A DNA stretch of 62,556 nt, filler included, from Globobulimina sp. (Eukaryota), in assembly GCA_003354225.1 (NCBI GenBank). It is 41 parts of 41 records of this genome, joined end to end, with 100 filler letters (N's around TTAATTAATTAA, not from the genome) between each part and the next. Parts side by side here need not be neighbours in the genome. Positions count along the whole stretch, not along the records: positions 9,179 to 10,607 come from PIVH01016817.1; 40 more parts are not named here. The stretch is one strand, 5' to 3'. This document shows positions 1 through 62,556 of the stretch, one piece after another (within the stretch, counting starts at the first letter, position 1; each line of letters starts with the position of its first letter). The notes beneath the pieces are model-generated. The model saw nothing but the letters and a program-made list of their open reading frames with translations. It was not told the DNA's origin and did not search any database. Position numbers and translations under genes: made by a program.

Positions 1-1430
1 GAATACGTTCCCATCAATTGACACAGCGGATTATTTGGCTCAGCTTCTTTACAAATACTTGGCCTTTCATTTGCAAAATTTGCATTAAAAAAGGCCAATC
101 CATAATCATCAAAATTTGTAAATTCATTGCAATTCACATTATCACGGCCTAACTCATCAAACAAGCCGCCTGCTTTCCACATATGGCACACAAACGTACA
201 ACACACCATCGACAGGCCTTCCACATAGGAACCGTCATTTTTCTGCATATGATATCTCCAGTCATCTTCCTCCACAATGCCCGCCAAATCAATACTGGCA
301 ATCCCCTCCAAATCCGCTTTATAATATATCTCTGCCAAACTATAATTGCTTACATTTAACCTCTTATTGAATGCCGGGTTTATCATCTTATCAAAGGCAG
401 GAATCCAGCGCTCAAATAAAGGCAAGCCAAGTTCCAGAACATTCCATGTTAAGCACATCTTATAATCTGGCGGCAAACACGGATAATTATCATTTGGTGT
501 ATCAATCCATGAGGTCAGCATTGTTTGATACCCATAATTTAAACCTGTACATGTGCCCATCGTCATATACTACACTCTGAAATCTATGAAAAAGACATGT
601 TATACCTTCAACAGTACGGAAAAATTCCAGAGCTGCAGTAACATTAAATCTTGCTCTTAATTCGTCACTCAATGGTTCCCAAACCACCTCATAACCAGCA
701 AGATGAGCATAGTTCAGCCATTCAGCAAACTCAGTCCGTTGAATGCCGTTTGTAGGCCAATATGAACTGTTACCGGTCGACTCTGCAATGTATAAAGTAC
801 CATCTGCTGGATCGCGAATAGCAACGGTGGTATGTCCCGTATGTGCACCCATTGCCCATGCTATATATACATAATACATGCAATATATAATTTATATATC
901 AATATTATAATAATTATATGCAAGCACAGTACCGAGGACAGGGTCAAGTCCATCTAATCTGATAACACCCAGGAAATCTCCAGAATGGATCAACGATGCA
1001 TTAATATTCTGCCATACGTTATGCTGCGCATCTCTTGGCGCCATGGTAATATTCGCATACTCCTTCAAAAATAATACATTCTTCTTAGCACATTCAGGCA
1101 ACACAGCCCTCGTTTCTAAGCATTCGAACAATGTCGCAGTCTCCAGAGCGTCCGCTATCATTTGTGCTAAATCGCCCAACATTGTGAATGCGCGAATGCC
1201 TTTGTTTTCTAAATCGAACTGTTCTGCTACGGATAAATTGTTATAGTTTAGCGGGAAGGATATTGTATGTAATCCGGGCTCGATGAATTCTGTGATGGTT
1301 AATCGAGAGATGGTACCCCATACTAACACACATCGACACGTTGCTGAGGCTTTATTTAATAGTTCTAAATGGATTGTAATGGCAGCGCCATTTGGATCAT
1401 ATTGTGTATAAAATGAACCGCGCCTGAAAC
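1..1430 (-). CDS. Conserved uncharacterised protein, probable permuted papain-like (NlpC/P60-type) fold; partial, spliced
   Basis: GT-AG introns 861..932 and 545..605 join IHSGDFLGVIRLDGLDP, WAMGAHTGHTTVA and SMVCCTFVCHMWKAGGLF; His-before-Cys order; fold call is inference. Confidence 0.6.
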
Positions 1431-1530
1431 NNNNNNNNNNNNNNNNNNNNNNNNNNNNNNNNNNNNNNNNNNNNTTAATTAATTAANNNNNNNNNNNNNN
1501 NNNNNNNNNNNNNNNNNNNNNNNNNNNNNN
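1431..1530. other. Artificial contig linker (N44-TTAATTAATTAA-N44); first of 40 identical linkers spaced about 1530 nt apart
   Basis: Identical 100-nt N-padded linker recurs through 61030..61129; contig lengths fall monotonically from 1430 to 1427. Confidence 0.99.
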
Positions 1531-1532
1531 GA

Positions 1533-1817
1533 GGCTCAAAAGAATATATTGAAGCGAAATTTAATGTTTTATTAAAAAAATATCGAAGTGCAAATATATT
1601 AACACGAATTAATCATATTACATCAATCGATTTTCATTTGGTGCTCAAGAATTATATTATTGAATATCGCGGCAAGACTGAATTTCGTCAACATCGTAAA
1701 AAAACATCACAATTTACATTGACATCAATTGGTGATAATGAGTTGGTGATGATTATCAATGAAGTGGCCAAACAACCATTTAGTGAATTGCAAAGATTAA
1801 TTGATTTGGATTTCTGA
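1533..1817 (+). CDS. C-terminal fragment resembling DUF3627/BRO-C-like domains of large DNA viruses
   Basis: Open frame from contig edge: GSKEYIEAKFNVLLKKY...FTLTSIGDNELVMIINEV...DF*; family recognised from motif spacing only. Confidence 0.4.
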   Translation, partial: GSKEYIEAKFNVLLKKYRSANILTRINHITSIDFHLVLKNYIIEYRGKTEFRQHRKKTSQFTLTSIGDNELVMIINEVAKQPFSELQRLIDLDF

Positions 1818-1910
1818 TTGTTTTAATTTTTGATTGTTTTAATTTTTCTTTTTTTAACTTTTTTATTTAATTTAACTATTGACCGTGACAGGTATGGGTA
1901 TTTGGTATAA

Positions 1911-2074
1911 TTTTGGTGATGGGTGTGACCATCACTTGTGAAATCTTTGGTGATGGGTGGGACCATCACTTGTGAAATCTTTGGTGTGCGGTATAACCAT
2001 CACTTGTGAAATCTTTGGTGTGCGGTGTAACCATCACTTGTGAAATCTTTGGTGTGCGGTGCAACCATCACTTG
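1911..2074. repeat. 34-bp tandem repeat, about 4.8 copies (ACCATCACTTGTGAAATCTTTGGTG plus 9 semi-variable nt)
   Basis: Units start at 1928, 1962, 1996, 2030 and 2064. Confidence 0.95.
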
Positions 2075-2296
2075 GTATAAAAGTATAACCGAAACATTGG
2101 TTTATGTAAAAATTATATGGAACTAGGGATTTATGTAAAAAGTATATGGAACTATAGGTATAAGGTACTATGGAACTATATAGTATATCAGAAAATAGTA
2201 ATAGTATATCAGAAAACACCGTGATATCAACAACAATAAGGTACTACGGAACTATGCAAAAATAAAAAAAAAGTATAGTATATAGGAAAAAGTATA

Positions 2297-2611
2297 ATGG
2301 CATCAACTTATATTTGTAGAGGTTGTGGATCAACAGTGGGTAAAACTAACAGTAAGCATAAGAGGACAAAAAAACATATAAGGAAATCTATATTTGTTTA
2401 TGAAAACGAAATATATAATAGAGGTCGGACATACGATTTGGTAATTGGAAAGTATAATCCTTTTGAGATATTTGAGGAATACGAGCATCTACGACATATT
2501 ATTATTGATGTGTTGGATATAGAATTTGATGCTTCGGATACGGACACTGATGCTTCGGATACGGACACTGATGCTTCGGATACGGACACGGACTCTGACT
2601 CGGACATATAA
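2297..2611 (+). CDS. Small CxxC...HxRTKxH zinc-finger protein with acidic DASDTDT repeats (virus-like)
   Basis: CRGC-x10-HKRTKKH; intronless; 21-bp repeat x3 at 2528..2590. Confidence 0.7.
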   Translation: MASTYICRGCGSTVGKTNSKHKRTKKHIRKSIFVYENEIYNRGRTYDLVIGKYNPFEIFEEYEHLRHIIIDVLDIEFDASDTDTDASDTDTDASDTDTDSDSDI

Positions 2612-2643
2612 TATAAAGTATAATATATATATAATTATTTTTT

Positions 2644-2898
2644 ATGTCAGCAAAAATTTTTCCCATTTGGATCTGTCACAAATGTAACAAGACAGTACTG
2701 ACCTCAAACACTAATCATATAAGGACCAAATCGCATCTTAGGAATTCTATTACTATTCAAGATGAATTAATATTTAATTTGGATAAGACTGGATATGTTG
2801 TGATCGGAACATTTAAACCTTTTGAGGTCGGTAAGGATTATGACCATATTAATCATTATATTTTGGGATTGGTAATGAGTCTGTTGCCGAGTCGGTAA
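2644..2898 (+). CDS. Tandem paralog of the preceding zinc-finger protein
   Basis: CHKC-x10-HIRTKSH; shares IG..PFE....Y.H with ORF 2297..2611. Confidence 0.7.
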   Translation: MSAKIFPIWICHKCNKTVLTSNTNHIRTKSHLRNSITIQDELIFNLDKTGYVVIGTFKPFEVGKDYDHINHYILGLVMSLLPSR

Positions 2899-3060
2899 GA
2901 TAAATTCGCATCTCTTTTTTTTATCTGGCTTAATTGGGTAAGATAAATTCGCATATTTGGNNNNNNNNNNNNNNNNNNNNNNNNNNNNNNNNNNNNNNNN
3001 NNNNTTAATTAATTAANNNNNNNNNNNNNNNNNNNNNNNNNNNNNNNNNNNNNNNNNNNN

Positions 3061-4490
3061 TTTATTCCAACATTTCTATATCTCATATATTGTAATTTAT
3101 CATAACCAAATGATCGCAATGATATCATCGAGCCGCATAATGACGATGCCAATATTACACCATGTACTAATTGGGTCACCTCATTCATTTTAGTGGTATC
3201 ACTGACCCATCCAACAATAAATCCAGCCACAACAATCATAATCACATCTGACAATATCGTCATTCTTTGGCGCACGTTGATTAAAATACCTCTTCGCATT
3301 GTCATTATTGACTGTTTAAACCAGGATGCTGTTTTTCGTGATTTATAATCGCCATTACTAGCAATGTAACAATTCTCTGCCATTTCGTATTTGATCCGGT
3401 TTGTTTCCCATATTTCAGGCAATAATGTAGACGAATTTTTTGTATTATTTTCATCACATTCGCCTTGAATTACATCTAATATAAAATCAGCAGGATTCAT
3501 ATTTGCTAACTTATCATATCCCAAATCAGTAAAATATGGAATTACGTCTTCTCTTTTACCAATAAATACATTCTTACCACCTCGCGATAATAATATTAAA
3601 TTATCAAAATCTTTAAATATACAAAAACGTGGCTGATGAATTACAACTAAAATAGTAACGCCTTGTTCAGCAATCTTCTTTAAACACGACATCACTTTAC
3701 ACGCTGTGGTCGAATCCAACCCTGATCTGGATATATTAAATGCGTTTTAATTCAACGTACAACAAAAGTTTGTGTGTATATATATTAACGTCGGTTCATC
3801 AAGAAACAAAATCGATGGTTGCGCCACCAGTTCCATCCCAATGTTAACTCTCTTTTTTTGTCCACCTGAAATACCTCTTTTTTTTTCATCTCCAATCTTC
3901 GAATCTCGGATATCATAAATGTCCAATAATTCTAACACATCTTTCACCACACATTTTTTATATAAATTTTCCTGCTCTCTCGACAACCGTAAGTCCGCCT
4001 AAAAATGCGCTAAAATGAAAATGTAAACACAACCACAACAAAAACTTAACTTGGAATTCCAACACCTCTCTGGGTGTTAGCCAGGGAGACATGATATCGT
4101 TTTGCGGAACATATCCAACAACGTCAGCAAAATCATTCAATACTCTCGATTCTCCGTTGATTTTGATCTCGCCAGATATTTTTGCAAAGGGTGCCTGATT
4201 TCTCAATGCGGATAAAAAGGAACTCTTACCACTGCCGCTTGGGCCCATTACTGCGGTGATTGTGGCTGATGGCAATCTTCCCGAGACATTATTGACAATA
4301 ACTTTATTATTTGATTTTAGTTTCATGGTTAAATTGTTAAATTCCACATCCATTGTGAATTTTGCTGCAGATTTCGCATTTAATAAAACTCGCGAAGTTG
4401 TTTTTGATACCGATTGGATTGGTTGCAATTGAATGGATGGGGCACATTCTTCTTCTTCGTCAAAATTAATAATATCAGTTCCATCTGTTT
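3061..4490 (-). CDS. ABCG (white-like) transporter, partial, spliced
   Basis: Walker A GPSGSGKS, signature ISGGQKKR, Walker B LFLDEPT/SGLD, IHQP; introns 3999..4050 and 3727..3789. Confidence 0.95.
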
Positions 4491-4590
4491 NNNNNNNNNN
4501 NNNNNNNNNNNNNNNNNNNNNNNNNNNNNNNNNNTTAATTAATTAANNNNNNNNNNNNNNNNNNNNNNNNNNNNNNNNNNNNNNNNNNNN

Positions 4591-5451
4591 GCAATTCTTG
4601 CGTTGTGATGGAAAATAATGTTAAATTATGAAATGAAAACATTTTTGATGCAGTCAGAGCAATAAACTGTACCTATTCATTTGAAATAAAGTGTTCAAAC
4701 TGATATAAAATGCCCACAGAACCACCATAGTTTGCGCTGTCAAGAATAGCACAAAAAATCTGTGATTATTGGCAGCCACACAATTACCAACCATCGGGCA
4801 ATGATGATCGAATCGGCAGACACAGCGATCGCAATCATAACAATGTTTGCTTCGAATTGGACGGATAAACTTGCAACGCCAACAAAACTGCGATGGCGTG
4901 GCGTCGGGATTGATGATTATATCTTTGTTATATTCTGGTACATACTCAACGATATCATACGGATATTTTGCATCTTCTTCATCCGCCATCGCTAATTTTG
5001 TATTTCTACGGCGTGAATCATTTAAAATGTAATCTGTATTCACATCTAAATATTTATAGTCTTCTTCGTTTACAGTTTGCTTGGAATCATCTGCTTTTTT
5101 TATATCAATGTTGATTGAATTTGAATCAGCGGTTATCGGTAAAATATAGCCCGGATTACGAAAGGAGGTGATAAAATAGGCAGAGATTGCAAGTGATTGA
5201 AGCAAATGGAACATGATGTTATAGGAATATTGTTTCTTATGGATGTGGGATATTAGCATGGAGTCCGAGAAAATATATAATAAGGCAGTCGCTAAGGTAT
5301 TCCATGCGACGTATTGAACTCGCACCCAATACGATTTTAATCGAGCACGCAATATTTGACGGTCAAGGGCGCCGCGTGGTGGATTTTTTAGCGCTGTGTG
5401 TATGTCTTTAATGACTTGGCTGAATAACATGGAGAGGAGGCTGAAACACAT
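4591..5451 (-). CDS. DHHC palmitoyltransferase, 3' partial
   Basis: [36 protein letters not shown] plus TM helices. Confidence 0.95.
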
Positions 5452-5617
5452 TTTTCCATTTATCCTTACACTTTACTTGAATATAAAGTTTTGAGTAAAT
5501 GCCACAGTAAGTAACATTTTGTCGAATATGACATGTACTCGCAATCATAGCTAATATATAAATCGGAATAAATAAATTCTGAAAAAAATCTGAAAACAGA
5601 AATAGTTGTTTATTTAT

Positions 5618-6020
5618 TTACATTCGCACAACCAACAATTTATGGTCACTTAATTTGTTTGATTCGTCTGTAAACAATAATGTCTTGCAATTATTTGGTA
5701 TCCACGACGCAAACACATGGTCAATATTCTCTTTTGTGTCAATAAAAGTTGCGTCAAAACTTGATATTTTGTCCATTTCTAATATTGTCGAAATGTCCAC
5801 ATTCAAATCAATGGTATGTCGAATATGCGAAATATTTGAGATAATGCTCGATGCCATCGACCTTTGTCTAATATAATTTAACTCAATATTTGTATCAGTC
5901 ACTCTTTCACCAATTTTATTTTTATTTGTATGGAAAGAAAATAAGTTATTACCAGTTTTCTTAGTCGATCTAAATTGTTTCATATCCATATTAAAATCAC
6001 CACAAACAATAATTTTATCC
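5618..6020 (-). CDS. Endonuclease/exonuclease/phosphatase (EEP, APE-like) domain, C-terminal part
   Basis: IIVCGDFN at contig edge, IDHVF, LSDH then stop. Confidence 0.85.
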
Positions 6021-6120
6021 NNNNNNNNNNNNNNNNNNNNNNNNNNNNNNNNNNNNNNNNNNNNTTAATTAATTAANNNNNNNNNNNNNNNNNNNNNNNN
6101 NNNNNNNNNNNNNNNNNNNN

Positions 6121-7426
6121 GGTCGAACGTGAGGAGGCAGCGCTGGTTGTAGCGGTTGTGGGCCTTTTCGGCGATATTTGCTGGCAATGGCGGGTGAACG
6201 CGACGGTTTGGGCTCAGGGTGGTAGAATATCGTATTGATGCTGGTCATTGTGGAGTGGTTTGATAATACTTTTTTCTTTGACGGTGTTGCTGGGATTCGA
6301 GTACTAGTGGCGATCGGGTTGAATGAGATGGTTTCTTCTTCTTTGATGTTGTTAGTGGTCTCGTTGGTGTTTGGTGATATTATGGAGAATGGCGAGAAGG
6401 ACATTGGTGTGTTTGGAGAACGCGAGGATATGCTCGAATATTTGTGCGCGGCTAACTCGTCCATTCGCAGTGTTAAGTGTTGTATCTGTTTGCTTGTTTT
6501 GTTTGTTTTCTTGCACGAATATAATAAACAACATAGAAAACAGCACATTATAATGATTAATACGGCAATGATTTGGTATAACACATTGTTTTCGAAATCG
6601 ACAAACACACTCTTTAGTGTTGTTGCACTGACCGCTGTGTATACAATTTGCTATTTGCTACCGGTTGCTTTATAGGCGGATATATAAAAAACTAAACTTG
6701 GCTCAGTTGGCGCAGTATAATGTGTATCTGTTGCAGTCGACTCATATGCTATGACTGTTGCATTCGTGTCTGTATTCACAATGAGCAACATACATAAATA
6801 AATAATTAAAGCACAATAAGCACAAAAAACAGACCTGAATTCAATAATCGTCGACTCGATTCTGGTGGTTGTTGGTTACAAATATGCTGTTTATCAATGC
6901 ATGACAATGAACCACTGAAATGATGGAAATCGCAGGATTGAGAATAAGATTCTGTACAATACATTGTGCCTAAAAAAGGAGAATCATGAACAATTTTAGT
7001 ATGAGAAATTATTTGAATATCATTGAAACCATTGGTTGAATATAATTTTAAGGGATTTAATGGAATATAATCATCCGCAATGTCATTGGAATTAGATTCT
7101 GAGTAAATATATGCGGTTGGTTTACCATTTACAGATGGCGGAACAATTATGGATAAACCAGACATAAATAATTTATTGGTGTATAAAGTGAATGATGAAG
7201 AATACTGTGCATCGATTGAGGTATCGTGACATAATTCTGGTTGAGCACATGCGATGGTACAGCTGTGGCCGACAGGACAATTAATTTGTAAACCTGCACA
7301 CGAATTGGCAGCGTCACAATCAACAGAACAATCTTCACCTACTTTACAATATATGTCTTCTTCACGCTTTATCGCTAAAACTTGCATGAATGACATTATA
7401 CAAATAACGATGATACAGAGCGACAT
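6121..7426 (-). CDS. Type I membrane protein with signal peptide and Cys-rich ectodomain, spliced, 3' partial
   Basis: Hydrophobic N-terminus; Cys-rich CPVGHSCTIAC region; intron 6770..6834 and probable 63-nt second intron; TM helix IIAVLIIIMCCFLCCLLY; Ser/Pro-rich tail. Confidence 0.7.
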
Positions 7427-7649
7427 GATGTTTTCGGTACATTCCCCTATGTAGCGGATGATGAACGAAGAAAAATATTCTTCTTTTCCTCACCAATATA
7501 CTCCGCGAAAGTACGATTTTTTGTTCATAGTGATTCCAATATTAAATATNNNNNNNNNNNNNNNNNNNNNNNNNNNNNNNNNNNNNNNNNNNNTTAATTA
7601 ATTAANNNNNNNNNNNNNNNNNNNNNNNNNNNNNNNNNNNNNNNNNNNN

Positions 7650-9078
7650 ACAATGCAACGCAAATGGATGTATTTAGAGACGATATTCTCCGGCGGTGAC
7701 ATTGCCAAACAGTTGCCATCAGAGACAAAATTATTTTTAAAAATTGATAAATATTGGAAAGATACAATGATGCGAACCTATGACAATCCGCATGCTATAA
7801 CTTGTGGCACATTTGCTGGACGCAAGGAAACCATGTTGACCCACAATAACTCATTAGATCGCATTGAGAAATCGTTGGAAGAATATTTGGAAACCAAACG
7901 GCAAATATTCCCCCGATTTTATTTCCTATCCAATGACGAATTGTTGGAAATATTGGCAGACTCAAAGAATCCACACAAAGTGCAACCACATCTAAGGAAG
8001 TGCTTTGATAACATTTATAAATTGGAGCTATTAAACGACAAATCTGTCACTATAAAATCGATGACTTCTGGCGAAGGGGAACGGGTGGCATTGGGTAAGA
8101 ATTTAAAGTGTGGTCGGAAACCGGTGGAAGAATGGTTGGGTGCCTTGGAAGTTGACATGAAGAAAACACTGAAAAAGTTGATAAAAAATGGTGTGGTCGA
8201 ATACGAGCAGGAAGACCGAACCGAGTGGATTATGAACCACAAGGCACAAATTGTAATGAGTGTGTCGCAGATAATGTGGTGTAAAGGTACGGAGGAAGCC
8301 ATTCATGGCAACACATTAAAACAATGGCTGCATATAAATGTGAAACAGATTGATAAGTTGATAGTTTTTGTGCGTGGTTCGTTAAAGAAGACTGATCGAA
8401 AGAAAATTGTAGCTCTGGTGACCACTGATGTGCATTCTCGAGATGTGATCAATAAATTAATGCAAGATCGGTGTGAATCCGTCATGGACTTTAATTGGCA
8501 GAAACAGTTGCGATTTTATTGGGATTTTGATGCGGATGAATGTATTGTAAAGCAGATATCTGCCGTTTTAAATTATGGTTATGAATACATGGGCATCTCC
8601 TCGCGATTAGTCATCACACCGTTGACGGATCGATGTTGGATAACTGTGACCGGAGCATTGCATATTAAGTTAGGTGCCAGTCCCGCAGGTCCTGCTGGTA
8701 CCGGAAAAACTGAGTCAGTCAAAGATTTAGCAAAAGGTCTGGGTATTCAGTGTGTGGTCTTCAATTGTTCGGATCAGATTGATTACAAAATGATGGGTAA
8801 ATTATTTAGCGGCTTGGCACAAACCGGTTCTTGGACCTGTTTGGATGAGTTCAATCGGATACAAATTGAGGTATTATCCGTGGTGGCACAGCAATTGTTA
8901 TGTATACGACAGGCATTATTAGCTGGATTGACGAAATTTAATTTCTGCGGTAATATGATATCACTGTCGAAGTGTTTTGGTGTGAACATCACAATGAACC
9001 CGGGCGATGCGGGCAGGACCCCATTACCCGATAACTTAAAAGTATTATTCCGCCCCGTCGCGATGATGACTCCTGACT
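7650..9078 (+). CDS. Dynein heavy chain (axonemal-like), linker plus AAA1 region, partial
   Basis: QRKWMYLETIF, FPRFYFLSNDELL, YGYEY, P-loop GPAGTGKTE, CLDEFNRI, LPDNLKVLFRP. Confidence 0.97.
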
Positions 9079-9178
9079 NNNNNNNNNNNNNNNNNNNNNN
9101 NNNNNNNNNNNNNNNNNNNNNNTTAATTAATTAANNNNNNNNNNNNNNNNNNNNNNNNNNNNNNNNNNNNNNNNNNNN

Positions 9179-9364
9179 AAGGAAGCAATAATGAGAATAA
9201 TTGGAAAGTGTTGAAAAAACATGAAAATGATAGAAATTTAAAGAAAAGATTCGCAACGCATACGTGGACAATTGATACTGATGAATATTTTCAAATGTTT
9301 AGGATATATATGGTTTATGTTGTTCTGGATTTGAAATATATGGACATTTACTTGCTATTAAATA
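9179..9364 (+). pseudogene. Frameshifted fragment of a HECTD1-like discoidin/FA58C-type C-terminal domain
   Basis: GSNNENNWKVLKKHEND...FATHTW...FRIY, then frame change to LCCSGFEIYGHLL*. Confidence 0.55.
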
Positions 9365-9839
9365 ATCGTTAAATATATGACATTATCCTTGCACATTCTT
9401 ATGTTTTTGTACAGTATTTATAAATGAAAACTACTTACAAATGGCGCGTGCGTATAATAGTATTGGTGGAATATTTTTAATACACGATTATTAAATGATT
9501 TTGCGATTGAAAATTGATAACAGAAATATTTAGATTTTGATAATAAATTATATTCCATATATATTCGCCAGCAAAATAACCCAAAACCTCTGTTTAGTGA
9601 GTTGTTGATGCGAATGAGGCGGCCACCCAAACAAATTACAATTAACTGCACAGCAAATAAATTAAATATCCAAATATGTGCTGCAAAGAATATATCAATA
9701 AATAATATATAATAATTTAAATATATCCAATTCCTCGCAATTCCCGTATTGATATGGTAAGAATGTAATAATTGCTATATAATTACTTTCATTATTTTTT
9801 GCTTTGCCATTCCATTCCATGTGTTTTGTAATGTATTCT

Positions 9840-9871
9840 GTTCTGTGAAAACCTTTCAAGAGTAAGTATAA
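9840..9871 (+). repeat. 32-bp sequence identical to 62126..62157; contains GTAAGT splice donor after 22 nt
   Basis: GTTCTGTGAAAACCTTTCAAGAGTAAGTATAA in both contigs with unrelated flanks. Confidence 0.95.
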
Positions 9872-9948
9872 TTCACTGTTACACACATAAATTTGTGGGC
9901 AATGCATAGATTTGAGGACTGATGGATTCTTTTCGTTGTTTGTTTGTG

Positions 9949-10024
9949 TGCCGTCGCAGGATTTGAACCTGAATCTTCTGGATCCATCCATCCCGATCCA
10001 GGGCTCTTCTTGAGCTAAGCGATA
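9949..10024 (-). ncRNA. tRNA-like element (pseudo-tRNA or SINE head)
   Basis: A box TAGCTCAAG, D stem GCTC/GAGC, stem CTGGATC/GATCCAG, B box GGTTCAAATCC; acceptor stem does not pair properly. Confidence 0.7.
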
Positions 10025-10507
10025 ATAATATGGTGTTCCTTTTCTTCTGGGCATTGTGTGACCTTTTCGAACTGAACGGATGCATTAGGAAGCTGTTCGA
10101 AAAGTTTTTGAAAAATTCAGTACATATCGGAGAGCCCTAATTTGTAAAAGAAACAAAAAGATTTAATTGCCGATACCAAGTAAACCTAATGAATTTATCT
10201 CCGATCACTTCGGATTAAGGGAACTTTGTAGTAGTTTCAAATATTTTTATTTACCTTTGTTCATTGGTTTCACCCCCAAATAAAAGGGCCTGTATCCTTG
10301 TTTGTTTATACTATTTATTGTTTCTTGCTAGTGTATTATGTGAAATCTTTAATTGATTTCTTAGTGTTTTGAAAAAAAAAAAGAATAATCAATCCATCTT
10401 TTGAGTTAGAGTGGTTTTCAACGTAAACTATAGAAGTATTAGAAACATATTGAGCGGCCTGGAAATTATTCATTTAAATCGATGCTAATCTTTAAATTAA
10501 ACATCAC

Positions 10508-10607
10508 AAAAAAAAAAAAAAAAATAATTAAAAATAAAACAGCAAAAAAAAAAAAAAAAGGAAATAAAAAAAAAAAAAAAAGAAGAAAAAAAAAAAAAAA
10601 CAGAAAA
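10508..10607. repeat. Poly(A)-rich low-complexity tract at contig end
   Basis: Nearly pure A runs. Confidence 0.9.
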
Positions 10608-10707
10608 NNNNNNNNNNNNNNNNNNNNNNNNNNNNNNNNNNNNNNNNNNNNTTAATTAATTAANNNNNNNNNNNNNNNNNNNNNNNNNNNNNNNNNNNNN
10701 NNNNNNN

Positions 10708-11176
10708 TTGATTGGTGATGGTGATGGTGATGGCGATGGCGTTGATGGTTTGAATTGTTTTGTTTTTGATTGGGATTTCTTTTGAATAATAATTGTTTCA
10801 TGTTTGTCTTGGAACTGTTTGTTTTTTTGAGGAGTGTATTCTTGTTGAGCTTTGAGTATTTTTTCATCAACATAAGGATTTATACTTATTGGAGTGCAGA
10901 ATGTCAAGTTACAGTCATAACATATTCTATGATTCATATATTTATATTTTGAACAAGCGGCACAAACTATTCTTCCACATCTTAGATAATAATATGAATT
11001 AAACACTATACATAAAATACAATAGAATGTTTATCATTATGTCAACTTAACTTTCTGCAATGGTGTTTTCCTGATTTAAAATATTTTCCAAGCAATTGCT
11101 GTTTACAAATATTGCAATTACTCACTGAACTGTCTTTTTCCCATTTTAGATCTGATTTTTGCAAAGGAAAAGACAT
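10708..11176 (-). CDS. FYVE zinc-finger protein, spliced, 3' partial
   Basis: WEKD..CNIC...KHHCRK/CGRIVCAAC...RICYDC; intron 10981..11051. Confidence 0.9.
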
Positions 11177-11410
11177 GATCAGCAGAAGTCTGTCATTGTA
11201 TTGTAAGGGGTGAGCACTTGACTGAAAGTAACGAGCGGAAATATTTTTTTAAATGTACAATGAGAGTACGGTCGATCATTAAATAATTAATACCGTACCT
11301 AGTTGAATTATTTAACATACTTTTCCTCACTAAACGCTGTATGTGTTAAATAATTCAACTAAGGACGGTATTTTGAAAGCAAATTACAGGCATTTACAGC
11401 AAATAAGCAA

Positions 11411-12136
11411 TCAAATGTCTTTTGCATATATGTCTTGAAAAAAGTCTTTTAAGGATTCATATGCTAAAAATAATATGGCAGCATCAGGAATAACACGAAC
11501 TAATTTAGCACTTAGGCCATAATAAAATCTCCGAATACCACCATTTTTGTAGTTAACTGAAATACATTGCAAAACACCATCATATTCTTGCATTCCTCGA
11601 GCAGATTGAACTTGCAACATTCTTCTTAGTGTATCAGTTGGATATGTCACAAAAGCAGCGGATGCGCCGGCTGTTGCACCCGCGCACAATTTACCTATGG
11701 GATGCGGTTGCGATCCATATTTTGTTTCTATTGTTGGTAAATGTGGACGTATTACAGCATACACCCCAACGCGGATAGCTTCAAAAGGCAAAGTTCCACA
11801 TAGAGTGACAAAAAAGCCTCTGTATAAACCGCTAACTCCATCGCATCGAATTATATTTTTTGTGACACCCAAAATTGTATTGGTTCTCGAATCAAAAGTG
11901 CCAGATAAATGCGCTCGAATAACAGTCATTGGATATATTGTTGAAGTGGCAGCAGCTCCGGCAATTGCTCCAGATACAAAGGATGAGCGTATTGGAGTAT
12001 AGCGTTGTAAATAATCATTTAAGCCAAATAATATCGACTTATGTGGGAAAACACGAAAACAATTTACTAGATTACCTCTCCACAACCCGCGCATTCCACC
12101 GCCAGTAAAAACCTTACGGAAAAATATGATCCCAGA
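11411..12136 (-). CDS. Mitochondrial carrier (SLC25) protein, 5' partial
   Basis: GLWRGNLVNCFRVFP, YPTDTLRRMLQ, FYYGL repeats. Confidence 0.95.
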   Translation of the reverse strand, partial: SGIIFFRKVFTGGGMRGLWRGNLVNCFRVFPHKSILFGLNDYLQRYTPIRSSFVSGAIAGAAATSTIYPMTVIRAHLSGTFDSRTNTILGVTKNIIRCDGVSGLYRGFFVTLCGTLPFEAIRVGVYAVIRPHLPTIETKYGSQPHPIGKLCAGATAGASAAFVTYPTDTLRRMLQVQSARGMQEYDGVLQCISVNYKNGGIRRFYYGLSAKLVRVIPDAAILFLAYESLKDFFQDIYAKDI

Positions 12137-12682
12137 NNNNNNNNNNNNNNNNNNNNNNNNNNNNNNNNNNNNNNNNNNNNTTAATTAATTAANNNNNNNN
12201 NNNNNNNNNNNNNNNNNNNNNNNNNNNNNNNNNNNNAGCAAATCAGACGGGTCACCCAAGGAACATTATCTACACAGAGTTGATCAAATTATTTTATATA
12301 TATGATCTCAGGTCGAACTAGTATTTAAACTAATTTTCTTAGCAATTATACACTTATGGGAAACATATTTTGCTAATATATGGGAAACCAATTGTGATGC
12401 AAATACCATTAATTAATTTGCAACCACAATATGGACAAATAGAAACAATATACGGTCATATGACAACGCTATACTGTCAGATAGAAACAATATAATGTCA
12501 AATGGAAACAGTATTTGTAGACTTGCGAATATGTGCAGTATATTGTTCTGTTGTGCATACAACCTTGTTTTAGATTTATTGCATGGCTCTGGAAATTCTT
12601 GCCATATCAAAAATAAATCCGTTGTAGAATACATGACATTGTCGCACACACAAAATTTGTCAACAATCTCCGCAGTAACTGA

Positions 12683-13470
12683 ATGACGACAAAAAGCACA
12701 CATTTCCAACCCATCCCCATGATCAACATGGATGAAGACATAGATGGCGAACAACCTGATGAAGAAGAAAAACACAAACCAGTGAATGTTCATTTAGCAA
12801 AATTAGACGCCATGGCTGAGGAATATAACAAGCGATTAAGCAATGCAGAAAATCAACCCCCAAAGGAATCAAAAAATAATGACAGTATATTGTTACATGA
12901 ATTGCTCGACAAAGACCAACAGGTTCCACCAAAATTAATGTACCATCAAGATGAGAATGGAATGGATGATTCTGAGGATGATTGGGAATACCATCCTCGT
13001 TTAGGTGACTTAGAAAAACGCGAAATTACATTAAATATTAAAAATAACAAGAAAAACAAACGCGAGAAAAGAAAAGAAACATTATGGTTTGCTAAAGATA
13101 GCAACGGTTCCAAACGCAAAGTGTTCATATCAATAAAAATCAAACGTATCTCAGCCATCGATAACATCAAAGAAACCCTTCGTATGCGGTTCCATATGTA
13201 CTTAAATTGGATAATGACTGAAAACGAATATCGAAAATATAAGCAAAGTATTGGTGGCAAATATTATTACGAACCGCTCTGGAAACCAGATTTAGAGTTT
13301 ATGAATTCAGTGGAAACACATAATTCAGTTACAATATCCTATATTTTCCAACTTCCACGCAACAATTTCTCACTCTATACATGAACAGGAAACATTTGAA
13401 TATCCAGAATTTGGCAAATACAAAGTTGAAATGTTCAAAGATTTCTGGGTCGATGACGCGAATGAGAGGT
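12683..13470 (+). CDS. Pentameric ligand-gated ion channel-like extracellular domain, partial
   Basis: VFISIKIKRISAIDNIKETLRMRFHMYLNW and LWKPDLEFMN (WxP motif); probable intron 13328..13389. Confidence 0.65.
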
Positions 13471-13477
13471 GCCACGC

Positions 13478-13549
13478 ACATATGACTACATATTGCGCAC
13501 ATATGACTACATATGACGCGAATCATATGACTACATATTGCGCACATAC
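13478..13549. repeat. 21-24-bp tandem repeat (CATATGACTACATATTGCGCA), 3 copies
   Basis: Reads HMTTYCA x3; contains CATATG and TGCGCA palindromes. Confidence 0.85.
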
Positions 13550-13765
13550 AGTAGTGTTCCCGATAAGAGGTACGCATATTAGTACTAAAATATATATTTT
13601 ATCTAATCATATATTTACGAAATGGTGGAGCTGTCAAGGGCTAATATATATAATATATATAATATNNNNNNNNNNNNNNNNNNNNNNNNNNNNNNNNNNN
13701 NNNNNNNNNTTAATTAATTAANNNNNNNNNNNNNNNNNNNNNNNNNNNNNNNNNNNNNNNNNNNN

Positions 13766-14071
13766 AACCAAAGTTTATATAAAAAATTGGAAGCCGATAT
13801 TGCCTTGTGGCCTTTGTACAATGATAGCGGCAAAGAAGAAAGAGAATTGAGCTCAAAAATTCAAACTAATTTGGAGAAATATTGTGTTGCTTGTAATTTC
13901 AGCCAATTTTTTGACCTGCCGGAAGGATCAGAACTTCACAGTTGTCAAGATCCAAACCGCGAGGACTTTATTATCGCTTTGAAAGAGGCTAATGAAAATG
14001 AAGAACCTTCCGAAGAAGCAATCGAGAAAGCTTACAAGAAATTATTCCCAGATGGAAAAAACATTGCGTGA
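13766..14071 (+). CDS. Unknown ORF of Polinton-like element, overlapping the integrase start
   Basis: Intronless; overlaps integrase ATG at 14052. Confidence 0.55.
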   Translation, partial: NQSLYKKLEADIALWPLYNDSGKEERELSSKIQTNLEKYCVACNFSQFFDLPEGSELHSCQDPNREDFIIALKEANENEEPSEEAIEKAYKKLFPDGKNIA

Positions 14072-15017
14072 CATTTACTACGATCCTACTTCACCAGTAG
14101 GGTATTCGGGCAACAAAAGAAAATTTTATAAATATGTCAAGAAAATAATTCCCGGACTATCCAAAAGAAATGTGGACAAGTTTTTTTCGCATCAAAAAGG
14201 TTACACCAACAGAGCACCGGCTAAATACAAATTCAAAAGGAGGCAAGTTGTCGCTCGCGGTTATTTTTACCTAGCCCAAGCCGATTTGGCCAATATGTCC
14301 GGTCTAAAACGAGCCAACAGCGGTTATGCCTATATATTGCTGGTGGTGGGCGTGTTATCCAAAATGATCTGGACGCGGCCTTTGAAAAGAAAAACTGGGG
14401 AAGAAACAAGCAAAGCGATGAAAGACATATTTGATTCATTCCCAAAGGGCAAGATGTTTATGCGCTGTCAAACGGACGGGGGTACAGAATTTTTCAACGT
14501 TCACATGAAGAAACTTATGCAAGAAAATGGGGTAATACTATTTCGTACCGAACAATATGATGTCAAAAGTTCGGTGGCCGAAGTCAATATAAGAATATTA
14601 AAACATCGCCTATGGCGTTATATGGATTCCCAAGGGACAAAACGTTGGTTGGACATTTTGGATCCTATAACGCAAAGCCGGAACAATACAACATTTCCAG
14701 GACACGGGCTCAAACCTTCGGAAGTGGATGAATATAATGCCGGCGATTTGTTTCAAAAACTTTATCCCGAGTTATCCCGAGGAATGAGAAGATTTCCATT
14801 GAAACACAAGTACAAGATTGATCAAAAAGTAAAACTCAGTATATTGAGAAACCCATTAAGACACAGTTTCTATCAAACTTATACGGACGAAGTGTTTTCT
14901 GTACATTCATTATCGAACACGGATCCGGTAACATATCGGGTTAAAAACCTCTCTGGAGACATTATCAAAGGAAGCGTTTACGAAGATGAAATGCTACCCA
15001 TCTACAATGATGAATAA
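14052..15017 (+). mobile_element. Polinton/Maverick-type retroviral-like DDE integrase
   Basis: IYYDP..P.GYSG, QADL, QTDGGTEF, KSSVAE, PVTYRVKNLSGDIIKGSVYEDEM; D-D-E triad present. Confidence 0.92.
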
Positions 15018-15098
15018 TTTGATGGTTTTCATCATTTTCATCATTATATTCAATTTATAAACACAGAGAATGTAGTTTTCTTCATATCGATATTAATC

Positions 15099-15194
15099 AT
15101 GGCGTCGAGAAAGAAAAAGGCCACAAAACGTCCTTTGACCGTTTGCGCTTCTTGTCGAAAAACAATTCAAAAATTGATGAAGACCAAGAAAAGA
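15099..15194 (+). CDS. Basic CxxC ORF start downstream of integrase, truncated
   Basis: MASRKKKATKRPLTVCASCRKTIQK. Confidence 0.45.
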
Positions 15195-15294
15195 NNNNNN
15201 NNNNNNNNNNNNNNNNNNNNNNNNNNNNNNNNNNNNNNTTAATTAATTAANNNNNNNNNNNNNNNNNNNNNNNNNNNNNNNNNNNNNNNNNNNN

Positions 15295-16154
15295 ATCAAA
15301 ACATAATAAATATTGTTTAATTGATTATGCAACGTTTTTAAGATATATATTCAAATTATGTCCTCATTTAACTTCGTTTAAATGCAACGTTCGAACAGTG
15401 GCCGCTTTACGAAGAGCAATATATACGCAAGAAACCAGATAAAATGGAAATGGATGGGTTTGAATTAACGGATATTTCATTTAAATCATTGCAACATATT
15501 AATATATCATTATTTACAGCTAAGAATGCAACACATTTATTATCCAAATTAACATCGCATAAACAATTACAAACATTAAAAATAAATATATTAATTCCTG
15601 ATTTAGATACAAACGACAAAATAAATTATAGATATTATATGAAAGAGAGTATAAATGATTTTGTTGATGATATGTGCCAATTTTTACAAAATCGAAGCAA
15701 GAATTTATATTATTTTGCAATATCGTTTGGAAGTTATCAAGTAATGCATAAATGTTTGAGCAAAACATATTGGAATCCATATCATAAATATTTACAATTT
15801 ATATTAAAAATGATTGAAAATGGTAATGGTTTTGATGGCTGCTTAAAATTTGCGCTACCAAGTGGTCTGCCCATTGGATATAAGAACGATAACCCGATGG
15901 ACCGGATGGACCATTATAAATGGAATAAGATAAATATTGAAGGATCATTAAGAACTGCTCAGTTACTCTCTAAAATACAAACTATAATTCATCAAAATAA
16001 TGAGTTATTAAAAGATACAACATGTTATGGAAAGAAATTAGTGCTTGCGATGTGGCGATTACATTTGTATGGAGCACATAAAAAATTTCTCAGATTTTGG
16101 TTTAATAATAAAAACTTATACGATGAAGATTACTCAAAATTTGTCATGTATTGA
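15295..16154 (+). CDS. Hypothetical protein, 5' partial (possible LRR-like C-terminus)
   Basis: Long AT-rich ORF of more than 236 aa. Confidence 0.55.
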
Positions 16155-16840
16155 TATTTGACCATTTAAAGATTTAATTCTAATCACAAACAGACAGTAT
16201 TTTTAATTTTGATATCCAACACACCTTTAAATTGTCGGATTTATTCGTTGGACAACAATTAAGGTTTATTTTAAATTAAATACTATATACTCGCGTTTAC
16301 CTTAATCGTGCACACGGCGTTCGGAACAATGAAACAACTGCATTTATCGCAAAGGTTTTAGGTTTCATGTTTTTTATGTTTCGAGCAAAACAAGTTCATT
16401 CTGGCAGAAGAATGGACCAATGATTCAAGGTTTCAATTTTTGTAGGTCCGACAAAATCCGATTATGTTTCTTTCATTACTTCGAAAGAGGGTTCCGAGCG
16501 TATACATCTATAACGGATGCCCATGAAATTGACTTTTGTTGCTTTCAAACTTTTTTTTCGTTTGCTTAATCCCTTATGTACTTTAATATATAAATAATCA
16601 TAATTTTCGACTTGACAATCGGAGTTCTCAGCTCGAATTGTCAACTTTCAGTTAAATAATGTGGCTCGTAACGACTTATTTTATTATATTTGATATAGAA
16701 AATACCTTACTAACAATTTATATNNNNNNNNNNNNNNNNNNNNNNNNNNNNNNNNNNNNNNNNNNNNTTAATTAATTAANNNNNNNNNNNNNNNNNNNNN
16801 NNNNNNNNNNNNNNNNNNNNNNNAATATTAAATAACAAAA

Positions 16841-18024
16841 TTATCTATTTATATAATTATGTAAATTAACTTGAGCGAATTGTTCATTTTGCACATAAGA
16901 GGAAAAGTGATGTTCTACTCTTTCTATGGTGTCTTCATCGGAACGGACAATAAATCGCATAGCGAATCTGGGCGCCACTGAGTCAAAACAGTCGATCGGT
17001 TTTAGTAACTCCAGCTCATTGTTGTTGATATTAAATAATTCACAAAATTTGCGTTCCAAATGCTTGGTCAGTCCCAAGTGTCGCAACGAAGATAAGTTTG
17101 CTTCCGATACTTCAAAAAAACAATGCAACTGATTTTTGGAGAGATATTTGTCGTGCAACCAACGAGAGGATCTGCCATGACATACATACCAACAGCTGAG
17201 CAAAAACGAGAGTAATATGGGCACGAAGGAGGACAAAATTATAATATCCCAGGTTTTGATACAAAATAAATAAATAATTCGCAGCAAAAATAGCGGTAAT
17301 AACTGCGTCAAGATATTGAAGAATTTCTTACTTAAAATGAAGCTTATGTCGTATTTACTGATTTGCATTGAAAATAATGGTAAACCCAATAAGTTGGACT
17401 TGAACAATGGGACACTGATAAATGGGCCAAATGTGAGGAGAGATATGGAAAAAAAAGAGAAACTGTGTAATGTGGAACGGAACCAATGATGGATTCGTTT
17501 GTTGTTTTGGTTTAAAACATAGATCATACGGCAGCATAATATCTGTTTATTGTTATGTTGTTTGGTGTGGATTGTATAGAATTGATATGTAACAAATGGA
17601 TACGTACGAAATTTATGAGATAAGTGGTGGAGAGGCAGCTCAATGAAATGATTAAAAATATGGTGTATTGATTGTCGATATCGGTGATACTTAAACCATC
17701 TTGGTAATGATTGTAAAATATGAATGAAATGAATAAAATGTCGCAGATATATTCCCAAAAATAGATGATGAACACAAAAATGTACGAGTATCGAAAATTA
17801 TCTTCGCGTTTACAACATGTACAGAATGGGTTTAGCCACGCGTGAGAACAGCCGGATAATAATATGGTGAGTATGACGAATAGCAATATAGTGTAGGTGA
17901 AGAAAAATGTTACTTGGACTTCCGAGGAGTAGTTAATTTTGTGAAATTCGTAGACTTCATTCTCGTGTGATTGTCCTGTAAAATATTTGTAGACTCCATC
18001 TGTTTTCCATGTCAATGATGACAT
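16841..18024 (-). CDS. Multi-pass membrane protein, two exons
   Basis: GT-AG intron 17543..17607 joins ORFs 17524..18024 and 16841..17758 (YLINF/ILCCRMIYV); several TM helices. Confidence 0.75.
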
Positions 18025-18352
18025 GATCGAGGAAATTACTGTTTTTTTAGTACTTTTTTTTTAGAAACTTTCCAGAGACACAAATTATATACAAACAACA
18101 ACAAAAACAGTGATAAACAACACAAATTATATACAAATTAAAAAAATATTTTCAATCACGCGTATAATTAATTTCTTTTTATGTAATATTCAAATAAAGG
18201 GATTCCAGTTACCTTGGCTTTGGTCACCAATTTAGTGGATGTTGCAATTGTTNNNNNNNNNNNNNNNNNNNNNNNNNNNNNNNNNNNNNNNNNNNNTTAA
18301 TTAATTAANNNNNNNNNNNNNNNNNNNNNNNNNNNNNNNNNNNNNNNNNNNN

Positions 18353-19700
18353 GCGATCACGGTCGCGATCACGCGATCTATCCCGCTCTCGATGGTCATG
18401 ACGGGAGTGCTGATGAACGTGTCTATGATTTCTATCTCTGTCCCGGTCCCTGTCCCTGTCCCTATCGCGGTGTCGGTGTCTGTCCCTATCTTTATCTGAT
18501 ACCACCTTTTCCTTTTCAGAGTGATGGGGCCGCGGCGACACACTCATCGATTGGGAGGATGCAGGCGAGAAAGACCTCCCATGCGCTGGCAGCGGCGTTG
18601 GTGACCGTGAGATTGACATTGATTTTAGTTTTATATCGCTGTCTGGCACGGCCTTGCGGCTCACGACGGGAACAGTGGTGATCTGATTTATTTGCTGCGT
18701 TGGCTTGGTTTTGGCTGCGGGGCTGACTGCGGCTGCGGCATTGGAGGCATTTGTACCAAACATTGCTTTGATTTGCGGCATGTATTTGGAGGCAATGTCG
18801 CAAGTGATTGGTTTCTGTGCAATCACGCATCCTTTCATCTTTTCGAATGCATTTTGCATTTCTTGCTGAGAGTCAAAGATGGCAAATGCTGTAAATGCAG
18901 ACGAGTTGTTTGCTGCGACAGCAATCTGTTTCTGTGTCATTTTGAGGTGTTTAGAATGGTGCAGATGTGGCAATATTTGTGTATACTGAATCTGAACTAG
19001 TTTGTTTTACAGATTTGGTATACACAAATTTTAGACTGATTGGCCAGTTCACACACCTTCAAAAAGTCGAATTTAGTGACTGGATTTCCTGCATTTTGCT
19101 CAATGTAAAAGCGTAATTTATGCAAAGGAGCATCCGGCAAACTGCCTAATAACAAGCCGTGTTCCCATTTAATTTGAACAGCCGCGTTTGCAGCAACTGG
19201 CGCTATCTGTGTCTGCGTTGGCTGCTGTCTCTGTGCGGCGGCCCTGTTGCAACAAAATAAATTATAAACCAATCATGAAAAAAATAACAATTATTAACAA
19301 AACAAAGCAAAAAAAATAATACGTTTATTCACGTACATGATTTGTTGATAATGCTGCGTCATCGTAGTGAAACTCTGCGAGATAACCGGCGGATTTTGTA
19401 TATTGGCCGAATTCGTAGAAGATACAATCCGTGGCATACAAAACGCAAATCGTTGTTGCGGGAAATACGGCACAGCGGAGACAGTCCGCGCATTGCGTCC
19501 ATAAAAGGCACGAGCTCCGACCGCAGCGGCTTGGATCTGTGGTAAAAACGCGCCATTATTAGGCGGCACAGTCGAAATAACCGGCACCTGCCCCGGTGGC
19601 GGAGGTGGAGGAGGCGGTCTTTTCTGTGCTTGTTTAGGCGCCTTTTTTGGTGCATTATTAGGTGTAATAGTCACAGTTGATTTTGGTTAGGGTCGTTTTA
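18353..19700 (-). CDS. RRM-containing, Pro-rich and RS/RD-rich splicing-factor-like protein, multi-exon, partial
   Basis: LLLGSLP and AFAIFDSQQEMQNAFEKMKGCVI (RNP-like); RDRDRD tail. Confidence 0.7.
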
Positions 19701-20098
19701 TCAATTCCATGGTCTGTTTTTGTGAGAAATTATGCACAATCAACGGCTTGGCAGTGTGCACATGTTTCTTTACCGGCGATTNNNNNNNNNNNNNNNNNNN
19801 NNNNNNNNNNNNNNNNNNNNNNNNNTTAATTAATTAANNNNNNNNNNNNNNNNNNNNNNNNNNNNNNNNNNNNNNNNNNNNAGATTTTAAAAAATTCCTC
19901 AAATATATTTCATTGTTTTGCTGCTTTTGTTCTTCCTTTTTTTGAATTTCAGCAATGTTTCCAACTGTTGTCTGACTGGAATTGGACAAAAAACCGAACA
20001 AAAAAGCGTTCTTGTTTTACAATTTTATACACAAACTAAAAACTCTAAATATGAATGACTCTAAAACTAAACCCGTTTTATTTGTTACTCTAAAAAAC

Positions 20099-21043
20099 CT
20101 ATGACTTGAATAAATAATTATATTTTTTCAATAAAATATCATATTTTGAATCAAAATTGTTTTTATATTTGATTAAGATTATTTTTCGATGAATCGTTTC
20201 CCATCGATCACGTTTATAAATACCATAACATTTTAAATGAACATCAATACTTTGCTTGACATAATCAATGGCATCATCATACAACTTATTATTGACACAA
20301 ATATCTGCACAAATATTATACAAATGTGTTATCACTGATGGATATCCATTAAAATGTGTATTTAAAATATCCATTGCTCTCTTAATACTTTCTAAACTAT
20401 CTGTATTTGCAATACATTCTCGATATTCTCCAATTAAATCATCATATTTTGTACCAAATGCACACATTTCTTTGCATTTACATTTAAATCCATAGCTATT
20501 TTGTAATATTTCTTGCCTTTCGTGATATTTATGAAGTAAACGAGGAATATATCCAATTGTAATTTCATCATTTTTATTTATCGGAAATAAGGACTTTAAA
20601 ATGATGCAATTTGTTGGGTTTCCTTCATAATACATACAACAGTTTGGTAAACACGAATGGTTCACTCTGGAAAATGCTGCAAATAACGCAGATGTATGAT
20701 GTACACTGTCTGTAGTTCCAACACAGTTCGTTGAATATATCCCTTTCACATTATTCTCACATGTACAATTTGATAAATCTAAAATCAATGATTGTTGTGA
20801 TTTACTCAAATTATTTCTAAACTGATTATGCAATTCTTCAACAAGCGATGTTTCTATGTTTCTTGGTTCCATTAATAATGCCTCCTTTTCTATTAAGATC
20901 ACCGCAAACGGCTTAATTGTTTGCGCTGCGATCATTCCGTATCCTTTACCATAAATTTGCTGTACTTTAAATAATTTATTACTGGTATCACATGCATCAA
21001 TATCATTGTATAAATCAACAAACATCATCAGTTTATCCAACAT
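20099..21043 (-). CDS. SET domain (SMYD-like) lysine methyltransferase
   Basis: GKGYGMIA, FSRVNHSCLPN, EITIGY, YGFKCKCKEMC. Confidence 0.92.
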   Translation of the reverse strand: MLDKLMMFVDLYNDIDACDTSNKLFKVQQIYGKGYGMIAAQTIKPFAVILIEKEALLMEPRNIETSLVEELHNQFRNNLSKSQQSLILDLSNCTCENNVKGIYSTNCVGTTDSVHHTSALFAAFSRVNHSCLPNCCMYYEGNPTNCIILKSLFPINKNDEITIGYIPRLLHKYHERQEILQNSYGFKCKCKEMCAFGTKYDDLIGEYRECIANTDSLESIKRAMDILNTHFNGYPSVITHLYNICADICVNNKLYDDAIDYVKQSIDVHLKCYGIYKRDRWETIHRKIILIKYKNNFDSKYDILLKKYNYLFKS

Positions 21044-21096
21044 TTCCAGTAAACTAAACACGATCAAGTTGTTCGAAGACATTCTGTGTCAGAGCA

Positions 21097-21310
21097 TGGT
21101 TGCACGCTTTGTTAGCTTTGCTATAATTATTTTAGCTGTGCTGATCACTGTTTGTTACAAGATATATAGCAATTCAATAGTACTTGAACAGCGGCAGCCT
21201 GAGCATGAATTATTTCATCTAATTGGTTGGAAACAACATAATGAGAACGTCAATAAAATAGCATCATCTGACACCCTATTGGATGAATGTTTAAAAATGG
21301 CTGCTATGAT
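21097..21310 (+). CDS. Type II membrane protein N-terminus, partial
   Basis: MVARFVSFAIIILAVLITVCY signal anchor; divergent from the SET gene. Confidence 0.5.
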
Positions 21311-22939
21311 NNNNNNNNNNNNNNNNNNNNNNNNNNNNNNNNNNNNNNNNNNNNTTAATTAATTAANNNNNNNNNNNNNNNNNNNNNNNNNNNNNNNNNN
21401 NNNNNNNNNNTAAAGGTCAAAACAAAACAAAAACATGGAAAACGAGTTTATTGAGACTCAAACATCAGTGTTTACCTCTGTCCTCACAAGCTCGACCGCA
21501 TTGTGCTCACATCTCAGGTTTTCACTTCAGTCTTAGTCTCTTACTCAAAAGTCATCATGGCTGCATTGGTATGTTTGTATGTGTTATAAAATTATGAAAA
21601 CCGTTCCTGAAATATACTGTCCTGTACATGGCTCAATGTCACAAACATACTGTAGCTGAAGTATATTTCAGGAACTGTTTTCGTCATTTTATAACACATA
21701 CAAACATACCAATGCACCGGGGCCCATATATTGCACCCCCGGGTAGTGATCAGAGGGAATGTTGTATGAATGCGTGTAAGTCGGGGCAGAATCGGCACTG
21801 CTACTTTTGGGTCCAAGATCAATTAAGACATCATCTTCAGCTGAGGAGACGTGTAATGTGTGGGTGCAATCATCGTCAACACTGTATTGTTTAATGTGCA
21901 ATATTCTGCTCTCAGATAATAGGTTTCACCATCTTCTAAGGTGTAGAGCACGTGAAAATATCCTGTTACTATGCATACAACGTTTGTCATTTTTGCTGAT
22001 AACTTCAACATATACTGCTGCAACACATACAAAACCCATACTGCATTGTCATTGAACAGAACTCAATTGAATCTGTGCCATGCCGCAACTGTTTTTGGCA
22101 ACAGTTTTCAATGTACCTCGCAGTCATGGCTTTTTCTCATCATATTTCAAACTGTCGGAACAGTATACTGTATTCACAATAAATATTGAAGCATCGGAAT
22201 TGAAAGCAATGAACCAAAATGAACACTAGTGCAAATACAATCAAATAAATGGAATCCGGAACCTCTTATGCGTTGTTGATGCAACAAACCCAAATGCAGA
22301 AACATGAATATAATGGCCACATGTAGAACAGCAAATAAATCGAATACAAAGCGGATATTATCGGACGCAATTTTATTGATGAATAAGACATTAAGCAGTG
22401 TATGTATTTCAATGGGATGAGAGCACAGTTTTACGATAATAATACAAAGCGTCCAATCCTGTTTATTTTGGAGAATTTGTGTCTGAATTTATATAATGCA
22501 TAAGGACAGAGAGATTGAGTTTGATTAATGAAGAGACAAGGAATAGTTTGAACTTTGAAGATGAGTGGGGTAACATCAAAAGGCATTGGTCTGCTGTTGC
22601 ACAAATAATCAATAAAACGCCACAAAATGACAAAACAATACAAAAACCTGAATGCGGCTGACGCAATCAGAGTTATGTCATTTTACATGACATTCAAAAT
22701 GACATCCTTCTTGTGTATTTATTGCATTCTGAAAGAGTGTGAGCAAAAATGACAAAGGTGATACCGATAGTTACAGGAAAAGTTTTTGTGTCTGTATGTG
22801 TTTATTTGACTATTTCCGTTGTATTGTTCGTTTGTATAANNNNNNNNNNNNNNNNNNNNNNNNNNNNNNNNNNNNNNNNNNNNTTAATTAATTAANNNNN
22901 NNNNNNNNNNNNNNNNNNNNNNNNNNNNNNNNNNNNNNN

Positions 22940-24063
22940 CATCAATTGCTGCATTATATTTGGGTCTTGCAACACTTGTTGCAGTGCTTGCGGGTTTTGC
23001 TGTATTGCTGCTAATAACTGTCAATGTATTGAATTTTGCAAACTCAGTTTCAAACTGAAATTGCTTTTTTTAAAATGCAATTATTTTTCTTTTCAGTTTG
23101 AAACTGTTTTACTGTTTGGAAGTTAGTTTGAAACTGAAATTATTGCTGTTTGCGGCGAATAACGGTTGCAAATATTTATGCATTTTCACTTTTTTCAATT
23201 CAAATCAGTTTCCAGTTTCAAACTAGTTCCAATATTGCCAGTTTACTGCATTTTCATTTTCATTTAACATAACTTGTGGATTTTGCTGAGCTAATTGAGC
23301 GACCATAGCAGCCAACATTTGTGGGTTTTGCTGCACAATCTGTTGTATTCTCTGCTGTTGATTCAGCGCACCGCCGCCTCCTCCTCCTCCACCCCCTCCT
23401 TGTTGGGGCACTTGTGGTTGTTGCGCGGGCATAGCAGCCCCACCTCCACCTCCCTGCGGTGCCTGTGGCTGCACGACCTGTGGCCCGGCGCCTTGCGGTA
23501 CGCCCTGGAGCCAAACAAAAAACAATTGCGAATTTGCGTCAACATAAAAAATACATCATACATACATTAATTAAATATTCCACAGCACGATCGGGATTAT
23601 TATAGGCAGCTCTCAGTGCTCTCACACATTGCTCCCTGGGGAAGCCCATACCCATTAAATTGGCAATGACTTCGTCCAATTTTGCGCCGGTCACTAAGGC
23701 TGAGGCACTGTCTGTATTCTGTGCGCTGTCGGTGTTATCCGTGGCCGATGGCGGCGGATTGTCAGTGCCCGATGGTGGTTGGGATGGGGGATTAGACGGT
23801 GTGGGTTCGGATGGCTTTGGTTTGGGCGTTCTTTTCTTTATTTTGCGCACCATCACAACTAAAAAATCTCTCTCTTTGAAACCAGCGGATTCCGCGGTCT
23901 GGTCATCTTTTAAGATCTTGCCGTGATGGATTAGCTTTTGCGAGGCGGGCTCCCCCAAAGATAGGTCTTTATGGATTTTCTCCTTGATTTGTTCCACTGT
24001 GTCTTTTGGGTCGATTTCTAAATCATAGCGTTTGTTTTGAAGGGTCTTGATGGTAATGATCAT
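22940..24063 (-). CDS. RAD23: UV excision repair protein RAD23 (UBL-UBA-STI1/XPC-binding), three exons, 3' partial
   Basis: MIITIKTLQ UBL; LMGMGFPREQCVRALRAAYNNPDRAVEYL UBA; QQNPQML; introns 23505..23565 and 23018..23273. Confidence 0.95.
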
Positions 24064-24510
24064 GTTTTGATACTTGTGTGTGAATCGGATTTAATTTGTC
24101 ACCTTTTAATTGCGGTTTGTGTTTGTTTGGCGTTGTAACGACTACAACAGAAACAACCGATTCTTGGGTATTATGTGGGAATGAGAAAACAGTGTGCTCT
24201 GTCTGCTCTTTGAGTATAAAATAAAGTAAATTTTACAACATGTCAACCCCAATCAAACCCGATATTGAAATGCAAGTTGAAACACAAGAATTACAAAAAG
24301 AACAATCATGTGGTACTACATGGTGGTGTTATATTATATTTTTATGCTTTGGAATTGCTGTCTTATTTNNNNNNNNNNNNNNNNNNNNNNNNNNNNNNNN
24401 NNNNNNNNNNNNTTAATTAATTAANNNNNNNNNNNNNNNNNNNNNNNNNNNNNNNNNNNNNNNNNNNNAGACGAACGTATTGTTTAAAAAAAAAAAACTG
24501 TGTTAGTAAC

Positions 24511-24660
24511 CATTTTCAGTTTTTATAACAACAAGTTGTTCAGTTTTTTGTATATGAAATTTCAAATATAACTTTTCTCAAACAAAAAAGTTATATTTAG
24601 AATAACTTTTTTTTTGTATATTAAATTTCGTACAACTTGTTGTTATAAAAACTGAAAATG
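24511..24660. mobile_element. 150-bp MITE-like element with 29-bp perfect terminal inverted repeats
   Basis: CATTTTCAGTTTTTATAACAACAAGTTGT at 24511..24539, reverse complement at 24632..24660; inner 13-bp hairpin 24564..24598; no clear TSD. Confidence 0.7.
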
Positions 24661-24871
24661 TAATATTTAGATCTATTATAATAAAATGTTATCTTTTAAC
24701 ATTTTATTTATAACCTATTTTCCTTTAATCAGATAAGAGGTAGATTGTTTTTTTATATTGTTTGAGAATTATCCAATGTATCCCGCATTGTTTATTTGAG
24801 AAAAAAGGAAACAAAGTTGAGAGCTAAAACTGCAATAGGCTCAGAATAAGTACTGGGAATTTCTGTAACCT

Positions 24872-25896
24872 ATGGGCTGTCAGATAAGTGCTGTAATAGG
24901 GCTCTCCAATAAGTCAACACCTGCCGTCTTTTATAGAAGGGAAAGGCGGTCACAATTATTAGTAACTGGATACGTTAGAAACGCTATTTTTCAATACATC
25001 CATAGAGATATTCTTAATATCATTCATGCATTTCTTTACAGAATTCTATTGGAATTATATTCTATTGGAAACAACAAATGGAGACAACAAGGAAACGGCG
25101 GACATGAACGTATTGGAAAAATAACAAAAATAAAAACATTTGATAAAAAAATACAAAATATTGTTACTTGTGGTGGTCCGAATTGTGTAGCAGCATATAT
25201 TTTATTTGATGATGGAACCTATGAATGCTGTGGTGATAATAGATTGGGTGTATTAGGTGTTGAGCAGCTATTAAATGAACAGCATTATAATGTTGTATGG
25301 CATCAAATAAAAGATATGAAAATAAAAAATATATTTGCAGCACCAAACGAATCATATCATTCATTTTGTATTTCAAATGAGAATAAATTATATGCGGTCG
25401 GACGGAATAATAAGAATCAATTTGGTATAAAAACAAATACAGAAAATAATTATAATAATCAATGGACACCAATTAATACAACATTATCGATTCAAAAAGT
25501 AGCAACAACAGGGTGGTATACAATATTTTTAAGTGATAATGGTAAAATATATGTTGCTGGTAATGATTTTGGTACTGGTGGTTTAGGATTAGGTAAAGAT
25601 ATTAAATCATCACCAAATATTCAAGAAATTCAAATAAAAATAAAATTTAAGGATATATATTGTGGACGTTATCATACCTTAGCAATTGATGATAATTATG
25701 GTGTTTGGTCATGGGGATATGGCGAATATGGTAGATTAGGTCATGGCGATGATAATAATAGATATTCACCAACAAGAATACAATATTTTATTCAAAACAA
25801 TATTAAAATTGGTAAAATATGTTGTGGTTTTAGACATAATGTATTACTATCATTAAATAAGAAAGTTTTGATCTTTTTGTGTTGTGTTTATTTATT
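24872..25896 (+). CDS. RCC1/BLIP-II repeat protein, 3' partial
   Basis: CGRYHTLAI...VWSWGYGEYGRLGHGD and related repeats. Confidence 0.92.
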
Positions 25897-26328
25897 NNNN
25901 NNNNNNNNNNNNNNNNNNNNNNNNNNNNNNNNNNNNNNNNTTAATTAATTAANNNNNNNNNNNNNNNNNNNNNNNNNNNNNNNNNNNNNNNNNNNNCAAT
26001 GAAAATAAGCAACATATCCTCATCGACCATCAAATGGGTCACCACCGCGCCAGTCACCAATATCAATCTCAATATTACACATTCTGTGTTTAAGACCACT
26101 GCGTTGGCGCTGCAATTAAATGCCACCACCAATCCAAGTAATAACTTCATTCGGTTTACAAATAATACATTTAAGGTACGTATCAAATGCATTTTGATAA
26201 TCCATAAATATTACAATTTTTGACGGTATAGCTATTGTTGCTGCATCTGATGCATTTATAATGTTATTTGCGTGTTTTGTCCAATCCAATTGTTTCTCAT
26301 TTTGATTAAATGAACAATATTTTCAGAT

Positions 26329-26466
26329 GGCTATTTCCATAGAAACGGTAAGGTTTTGTGACCTTTTTTTGTATCCCTCCTATGCATTACTTAGAATGTG
26401 GTGGTTTATGAGGTATACAAAAAGGTCACAGAATGGTACCGTTTCTATGGAACGCGCCAGATAGCC
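26329..26466. repeat. Long imperfect foldback (about 120-140 nt)
   Basis: TTCCATAGAAACGGTA 26335..26350 pairs with 26437..26452; inner TGTGACCTTTTT/AAAAAGGTCACA. Confidence 0.8.
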
Positions 26467-27524
26467 CACCACCTGTCTACCGAATATTTCTCTGCGTTTC
26501 CAAGATGGGGGTCATCTTTTTAATATTGGATGATTTCAATCGACAAACACAGACATTCTTTTTAATACAATCGTCTTGTTACAATTGCAACCGCCTTGCC
26601 CTATGTATATGTTTTTGGCTAAACACCGCCCCCTTAATGCGACACTTAATTTTATTGGTTTTATTGACGTCATATCCCACGCCCATGCCACTTGGTGATC
26701 ATTTCAAAAGATATCGGTACCTATGAAGTACATAACTGTTTGAGTTGAATATCATTTTCGCAACGCCCCCACAGCAATTTATATTTCCCCATAGGTCCTT
26801 AGAAATGGTCAGTGTTCAATTGACGAGGCTGTAAAAATATAGCCTATAGCATGTATCATGTATCATTTATTTTTTGTGTGCAGTTTCTGTATTTGAAACA
26901 CCGTATAAACGTGAGGGACTTTTTTATATTGTTTGAAAACAGATTATGCAAATCTTGCTTATATGCACAGCAAAAAAAGTCTGTCACCTTTGTATACGCA
27001 TCGACATAAATACTAATGCTCCTCAGCATAGTTGTTGGTGAAATAACCCTCACTGCCACGTTTTTTCCGAAGTGAAAATGTTTGAAAACATGGTAACTCC
27101 TTTCAAGTCACAGCAAGTCACAAAGTCAAACAATGATCATGATATACTACAGCGTTGTTCATATATTGCATGATATCTGTTTTGACCGTTTCCAAAGGAG
27201 CAGATAGCACTGGCTGTAGAAACAAACTGTAAACGATACAAAACAAACTATACATTCACTAAAAGGATTACACGAGTTATTACGGCGAGAATTATTTCGT
27301 GGATATGGTGAGCAAAGGATCGGCCCTAAAAGTGAGATTTGAAGATAATAAGTTTGGTAATAATAGCATTGCGGTGACCAATTACATCCAAAGCAATGGA
27401 CCAATTGACATTTTTATGAGTAATNNNNNNNNNNNNNNNNNNNNNNNNNNNNNNNNNNNNNNNNNNNNTTAATTAATTAANNNNNNNNNNNNNNNNNNNN
27501 NNNNNNNNNNNNNNNNNNNNNNNN

Positions 27525-28952
27525 CAATTCTGCTGTGTTGGCGTAAATGATTTCGAAGCGAACGCTATGGGCCGAAATATCTTATCATCGTCGTATTGTC
27601 CAATCACGCCACCAATGCCGTTGATCGATGCATCGCAAAATATATGTAATTCGCGATCAGGATCGGGATGTATCAGAATATCGGCCGATTGTATCATTAT
27701 TTTAAGCGATGCGAAGGCTTTCCGGCGAATCGCATTCATCTCGAATGGCATATTTGTTTCAAGCAATTCATACAATGGTTTAGCGATTTGGTGCAAGTCA
27801 GGTATGAATTTGTGTAAATATGCCACCAATCCAAGGAAGACTTGCATGGCATCCTTACCATGCGGCTCAGGTACATTTATTACCTTTTTTTTGTATCTAT
27901 CTGTTGGGCGATAACCATATTTATTCACATAATAGCCCAAATATTCAGTTTCTTGCGCCGCGAACAGACACTTATCGATCCGGAGCTTAATATTATGTGT
28001 TTTTATGCGCTCAAAGACGGCGCGAATGTGTTGTAGATGCTGCTGCAAATTATCACTAAGTATGGCAATGTCGTCGATATATACAACGACGAAGTCCATA
28101 TCCTCGAATATTTTGGTCATGATTCGCTGGAACGCCGCAGGCGCATTTTTCAGGCCCATCGGCATCACCGTCCATTGATATAACTGGCCATCGAACTCGA
28201 ATGCAGTCAGTGGCTTCGTGGCATCGTCCAACGGTATGTGCCAATATCCGGCCTTCATATCCAGCGAAGTTATGTATGCCTTCCCTCTGAATCTCTGTAA
28301 TAATTTTTGTATGTTAGGTATGGGGAATTGGTCGGGCTTTGTGAGGTGGTTCAAACGGCGGAAGTCGAATACTATGCGTACATCGCCGGTTTTCTTAGGT
28401 CGGCCAAAGATGCTCGATCTCCAATCGCTGCTGCTTTTTTCTATGCGATTATCGTCCTTCAAATTCTCGATTTGGCCCTTCAAATTATCAAAATATTTAT
28501 GGCTGATATAATATGTGGGATTTACGACGGGATCGGTGTTGATGTCGTCGCGCAGCGTTATTTTGAACTTTTCGCCATGGATCTTGCCAATGTCCGCACC
28601 ACTGCCACCTTGTGAGATATTGTCGGCATACGTATGAATTATATCCATTATCGGTCCATGCGCGGCCTTATCATGTATTGTAATATCAAGATTATCGATG
28701 GCAGCGCGTACATCGGCGGCATCAGTGTTCAATGGGTATAGCTCACAGCCCATATCATCGAGGCCATCCTCGTAGTGCTCAGTATGTGATTTGTGTTTAA
28801 AGGGCGTGTCCATTTTTGATAGTTTATAGCCCAATGCATGAATTAGAGAGCGACCAATGAGGTAATTTATGTCGTCTGGTAATTGATTTAAGACATAAAA
28901 TTTTGTCTTAATTATGCGTTTTTTATGCAATATATTCATAGGAAGGTACTCG
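27525..28952 (-). mobile_element. Ty3/Gypsy LTR retrotransposon pol (protease end, RT, RNase H start), uninterrupted frame
   Basis: RIVFDFRRLN, LDMKAGYWHI, MPMGLKNAP, YIDDI, FCDAS, PIAFAS. Confidence 0.95.
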
Positions 28953-29052
28953 NNNNNNNNNNNNNNNNNNNNNNNNNNNNNNNNNNNNNNNNNNNNTTAA
29001 TTAATTAANNNNNNNNNNNNNNNNNNNNNNNNNNNNNNNNNNNNNNNNNNNN

Positions 29053-29485
29053 TGTTGACGGTTAAAAATATATTTGTAAAAATACCTTTATTATCATCGA
29101 TATCATCATCGATATCTTCAATGTCATGCAAACTGTCCGATATTTGTGGTGCATTTTGTTGATTATCATCGATATTTTCATTCAATTCTTGATCTGCAGT
29201 CTCGTTATTTATATCTTTGTCATCGATATCAATCATTTCATATTGTTGCATGTCATCACTTTGTTGGATATCTTTTTCCTTTTCAACTTCAATCTGATCA
29301 GTTTCTATCTGTTTGGCATCCTCTTCCGCCTTATTCTCATTCGAATCATCATTTGCTGTGTTTTCATCCTTGTCATTATCACTGTTACTTTGAGGACTTT
29401 GAGGTTGCGCTGCTGCTACATCAGCTGTATTATCTTCTGTTTGTGGTTGCACATTCTGAACAAGAACAGTTTCTTCGTCTGACAT
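29053..29485 (-). CDS. Acidic low-complexity protein N-terminus, partial
   Basis: ATG-initiated D/E/N/Q-rich ORF. Confidence 0.55.
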
Positions 29486-29625
29486 TATTGCAACGATAAC
29501 AAGCTACAAAACTTACAATTTATTTCAAAACTACAACGATAACAAGCTACAAAACTATAAGAAATAATTTACAATTTATTCACCAACAAAAAAAACACAA
29601 ATTTATTCACAAAAAGTCCAACATT

Positions 29626-30480
29626 CTAGAAGCTATATTTAAGCCTTAAAAAATGCGCAAATAATGTATACTGAGCATGAGCAGATAGCAATTTATATTC
29701 CTTTCTGCCTTGCTCACTATCTGCTATTTTCTGCAATATTTGCTCAACAACCTCCAAATTCAAAACCGCAGAATATATAAACCTCTTACAATACTCCTTA
29801 TAATTATACTTCCGATTTATGTGATACACACCCTCCAAATTGTACAACTTACAAAACGTATTAATTAATCTTTCCGTAAAAATGTAAATATCTTTAAACA
29901 AAATCTCTTTTTCGTGTTTTTTCCTTTCACTCAAAAAATCCAACCAATCATTCACAATCTCACCGACCGCCACTCTTTGATCCAATAGAAACGAATTGAA
30001 ATTTTCCTGCACAGCTTTTGCGCAGAAAAACGTTTCTGTCAACTTTATATTTTTATTATTTGCATTAAATTCGTCAATAACTTGTTTAAGGTACAATGTA
30101 ATGTACGCGGTCCGTTTCTTATTGTCCACTTTGGATTTATTTAACAGTTCTTTTTTCTCTTCATATTTTTTCTCCATTTTACCAATGGACAATTTCAACC
30201 GATCAATGTCTTTTTTTTTCTGATGCACATCGGAGCTGGTTCGAATTTTGGAGATTGTAAACATTGTACTTTTGACGTATTCGCGCGTATCGTTAATATC
30301 CCAGTCATCGATGGTAAAATCCAATTTGTTGTACGCAGTGTGCACTTTTTCTAATTTTAGCTCAAAACATAGCAAATAAAGGTTTTCGACACTGATACGA
30401 ATGTCAATTAAACTGAAGAGTTTCTTGAAATATCCTTCACATAATTTGGACAATAATATGATTCCATATTTCTTCCACAA
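29626..30480 (-). CDS. Hypothetical coiled-coil protein, 5' partial
   Basis: 284-codon ORF. Confidence 0.55.
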   Translation of the reverse strand: MWKKYGIILLSKLCEGYFKKLFSLIDIRISVENLYLLCFELKLEKVHTAYNKLDFTIDDWDINDTREYVKSTMFTISKIRTSSDVHQKKKDIDRLKLSIGKMEKKYEEKKELLNKSKVDNKKRTAYITLYLKQVIDEFNANNKNIKLTETFFCAKAVQENFNSFLLDQRVAVGEIVNDWLDFLSERKKHEKEILFKDIYIFTERLINTFCKLYNLEGVYHINRKYNYKEYCKRFIYSAVLNLEVVEQILQKIADSEQGRKEYKLLSAHAQYTLFAHFLRLKYSF

Positions 30481-30608
30481 NNNNNNNNNNNNNNNNNNNN
30501 NNNNNNNNNNNNNNNNNNNNNNNNTTAATTAATTAANNNNNNNNNNNNNNNNNNNNNNNNNNNNNNNNNNNNNNNNNNNNAATCAATAGTTTTATATTTC
30601 AAACCAAC

Positions 30609-32008
30609 TCATATATCTTCCAAAACCACTTGAAACACTTCATATTCATTCAACAAACATTCATGATACAACTTTGCTGATGCAGTTGCATCATATTGTG
30701 GACCACCACACAATGAATTTCCTTTATATTTATATCCGTATCCCGGATAAAAATACATATGACGTGTTGCTGTTATATTCATTGCAATGGCAATACCGTG
30801 TCCAAATGAAGCACCATTATTTTTGTGGTGGTATACAGCTTTTTCAGGCATGGTATTTGCATATAATGTGGCATTGTGCCCAAATTGAGATCGGAGCAAA
30901 AAAATAAACGAATGATCATCACGCTGGTAACCACCACTTGTTTTCCATGGCACACTCGCATAACCACCAAAAACATGATTGTAATTGGAATGGAATACAG
31001 TAAGCGTAGCTCCTTTGTTATCACATTTTTGATGAAAATATTTTGTTTCTTTCCCATCCCTTGTCATACGATAAAGGAGCAAATATTTTATCTTTTTATT
31101 ATTTGCGTTGTTTAATACTTTTTCATTCATCCATTGCATTAATTTAGTTGACTCATTTGATGTTAAAAAATTTGATTTGATGGAAATAATATTTTTAATA
31201 TTAATTGATTTAATATTTGAATACATTGACCACATTCTTTTATCAAAATATTTTATTTTAAATAAATAAATTCCAACTTTATCAACATTCATACTTTCAT
31301 TTCCTTCATTTGTTTTATTATCAATTTCAATCTCTTTTGCCGTCCAATGTTTTTCATCAAGTTCATAATCAATATTTTGTTTATCATCATCCTGTTTATT
31401 CTCATTATTATCAATTAAAGCATATTCAATTTGAATTTTTCTCTTTTTACCATCATCAATATCATCAGCATCAATCTTCCAAAATACTTTAATTACACCA
31501 TCTGGATTATCATTGTTATATTGCAAAGCTTTCAAAGTTGGCATATTTGTTTGAGATATTATGCCCAAACTGCTTAGAAACTATAAAAAATATACGACAA
31601 AAATAACAGGTATGTACATTGCTTTACAACAACTAAACTTTTGCGGCTTTATCAGCATCAAACATAAACTTAATTTTTTCATTAATTTTAGCTGAATGTC
31701 GTTGATTGCATTGTTGTATAACATTAATTATTTTTTGTTCATTTTGTGCAATTTTTAATTTTCTATTATCGAGCTCATCTAACAATATTTGTTGATGCAT
31801 TAATTGATCACATTCTTGTTTAAATTGTTTCATTTCACCCAATGATTTATTGAAATCATTTTTTCTTTTTTTAATAACATCATTTTTTTTATTGACAATA
31901 TCATTTAATTTGTTAATTAATTGTTGTTTTCTGTTATGTAATGAATTTATTAATGTTTTAAATTGATCATTTATTTCATACTCAATTTTTTCTTTTTCAC
32001 TATCAATA
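30609..32008 (-). CDS. TLDc domain protein with N-terminal coiled coil, spliced, 5' partial
   Basis: LLYRMTRDG...FHQKCDNKGATLTV...VFGGY...W...FIFLL...YEVFQV; intron about 31581..31638. Confidence 0.92.
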
Positions 32009-32109
32009 NNNNNNNNNNNNNNNNNNNNNNNNNNNNNNNNNNNNNNNNNNNNTTAATTAATTAANNNNNNNNNNNNNNNNNNNNNNNNNNNNNNNNNNNN
32101 NNNNNNNNA

Positions 32110-32283
32110 TTACAAATTCATCAACCATTAATACAATATGCTTCAAAATTGGAGGAAAAAGGAATTTTAACATTATATCATCTTAAACAAGATATTAAAA
32201 CAAGTGTTGATGTTAAAAATGTATTGGGAATTGATGATAACCATCAAATACAAACAGTTTTGAGTATTATTTTAAATATGTAA
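32110..32283 (+). CDS. Short C-terminal fragment, SAM-domain-like
   Basis: LIQYASKLEEKGILTLYHLK...LGIDD; weak motif resemblance. Confidence 0.35.
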   Translation, partial: LQIHQPLIQYASKLEEKGILTLYHLKQDIKTSVDVKNVLGIDDNHQIQTVLSIILNM

Positions 32284-32430
32284 ACAAATTTACATAAATT
32301 GTATACATTTTATTCAATTATATTTTTTACACAGAATTTGTTCTGGGTTTGTTATAACTTTGTCTTGGGTTTGCAAATCCAGCACAAAGTTATAATTGAA
32401 TTTTCGGTATACAAAGGGGGGATATATCGT

Positions 32431-33536
32431 TTAATTCTTTTTCCAAATAGGCGCTTTCATTAAAAACAGAATACTGATACATTTAATAATTCCTTCCAAT
32501 AATAAGACAGCACCTGGAAAATATACAGATGGGCCATTTCTTGTAAAGCAATAAAATATGCCTGAATACATATTTGCAAAAAATAAAAAGGCTACATTCG
32601 AAACTATTTCTTTTGCTACGTTTATACGAGCTTGGAATACTGATGGTGTTATACTCATTGTATATGAGGTATAGGCCAAACTAAACTGCCACCCAACAGG
32701 TGCTGCCAACAGAGAAACAACACAAAAAAATTCCCAATTCGGACTGAAAGCTAAAGCAATATGCAATAATGATGCCAAAACCAATGATATTTTCATTAAC
32801 AGCGGTGCTCCCAATAATTTAATTAACCTTCCCGAACAAAGACTAGATAAGGAACCAAAAGCAACTACAACAAATCCAAAAATGACAATGTCAGCTTCTT
32901 TCCAATCAAACGTTTCCATCACATATGCAGTCAAAGTGCCAAGTCCTCCAGCTTCAGATATGGTCACTACAAAATGACACATTATCAACCATTTGATCCT
33001 TGGATCAATCAATAAGATTTGGGAGTAACTTATTATTTCTTTGAATATATTCCACGAAAACTTCGTATTTGATACCGACAGATACGAATCAGTATAATCT
33101 GCAGCCACACACTCCAAATCAGCAGGATTCTCCACAAGAGCTATATCCGTTTTATTTAAATCCTTGTTCAATGTTTCTGGTAACGTTGCAACTGCGAATA
33201 TGGCTAATAATTCAAACACTGCTTGTATAGAAAATGGAACAAATAGATCCACATCAAAATACAAGATGACAATCCCGACGAAAAATCCAACGCCAGATGT
33301 AACCACAAATAGTACGGCCTGTACATTAATTTAAAACAAAATATTATTCAGGTTTTGGGTTTGAACACATTCATACCGTGCAAGCTATTGTATGGCTAAG
33401 TATATGTGGTTGAGAAGGCAAAATATCAGCAATAATGCTTTGTACTGCAACCCAAATGCTAGGAGTAACCGCATGTACTACAGACGCTGCAAATGCTGAA
33501 ACAAGCGAGACATAGCCTGCTAATAACACAGCAGTC
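32431..33536 (-). CDS. Major facilitator superfamily transporter, spliced, 5' partial
   Basis: Multiple TM helices; QSIIADI, LPETL, FPGAVLL. Confidence 0.85.
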
Positions 33537-33787
33537 NNNNNNNNNNNNNNNNNNNNNNNNNNNNNNNNNNNNNNNNNNNNTTAATTAATTAANNNNNNNN
33601 NNNNNNNNNNNNNNNNNNNNNNNNNNNNNNNNNNNNAATTGATTCAAAGTGGAATTAAAATAAAAAAATCAGCAATAAACTCAAAACGCATATTTATTAT
33701 CACATTCCAAAATCACTAAATTGGAGGATACAACAAATATTCAGTGAACGCAATTAAAAAATACAACATAATCTATAATGAAAAAAT

Positions 33788-34936
33788 ACAACAAAAAACA
33801 AAACAACAACAACAAACAATTGCCAACATAAACAGCAACATTCCATCCATGCAATCCACACACACGCCGTATTTATCACATAATCAAAAATCAGCTGAAG
33901 CAATGCGTCAAATACCACACACTCCACACATTTTAGAGCTATATAATGACTATAAGATAGATATTGTTGACAGCCAATTACAACCAAAACTATCAACATA
34001 GAATTATATATTTCAAGAATATTTAGGTAATCACATTTTATTATTATGTATTTTTGTTTGTGTTTTTGTTGTATCTGTTTGTATACTCTGTATTTTTATA
34101 TAAAAAAAAACATATACATTTTTCATAAAATACCAATCAAACAATTATAAAACATGCAAGGATATATATATTATGCTGTATTATGGATTCCCTATGCTTT
34201 TTATTGGTGTTTATGAGTATAATAATTTTATGCAAGAGTGAATATCTTGATGGATGTTTCGAAGGGACGTGAATCACTTTTTAGAACGCCTCCAAATGTA
34301 ATGCTGTCGTGGAACAAAACGCAATCAATGATTTATAAAACATACACAATCTTAATTATGTGCAATGCAGAATGATATGTAAACTACAATAATTAGCTCC
34401 CACCATTTCATTCATTCCTAAATATCGCAATTCCAACGATTACCCTAAACATAAAGTTTTAAATATGCCTTGTCTCGCAATTCCAACGGTGTACTTTAAT
34501 ATTCAAAACTATCATCATTTATTTAATATTCAAAACTATCAAGTGAATCAACGAAAACAACAACAATATCCAATCTGTAACCAGCTTGTTTTTGTAATGT
34601 GTTGTATGGTTGCCGCTTTTAGTGCACTTTTGAGATATATACACTTTTGAGATATGTGTACTTTTGAGATATATACACTTTTGAGATATGTTCACTTTTG
34701 AGATACCTAAATATTCTTGAAATATACAATTCTATGTTGATAGTTTTGGTTGTAATTGGCTGTCAACAATATCTATCTTATAGTCATTATATAGCTCTAA
34801 AATGTGGTATTTGACGCATTGCTTCAGCTGATTTTTGATTATGTGATAAATACGGCGTGTGTGTGTGGATTGCATGGATGGAATGTTGCTGTTTATGTTG
34901 GCAATTTTTTGTTGTTGTTGTTTTGTTTTTTGTTGT
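33788..34936. repeat. About 240-bp inverted duplication (arms 33788..34029 and 34704..34936) with 675-bp spacer
   Basis: Arms are reverse complements apart from one small indel, a microsatellite length change and a few SNPs. Confidence 0.95.
34624..34705. repeat. 16-18-bp tandem repeat CACTTTTGAGATAT(AT/GT), 5 copies
   Basis: Directly visible; abuts the right arm of the inverted repeat. Confidence 0.9.
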
Positions 34937-35164
34937 TGTTGTTTATGTTGTTGTTGTTGTTTATGTTGATAATGAATGATAAATCGCTTAGTTTCTTGTT
35001 TAAATTCATTATGTTGGCTTATTACCTCCTGACTATTGATAATATGATATTTCTGTTATGATTANNNNNNNNNNNNNNNNNNNNNNNNNNNNNNNNNNNN
35101 NNNNNNNNTTAATTAATTAANNNNNNNNNNNNNNNNNNNNNNNNNNNNNNNNNNNNNNNNNNNN

Positions 35165-35379
35165 TTTTTCACTGATTTATTCTTATTATTGTAATATTTT
35201 AAAGCAAATGCTAATCGTTGTAAATGTTGACAATTATGGATAATATTATTATTGTCAGTTGTTGTTTGATTACAATTCATTTCAGTTTGTTTAAATAAAT
35301 TTATATTAATTTCGTCTTGTTTATAATTTCTCTCATCTGCTTTTTCATCATTTACAGGAAATGCCATGTTTGATGACAT
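35165..35379 (-). CDS. Member of a lineage-expanded family (C-x-HL-x-R...L-[KR]-YY), partial
   Basis: NCQHLQRLAFALKYY; similar to 50441..50719. Confidence 0.6.
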
Positions 35380-35498
35380 CTTGGATGTCTTAAACGATAT
35401 ATCCCATTCGATAACTGTTTATGGATGTTGCCAAATGTAAAGATTAAACTGTTTTGCGAATCTCAAAGTCGGTGTACCCCTTTAATATTTTGCAAACA

Positions 35499-35774
35499 AT
35501 GGAACAGAAATCGGAATTCAAACAATCAATACAACACTATGCAGATATTGGTGACAAGAATGAGCAGCAAAAAATAGAAAATAAAAGTGGAACATTAACA
35601 TTTAAGCGATTACTAAATTATTCGAAACAAGAAAAGAAATTTATAATAATTGGAGTGATTGCATCAATTGCAGCCGCAGTCCCTCGTCTATCTATACCAT
35701 TACTCATTGGTGAGATAATTGGCGCAGTAACAACTGCAACGGATTCGACATATCTTTTAACATTTTATATATAA
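35499..35774 (+). pseudogene. ABCB-type transporter N-terminal fragment, no continuation visible
   Basis: TFKRLLNYSKQEKKFIIIGVIAS...LSIPLLIGEII; a convergent gene ends about 190 nt downstream. Confidence 0.55.
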
Positions 35775-35961
35775 CCTATTTTCCTTCAATATCTTTTCAA
35801 TTTCATTTATATTTTCTGATCGAAATTTATCTCTATATTTTTGCAAAAACTTACTAGTGGTTTTTATAAAAAAACACTGATGCAAACCAGAAATGAATTT
35901 TGTCCACAGAATCATTGGAATCAAGACCCTTACAAATATTGCCTAAACAAACAACAGTCCT

Positions 35962-36339
35962 TTATTCTCCAATCAACTCATTTAATTCCCCAATATGCTG
36001 AGGCAAACATTCCACTTTGATAGCAAACCTTTGTTGTATCTGTTCCATCACTGTCCTTTCTTCTTGATTTGCCTCAAATGTTATTGCAATGCCGGTCGAA
36101 GACGCCCTTCCAATCCTACCCACTCGATGTAAATACTCATCCGTAGTTTGCGTCATATCATAATTTATGACACAATTTACTTTTTCCAAATCTATTCCTC
36201 TGCCAAATAAATTTGTTGCTACCAATATTCTATATTCAGATCGTTTAAAACACTCAAATTGACGGAATCTTTCCGTTTGACAGTGGTCGCCATGAATACA
36301 AACACTTGGAAAGCCAACTTTGCACAGCAACGCATTCAA
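35962..36339 (-). CDS. DEAD-box RNA helicase C-terminal domain (UAP56/SUB2/DDX39-like); 5' part replaced by foreign DNA
   Basis: RILVATNLFGRGIDLEKVN.VINYDM, YLHRVGRIGR, GIAITF. Confidence 0.88.
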   Translation of the reverse strand: MNALLCKVGFPSVCIHGDHCQTERFRQFECFKRSEYRILVATNLFGRGIDLEKVNCVINYDMTQTTDEYLHRVGRIGRASSTGIAITFEANQEERTVMEQIQQRFAIKVECLPQHIGELNELIGE

Positions 36340-36525
36340 TATACCCGAGGTTATGACGCTGCAAGGGTAGAGATGTTCGAGCAGTATCAGGACGATTTAG
36401 AGATTACCACAAAGAACGCCGAGAAAGATTTAGACATAGCAATTGAAGACAGAGAGCATTGGCAAGCGGTAGCTATTGCACTAAGTCAGTCAAAAAAGAA
36501 CAAGGGAAAAAGAAAACGTGGCTAA
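36340..36525 (+). CDS. Probable phage ORF, C-terminal part
   Basis: YTRGYDAARVEMFEQY...KGKRKRG*; stop overlaps the next GTG start, prokaryotic-style coupling. Confidence 0.5.
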   Translation, partial: YTRGYDAARVEMFEQYQDDLEITTKNAEKDLDIAIEDREHWQAVAIALSQSKKNKGKRKRG

Positions 36526-36592
36526 ACTATGTCCAAAGGGTAAAGCTGCAGCAAAACGTAAGTTTGATGTATATCCATCAGCTTATGCAAAC
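36518..36592 (+). CDS. Marine phage protein N-terminus (DUF5872-like), truncated
   Basis: GTG start, MAKLCPKGKAAAKRKFDVYPSAYAN; AAGGGA upstream. Confidence 0.75.
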
Positions 36593-36817
36593 NNNNNNNN
36601 NNNNNNNNNNNNNNNNNNNNNNNNNNNNNNNNNNNNTTAATTAATTAANNNNNNNNNNNNNNNNNNNNNNNNNNNNNNNNNNNNNNNNNNNNAAAAGTGT
36701 TGACTGAATCTGATGAATAGTCATGGATTCATTTGGATAAACCCGAAAACACACAAAAACACCGATCTTAAGTACACAACTACCTTAAGACCGATATGAA
36801 TTATACAAATGAACAGG

Positions 36818-37224
36818 TTCAAGTTTATTTGTCTGTGTTGCTTATAACAGTTTTAATCAGTTTAATTGTGTTGGTGTCTGGAATGCTGTTGTCGTTTATA
36901 CAAATTACGATATTTATTAATAATTCTTCAGATTTATTTTTGATGGGTATTATTGCAATGTATGTGTTGTTCTATGCAGCACAAACAACGCAAAGATTTG
37001 CTAATATCAATAAAGAATTAACAAAATATTATCACCAAAATATAGCGTTTACAAATTGGAACACCCAAAACATAATAATGTTTCTTATGTATACATCGAA
37101 AGAAAGAAATGGATTTAGTCTGTTTGGTGTACTCCTTGATTATGGCACAGTGATGAGGTTTTGCATAATTCTTGCTTCCAGTTTCCTGTCTACTTTTGGA
37201 AAGAAATTTTATGGCACCTCATAG
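36818..37224 (+). CDS. 7TM ion channel / gustatory-receptor-like (DUF3537-like) C-terminal exon
   Basis: TM helices then FLMYTSKERNGFSLFGVLLDYGTVMRFCIILASSFL; acceptor AACAG ending at 36817. Confidence 0.55.
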
Positions 37225-37300
37225 TTGAAAGTTACAGATAACACTGTGAAATATTGCGACATTGAGTGAATGTCCGATCATCAAAAACAATCGAAATAAT

Positions 37301-37897
37301 TTATATTGTAGCAGTTTGAGTCAAACCAGCACATTTTTCTTCTAAAAATGCTTCAAATTTATCATAATCGTTTACCGACAATGATAATGTTTTATATTCA
37401 TATAAACACTTTTTCGTTCGTTCCTTATATTCAATAATAAATCGAGGCTGATTACAGTTCCATCCATTTGTGATAGACATAAGCCTCAAATACCCACAAC
37501 ACGACTTATAACAGCCCGCGAACCCTACACCGACACCGCAGCACATCTCGCAACAACCCTCAGGTCTACGATAACTTGAAATGTTTGAATATGGGATATC
37601 TTCAGTTTGCATATCACAACGACATCGATTCAAATCCCATGGACCGCTTTGAATATGTAAAGTGTCGCCCTTATCCTCGATTGATATTGTCCTCATTGTG
37701 CCCCATCCGATGAGACACATATAAATACCGCCACATACAAATGCAATCATGTATGTCGCACCACCGATTATCACACCGGTCACAGACGTGGCCATATTAT
37801 CAATGCCCTGGTAAATTCCCATAATAACCCATACCATTCCAATGCACGTAAATATCGTTGCTACATAATATCCTCTGAGTTGCTCTTTGTAGGCCAT
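37301..37897 (-). CDS. Two-TM, Cys-rich membrane protein
   Basis: Complete 198-aa ORF. Confidence 0.7.
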   Translation of the reverse strand: MAYKEQLRGYYVATIFTCIGMVWVIMGIYQGIDNMATSVTGVIIGGATYMIAFVCGGIYMCLIGWGTMRTISIEDKGDTLHIQSGPWDLNRCRCDMQTEDIPYSNISSYRRPEGCCEMCCGVGVGFAGCYKSCCGYLRLMSITNGWNCNQPRFIIEYKERTKKCLYEYKTLSLSVNDYDKFEAFLEEKCAGLTQTATI

Positions 37898-38120
37898 GCT
37901 TGCTACAATTTTTGGCTATTTGCTCGAGACTTTGCAAGTAACGTGATTTATTTCCAACTAACGTGATGACAACTAACGTGATGACAACTAACGTGATGAC
38001 TTCTCAGATTTTCGTCCGAACTGTATCAGGAAAAACAATTGTATTGGATATTGAAAGAAATGATACCTTGCAGTCTATTAAAATGAAGATTCAGGATAGG
38101 GAAGGAATACCAGCTGCATT
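37896..38120 (+). CDS. Divergent ubiquitin-like protein, spliced, partial
   Basis: [33 protein letters not shown]; probable intron 37938..38007. Confidence 0.75.
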
Positions 38121-38220
38121 NNNNNNNNNNNNNNNNNNNNNNNNNNNNNNNNNNNNNNNNNNNNTTAATTAATTAANNNNNNNNNNNNNNNNNNNNNNNN
38201 NNNNNNNNNNNNNNNNNNNN

Positions 38221-38484
38221 TTTTGAGAATGTTCCAAGGATGGGAACATTCGGCAGGATGGTTTTAATAATGTTTGAAAAACTCATTCTCTGTTTTTGAG
38301 AATGGTCCACAGAGTGGAACATTCGGCAGGATGGTTTTTAATTTTGTGAATAACTCATTCTCTGTTTTTGAGAATGTTCCAAGGATGGGAACATTCGGCA
38401 GGATGGTTTTAATAATGTTTGAAAAACTCATTCTCTGTTTTTGAGAATGGTCCATAGAGTGGAACATTCGGCAGGATGGTTTTT
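38221..38484. repeat. 72/73-bp tandem repeat with alternating A/B variants (145-bp higher-order unit), running off the contig end
   Basis: Units start at 38221, 38294, 38366 and 38439. Confidence 0.95.
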
Positions 38485-39061
38485 ATTGTATCCGATATTA
38501 GTGGACACTTGTTAGTGTGGTTTTTAGTGATAACTCACACTGTCGGAAGATATTCGATGTTACTGAATATTTGAAAGTATAGTTAATAATGATAACTAAT
38601 ACTTTTATTAAAGAAAGTGGAATAATAGATAAAGGGTTTTTTGAGTAGGGTGGTGGCACGGCTCACTACGCGCGAGACGTTGAGTCGTGCACCCGTAGGA
38701 GACAAAGCAAAATATACAGACATATCGGTTAGTAGAACATATCAGAACACATAATTATATAAGGTAACGCATATTAAGGTGGTTAGGAAAATTATCGTTT
38801 GAGTATACTCGGAGGTTTTTATTATAACTCTCCGGTCTTATTTTACATAATTTTTAAGTATATGGTACACTCACAAAATATATCAAAACAGGTATATACA
38901 ATACTCGCGAAAAAGATCATAAAAACGCGGACCTTACTATACATAATTTTAACAAAGCCACTTTTTGTATTTTTATATTTTTATAATATTTTTGTAGTTT
39001 TTCGTATTTTTCATACACATTTTATAGCATAAGAAATTTATGCACAATTACAATATTATAT

Positions 39062-39648
39062 TTATAAACATTGATTATTGGGAAATAGAGACAAGAGCCT
39101 ACTACACTTGTGGCAATAGGAATTGACACTGGTTTTAGTGGACTTGATGTTAACATCATTTGACAGATCAGAAGTCTGGCAAGGAATACGCTTCGGAGTT
39201 GTAACATTGATCTCTCGAGGCTCGTTGTATTCGGATGGAAAGATTAAGTGTAATCTAGCGTGTGACACTCCTGAAGGACTAATTCCAGGGTGTTTAATTT
39301 CTATTAGTGCATTATTGGGAACAGTAATGGGGTTGTAAGTGGCAATGGTATACCCCATGGGTATAGGTCGGCCTACCTCCATTATGGGTCCCTCAGGTTC
39401 CCATAGCACTCGGAGAACCTGTTTTTCAAGAGATGGTTGTTTTAGGATAAATTTTACTACTCGGGGATTATAATTATTTCCTCCGAGGGAACCTATAACA
39501 ATTTCACTGAGAATTTCTATAACATGTTTCTTAGGTACTGTACTAGCTACTGTAGGGACATTTTTCATTTTCAACATAGTCAATGGGGATTCTGTCGCAC
39601 CTCCTCCGTTGGATGATTGTCCTCTTTCAAGCTCAACATCAGTTGAGC
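39062..39648 (-). CDS. Unknown intronless protein, 5' partial
   Basis: Frame open from contig edge (STDVELERG...) to stop; ends in CHKC. Confidence 0.5.
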
Positions 39649-39748
39649 NNNNNNNNNNNNNNNNNNNNNNNNNNNNNNNNNNNNNNNNNNNNTTAATTAA
39701 TTAANNNNNNNNNNNNNNNNNNNNNNNNNNNNNNNNNNNNNNNNNNNN

Positions 39749-39972
39749 TCTTTATCATAATCCATTATTTTAATCCATTCATTATCATTTACATTGTATT
39801 TATATATTCCATCATCATTGATATTATTAGGTTGATATATTCCATCATCATCATCATCATCATCAGTTAAACAAACCAGCACAAACTCATTTTTGTTGAT
39901 TGTTGATATTGGAGAAAGATACTTACATGTAATTGGAAATGGAAATGGAGAACACTGTAACCAGTTGGACAT
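39749..39972 (-). CDS. Kelch-like beta-propeller protein N-terminus, partial
   Basis: MSNWLQCSPFP...GIYKYNVNDNEWIKI. Confidence 0.55.
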
Positions 39973-40143
39973 GTCGCGGTTAGTTAGAGCTCTAAAATGT
40001 AGGACATTTGTTAAATAAGAAAGCAGTAATTATCTCTTTTTAACTGTGATAACTGATAAAATCATAATAATAATAAGTGATAACACGCTTTGTATGTACG
40101 ATAAGTGCGCTACATTTTAGAATATAAACCAGTCACCAATCTC

Positions 40144-40280
40144 CTGAAATTCCAGCACCTGGATATTCACGAAAAGTACTTTTCGTGCATGATAATTCTA
40201 CTTTTCGTGAAATTTGCATACAACTTGTGACAAATACTTTTCGTGAAATTTTCGTGAATATCCAAGTGCTGGAATTTCAG
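40144..40280. mobile_element. 137-bp MITE with 32-bp TIRs and 8-bp target-site duplication
   Basis: TIRs 40144..40175 and 40249..40280 (1 mismatch); TSD CCAATCTC at 40136..40143 and 40281..40288; internal TACTTTTCGTG repeats. Confidence 0.92.
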
Positions 40281-40321
40281 CCAATCTCACTTATCTCAGA
40301 CCCCTTTATGATTACTGAAAC

Positions 40322-41176
40322 ATGACGGATTCAATACCAGTGGTATCTCAAATAAAATCACTCTTACAATTACTGTTTGGTCAAACATCTCAAGCCTTGG
40401 AAACCCAAATTAATTTCATTGATGCAACACCAATATTATCGCAATTAAAATCTTTATACGAATTATTGATAAATCATTCTCCTATTCAAGCTTTTAAGGT
40501 ATATCTTAAATGCAAATTATATAAACAAAATCTAAATCTAAATCTAGGCCATACAATGAATAGTTTCTGTGTAGATTCTATTAACTAAAATAAGATAAAT
40601 GTCAACACAGAAACAATACAATTTATTGTCTGACATTAATTAAATTGCATTTGATTAAATTTGTATTAATTAAGTCTACAATGTACCCACATTAATTTCT
40701 TTTCATTTTATCTAAGACGCAACGCAATTTTTTAATAATTATGAATGCAACAGTTGAGAACATACCATTAGTGGGACATGTTAAAGGGTTGGGTCATTAT
40801 CTCATTGGTGACACCAAACAGGGACATAAAGCAATGAAACGAGCGTCGAGAACAACTGTTGTTATAATATCCGCATATTTTGCATGCATATGTTTTGTCC
40901 CACCAACAGCAACGTTCTCTGCCACAATCAGCTCCTCCGCCATCGGCTCTATGATTGGTGGACTATCCATCGATACATTAATGACAATGATTGAAAACAT
41001 TATGGATAAAGACGGCTCATTCAATGGACATTATCAATCATTCCATGAGATGGCCGAATCAAAAGATGTAGGGAAAATATTCGATTTTTTAGTGGGACCA
41101 TTGTTGGATGGTTTAGTTGGCGCAGTTGTTGGCTGTAAATTTTATCACTTTCGAAACGCACCAATCCCAGCCCTAC
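40322..41176 (+). CDS. Conserved uncharacterised protein with internal P-VV-SQ-KS repeats, spliced
   Basis: DSIPVVSQIKS, TPILSQLKS, NIPLVGHVKG..HY..GD; intron about 40499..40716. Confidence 0.7.
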
Positions 41177-41784
41177 NNNNNNNNNNNNNNNNNNNNNNNN
41201 NNNNNNNNNNNNNNNNNNNNTTAATTAATTAANNNNNNNNNNNNNNNNNNNNNNNNNNNNNNNNNNNNNNNNNNNNTTCGTGTATTGAGTTTATGGACGT
41301 TGCCAACTGCTGCACTTTTCAAATTTTTTGATAAGAAAAAGGCATCATTTCGAAAACCGTAATGAATTTAAATAATATATTGTTTAAAATAGTGCAAAAA
41401 CCTAAATATCAATTATAAACTGGTCAGTCAATGACAGTCATTCTGAGAAACACGTTCGGAAAAAAGTTATCATCCAAATCTACAACAAACCACCTTCCAT
41501 TAACACTTGTCACTTGCACTTGTTTGCGTATTTATAAATGTATTTACTTGTTGACACTTCTTTGTCGCAGTATATTGTATCCAATTTGCACTCGTATTCA
41601 TTCCTAACAACGACAAACTGCGTTTTGATTGAAACTCATCAATCCATCTCCAATTCGCTAAATCACAGTCACTCCGTAAATATTCAATCGGATTACGATC
41701 ACTGCGTTGCAACAATGCCATGTAATCATCCTAAATACATACAAATTATATACAAAATCGAACAAAAACACAAATATAAAAAAA

Positions 41785-42704
41785 CTAAACTCTCGGCGCA
41801 TTGAAATCTTTTCCAGGCAATAATTTCGTGCCAAATACACCATATTCAGTGGCTATAACCATATAGATTTTATCTGTTTTGTTCACCGTATACAGTCTAT
41901 ATCCAGTGGAAGAAATACGTTTGGATTTGAGCAATAAATTCAATTTATATTTAAAATCGTACTCGGAAATTGATCGCAAATTAATTGTATTCGGATCAGT
42001 ATAATGAATGCCTTTTGCTTCCAAAAAACTCAAATGTTTCATCAAATTGTTGCCATTCATAGTCTTCTTTTGTAATCCACCAATAATAAACAACGTATTT
42101 TGCAATTTAAAACTGTCCGCATACGTATCCAATACGTGTTTAAATGCCGGAAACAAAGTAATGAATTTATTAATACAATGGAGGTTTACATTGCGTAAAT
42201 TATGTGCAATATTTAAATACATTAAATACGGTACGATATTACTATCAATTTCTGTACACCACGCCATATTTATACAGAGCATATTGGTGCCATTCGACGC
42301 CAACGCTTCGCCAATGCCGCAAGTTAACGCATAGCAGCCACTGATGTCCAATTTATTTAACCATTGGCATTTACTCAATAACAGAATCACATATTCATCA
42401 CTTATATGTTCACAGCCATGCAACGACACATTTGTTAGTTGCGTGCAATGAATGGAGATTTTAAGCAACGTATTGTCGGTCACCAGACACGCCATATGCG
42501 ACAAATCTAAATACTTCAAATAATATGAACACCGCATGACCAATTTATTTAAGTTTTTGTCGCCATCACAACAACCATTGATGTTCTTGCATGTAATTGT
42601 CAAATAAGACAATAATTTAAAAGATTCGTTCCAAAAATAACTGCATGTCTTACTCATTTGTAAGATATCGTTGAATGATAAATATTTGTATAAGATTGAT
42701 AATG
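41785..42704 (-). CDS. F-box/LRR (FBXL-like) protein, 5' partial
   Basis: F-box end MSKTCSYF; LxxLDLS.. and LxxLDISGC Cys-containing LRRs. Confidence 0.85.
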
Positions 42705-42804
42705 NNNNNNNNNNNNNNNNNNNNNNNNNNNNNNNNNNNNNNNNNNNNTTAATTAATTAANNNNNNNNNNNNNNNNNNNNNNNNNNNNNNNNNNNNNNNN
42801 NNNN

Positions 42805-44232
42805 TTTTGGTGAAGAATTTAAAAAACAATCAAGTTTTCGACATGTATTGGAACTGAAATGGATGGGCGTCGCTTATTTGATGGTGTCACGTGGTGTTGA
42901 AATCACATTGGCTGTTCAGGATGCATTAGAGACTGAAAATTACCAATTAGCAAAAACATTATTATACAAAACACATCATACCAATTTGCATAATAAAACA
43001 CCGACAAATAAATATAATTTACATCATATTGTTTGCAAATATTGCCCAAATACATTAGTGTCAAGAAAAGCGTTCGAACAACCATGGTCTGTGCGGATTG
43101 TTGAGATTTTAGATGAGAATAAAGTTGAATCAAAAGATGTTTTCGATTCATTTAATATGACTCCGTTACATTATGCTGTGCTAAATCGACATTGTAATTT
43201 AGCACGATATTATATACAAAAAAATAGATTAAATCCAGAACAAATTGATGGCAAAAAATATGAACGACCATTAGTTACTGCATTATATAATAATGATATA
43301 AATATGGTAAAGATGTTAGTACAAGAAATTAATGTCGATATTACCAAAAAAATATCACCTCAAAATGTAAGGAAAGATGGCAATCGTTATCCAATTCAGG
43401 TTTGTGTTACAAATAATAATGATGCGATTTGTAAAATATTATTAGAATCGCATAAATTATCAAAAGCCGATATTTATCATGAATATGAGCCTAAAAATAG
43501 AATGCGAGTATATGGCAATGGCGATAAAACAATATTACACACTGCGATTAGACAAAATAACTATGAATTAAGTAAATCAATACTTGAACAGAACAAAAAG
43601 TTAATAAATGATACATTATTTTATGGCGATTTACAAGGATTTCAAACCTGTTTACATTTAGCCGCAGAACAAAGAAAGAAACGTTTAATTGAATTATTAA
43701 TCCAATTTAAATGTAACATCAACGATGCATTAATATATTGTGATATTCGGCCATTAGATATATCATCAAAACAATCGATGGAAAAAGATATGTATCGATG
43801 GAAAAAAGAATATAAAAAAATACATGAATATAATTGTATTGATCAATGTGCATTGCATATAATGTGCCGAAGATATCAAGATTATGCATTAACAAAATTA
43901 TTAATTGATAATGGTGCAGATGTAAATAAATCATATCGTAAAGACTTACTATTAAAAAGACAAAAGCATAGTGATAAATTGTCTGAATTATTTAAGATAA
44001 ATATTAAAAATGATTTGCCAGATTTATGTTTGTTACATAGTGCGGTTCGTATTAGAAATATTCGCATCGTTGAATTACTTTTACAAAACAATGCTGATCC
44101 AAATATAAAAATGTGTCGAGAAACTGAACACAAATATGGTGAAACTGTCCCATTACATTGTTCAGTTCGAAATAATGATAAGCGAATTGTAGAAAATCTA
44201 TTACAATCAAAGGCAAATCCGAATGAATTATA
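42805..44232 (+). CDS. Ankyrin repeat protein, partial
   Basis: TPLHYAV, TILHTAI, TCLHLAA, LLIDNGADVN, LLQNNADPN. Confidence 0.95.
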
Positions 44233-44380
44233 NNNNNNNNNNNNNNNNNNNNNNNNNNNNNNNNNNNNNNNNNNNNTTAATTAATTAANNNNNNNNNNNN
44301 NNNNNNNNNNNNNNNNNNNNNNNNNNNNNNNNAAAAAATATGTACATTTTATTTGTTTGATTGCTCATAAAATGTATATA

Positions 44381-45100
44381 TTAATTATGATTATGATTTA
44401 TATTAAAATTCCGCGCATTCTCGTCGCGCCTCTGTCGCCGTCCTCTCTCTGGCCGCGCCGCCTGAAATGCCACAAATGAGAATGGTTTGCCGTAACGTCG
44501 CGCATCGGCCTGTGCATGGCTTAATTTGCGTTTTTTATATGGCGGGAGATACTCACTCGATTCGCGGCCGCTCGATTCCTCCCACTCATCCTCCTCAAAC
44601 TCTTCCTCGCTCGATTCCTCGTCAATCGCTTTATGGTCAGATTCTCGTTCAGAGCTATCGTCCGATATTAAATTAACGAATGCGTCATTAAGCGTCCTTT
44701 TGCGGCCGCTCCATGGGGGTTGTGGTCCGGGATAAAATGTAGGCGATGATTGCGGTGATTCAATGGTATTATTTTGCACGGCAGGCGAATCAGATAATAA
44801 TCCGTATTGAAAGTTGTGGAGTGGCACTGGCATAGTCGCTGGCGTTTGGCGCCGAGGCGGCGCGGATGATTCATGAGTCTGGGCAGGTTCCGCCGGTTCC
44901 GGGTCTGCCACAATTATAGTTTGAGCTGGATCTTCTTCGCTGTAAAATGGATCTAACTCGCCGGTGCCGAGGAATTCATCCAATCGGAATGGATAGTCGC
45001 CGCCATCTAATGATTCAGTCATCTCGGGGTCCACAGGCGCAGAAGTCTCTTGATTCATATATTCATGTGGTTGTGGAGTGGCACTGGCAGAGGCAGACAT
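44381..45100 (-). CDS. Low-complexity acidic/Pro-rich protein with NLS-like motif
   Basis: 239-aa ORF; PPYKKRKL. Confidence 0.55.
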   Translation of the reverse strand: MSASASATPQPHEYMNQETSAPVDPEMTESLDGGDYPFRLDEFLGTGELDPFYSEEDPAQTIIVADPEPAEPAQTHESSAPPRRQTPATMPVPLHNFQYGLLSDSPAVQNNTIESPQSSPTFYPGPQPPWSGRKRTLNDAFVNLISDDSSERESDHKAIDEESSEEEFEEDEWEESSGRESSEYLPPYKKRKLSHAQADARRYGKPFSFVAFQAARPERGRRQRRDENARNFNINHNHN

Positions 45101-45223
45101 GTTTGAAAAGATAAAAAGAAAGGATGTTTGAAAAGTTTTTGTGGGTCAGTGAATATTAAGATGTTTGACAATTTCAAGACTCGATCATTGAAAAAGATTA
45201 AATAGATTGTCAATCACACACAT

Positions 45224-45759
45224 TTAAATAGACTTTTTCCTATGAATATTTCCAACATTCAATTTCTTTTTTGTTGATGTTTTGCGTTTTTTACGTGGCC
45301 TCTTAGATGATTCGTTTCCTGATTGAGATGATGTTCTTGTTTTTGTTTTCGTTTTCTTTTTCGTTTTCTTTTTCCCAGAACAAGCAACTTGTTTCTTTTT
45401 CTTTTTATTGTTGTTGCTAACATTGTTGGTAATATTGTTGGTGTCATTGTTGGTATCATTTAAATCCAATTGAATTTTCTCGTTTGATTTTGATTTGTTA
45501 TTTTTTACCATCTCGTTATATAGCTTCACAATTGCAATGTGAGATGGATGTATATATGAATCAGTTGCTGTGATTGCATTCATTGCTTCAATTAATTGTT
45601 GCATTGGTAGTGGGAATTTTTTTAATGTCACTTTGCTTGATGCCTCAATATTTTTCCATGGTATTCTTGCATTCTTTTTTTTTTCCGATCGTTTTCTACA
45701 TTTACTTGGATCAAATCTGTTTGTTTTTGGTGCGCCATGCGTACATATTTGTGCTCTCT
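45224..45759 (-). CDS. Lys-rich protein C-terminus, partial
   Basis: Open frame with basic tail. Confidence 0.45.
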
Positions 45760-46242
45760 NNNNNNNNNNNNNNNNNNNNNNNNNNNNNNNNNNNNNNNNN
45801 NNNTTAATTAATTAANNNNNNNNNNNNNNNNNNNNNNNNNNNNNNNNNNNNNNNNNNNNGATCAATTCTTCAATTGAAAAGGGAGTAATGTGGTAAACTG
45901 ACAACTAAGACTGTTTTCTACTTTAATTTAACATTTACTAGCTAGTCATTGTCCACCTAGACTCCACTGTATACCATACCAACATTGGTAAAATTCTCAA
46001 ATTGATTCAAAGGAAAAGATGTAAATAGCCGTAAAAACACTAAAATAGCATGCCGTAAAAACATTTTTTTGGAGATAGAAAATTAGTCATATTCACCATA
46101 AGATGAATTTTCATATATTTATAGTCAATTTATGCCAATTTTCTCTTTTATTTAAGCTGTTTTTAATTAGTTGAAAAGTATCGTGCAGTATTTTGAAAAT
46201 GATCTGCCATTTGGATTTTGAAATGAAAAATATTAATAGCAT

Positions 46243-47079
46243 TTATTGACAGCAACAACATTCATTTCTGATATGTGCTCGTTGCCGTTTCGGTGTCCAT
46301 GCTCTAAAATTAGGCTGTGGAGGGCACGCATTCTTACATGTTCCATTTCGCATAATTAATCTCCTTTGCTTTTTTTTTTTACTCCGATGCATGGAAGTTG
46401 ATGGTATGGATATATTATTGTCAAACAATAAGACAGAGACAGATGAGTTGATGATATCGCCACTTGGTGAGACTGAGACAGATGAGTCGGTCAAGTTGTG
46501 TGACAAATAATGAATACATTCGGACCTTCTCAACAAACATTGACCTCCTTCACAGGGTCCATACTTTAAAAAGTTAATCATCAACGATTTATTTACCAAT
46601 TCATTGTCCATCATAAAATGCATAAAATACTGCATGTTTTCAAATGAATAATATTCAGATTTCAACGCATTAAACAACATTCTGCATTCACCACCAGTCA
46701 GTAACAGCTGTTCATATTTGATGAATAAATCGAAATATGTTTCATTGCAAATGCCATGTCCTGAATTCGAAAATTCATAATTGAGAATCATACTAATAAC
46801 ATAATTGACAGCAGGAGAAGTAATTAAAATATTTTTACGCAGAAAATCGTCAATGAATTCAGGTTGCACAACATACCATAATCTAAATGGTTCATCCACT
46901 GCCTTTCTAATAACATCCACAAAATACATTGCAAATACTGCGTATCGATTATGTTTATTCTTTGTATTAACGTATGTTGTTTGCGCATATTTGAATAAAA
47001 TCCCCAAAGCCTTTGTTTCTGCTGATTTTTCATATTTGGATCGCGTGTAATATTCACCATCGATATAAATAAGATCCAT
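46243..47079 (-). CDS. Hypothetical protein
   Basis: 278-aa ATG ORF. Confidence 0.6.
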   Translation of the reverse strand: MDLIYIDGEYYTRSKYEKSAETKALGILFKYAQTTYVNTKNKHNRYAVFAMYFVDVIRKAVDEPFRLWYVVQPEFIDDFLRKNILITSPAVNYVISMILNYEFSNSGHGICNETYFDLFIKYEQLLLTGGECRMLFNALKSEYYSFENMQYFMHFMMDNELVNKSLMINFLKYGPCEGGQCLLRRSECIHYLSHNLTDSSVSVSPSGDIINSSVSVLLFDNNISIPSTSMHRSKKKKQRRLIMRNGTCKNACPPQPNFRAWTPKRQRAHIRNECCCCQ

Positions 47080-47386
47080 TTTTCTGTAAAATAAATCAGC
47101 TTAAAGCAAAATCTGACACTGTACATTTAAAATGAGATAGACATGCAAAATTGTAAATTCTCAGCGGTGAGCTCCCAGTGGACAGGGTGAGTTGATATGT
47201 CACTTAGGTTCATATTTGATCCGCCATATGAGTCGGTATTTATTTTACCGATATGTTTATAATGTTCATAAAAGTGATAACGCCAANNNNNNNNNNNNNN
47301 NNNNNNNNNNNNNNNNNNNNNNNNNNNNNNTTAATTAATTAANNNNNNNNNNNNNNNNNNNNNNNNNNNNNNNNNNNNNNNNNNNN

Positions 47387-47762
47387 TATCTTTCATGTCC
47401 ATATTGGCTGCCATGTTCATCATATTATTCATAAATTCGTCGGATAAGATTGGAAACGGCATGGCCGCGCCACCAACGCCACCAACGCCACCACCGCCTC
47501 CTCCTACTACTCCCCCTGAATTACGCCCACCCATATTTTGCATATTTACCATATTGGGCATCATCATATTATTCATGTTGTTCATATTCATGAAACCAGC
47601 CATATTCGGTTGGTGTATAAGTGCATTTTTCGCTTCTTTAAATACTTCTGCCTCCACTGACGGCATTGGATTTGTAGGTATATGTATAGATGATGGGTCT
47701 GCATTTACTTGGAATGCTGGAGGTGGCGGCTCTTCTTCCTGATAATCGTTGTTGTACGCCAT
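47387..47762 (-). CDS. Pro/Met/Asn/Gly-rich protein N-terminus, partial
   Basis: MAYNNDYQEEEPPPP...MNMNNMNNMMM. Confidence 0.55.
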
Positions 47763-48255
47763 GAAAAAACAAGTTTTTATAGCTGCAGTTAACTGTTTTT
47801 CTGATAAGCATGCCCTGCTTTGAAAAATAGAAACAGTCCTTACAGTCGAACGCAACCAAATATTTTCCCAAAAAATGAAGATATTTTCTTGCCAATGACC
47901 AACGAATAAATTATCGTGGCATGTGTTCTGTTGTTGTAATATTTCCATTTGTTTTATGGATGACAATGAGATTAAGTCAAGATGGCACAGCGCAGTTACG
48001 TTCATTTTGGAGTTTATTAAAAATGTTATTTTTATCAAAAAAGTAAAAAGATATTGATTAAAAATAGAAAAATATGTCAATATTATTAGTAAATAAATTG
48101 GTGGAGAAGTTTAATATAAATTATGATTATAAAATAATTGATAATAATAAATCTTCGGCGACTATGTATAATAGGAATGTTTCGTATATTTCATATATGA
48201 TAAAAAGATTATATTATGGGCGAGTTAAAAATGATTGGAATGAAACAATTCGTCT

Positions 48256-48813
48256 CTATGATGTGCCATCTGTCGATGCCATCATCATCGGATAGGCCAA
48301 ATCCAATAACGAAATAAGATCGTAAGCCAACTTCCCAACGATGTGTCTGGTTTGTTGGCTGTCGCCAGGATCCGCCGCACGAATCTTTGCGATCTCTTTC
48401 TTAGTCGCGCGGAGAAGGAGCATCGTCAAAATTTCCGCTGCCACCGGTTCCTGCGCCAACGAGGCGTTTAAAGAACTTAACTCGGCGCCGCGGTAAGTAT
48501 TGCGAATGACGGATTGCCTCAATGCGGCCTGCGACGGCCTGCGGGCCAATAATCCGTCGCTCACCTCATTCATGTGGGCCTCGCTGCCCTTCCCACCATG
48601 AACGCGACTGTACGCCTCGTAAAAGCCGCGCACCATATCCATCCTCTGCGACGTCTCCATCACCGGCCAGAGATTCACATCCAACGTATCCTTAAATGTA
48701 TAAATAGCGTCGGCCAACATCTCCTCCGGGGTAATGGCATTATAGGCGACATTTTGTAGGAATGCCGGCATCTCCGCCATCGCCATGTCGCCGTCATCAT
48801 CATCGCCGAGCTC
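48256..48813 (-). CDS. Unknown protein in a GC-richer segment, 5' partial
   Basis: 176-aa ORF; abrupt composition change near 48257. Confidence 0.55.
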   Translation of the reverse strand, partial: ELGDDDDGDMAMAEMPAFLQNVAYNAITPEEMLADAIYTFKDTLDVNLWPVMETSQRMDMVRGFYEAYSRVHGGKGSEAHMNEVSDGLLARRPSQAALRQSVIRNTYRGAELSSLNASLAQEPVAAEILTMLLLRATKKEIAKIRAADPGDSQQTRHIVGKLAYDLISLLDLAYPMMMASTDGTS

Positions 48814-49099
48814 NNNNNNNNNNNNNNNNNNNNNNNNNNNNNNNNNNNNNNNNNNNNTTAATTAATTAANNNNNNNNNNNNNNNNNNNNNNNNNNNNNNN
48901 NNNNNNNNNNNNNAAGAATTTGACTGTCAGAAAGCGACGAAAAAGTGTTTGTGGATATTTTGGCTGAATTGTTGTTGTTTTAAAGTCGATCGCATTGTAT
49001 GAAATGTCACTCATTCTATAAATACTGCTTAGTGCACGGGACTAGAAATCTTAATATGCAAAAACAAAGAAAGTTTTTTACTAAACCACGCCTGATGAT

Positions 49100-50340
49100 A
49101 TGAGCAAATCCGTTCGCTTAAAGAATCCTAAATCAGCGCAATCATTTGATGCTATAAACAAAGCATTTGATGTAATCCCGGAGTGGAGACAAAAAGAATT
49201 GGCAGCGAAGGAAAAAAAAGAAAAAAAAAGAGAAACAAAAAGAAGAGAATTAGTAAATTCCTGTAAAAACATCGATGATAACAATGACAATGCTGCTGGA
49301 TTTACTGAAAATACGTTTGATTCATTATTTGATACAGATCCAAAGAAATACAGTTTGACAGATACCAATACATTATTTGATAATAATCAAATTTCTAAAT
49401 CTCGTTTCCAAACATTGGAAAAAAGAAATCCTGTCCAAAATTTGGAAGACCATAAACCAAAAATTGTCACAAAAAAGGTAAGGCGAAAAATAAAAAAAAT
49501 TAAAAAGAAGAGAAAAAAAATAGTAAAATCGTTTCTCTCCGCTGGGGATGGAGGCGATAATGCATTCGATGAAAGTGGACTCGATACATTATTCGGACCA
49601 TCACAAAAAAAACCAGCACAAAAACGAAAATTTGGCGCCATGTCCAATCCACATTTAATAAAAAAACGAAAATTAAATAAAAATGAAAGTCAAAAACTTG
49701 ATGAGAGGTTGTTAAGAAATAAAAAAAAGGCTGAAAGTGCATTGATAGATAAACAAAAACAAATCCTGTCCCAAATTAATACGTTTGACCTCAAAGAATT
49801 AATGATTGATAATATCCCATCAGATTATGATGAAGACAAATTGAAGAATTATGTGGCGGAGTTATGCAGTGTCGACTGTGCTGATATTAATTTATTTCCT
49901 CATTTGACCGATGATACAAAGCCAAACAGAGCCATTTTCTCTTTTCGAACTGCAGTTATGTGTGCCATTGGATGTCAACATTTATTGAATGCAACATTAG
50001 GTGATAATGTATTATCTGTTAAACCAATCTCAAATAAATACAAGGCAAAGCATGAAAGTGCGGATCGAAATTGTAAGGTGATAAAAATGAGCAATTTGCA
50101 TTGGAAAACGAGTAAGAAAAATATTAAACGGTTTTTTAAAGCGACTGCTGGTGAGCCATTAAAGGTAAATATTCATACAACAACCGGTGGATATAGCACT
50201 GGAGAGGCAAAGGCAGAATTTATTCATTATAAATGTGTGAATCATGCTCTACACAAATTAAATAATACGATGTTATTGGGTCGAAGTATTAAATTAATGG
50301 TTGGCGGAAGTCGACAAATAATGGACACACAGACTGGCAT
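49100..50340 (+). CDS. Two-RRM basic (nucleolar-type) RNA-binding protein, 3' partial
   Basis: LMIDNIP...AIFSF; IKMSNLHWKTS...STGEAKAEF...LNNTMLLGRSI. Confidence 0.8.
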
Positions 50341-50440
50341 NNNNNNNNNNNNNNNNNNNNNNNNNNNNNNNNNNNNNNNNNNNNTTAATTAATTAANNNN
50401 NNNNNNNNNNNNNNNNNNNNNNNNNNNNNNNNNNNNNNNN

Positions 50441-50719
50441 ATGAATATAATCTGACAAACACATTAAATATGAATTACTGCAAAACTCAATCAATATTTG
50501 CTGCGCATTCAAATCACTCTCTTTCTGACATAATAATTGATAATATCGCAAACAATATGTAATTCGCAATAAATGGTCGCAATTCTTTACGATTCCACCT
50601 TCTTTCTTGTTATTATTAATATTACAGTTTGCTGTGTTTGTTTTAAATATTTTAAAATCAAAGTTCTCTTTTTGAGTCACTCTGGCTTCGGCTTTTATGA
50701 TTGTTTCTTTGTTTGCCAT
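50441..50719 (-). CDS. Second member of the C-x-HL-x-R...YY...DYIH family, partial
   Basis: NCDHLLRITYCLRYY...LSDYIH. Confidence 0.6.
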
Positions 50720-52212
50720 TTTAAAATGAAAATCCTCGCCTTTTCTGTATAAAACAAAACAAATGAGGTGAACCGGGTGTTGTAACTGAGAAAGCTTTGA
50801 TATCAGTAATGTTTGTTTGTGGTTATTATTGTGAGTGTGAAGAGCAACTGTAAATTATTAATGTTTTTATTAATGTTTTTTTGAGGTAAAAGCAAATGTA
50901 TTCTTTGATATTATATTATTTATATAGTATACGCAATCAATCATATCATTCGATAAATTGTTTGGTGCCCCATAATAAACTCACAAATAATGCCACAAAC
51001 AACCATGCATAATATCAGTATCATTAGAATGGATATCGGATTTCAAAAAATAAGCAATGCGCGAGATGCTGTTGTGCCAAATCCGACAAACGTAATATGG
51101 GCAGAAAATAAGCGCGGATCTATGCACCAAACACACAAACTGACGAAAGCATCTAAAGTGGTTAGATCTAGAACCAGCTTAAATAAGCGATTTTATTCAT
51201 GGCTACCGTTAAACGCTCCGTACAGAAACATTGTTCATCTCAAGTTTAAATCAATCAAACATTGCATGAGAAATATAATTAGTTATGTAATATGATTAAA
51301 ATTTGTATAATGAAATATGATTGCAAACATTTCTCCGAACATTAGATCATCGGAAATACGATTGTGAATATGATTAGTTATGCAATACGATTGCATAAAT
51401 CAGTGATAAATGTCAAATACGATTAGAACATTTCTCCCAAACATTACAAAATAGTATAAATTATTATTAGAGTAAATAGTATTAGATTATGAAAAAGAAA
51501 CAAAAAAAGAAAAAATTACAAAAATATAAAATAAAAAGATATACATTTATTTTTTTATTAATATTTAATTTTATTATAAGTGCAAGGATATTATATTTTT
51601 GTGTTTGCGTTTTTTTAATCTAAAAAGTTATTACTATTTATGTCTAAAAATGATCTCATCTCATCTCTCAGTTTGAATTTGCTGATTTGGTTCCACGTTC
51701 CGCTGAGCGCCGGAAACCACGATATTGAACTCATTCATTAAAATGTCTTTAAATATCCTATTTTTTAATAACGGATGAATCAAAATCGATGCATATTTGA
51801 TAAATGTTGGTAAATCTAACTCTTTCGCCTCCAATCCAGACAAAAATCTCTTTCCTTTTTCGTTTTGNNNNNNNNNNNNNNNNNNNNNNNNNNNNNNNNN
51901 NNNNNNNNNNNTTAATTAATTAANNNNNNNNNNNNNNNNNNNNNNNNNNNNNNNNNNNNNNNNNNNNCAATGAGTCTCTTGCATCTGATTGACGTATTGA
52001 CCACTATTGTTAGTTGAAACTTTTTTTCTCTGATTTCTCATGTTTCTAGCTAGCAAACCATGGCAATAACTATAGAACGTTCAAGCATATACCTGTCATA
52101 AACATGATTGTCTGACAATCGGATATAAGGTAAAATTCATTTTCGACGATGAAAAAATGTATGGAACAGTGGAATATACAAACACAAAAATAATTCTTTA
52201 GGCAAGTTCAGT

Positions 52213-52608
52213 TTAACCACGACAATTCTCACACAAATGTTGTTCATATTCTTCCATCCAAAACCCAGGCACTGTTAAATTGCATTCTTGACAATATAAA
52301 ACATTACATTTTGAACCAGCACATCGAACCGCACAACATTCACATATTACACCTCCACATTTGCGACAATCAAACGTATATTGTTGCCATTCAAAGCATG
52401 CGCGACAATACATCCCCTCATCTGTTACACACTGCTTTTCCAAGTGATCAATTTCCAAATTCACACTATTCATTACATTATTTATTGCCGCATCCAATGG
52501 AGATATCAATTGCCGTGAAATTGCTTGTTGTTGTTCTATAATTTTGTTCAATTGTGCTATATGCCGAATTCTTATCTTTTCCGATAAATCGTGTTTTTGT
52601 GCTTCCAA
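52213..52608 (-). CDS. Cys-rich zinc-finger protein C-terminal part
   Basis: Multiple CxxC pairs after a coiled coil. Confidence 0.6.
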   Translation of the reverse strand: MEAQKHDLSEKIRIRHIAQLNKIIEQQQAISRQLISPLDAAINNVMNSVNLEIDHLEKQCVTDEGMYCRACFEWQQYTFDCRKCGGVICECCAVRCAGSKCNVLYCQECNLTVPGFWMEEYEQHLCENCRG

Positions 52609-52856
52609 CGATCGTAGTTTTTTGATAAAAATATGTAAAGTCCTCTCATCGATCTCTACATATTCTTACAATGAATATTATATAATGTTGATATTTCTTA
52701 TAATTTAAATACAATAATTTGACAAACCTTCATAATCCTCTCTTGACCGCTTCTTTCCAGATATTTTAGTATGCTGAACAGCGCTCATGACGGATGATAA
52801 TGATTTTATGTCTGACAAAGTGAAAACCGCCGCTTGCATTATTCCACTCACTGACA

Positions 52857-53394
52857 ATGGGAAACACGTTGAGTAAAAAAGTGGAGAACAATGGTGAAAT
52901 ATTGGGCCAAGCTTTCCGCAATGCCAAAGGAGCAGCTCTTCTTGGTTTAATATTCACATTATTAAAATTCAAGCGTTCTATAATCCGCATTTACCGCTCA
53001 TTCGTTGACAAAAACAAAATAAAAAACGATGAACAACAATCAAAACAATCCATCCATACATACAAAGGCGGCAATGTATACAAGGCAATGCTTACATATT
53101 TCATTAAATTCCCAGCATTCATTGCTTTATTTTCTATTTTATTTAAAAAGTTAATCAGAATGAATTATTTATCCACAGCAATGGCGGTAAACTTATCATC
53201 CTTAGCAATGCAAAAATTTTCCATCTCATTCATGGCATTTTTATTGGCTCATTATACCCAACAAAATGTAAATATATTCCATTGGAAATGGTCATTAGTT
53301 TTATTAATTCGCTCTTTGTTCGGTCTGATACGTTTATCCGTTCCTTCTCAGTATCAAATATTTGAAATAGAACATCTGCATTCTGTCATATTGC
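52857..53394 (+). CDS. Multi-TM membrane protein (TMEM135/PXMP4-like), partial
   Basis: Hydrophobic helices; family call tentative. Confidence 0.45.
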
Positions 53395-53494
53395 NNNNNN
53401 NNNNNNNNNNNNNNNNNNNNNNNNNNNNNNNNNNNNNNTTAATTAATTAANNNNNNNNNNNNNNNNNNNNNNNNNNNNNNNNNNNNNNNNNNNN

Positions 53495-54921
53495 GATATT
53501 AATCCTATACAGGTCGCACCACAAGAAAAGATGAAAAATAATGTATCAAATACTTCATATTTAAGTAGTGAGAGGGCAGAGACTGTGGAGTCATCGGTAT
53601 TAAGTCCTTTAAGTGATAAGATTCAGAACATGAATGGCCATCACATCTATGCTGCCAAAAATCGTTATAATGGACATCATATTTACCATCCTAACAAACA
53701 TCATTTAGTATCGCATCCAATGGATAGAGTATCAATCAGAAAACACAAACATCCAAAAAGACAAGTCTCTAATAAACATATTAAGCAACATGTACTAGTA
53801 CGTAACACCAAAAACGATAATTTGTCTGATGAAATGATGCGAAAATGCGTTTATATTTACATTTATATTCATATTTATATTTTATACAGGGTCTGGATGA
53901 GGAGTCAGGCTCAATATATTCCAATCAAAGTGCAGAGACAGCGACATCGTTAAATTCAATATCCACAGTTCAAACAAGTATAGACTCAAAATATTTATCA
54001 CAAATTAAATCAAATGACAGGCACCAACGCCATGAAAGACAGCAATTAAGAGAGAAAATTCAACAACAAATAGCATTACAACAAGAATATCAAAAAACAC
54101 GGAGGTTAATTCATACAGAGGACCCAAACCAAAACCAAAATCCAAATCATAATGAAAATCATATTGATACCATGGATACAGAGAGTTTTATGTCTGTAAT
54201 ATATACGGATGAATCTACCACGTCCATACAATATGACTCTGACAATGAGAATAAACATAATAATAATAATATGAATAAACATCATCACCGTAAATCAATT
54301 GATACCGTCAATACTGTAAATACTGTAAATACGACCAATACAAAATATGCGCCATCCATATTTACAGATATCGATTATGATATCGATTATAGCAACGTTG
54401 GCATTAAAGATATTGTATGGACACAAAAACTAAAATACTTAAAAAATAGATTAATGTTTTTAGAAAAGGAAATTGCTGATTTGCCTCCAACGCATAGGAA
54501 ATTAGATAAATTAATGTTGTATGTTGCATTGGAATTTTTATCCATAAATCCAGATGAAAAAAAAGCAAATGATCGACTGGTGGAATGGTGGGATTTGCAT
54601 AAATATTCATGGCTCGATAAGCATGATCCCCAAAAAGAAGAAACTATGCTATCGCAGAATTGGAATGAAATCGGAATCCCTTTGACCAGAAAGGCCGGTT
54701 CGACCCCTACCCATCACAAAAAAACTTTATTTGAAGACATTTATGATAATTTAAAACGGACCGACAATGCGCAATATATGGACCCAATACCAATACAAAA
54801 GAGGCAATATGATAATAATGATGGTATTGGTGATATGAGTGATGATGATAAGGATATTCATGATGGTGAGATTCCATCGACGATAATATTCAACAAAGGC
54901 AAATATAAAGATTATGATAGC
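53495..54921 (+). CDS. Hypothetical low-complexity protein, spliced, partial
   Basis: 41-nt GT-AG intron 53849..53889 joins two ORFs (MMRKC/GLDEE). Confidence 0.65.
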
Positions 54922-55470
54922 NNNNNNNNNNNNNNNNNNNNNNNNNNNNNNNNNNNNNNNNNNNNTTAATTAATTAANNNNNNNNNNNNNNNNNNNNNNN
55001 NNNNNNNNNNNNNNNNNNNNNTGTGATTTGTTTCGAGATCAGTTTGTCAAACACCAATACCTGCATACACACTGTCTTTTTTTTAATGAAGACTGACAAA
55101 CCTATAGCAAACTGTTTCTGGATTTGCAAATTGTTTCTCAGATAATTAAATCAAATGTATACAACTTATCGACAAGGGAGGGGGTGGTTATCTTTTGGAA
55201 TGTGTCACTATCTTCTTCGAGTTTTGTGCCATGTTGCTGAGCATCTTCCTGGTGAGTCACCAGTGGTGACCCTCTGTGATATGAATGAACGGTCAGTCAG
55301 TCACATGCATCAAACATGCACGTAAATTTGGTTGAAGATTGCATTGAATAAATTTATGTGAATAAAAGTATAGAAATCTTTAAAATTACAGAAATCCGAT
55401 ACGATAAACTAATAAAAACGTACATAAATGGCAATGCTAAATTAAAAAAAAGAATAAGTTAATTATAATG

Positions 55471-56448
55471 TTATTGCTTTGATCTTTTTACAAAACATTC
55501 AATATTTATTTCCAAAGCTGAAACAATACAAGATGTAAAAGTAGAAATTTGAAAGTTTTTTAATATCTTTGGATGTATGATACCAAAATATCCCACAACT
55601 TTATTATCCACTAAGATTTCAGCTTGCCTTTGTTTCAAAAACGACGGCTTATTTGCTTCACGAATCGAATAAAACCGCCTCCCCTTTGACTTCTTAAAGG
55701 ATGGCCATAAACCATTATAAGGTGCCTGTTTAAGTTGAATTTGTGGCAAAAATGTAAATTCATTTTGTTCCATTATCCGATCCAATAAACCATGAATATA
55801 TTCCAAACCAGAATTTTGTTTTTCACATATTATGGCCGCTAATCGTCTTTCATTCCTTGCGCCGACTTCATATCTCGAATCACAAAATACAACGTCACCC
55901 ACTTCAAATAAATACAATGGCAAACTTATCTTTTTATGTCCGATATTTGCCGACAATGTCTTAAAGACCCCGGGCAATAAATTGGTTCTACAGATCTCAA
56001 ATTGTTGATGTTTCGGCTTATTTAATCGAACCATGGTTTTCTCCTTTTCCGCCTCTGGAATTAACATATACTCAAAATTCTCTTTCCGTGACGTTAGCAC
56101 CCAATTAAGCACTTCGACGTAACCGCAGCACGCCACTACTTCCCGGATCTTATTTATATCATATAATAACTGCAGCATTTTTATTCAGAATGAACATATA
56201 AAAACACACCTTATCCGACACAGAATTCAATATAAACTCCTTTCCAGTGGTGGCATTTGCAGGTAATCTAAAGGTTAAGTTATTGTATCCATAGGCAATG
56301 GCCACGTCTTCCATAATGTCCACCGGATGCAATATATCTGACCGTGTGGGTGGCGCACACACAAATAACTCGTTATCGCCTTTGGCTTCAATGTCCAAAC
56401 CCATTCTATACAGTAATTCGACAATTTGCTTCGACGCTAATGTCGTAC
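55471..56448 (-). CDS. FARSB: Phenylalanine-tRNA ligase beta subunit (eukaryotic), 5' partial
   Basis: PPTRSDILHPVDIMEDVAIAYGYNN, RTNLLPG, LFEVGDVV, FGIIHP; intron 56149..56209. Confidence 0.95.
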
Positions 56449-56825
56449 NNNNNNNNNNNNNNNNNNNNNNNNNNNNNNNNNNNNNNNNNNNNTTAATTAA
56501 TTAANNNNNNNNNNNNNNNNNNNNNNNNNNNNNNNNNNNNNNNNNNNNTTTTTTATACTCAACTTCAAAGTGAAGTGTTTGACAAGCTGAATGTTCTGGT
56601 AATATCTGTTTCAACCAAGACGAACATTATTGATATTATTATGGATGAAAAAGGATTAAAAGCAAAACAATTATTGCGTCAAAAAAAGGTTAAAACAATC
56701 AATTAACAATGTGTTTGTCAGTGCGCTTTTAAATTCCATCTTTTTTCATTTTAGTTAAAAAGTAAATAAAAACTAAATCCTTTTTCATTTGATTGGGTGA
56801 TAAATTATTTTTTATTATTTATTGC

Positions 56826-57440
56826 TTAAATTGTATTCGGATTCATTAAATTCCAGACTTTTAATAATTTTGGCATATTTTCATTTGGATATTGCTGTTT
56901 TAAATCATGAATATCTGCATTTGGATTGGTATTCAACCATCTTTCAATAATTTCCCTGCGAATTAATGGCTTATTTGCTCTTCTTTTTATTTTTCTTTTT
57001 TTATAAAATAATTGGATTGAATATTGAGGCGGATTTGTGATTGATTTTAAAATTGTATTTAATTCAAACATTTGTGAAAATAATAAGCAACATTCTCGTC
57101 GAATATCTTTTTTTGTTATCATTTGTTTTTTTAAATTATTTTTCTCATTTTTATGATTTTTAATATTTGTAGAAATTGATAAAAATCCAGCTGTATTATT
57201 ATAATATATATTAAATAGATATTCTTCAATTAATTGTTTTTTTGCAAAAATTGTAAATTGTAATTTATTTAAATATTCATATTCATTATCAATGGTATCA
57301 TAAATGGATTGAATACATTTTAAAAATTCTGTACATTCAGAAAATGATTGGTTTTTCTCTTTAATAATAAATAAATTACTCATTCCATACAATTCTACCA
57401 ATTCATATGCATCCAAAGGAAATAAATTGCGTAAAGCTGT
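56826..57440 (-). CDS. Hypothetical protein
   Basis: About 200-codon AT-rich ORF. Confidence 0.5.
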   Translation of the reverse strand, partial: TALRNLFPLDAYELVELYGMSNLFIIKEKNQSFSECTEFLKCIQSIYDTIDNEYEYLNKLQFTIFAKKQLIEEYLFNIYYNNTAGFLSISTNIKNHKNEKNNLKKQMITKKDIRRECCLLFSQMFELNTILKSITNPPQYSIQLFYKKRKIKRRANKPLIRREIIERWLNTNPNADIHDLKQQYPNENMPKLLKVWNLMNPNTI

Positions 57441-58075
57441 AATTTGACATAAACTCTGACAAATTAATTTTCAGTTTCAATTTGTAAACCAATCATATAA
57501 ACATACAATTTTCAGGAATTTTTTCAGCGCTTTTCTGAATTTATTAATTTATAAATGGTGGAACTTAACTATTTAAAAGATAATCATACATTGATTGCTG
57601 TCTTGTTGTATCAGGTTTTGTTTCTTTGTATAACACACAATGTGACATGATGAAGGCTGAAAAATTAAAATCTAAAGTTTTTTTTTGGTGCAAATACTCC
57701 TAAAATCCTAAATCACACATTCACACAATGGAACCTGAATTATTGAATTCAAACACTGCCAAGGGTGAGGAATCAAAAAAGCGAGTTTAGTGATATATAT
57801 AGCGATAAAACAACAACCAATGCACCTTTCCGCATTCAGAGATTAGAATTAAATTGCAATGAAATGAATACATCACCAAGAAAAAAAAGAAAATGTAACA
57901 CCGCACCACCCGACACTACGACTTTAGATTCACATATCTTCAAAGCACATGAATAGGGAAATATGTTACTGGTAANNNNNNNNNNNNNNNNNNNNNNNNN
58001 NNNNNNNNNNNNNNNNNNNTTAATTAATTAANNNNNNNNNNNNNNNNNNNNNNNNNNNNNNNNNNNNNNNNNNNN

Positions 58076-58263
58076 CCAAATTCAAAAAAAGGATATTTAA
58101 AAATATTGATCAACACGATGACCCATAAAAGCTGGTACCCGAAACTGGCGCCGGCCCGCGTGGACTGAACCAGATGAGATACGCCGATAGCAGATCCGGC
58201 AAATATTATTCCCGGACCCAGTGCTTTCAATAATCCCTGACGTGTAATAGATTCTTTTGCCAT
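58076..58263 (-). CDS. Bacterial NRAMP-family divalent metal transporter, N-terminus
   Basis: LGPGIIFAGSAIGVSHLVQSTRAGASFG...KYPFFEF; Shine-Dalgarno AAGGAG before ATG. Confidence 0.9.
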
Positions 58264-58357
58264 TTTTCTCCTTCTCTCAAATGCCAAATGTTTTTATATA
58301 AGGATTTCAGCCAATTTTAAAATCCCCCTCAATCCCCCTTTTCAATGGGGGCTGGGG

Positions 58358-58615
58358 CATAGACGTCAGGCTAAAAAATATATGTATAAATTATTAGCCA
58401 TTACAGAACCTGAAAAAATGAACGTCGAACATTCAACTTCCAACGTCGAACTTCCAATAAGGTATTCTATCATTTTTAAAAATGATAAAGCGAAGCGCCT
58501 TCCATATTCGACGTTCGACGTTGGGCGTTCGATGTTCGACGTTAAAAAAATCACTACATTAATATGAAATCATATCATTTCGTGTCACAAATTTTTCCTT
58601 AGCCTGACGGCTATG
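58358..58615. mobile_element. 258-bp bacterial MITE (IS4-like ends) with 11-bp target duplication
   Basis: TIRs CATAGACGTCAGGCTAA and TTAGCCTGACGGCTATG; flanks GGGGGCTGGGG and GGGGGCGGGGG. Confidence 0.8.
58421..58543. repeat. Heptamer-built inverted repeat (AACGTCG/CGACGTT) nested in the MITE
   Basis: AACGTCGAACATTCAACTTCCAACGTCGAAC...TTCGACGTTGGGCGTTCGATGTTCGACGTT. Confidence 0.85.
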
Positions 58616-58892
58616 GGGGGCGGGGGCGCTCCGGGCGAGTTCGAGGAGCGCTTCTTGAGTGACGCACTCCTCAGGCGCAGCACTGAAAAGCAATAATAAA
58701 AAGGGAAGCAAATGCTTTCCTATAGCACGTTCCATGTTGTTCCGCTAAAAGATAGATTCCATGATCCGGATCTGTCCTCCTGTCAGGCTTTCAGATAGAT
58801 ACGACGCAATGAACGCTTCAGAACCCTTAATTGTGCCCGTAAATTTGGGAACACCTCCTTTCTTGTCCAAATTTTAAAGAAGGTACAAATTT

Positions 58893-59502
58893 ATGAACAA
58901 TAGAACACAAAAATATTCGAAACCAATTGATAATGATACGAGAATGCCGTCATTTCATGGGAAATTGAATGTTATTGAATGGGAAGACTTGCGGCGTTTG
59001 CATTTGGTGAGGCTTTACGCCGGTGATATCCCGGAAAGGAAAGAATATGACTCGCTCATCGGTTTGTCACTAACACAAAATGACAGCAGACATATACGAC
59101 ATGATATTAATAATCCTTTGCCATTACCGGACAACTCTGTTGATAGCTATCAAGCAGAAGATGTATTTGAGCATATTGAATATAACAGACTGTTACCAAT
59201 TATAGATGAGATTTACCGTGTATTGAAATCCAATGCTACCTTCAGGCTATCCATGCCGGATTACGGATGTGATGTACTTTTCAATAGGAGTGTTAAAGAT
59301 GCGTCAGGAAATATTGTTTTTGATCCCGGTGGTGGCGGCACTCCTCAAAATCCCGGACATGTATGGTTCCCTCGCATTGACAAAGTTCAACAACTGCTTG
59401 AAAAATCAAATTTTGGTAAATTCGGCAAAATTGAATATCTCCATTATTACACTATGGATTGGACATTTGTCGTAAATAAAATAGATTATTCTAAAGGACA
59501 TA
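58893..59502 (+). CDS. Bacterial class I SAM-dependent methyltransferase-like protein, 3' partial
   Basis: HDINNPLPLPDNSVD...EDVFEHI...EIYRVLK...RLSMPD. Confidence 0.85.
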
Positions 59503-59764
59503 NNNNNNNNNNNNNNNNNNNNNNNNNNNNNNNNNNNNNNNNNNNNTTAATTAATTAANNNNNNNNNNNNNNNNNNNNNNNNNNNNNNNNNNNNNNNNNN
59601 NNTTTTCTACTACTAATACTTAAATACTCAAAAAGCACTTAGTAAATTGCATGCTGTGAGGGTGGATTAATTAAAAGTACTTATTCCACTCCTCCCTTGA
59701 CCTGATTATAGAATTTATAATTCATTTGAAAAATAGTCCTCCACATGCAAGAAATAAGAAAAAT

Positions 59765-59846
59765 GAGCACCTAGCTCAATTGGTAGAGAATTGGTTTGAA
59801 TGGATTGCAAACGAAATGGATGTAGGTTCGAATCCTACGGTGATAA
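59765..59846 (+). ncRNA. tRNA-like element with enlarged anticodon arm
   Basis: A box TAGCTCAATTGG; perfect T arm GTAGG-TTCGAAT-CCTAC; partial acceptor CACC/GGTG; followed by ATGGA repeats. Confidence 0.75.
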
Positions 59847-60074
59847 GATGGAATGGAATGGATGTATGGATTATATGATTAAACACGAGCCTCTGCTATG
59901 ACGAATATTGTAAAACATGGAATGGATGTATGATTAAACATGGATTATGGATTATATGAAGAATATGAGAAGCAAAGCCGTCACGTATTAAGGCGGCGAA
60001 TTATTTGAAGGAAAGTAAAATATGGTGATTATATGAAACATTCTGATATTAATTATGGTAGAAAGAACATATAC

Positions 60075-60165
60075 ATGTTCAAAAGTCTTGAAACTTTTAA
60101 ACCATTGTTCAAAAGTCTTGAAACTTTTAAACTTTTGTTCAAAAGTTTTGGTTCCAAAAGTTTTA
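60075..60165. repeat. About 30-bp tandem repeat TGTTCAAAAGTCTTGAAACTTTTAAAC, 2 full plus 1 partial copy
   Basis: Directly visible. Confidence 0.85.
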
Positions 60166-60519
60166 GCAAATAGTAAAACGTTTGAGAGCTTTTTGATTTT
60201 TAAAAGAAAAAAAGAGAACGTTGAGATCAACTAAGCAAGAAAACCTTTAATTTCCACACAAAACTAATTAGTTTCTGTGATTATATAACAAACAAAGACT
60301 TTTCTGATATAATTAGAATTGGGTGGAAATTAAAACTTTCCTAAATATTTGCGTTTGAAAAACTGCTTGAAATCCTACATTTTTTCAACATTTCCATTTA
60401 AATCACCAGCAAAATAATTTTTGAATTTTCCACTCACTCTAAAATGATAAAAAGTGTATTACAGAATTGTGGCAAAAAAAAAATTAGAAAAATGTAAGGC
60501 TGTAACAGCAATTCTTATT

Positions 60520-61029
60520 TTAACAATTTTCAAAAGTTTTGAGCATTATTTTCAAAAGTTCCAAAAGTTTCGATTTCAACCCAAAAGTTTTGGCATTGGA
60601 TTTTAACTGCTTTGTATGTATTATGCTTTTACATTTTTTAGCGTTGAAATTATACGCCCATTTATCGCTGTGCTGCACGCAAATTGCCAACAGGTCAGAC
60701 AGATTCTCAATGGTGTTGGCTGTTAGCACTACGTCGTCAGCATAGAAGATGCATGAGATTAAATTGGTGGGGTCTGGAGAGACAGCTGCGAATAGAATGG
60801 GGCTGAGGACAGAGCCTTGGAGGACACCATTGTGGAGCTCGAAAAGTTTGGTTATGAATGGGATATCTCTCATTGCAGAGTGGGAATTATTGTAAACAGC
60901 TTGTATTAATTTGACAGGGATTTGGAAGTTGTTGTGCAATTTGTAAAATAGGCCTTTGCGCCAAACAGTATCGAATGCTTTTTTAATGTCCAGCGAGGCA
61001 GAATATAATGGTTTATTTTGCAATATGGC
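60520..61029 (-). mobile_element. Non-LTR retrotransposon reverse transcriptase fragment, degenerate and 3'-truncated
   Basis: LDIKKAFDTV, GVLQGSVLSPILF, YADD, FNAKKC; short LSP-YADD spacing and early stop. Confidence 0.92.
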
Positions 61030-61141
61030 NNNNNNNNNNNNNNNNNNNNNNNNNNNNNNNNNNNNNNNNNNNNTTAATTAATTAANNNNNNNNNNNNNNN
61101 NNNNNNNNNNNNNNNNNNNNNNNNNNNNNCACGGAAACATA

Positions 61142-61798
61142 ATGCCATGAAGTAACAGAAAAAGAAATGACTTCCTTCCCTTATTATTACTATTTGGCCA
61201 ATTACAGGAGATTGAACTCAATCGTCTCCCTCCTGTGACTTTAATATTCTTTGCGATCAACATAGCAGTTCATTTCATGGCTGATTACATTCCATTATCA
61301 GATGTTTGCATTCGCCCAATATCTGTCATTCAATTTGGCCAATATGAGGTTGATTCCGTCCGCATTTTTCATGCAGATAGTTGGCATTTATACTACAATA
61401 TGGTATCATTATTATGGAAAGGAATGAAGTTCGAAAGAAACATTGGATCAGCTCGATTGTTTACGCTTATTCTCATCTCAACTTTTTTATCATCACTGTT
61501 TTCCATTCATGCGCATTACCAAACTTATAACAACCGACATAACTGATCATAGTCAATTAATATGTTGGTTGCAAATACAAATTATTCGGGGTTTTCTATA
61601 CCAACAAAATATTTATGTTGGTTTGAATTGGTATTAATAATTTTGATTACACCAAACGCGTCATTCTCAGGACATCTTTGTGGAATCTTTGTTGGTTTAT
61701 TATGTTGCATTGGATTATTTAATCCTATTTTTGAGATTGTCTATCAGTTAGGAATTGATGCAGAGAAACCAAAACAAAGAACAATGGAATATGTTTAG
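61142..61798 (+). pseudogene. Rhomboid (RHBDD1/RHBDL4-like) pseudogene
   Basis: PPVT, HLYYNMVSLLWKG, WFEL, SFSGHLCG; TGA at codon 3, internal stops near 61546, catalytic GxSG segment absent. Confidence 0.8.
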
Positions 61799-62125
61799 TA
61801 TGGAATGGGAGGTCCGTAGGATGAGTAAATTTTAATCAACTTATGATTGGAGCATAATAATCCAAATGTGAACAAATATTTGTATTTGCAAATAGGAAAC
61901 GGGAAGTATTGTCAGATGTATACATATGGAAACAGTAATAAATAATTATTGACCTTGTCAAGTAGCGCGAAAATATGATAAAATTATTCTAATACTTATG
62001 TTAAACAAATATAGAATATAATATTTGATATTTCCTTGATTTTTCCCATTTAACGCCTTGTTAGTATGTTCAAATATAAACCTGAAAATATACTGTTTTT
62101 CACAGTTGTGTGTTACTGACTACTG

Positions 62126-62157
62126 GTTCTGTGAAAACCTTTCAAGAGTAAGTATAA
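62126..62157 (+). repeat. Second copy of the 32-bp donor-containing island
   Basis: Identical to 9840..9871. Confidence 0.95.
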
Positions 62158-62256
62158 CCCACAATCCTTTCGTTAAGGACTAAACTCTGAAAGGTATAAC
62201 TAAAGTAAACCTCTTGGCAGATCCACCCAATCTCGACAGTCAAAATTCACACCACG

Positions 62257-62556
62257 ATGAAGAAAAATAGAGACCAGAATAATAAAAATAAATCACCGCA
62301 ACAAATACTCAAAGGAAAGAAACGCCCACAGAAACCGGCGCCATCCAACAAATTCGTACTCAACACATTGTACTCGCAACATAATAAAATGGTGGATGAT
62401 ATCAAGAACATTCAGAACGATTTGGAGCAATTAGGTCAGAGAAAAGAGGACGTTGCTCACAGGAGTAAGCAAAACGCGGTCCTTCGACATTTAATGGATA
62501 ATAAAAGAAAAATATCGAGAACAATTAAGAATTTGGAATTAACGATGGGTAAGAAA
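62257..62556 (+). CDS. Basic, coiled-coil ORF open to window end (possible mobile-element ORF), preceded by a probable 5'UTR intron 62148..62220
   Basis: MKKNRDQNNKNKSPQQILKGKKRPQKP...; 100 codons without stop; not in the ORF track. Confidence 0.6.
   Translation, partial: MKKNRDQNNKNKSPQQILKGKKRPQKPAPSNKFVLNTLYSQHNKMVDDIKNIQNDLEQLGQRKEDVAHRSKQNAVLRHLMDNKRKISRTIKNLELTMGKK

Follow-up and report, generated by a model that had tools for sequence, protein, structure and literature searches.

The window, by which is meant the whole stretch of 62,556 nt analysed here, consists of 41 pieces of 1427–1430 nt, each joined to the next by N44, a 12-nt spacer and N44, and it contains about 59 kb of actual sequence, which was searched for copies of a short repeated block. 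Its long open reading frames (ORFs), read in the standard code, include a fragment of an axonemal dynein heavy chain, ankyrin repeats, RCC1 repeats and a SET domain, among others, and mark the source organism as a eukaryote with flagella. The block and the features that surround it, or that bear on its interpretation, are as follows.

9840–9871, plus strand: copy 1 of the block, a 22-nt leader-like segment (9840–9861) followed by GTAAGTATAA (9862–9871)
9890–9898, plus strand: Sm-like AATTTGTGG, 3' of copy 1, at +29
9927–9934, plus strand: pyrimidine/T stretch TTCTTTTC, some 65 nt downstream of the copy 1 donor, read from the sequence
9948–10024, minus strand: tRNA-like element (Rfam tRNA match at 10017–9956, 24 bits against a gathering score of 29)
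27527–28951 (minus strand) and 13983–15017 (plus strand): LTR-retrotransposon genes, with Ty3-type reverse transcriptase and RNase H (E = 9.4e-37) and an integrase core match that is weak and falls below threshold
59765–59846, plus strand: tRNA gene (Rfam, 30.9 bits against a gathering score of 29)
61151–61798, plus strand: rhomboid-domain ORF (Pfam, E = 2.1e-09)
62126–62157, plus strand: copy 2 of the block, an exact 32-mer, of which 62127–62157 is the core common to other sequencing runs
62148–62220, plus strand: candidate cis intron of 73 nt, with GTAAGT, TAACTAAAG at 62197–62205 and CAG at 62218–62220, likewise read by eye from the letters
62188–62195, plus strand: hairpin arm, an 8-nt perfect inverted repeat that pairs with the leader at 62137–62144, 43 nt downstream
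62257–62556, plus strand: ORF 3' of copy 2, starting at the ATG at 62257 and still open where the piece ends

The exact 32-nt match between two contigs reported in a preliminary description of this DNA was confirmed at 9840–9871 and 62126–62157, in pieces 7 and 41, with both copies on the plus strand. The 32-mer occurs twice in the window, where 100 shuffles give an expectation of zero. No further copy was found in the window at up to three mismatches, and searches at the same tolerance with the 22-nt leader part, or with an 18-mer spanning the junction, returned the same two matches only. Twelve pairs of pieces have any 16-mer in common; the block pair has 17 consecutive 16-mers (32 nt), and the next longest stretches common to two pieces measure 20 and 19 nt (at most five consecutive 16-mers). 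An ungapped scan of the window was empty between 21/32 and 32/32, which leaves no degenerate copies, and yielded six matches at 19–21/32, against a mean of 18.3 for shuffled motifs. Within the window, copies of the block are hence perfect or absent. The flanks of the two copies had been described as unrelated, and the blastn comparison of their pieces agrees: similarity is confined to the neighbourhood of the block (9822–9876 against 62107–62162, 82% over 56 columns, the 32 exact ones included), and anything elsewhere in the two pieces is weak or A-rich. The sole other blastn similarity between the two pieces stems from the A tract at the end of piece 7 (10500–10607), a low-complexity stretch of long A homopolymers with few interruptions. 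Conservation starts abruptly about 21–22 nt 5' of the donor and ends at intron position +10. The piece that carries copy 1 is 1.43 kb long, has about 29% GC and contains no convincing ORF.

The search was extended to a set of seven runs from three studies (2018, 2022 and 2024), none of them recorded as RNA, and contigs of the public runs X1, X4, X6 and X7 were compared with piece 41. X1 is the best-covering run (0.63 of sampled words); X4 derives from organism B, and X6 and X7 derive from one sample of organism C. Since organisms B and C match the window at about 95–96% identity (about 4–5% divergence) over the rhomboid gene, they are, on this measure, close relatives of the source organism. 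The matches listed comprise 8 of 58 contigs in X1 and 21 of 74 pieces over the four runs. The 31-nt core was found in contigs of X4, X6 and X7, with flanks unlike those of the window. It is intact (31/31) at positions 1249–1279 of a 2180-nt contig in X7, carries one mismatch (30/31) at positions 535–565 of a 1720-nt contig in X6, and appears in X4 (62127–62157) as contigs of merely 36 and 32 nt, a pattern taken to mean that the assembly graph branches on either side of the core. Judged by eye, the 30 letters on either side in X6 and X7 resemble neither those of the window nor each other. The base preceding the core is T in X6 and X7 instead of the G of the window copies, so that the common unit measures 31 nt, or perhaps 33, the core continuing with TT in copy 1, X6 and X7 alike. 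The high copy number proposed from the two window copies is supported by these extra contexts and by X1, where the summed contig depth climbs to 164 and 312 in the two bins that cover the block (the peak of 312 in bin 62138–62185), against 8–17 in most others.

Because the 31-nt core recurs in further unlike contexts of three other runs, the block is a dispersed and sharply bounded motif. It is real and above chance, letter-perfect over 31–33 nt, and has a maximal splice donor embedded in it. On its own, the identity of the 31-mer across relatives would be weak evidence of constraint, given a divergence of only about 4–5% between the runs and the window; its recurrence in unrelated contexts with sharp borders is the stronger evidence. 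The X6 and X7 contigs look like DNA, since they retain the donor, reach 534 and 1248 nt, respectively, further 5' than the core, and keep 121 letters across the diverged segment of the rhomboid gene; they are hence treated as uninformative on splicing. Some contigs of X4 and X6 terminate in adapter-like letters (at the loose ends 61158 and 61133), indicating that these contigs were assembled from untrimmed reads. Such letters, the small size of the runs and the sharp borders on both sides of the block are what a laboratory or assembly artefact would leave, in the form of a synthetic oligonucleotide or a chimeric junction present in several data sets. This origin is nevertheless highly improbable, given that the block appears in runs of all three studies and lies inside long contigs with AT-rich flanks like the rest of the genome, and that plasmid and phage collections returned no match to it.

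Two other stretches of the spacer that holds copy 2, at 61907–61948 and 62065–62104, also match contigs of X1 and X4 whose continuations differ on both sides. These matches carry 2–3 mismatches in the X4 contigs listed, and the contigs matching 61907–61948 show some residual flank similarity, from which ordinary diverged repeats or shared non-coding modules seem to be present in the region. The 31-mer differs from these neighbouring stretches in being exact and in having flanks without residual similarity.

The preliminary description had resolved the block into 22 nt plus a consensus donor, and both the length of 21–22 nt and the GTAAGTAT donor fit the mini-exon of a spliced-leader (SL) RNA. 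GTAAGT is no more frequent in the window than expected (14 occurrences against 18.56), and both of the GTAAGTATAA sites present there lie inside the block copies, so that the donor is a specific property of the block. The donor reads GUAAGUAU, which we take to be eight contiguous bases complementary to the 5' end of U1 snRNA, and the GTAAGTAT form would presumably be the longest possible U1 complementarity on the intron side. A transcript start at one end and a splice-site recognition region at the other would give sharp borders exactly such as those observed. The complement of the block, we assume, begins like the 5' end of U1; a U1 snRNA gene on the minus strand was considered and ruled out, Rfam reporting no U1 and the flanks being unconserved.

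The same dispersal and copy number could also belong to repetitive or mobile DNA, or to a site that acts at the DNA level (a protein-binding site or promoter module), in which case GTAAGT would be there by accident and no splicing would take place. The window does contain LTR-retrotransposon genes, the stretches at 61907–61948 and 62065–62104 also match X1 and X4 with different continuations, and part of the core of copy 2 is repeated in inverted form 43 nt downstream. An origin of this kind is a serious contender, though on balance an unlikely one. The block has sharp borders, and neither flank is related among the four contexts in which flanks can be read; since a terminal repeat would share its inner side, the unshared inner flank counts against one. 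An inverted partner at up to three mismatches is likewise absent from the window, whose pieces, only 1.4 kb long, may be too short to include a distant one, and no decayed copies occur in the window. Furthermore, the presence of a perfect 8-nt donor 21–22 nt into the sole repeated block would have to be put down to coincidence. Exact identity over 31 nt exceeds what protein-binding sites usually keep. Introner-type transposons are dispersed and bring a splice donor with them, but their copies are alike over the whole length and are defined inside genes, whereas copies of the block have only 31–33 nt in common and both window copies lie outside ORFs. A retrotransposon primer-binding site was ruled out as well, the required TGG being present at copy 2 only.

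The vicinity of copy 1 had suggested another mobile origin, in which the block would be the minus-strand tail of a SINE derived from a tRNA and headed by the tRNA-like element that lies 78 nt from copy 1 on that strand. The element itself is real but weak, its Rfam match falling below the gathering score; ARAGORN reports no tRNA there by default and only at a lowered threshold makes out an intron-containing fold that poorly resembles tRNA-Pro(GGG). The element is probably the relic of a tRNA, and no link between it and the repeated block was found. The antisense SINE tail fails as an account of the block, and we consider it very improbable: copy 2 has no tRNA-like neighbour, the would-be body of the element, that is, the sequence between the tRNA-like head and the block, is not common to the copies, and the X6 and X7 contexts differ too.

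The arrangement expected of an SL RNA gene can be compared with the block element by element. A mini-exon stands directly before a GU donor in both copies (22 nt, then GTAAGTATAA), and the leader is present in multiple identical copies, two of them exact in about 59 kb and further ones in X1, X4, X6 and X7. The Sm-like AATTTGTGG that the preliminary description had singled out is indeed located at 9890–9898, but its frequency is that of chance, since the window has two copies where 2.10 are expected and at least two appear in 63 of 100 shuffles, and it has no counterpart at copy 2. A relaxed Sm pattern, which is present in 8.5% of random 90-nt windows, is absent from the 90 nt after copy 2. 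The preliminary description had noted weak stem-loops and a possible pairing of the Sm-like site; in the predicted fold, the site at 9890–9898, which is half of a palindrome, is paired. Over its first 100 nt, copy 1 is less stably folded than shuffled sequence (z = +1.35), with 185 of 200 shuffles at least as stable. The Sm-like site after copy 1 is probably coincidental, and no Sm site of the AAU3-6GG/U type, common to the copies and single-stranded in the intron part, was found. At copy 2, the 71-nt fold is more stable than most shuffles (z = −2.15; 10 of 200 fold as well) and its hairpin encloses the donor, but copy 1 has no equivalent, and the predicted folds reveal no structure common to both copies. 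Past +10, no intron similarity was detected in any of the four contexts with readable flanks.

At the gathering score, Rfam recognised a single tRNA in the whole window and neither an SL nor an snRNA family; with the limit relaxed to E = 10, piece 7 yielded nine weak matches, none of them to a family of either kind. The lack of a match to a described SL family weighs little, since SL sequences are lineage-specific. The leader would end in A. Were copy 1 an SL RNA gene, TTCTTTTC could serve as its 3' end signal, and the layout of a piece without genes, with an Sm-like site at +29 followed, near +65, by a pyrimidine/T stretch, is that of a classical SL, each element alone being at the level of chance. 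Of the original proposal of an SL RNA gene, the multiplicity of copies, the exactness to +10 and the fit of length and donor hence stand, while the Sm site, a shared intron or structure and a match in Rfam do not. Because the copies have neither an Sm site in common nor a conserved intron part with a fold, the block is not filed as a canonical SL RNA gene.

Copy 2 lies inside a 458-nt spacer between the rhomboid ORF and a syntaxin-like ORF on the same strand, about 100 nt upstream of the ATG at 62257. The match of the latter ORF (62257–62556) to Syntaxin is weak, at 17 bits, under the cut-off of 26.7 bits. The rhomboid ORF is interrupted by in-frame stops at 61544–61552, and in X4, X6 and X7 its segment 61503–61569 is replaced by 121 other letters; the interruption may be an intron or a variable insert, and no GT-AG borders that would keep the frame could be placed for it. 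Downstream of copy 2, the ATG follows the CAG acceptor by 36 nt, and the segment 62148–62220 would make a plausible 5'-UTR intron, so that copy 2 may be simply a cis-spliced first exon. A dispersed small-RNA gene would, however, often lie near a gene start in a compact genome, and the context of copy 2 is hence not decisive.

Generalized to the other copies, such an arrangement would constitute a common leader spliced in cis, in which a transcription start, a non-coding first exon and a donor are encoded separately upstream of many genes, and the exon is spliced over a short 5'-UTR intron to the exon bearing the ATG. Such a system would leave the flanks unrelated and the borders sharp, both at the start and at +10, and selection at each gene would explain the all-or-none pattern of copies. 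It agrees with the position of copy 2 between same-strand ORFs and with its donor, branch-like TAACTAAAG, CAG at 73 nt and ATG 36 nt further on, and the candidate coding introns of the window, which are unverified, are of similar length (about 57–97 nt). Against it, no plausible ORF was found within the 736 nt that follow copy 1, and there is no obvious route by which a 31-nt module would spread. Moreover, the candidate introns that join two long ORFs include none with GTAAGT and 13 with GTATGT, although control words scored 4 and 23 and the scan is not discriminating. To our knowledge, there is no precedent for a common leader system spliced in cis, and we hold this account to be doubtful. 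Less probable again is a mixed state, in which a leader spliced in cis at individual genes, as copy 2 would be, coexists with stand-alone trans donors such as copy 1.

Among known SL systems, nematode and dinoflagellate leaders measure 22 nt and are encoded by genes of high copy number, with a short and variable intron in dinoflagellates. In nematodes the SL RNA forms three stem-loops and contains a conserved Sm site, and the dinoflagellate leader carries an Sm-like motif inside the exon. The block resembles both in its 22-nt leader and high copy number, but has neither the Sm site and stem-loops of nematodes nor the exonic Sm-like motif of dinoflagellates. Parallels are also offered by two further groups. 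For the rhizarian Paulinella micropora, SL RNA mini-exons are given a range of about 15–52 nt, and two SL gene subtypes (SL-I and SL-II) are described that have distinct introns and no typical Sm site (PMC6053224). The block likewise combines a short leader containing a UUU triplet with multiple copies of leader and GT in fragmented contigs, and it also has no typical Sm site; the distinct introns of the Paulinella subtypes are a further point of likeness (PMC6053224). It departs from SL-I, which is there reported to be highly conserved from +1 to +130, with three stem-loops and the junction in stem I, in that its conservation ends at about +32 from the start and no fold is shared, and from the typical leader, whose 3' base is given as G, in that its own would be A (PMC6053224).

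The eustigmatophyte stramenopiles have proven SL trans-splicing and 24–239 candidate SL RNA genes with dissimilar variants, and their leaders, of 40–57 nt and ending in CAG, were recovered in at least 155,671 reads at 12,313–17,426 acceptor sites (PMC8570151). A canonical Sm motif is recorded there in 6 of 170 Vischeria genes and in none of those of Monodopsis and Microchloropsis (PMC8570151). Since an Sm site is thus missing in Paulinella as well as in most eustigmatophyte SL genes, its absence is no absolute bar to an SL function. The block resembles these genes (PMC8570151) in its many copies, its dissimilar variants, a GT directly after the leader and the general absence of the Sm motif, and differs from them in its leader of 21–22 nt, the terminal A, the lack of any common sequence and in being known from DNA alone. 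The source organism may also lean toward the stramenopiles, the dynein fragment of the window having the raphidophyte Heterosigma as its best named match, followed by other stramenopiles and green algae, though its best identity in the protein collection is 59%.

Taken together, these observations lead us to favour, tentatively and at a probability well short of even, a reading of the block as a minimal, non-canonical SL-type donor used in trans. The block would act at the RNA level, as a mini-exon of 21–22 nt followed by the strongest possible 5' splice site, GUAAGUAU. We infer that each dispersed locus is transcribed from the start of the block, that its donor is used, and that the mini-exon is joined in trans to AG acceptors of pre-mRNAs. 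The tail that plays the part of the intron would be free of sequence constraint, and hence no conserved Sm site or stem-loops would be expected in it. This SL-type reading is supported by the fact that the block is the only long stretch common among the 41 pieces, by its exact and all-or-none occurrence, by its recurrence with unlike flanks in three other runs and its depth in X1, by the specificity of its donor, by the layout around copy 1 and by the eustigmatophyte and Paulinella precedents. Against it stand the location of copy 2 upstream of a same-strand ATG with a plausible cis acceptor, the very high gene number that two copies in 59 kb would imply for an SL family, and the nature of the copies themselves, which have nothing in common past +10, a leader ending in A, an Sm-like site at chance level, no Rfam family and, at copy 1, a fold less stable than that of shuffled sequence.

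The readings differ in what they would mean. A true SL would extend trans-splicing to a lineage of protists that lacks closely related sequenced species, as the best dynein identity of 59% implies, and would do so with an exceptionally small donor unit, constraint being limited to the mini-exon and the first ten bases of the intron. Such a unit would bear on what SL RNAs need in order to function and on the origin of these systems. Should the leader instead be spliced in cis at many genes, it would represent a new form of gene organisation, and a leader spliced in cis accompanied by stand-alone trans donors would be an extant intermediate step from cis-splicing to SL trans-splicing. If the block were merely a repeat, the finding would be an ordinary one.

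Outside the window and the runs, the 32-mer had no match in metagenome contigs, and its 21-mer had none in viral contigs. The 21-mer has one metagenome match that is not followed by GTAAGT and one match within a bacterial coding region; neither has a donor, and both are taken as chance. In the main texts of the papers searched, 17-mers of the leader string are absent and its 12- to 13-mers appear only in five unrelated ones. Within the window itself, the tRNA gene at 59765–59846, which ARAGORN misses in its default bacterial mode, carries a 22-nt insert in the anticodon arm that is probably an intron.

What the first reader, a model, noticed from the sequence alone, without database searches (positions are those of the whole stretch)
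62097..62556. Same leader-plus-donor island cis-linked to a 73-nt intron and a new ORF
Seen: here the GTAAGT donor (62148) is followed by CTAA branch-like motifs and a CAG acceptor at 62220, then a basic coiled-coil ORF from 62257 that runs off the contig. The region is structured: ACCTTTCAAGAG (62137..62148) pairs with CTCTGAAAGGT (62185..62195) around an inner TCCTT/AAGGA hairpin, and TTTTCACAG (62097..62105) pairs with CTGTGAAAA (62129..62137). Known: CRE/SLACS/CZAR and NeSL retrotransposons target SL genes, and Penelope-like elements keep 5' introns. Inference: either a mobile element that inserted into or captured a leader exon to gain a leader by cis-splicing, or the autonomous partner of the element at about 9800..10024.
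Basis: partly seen in the sequence, partly recalled or inferred. Interest (0 to 1): 0.72.

Follow-up and report, generated by a model that had tools for sequence, protein, structure and literature searches.

The report
LINE capped by its inverted tail
This is the front end of a LINE-type jumping gene in a single-celled eukaryote whose first 30 letters are a mirror copy of its own last 30, and the same short cap sits on shortened copies and alone next to gene ends, which suggests the element copies its tail onto both sides of the cut when it inserts.

Summary
All motifs are at the stated places, but this is neither a leader exon nor evidently an intron. 62129-62556 is the 5' end of a LINE. Overlapping contigs extend the ORF into a CCHC-knuckle ORF1, an endonuclease-RT-RNase H ORF2 and a 3' UTR ending in the reverse complement of the 30-mer plus poly(A). 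The GTAAGT lies inside this inverted tail copy. A sister LINE, 36% identical, has its own unrelated inverted cap (the scan noted that family before, e1-7349905). New here: caps also head 5'-truncated copies. 100 of 189 sampled termini are caps alone, with 5'-type short T-runs, restart stutters and the geometry of 5' ends: gene 3' ends face them on the inner side (48/64), as they face true 3' ends on the outer side (12/16). Best model (0.65): both target nicks are primed on the RNA 3' end, and the second, short cDNA primes second-strand synthesis, a routine form of the 'dual priming' only postulated for L1. Main rival: an inherited terminal repeat. The 62097/62129 hairpin joins two unrelated elements. 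No RNA data were available.

The parts
62129..62157 (+). 5' cap of the LINE: 29-nt exact reverse complement of the family's 3'-terminal bases; contains the GTAAGT; preceded by TT (62127-62128)
   Evidence: shared by 8 full-length copies with unrelated flanks; 3' ends of L027, L043, L026 carry its reverse complement plus poly(A)
62158..62162 (+). variable cap/5' UTR junction
   Evidence: 7 different junction sequences in 8 copies between a near-invariant cap and a conserved downstream stem
62163..62256 (+). 5' UTR, with inner hairpin (62165-62179) and a segment (62184-62195) complementary to the cap, i.e. a near-direct repeat of the element's 3' end; the proposed 73-nt intron (62148-62220) is unsupported
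62257..62556 (+). start of LINE ORF1 (basic/coiled N-terminus), cut by the contig end; in other copies it runs on to three Cys/His knuckles, followed by an APE-RT-RNase H-CCHC ORF2
   Evidence: overlap path C16851-C7737-C24865-C8295-C16047-C7072-C24151-C10492, 85-98% identical overlaps between different copies
61851..62110 (.). separate multicopy repeat ending in CACAGTTGTG (DNA-transposon-like end); supplies the TTTTCACAG arm by coincidence
   Evidence: Logan contigs also diverge behind 62110
61151..61798 (+). left flank: rhomboid protease gene fragment broken into two frames; not part of the element
   Evidence: PF01694 in both pieces
9843..9873 (+). cap-only copy of the same 30-mer, between two CTGTT (9838-9842, 9876-9880); on a different contig (C16817)
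9956..10017 (-). tRNA-like sequence whose 3' end faces the cap-only copy (same geometry as the gene-facing caps)
   Evidence: RF00005 24 bits, E 0.008, below the gathering score of 29; ARAGORN found no tRNA
10145..10383 (+). 3' fragment of the sister LINE family with its own terminal motif and poly(A)

Best explanation
SHOWN: 62129-62556 is the 5' end of an APE-RT-RNase H LINE (family A) whose first ~30 bp are an inverted copy of its last ~30 bp. A distant family B has the same plan with an unrelated sequence. Caps head full-length and truncated copies and occur alone, and both families are found mostly just downstream of cellular genes, facing them. INFERRED mechanism: the endonuclease nicks both strands so that each nick ends in T. 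The gene-side nick primes ordinary reverse transcription on the poly(A) tail (long A-run). The other nick is primed on the RNA 3' end as well (same or second RNA) by 1-3 T:A pairs and gives a 19-41-nt cDNA. That short cDNA joins the end of the first cDNA, wherever it stopped, through 2-5 nt of microhomology and primes the second strand. If the first cDNA is lost, the cap remains as a scar. The GTAAGT 'donor' is simply part of the tail read backwards.
For: LINE identity. Inverted ends on single contigs in family B: 21 bp in C30, 25 bp in C31 with A13 and an 11-bp TSD; families A and B are 36% identical in ORF2. Caps on copies truncated at different points of the 3' UTR: L026, L032, L139, L140, L141 and family-B L200, plus tail-only doublets L214, L152, L163; cap variants match their subfamily's 3' end. 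Junction microhomology of 2-5 nt, read by eye. T-run <=3 in 43/43 5' ends and 87/100 lone caps, >=7 in 33/40 3' ends. TSDs in 6 of 8 two-ended copies (9-13 bp) all end in T on the cap side. A gene end faces lone caps on the inner side in 48/64 against 20/60 on the outer side (p 5e-6), and faces true 3' ends on the outer side in 12/16 (p 0.003 against lone-cap outer; no difference from lone-cap inner); the result holds at a second threshold. Restart or slippage signatures at 10/100 lone caps against 44/6398 background windows, including a family B-to-A chimera, L166.
Against: No RNA ends and no biochemistry. Two sets of four copies each (L085/L110/L111/L266 and L247/L252/L255/L280) and the pair L005/L007 share identical cap-body junctions despite different flanks, which fits inheritance. 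The cap pairs with a 5' UTR segment in three subfamilies, which suggests it may be in the transcript. Three of 8 two-ended copies differ by one base between cap and own tail (L032, L139, L157). The test of whether lone caps extend into 3'-only sequence was weak: 6 favour 3' (4 of them only for lack of a 5' reference of that variant), 2 favour 5', 92 tie. Only 8/100 lone caps have an adjacent TSD (control 3.8%), so their inner junction is unexplained. Clear restarts at true 5' ends are few (2/43, both imperfect). Classes were curated by hand: 7 of the 40 3' ends were assigned partly by their T-run, 6 of 189 termini were dropped, and the sample favours long contigs. The gene-facing bias could come from selection instead of targeting.
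Confidence: 0.65

Rival explanations
1. Inherited terminal repeat. The transcript starts at the cap, its two ends pair, and selection keeps them complementary. Truncated copies get the cap by a template jump to the RNA's 5' end, and lone caps arise from priming near the 5' end.
For: Identical junctions in two four-copy sets and in L005/L007; conserved cap:5' UTR pairing; the lone-cap geometry is that of a 5' end under this model too.
Against: Truncated copies carry the cap with no 5'-UTR-specific bases; short caps of about 13-16 nt and tail-only doublets exist; stutters lie at the outer end, where priming would start; TSDs include the T before the cap; over half of all termini would need priming within 40 nt of the RNA 5' end.
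Confidence: 0.2
2. Snap-back. The first cDNA's growing end folds back onto its own start, at the AATT palindrome that ends the cap, and copies it; the target's T then pairs with the first A.
For: L214 is a near-perfect palindrome centred there; caps match subfamily tails.
Against: Does not explain lone caps without a tail; L032's cap has a base that its own 3' end lacks; no long T-run at 5' ends (43/43 <=3).
Confidence: 0.1
3. One reading: a leader exon with a donor, captured or targeted by the element and cis-spliced through a 73-nt intron.
For: Canonical GTAAGT, YAG in 7 of 8 copies, and an intron length typical of this genome.
Against: The motif is the element's own tail reversed; the position reads GTAAAG or GTGAAG in other subfamilies and family B's cap has no GT; 0/8 spliced copies; only 6/64 lone caps are followed by an ORF in leader orientation; no SL RNA match in Rfam. 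Incidental splicing of some transcripts is not excluded.
Confidence: 0.03

Closest known systems
APE-type LINEs with RNase H: I group (Ingi, I, Nimb, Loa, R1, Tad1, Loner, Outcast), plant L1, Proto1 (list from PMC4640811, passage read)
   Same: Two ORFs, ORF1 with Cys/His knuckles, ORF2 APE-RT-RNase H-CCHC, poly(A), variable TSDs, 5' truncation.
   Different: Inverted copy of the tail at the 5' end of full-length and truncated copies; cap-only scars outnumber element ends; ORF1 is very long (roughly 1,200 aa over overlapping copies) with no Pfam match. Clade not assigned.
Twin priming and the postulated 'dual priming' of primate L1 (Meyer et al. 2010, PMC2837659; 12 passages read)
   Same: Both nicks primed; the product is an inverted piece of the RNA 3' end at the 5' junction, within TSDs.
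   Different: There it is 39 rare loci with 14-39 nt of poly(T) and no element sequence, and the authors could not tell twin from dual priming. Here it is the rule, the T-run is 1-3 nt and the inverted piece is 19-41 nt of element tail.
Penelope-like elements with inverted pseudo-LTRs (recalled)
   Same: Retroelement whose 5' end carries an inverted copy of terminal sequence.
   Different: APE and RNase H instead of GIY-YIG; poly(A) tail; the inverted part is only ~30 bp; no hammerhead match.
Dictyostelium TRE elements targeting tRNA-gene flanks (PMC5006619, PMC3159450; abstract starts only)
   Same: Position-biased LINE insertion beside genes in a gene-dense protist genome.
   Different: Here the neighbours are 3' ends of protein genes (36 of 53 ORFs beside lone caps and 6 of 17 beside 3' ends have cellular Pfam domains, none RT); targeting versus selection is untested.
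Unnamed LINE ORF2 of the foraminifer Nonionella stella (EukProt, P0008)
   Same: 49% identical to family A over 796 aligned residues, the closest named relative.
   Different: Protein only; its termini could not be seen.

Membership tests
APE-type LINE with RNase H | ORF2 with APE, RT and downstream RNase H | tested here: met
   PF14529/PF03372 (E 4.5e-11), PF00078 (4.6e-31), PF00075 (7.5e-08) on overlapping family-A contigs; all on one ORF in family B
APE-type LINE with RNase H | ORF1 with CCHC-type knuckles upstream of ORF2 | tested here: met
   three Cys/His motifs read directly; no Pfam hit; Atlas leads to CCHC proteins at only 0.84
APE-type LINE with RNase H | poly(A) 3' end, variable TSD, 5' truncation | tested here: met
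   the window copy's own 3' end and TSD lie off the contig
I group versus Proto1 or a new clade | placement by RT phylogeny with labelled references | not tested
   the tree script returned nothing and no clade-labelled references were held
SL-targeting CRE/SLACS/CZAR, NeSL | restriction-like endonuclease (PMC4640811 passage for CRE; rest recalled) | tested here: not met
   APE found instead
SL-targeting CRE/SLACS/CZAR, NeSL | insertion at a fixed site in a leader gene (recalled) | tested here: not met
   8 of 8 full-length 5' flanks unrelated
Spliced-leader RNA gene or leader relic | conserved intron part behind the donor; exon part at 5' ends of genes (recalled) | tested here: not met
   sequence after the motif unrelated among copies; 6/64 lone caps precede a same-strand ORF; no Rfam match
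Spliced-leader RNA gene or leader relic | leader on mRNA 5' ends | not testable with these tools
   no RNA holder listed
Penelope-like element | GIY-YIG endonuclease or none, pseudo-LTR, hammerhead (recalled) | tested here: not met
TIR DNA transposon / MITE | transposase, fixed-length TSD, no poly(A) (recalled) | tested here: not met
   RT present; TSDs 9-13 bp; poly(A) outside one repeat only
Dual priming as defined for L1 | 5' poly(T) of 14-39 nt with no element sequence | tested here: not met
   T-run <=3 in 43/43; cap is element tail
Dual priming as defined for L1 | second nick primed on an RNA 3' end | tested here: inconclusive
   indirect support from T-runs, stutters and geometry; contrary signs

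The most novel reading that the evidence does not exclude
A lineage of foraminifer-type LINEs has made dual priming its standard way to close the 5' junction. ORF2p primes both nicks on the RNA 3' end and uses a ~30-nt cDNA as its own second-strand primer, which renews an inverted terminal repeat at every insertion. It is also steered, strand-specifically, to the zone just behind Pol II gene ends, where failed events leave hundreds of cap-only scars that record where the enzyme cut.
Probability: 0.45. Interest if true: 0.85.

Novelty: new variant of a known kind. Interest (0 to 1): 0.72.

Why it matters
How a LINE joins its 5' end and starts the second strand is described as poorly understood (PMC6895275, abstract start seen). 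An element family in which each insertion leaves a readable, subfamily-marked 30-nt record at that junction makes the step directly testable: mark the tail and look for the mark in the cap. It would be natural evidence for dual priming, which the one paper in the library using the term only postulated. It also warns annotators: such caps mimic spliced leaders, MITEs and DNA-transposon ends. A bias to the zone behind gene ends would be another way for LINEs to live in gene-dense genomes.

Tried and rejected
Spliced leader and intron: rejected (see rivals). TIR DNA transposon or MITE, my first idea: rejected once RT, poly(A) and variable TSDs appeared. Penelope-like element: rejected. Lone caps as LINE tails on processed mRNA copies, my working idea: rejected. 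About 8 of 12 frame breaks inspected by eye in the neighbouring genes are GT-AG introns (the other 4 look like frameshifts); no convincing TSD at the far end of 17 extended loci; a T-run follows the cap in only 6/100 against 2.8% control; the one gene tested (L260) had no second copy among 40 of 82 candidates scored. Lone caps as ordinary tiny 3' ends: rejected by T-runs and by the side on which the gene lies. Ribozyme in the 5' UTR: no Rfam match; an HDV-like pseudoknot considered by eye was not conserved. Empty target sites: not found among held loci; in L260 the cap abuts a gene-family 5' region about 7 nt short of where other members diverge. Reads: no RNA holder listed; contigs of run X1, possibly the source sample and of unrecorded kind, show no joint at 62147/62221, which says nothing on splicing. 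Metagenome scan: 4 short loci, none reaching an element end. RT tree: no result. Literature: searches listed no paper whose title or abstract start describes LINEs with routine inverted tail caps; the library lacks most subscription journals and Repbase Reports, I saw most hits only as listings, and I read no supplements.

Full report
Setting. The window is a string of ~1.4-kb contigs separated by N spacers; the finding lies on the last one (G000:C16851) of a 70-Mb eukaryotic assembly. The closest named relative of the element's ORF2 is from the foraminifer Nonionella stella, so I call the host foraminifer-like; that is inference.

Observation. The 32-mer has 29 genome matches against 0 in the control and its first 18 nt have 199 against 1. 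Eight copies carry the same hairpin and, where the contig reaches, the same ORF; all begin at the 30-mer and have unrelated left flanks, so 62129 is an element boundary. The TTTTCACAG arm at 62097 belongs to another repeat that ends at 62110, so that hairpin is a coincidence of two ends.

What the ORF is. Walking through overlapping copies (85-98% identical overlaps), the ORF becomes a very long ORF1 with three Cys/His knuckles and no Pfam match. It is followed by an ORF2 with APE, RT, RNase H and a terminal CCHC motif, then a ~1.2-kb 3' UTR that ends in the exact reverse complement of the 30-mer plus poly(A). No single contig holds both ends of a full-length family-A copy, so this rests on tiling. 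Family B, 36% identical in ORF2, shows the plan on single contigs: 21-bp inverted ends in C30, and 25 bp with A13 and an 11-bp TSD in C31, with the two differing bases matching at both ends. Its terminal motif has 263 exact matches against 0.

The intron. No copy lacks it (0 of 8), one copy has no AG, and no ATG precedes 62257. The donor lies inside the inverted tail; it changes in other subfamilies, and family B's cap has no GT. In its favour, 7 of 8 copies keep YAG and 73 nt is about this genome's intron size. No RNA run was listed, so splicing is unsupported, not disproved.

The termini. I classified 109 family-A and 80 family-B termini from fetched loci, mostly on the longest contigs. After hand curation there were 40 3' ends, 43 5' ends and 100 lone caps; 6 were dropped (three too near a contig end, one the second end of a doublet, two degenerate or chimeric). 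T-runs before the motif are >=7 in 33/40 3' ends, <=3 in 43/43 5' ends and <=3 in 87/100 lone caps; 7 of the 3' ends were assigned partly by that run. Caps head copies truncated at five points of the family-A 3' UTR and one of family B, in the variant of their own subfamily, with 2-5 nt of microhomology read by eye. Three insertions are little more than two tails head to head (L214, L152, L163). TSDs of 9-13 bp flank 6 of 8 two-ended copies and end in T on the cap side. Lone caps are 19-41 nt, exact at the outer end and variable at the inner end; 10/100 show restarts, slippage or a family chimera against 44/6398 background windows; only 8/100 have an adjacent TSD.

Geometry. Among lone caps with enough flank, a long ORF ends within 400 nt on the inner side in 48/64 and on the outer side in 20/60 (p 5e-6); ORFs leave in 6/64 and 24/60. 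These are cellular genes: 36 of 53 have Pfam domains and many keep introns, so my retrocopy idea failed. True 3' ends have a gene end facing them on the outer, poly(A) side (12/16 against 1/16 leaving; 16/20 against 4/20 at a looser threshold; 6 of 17 of these ORFs have Pfam domains, none RT), while 5' flanks are unbiased (14 against 10 of 28). A lone cap therefore sits like the 5' cap of an insertion whose body is missing. The cap at 9843, facing the 3' end of a tRNA-like sequence, fits this.

Mechanism. Most likely both nicks are primed on the RNA 3' end; the second priming yields the short cap, which joins the first cDNA and primes the second strand, and failed events leave the cap (0.65; all steps inferred; end-to-end template jumping by LINE RTs is recalled, not from a call). 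Against it, two sets of four copies and the pair L005/L007 share identical junctions, the cap pairs with a 5' UTR segment in three subfamilies, and the test for 3'-only extension was weak (6 against 2, 92 ties). An inherited repeat (0.2) and cDNA snap-back (0.1) remain open. Whether the gene-facing bias is targeting or selection is untested.

Comparison. It is an APE-RT-RNase H LINE; RNase H is listed for the I group, plant L1, Proto1 and Dualen (PMC4640811, three passages read); the clade was not determined (one search failed). It fails the tests for SL-targeting elements, SL genes, Penelope-like elements and TIR transposons. It works like the 'dual priming' postulated for 39 rare L1 loci with 5' poly(T), which the authors could not distinguish from twin priming (PMC2837659, 12 passages read), but differs in product and frequency. 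Eight searches (listings and abstract starts only) showed no description of routine inverted tail caps; the library is incomplete and no supplements were read. Earlier AI notes of this scan saw inverted ends in a sister LINE, a lone 19-base tag, and the 9840 motif as a possible leader; I had found the family-B ends before reading them, and took the Meyer paper from one.

Verdict. A real feature, misread: a new variant of a known kind, interest 0.72. The structure is secure (about 0.95); the mechanism is a testable inference.

Noticed in passing
window 61151-61798 (+): Rhomboid protease gene fragment broken into two frames; a contig of run X1 differs by three inserted bases and several substitutions here, so a related copy or allele exists.
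   Followed up: partly
window 61851-62110: Multicopy repeat ending in the near-palindrome CACAGTTGTG or CACAACTGTG (DNA-transposon-like; Transib-type CAC ends recalled). Its end read inward shares CTGTGAAAA with the LINE cap, probably by chance. L015 holds two such ends in opposite orientation.
   Followed up: partly
L157 (C1210) cap to poly(A), ~1 kb; related 5' ends in L165, L180, L196, L207: Non-coding, two-ended derivative of a third family-A subfamily with an 11-bp TSD; its 5' region folds back on the cap about 110 nt downstream.
   Followed up: partly
L085, L110, L111, L266: Family-B copies that lack ORF1, with the cap, about 900 bp of other sequence and then ORF2; they share one junction but carry three cap variants, weakly tracking the ORF2 lineage.
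   Followed up: partly
L247, L252, L255, L280: A ~1-kb non-autonomous family-B derivative with the same 5' start in four loci; L247 has both ends and poly(A).
   Followed up: no
L047 (C12122), L164, L211: 5' ends of another family-A subfamily with a diverged ORF1 start (30% identical) and the same cap-pairing segment about 60 nt downstream.
   Followed up: partly
L136/L134/L135 3' UTR: The family-A 3' UTR holds three or four repeats of a GC-rich unit with CCCACAACGAC...GTTGTGGG arms and several CGCTCGCT units, probably hairpins.
   Followed up: no
L032, L166, L200: Family-A caps or copies sit in or beside family-B terminal motifs; L166 switches from a B cap to an A cap at a short shared stretch.
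   Followed up: partly
L260:400-816 and at least 39 other places: A large gene family (about 80% identical) whose start region abuts a lone cap about 10 nt before the apparent ATG.
   Followed up: partly
L097:8072-8222, L112:4285-4416, L192, L137: Small inverted-repeat elements (29-37-bp arms, ~150 bp), probably MITEs.
   Followed up: no
window 1878-2081, 34608-34726, 38221-38485: Short tandem arrays with periods of 34, 17 and about 72 nt on other contigs.
   Followed up: no
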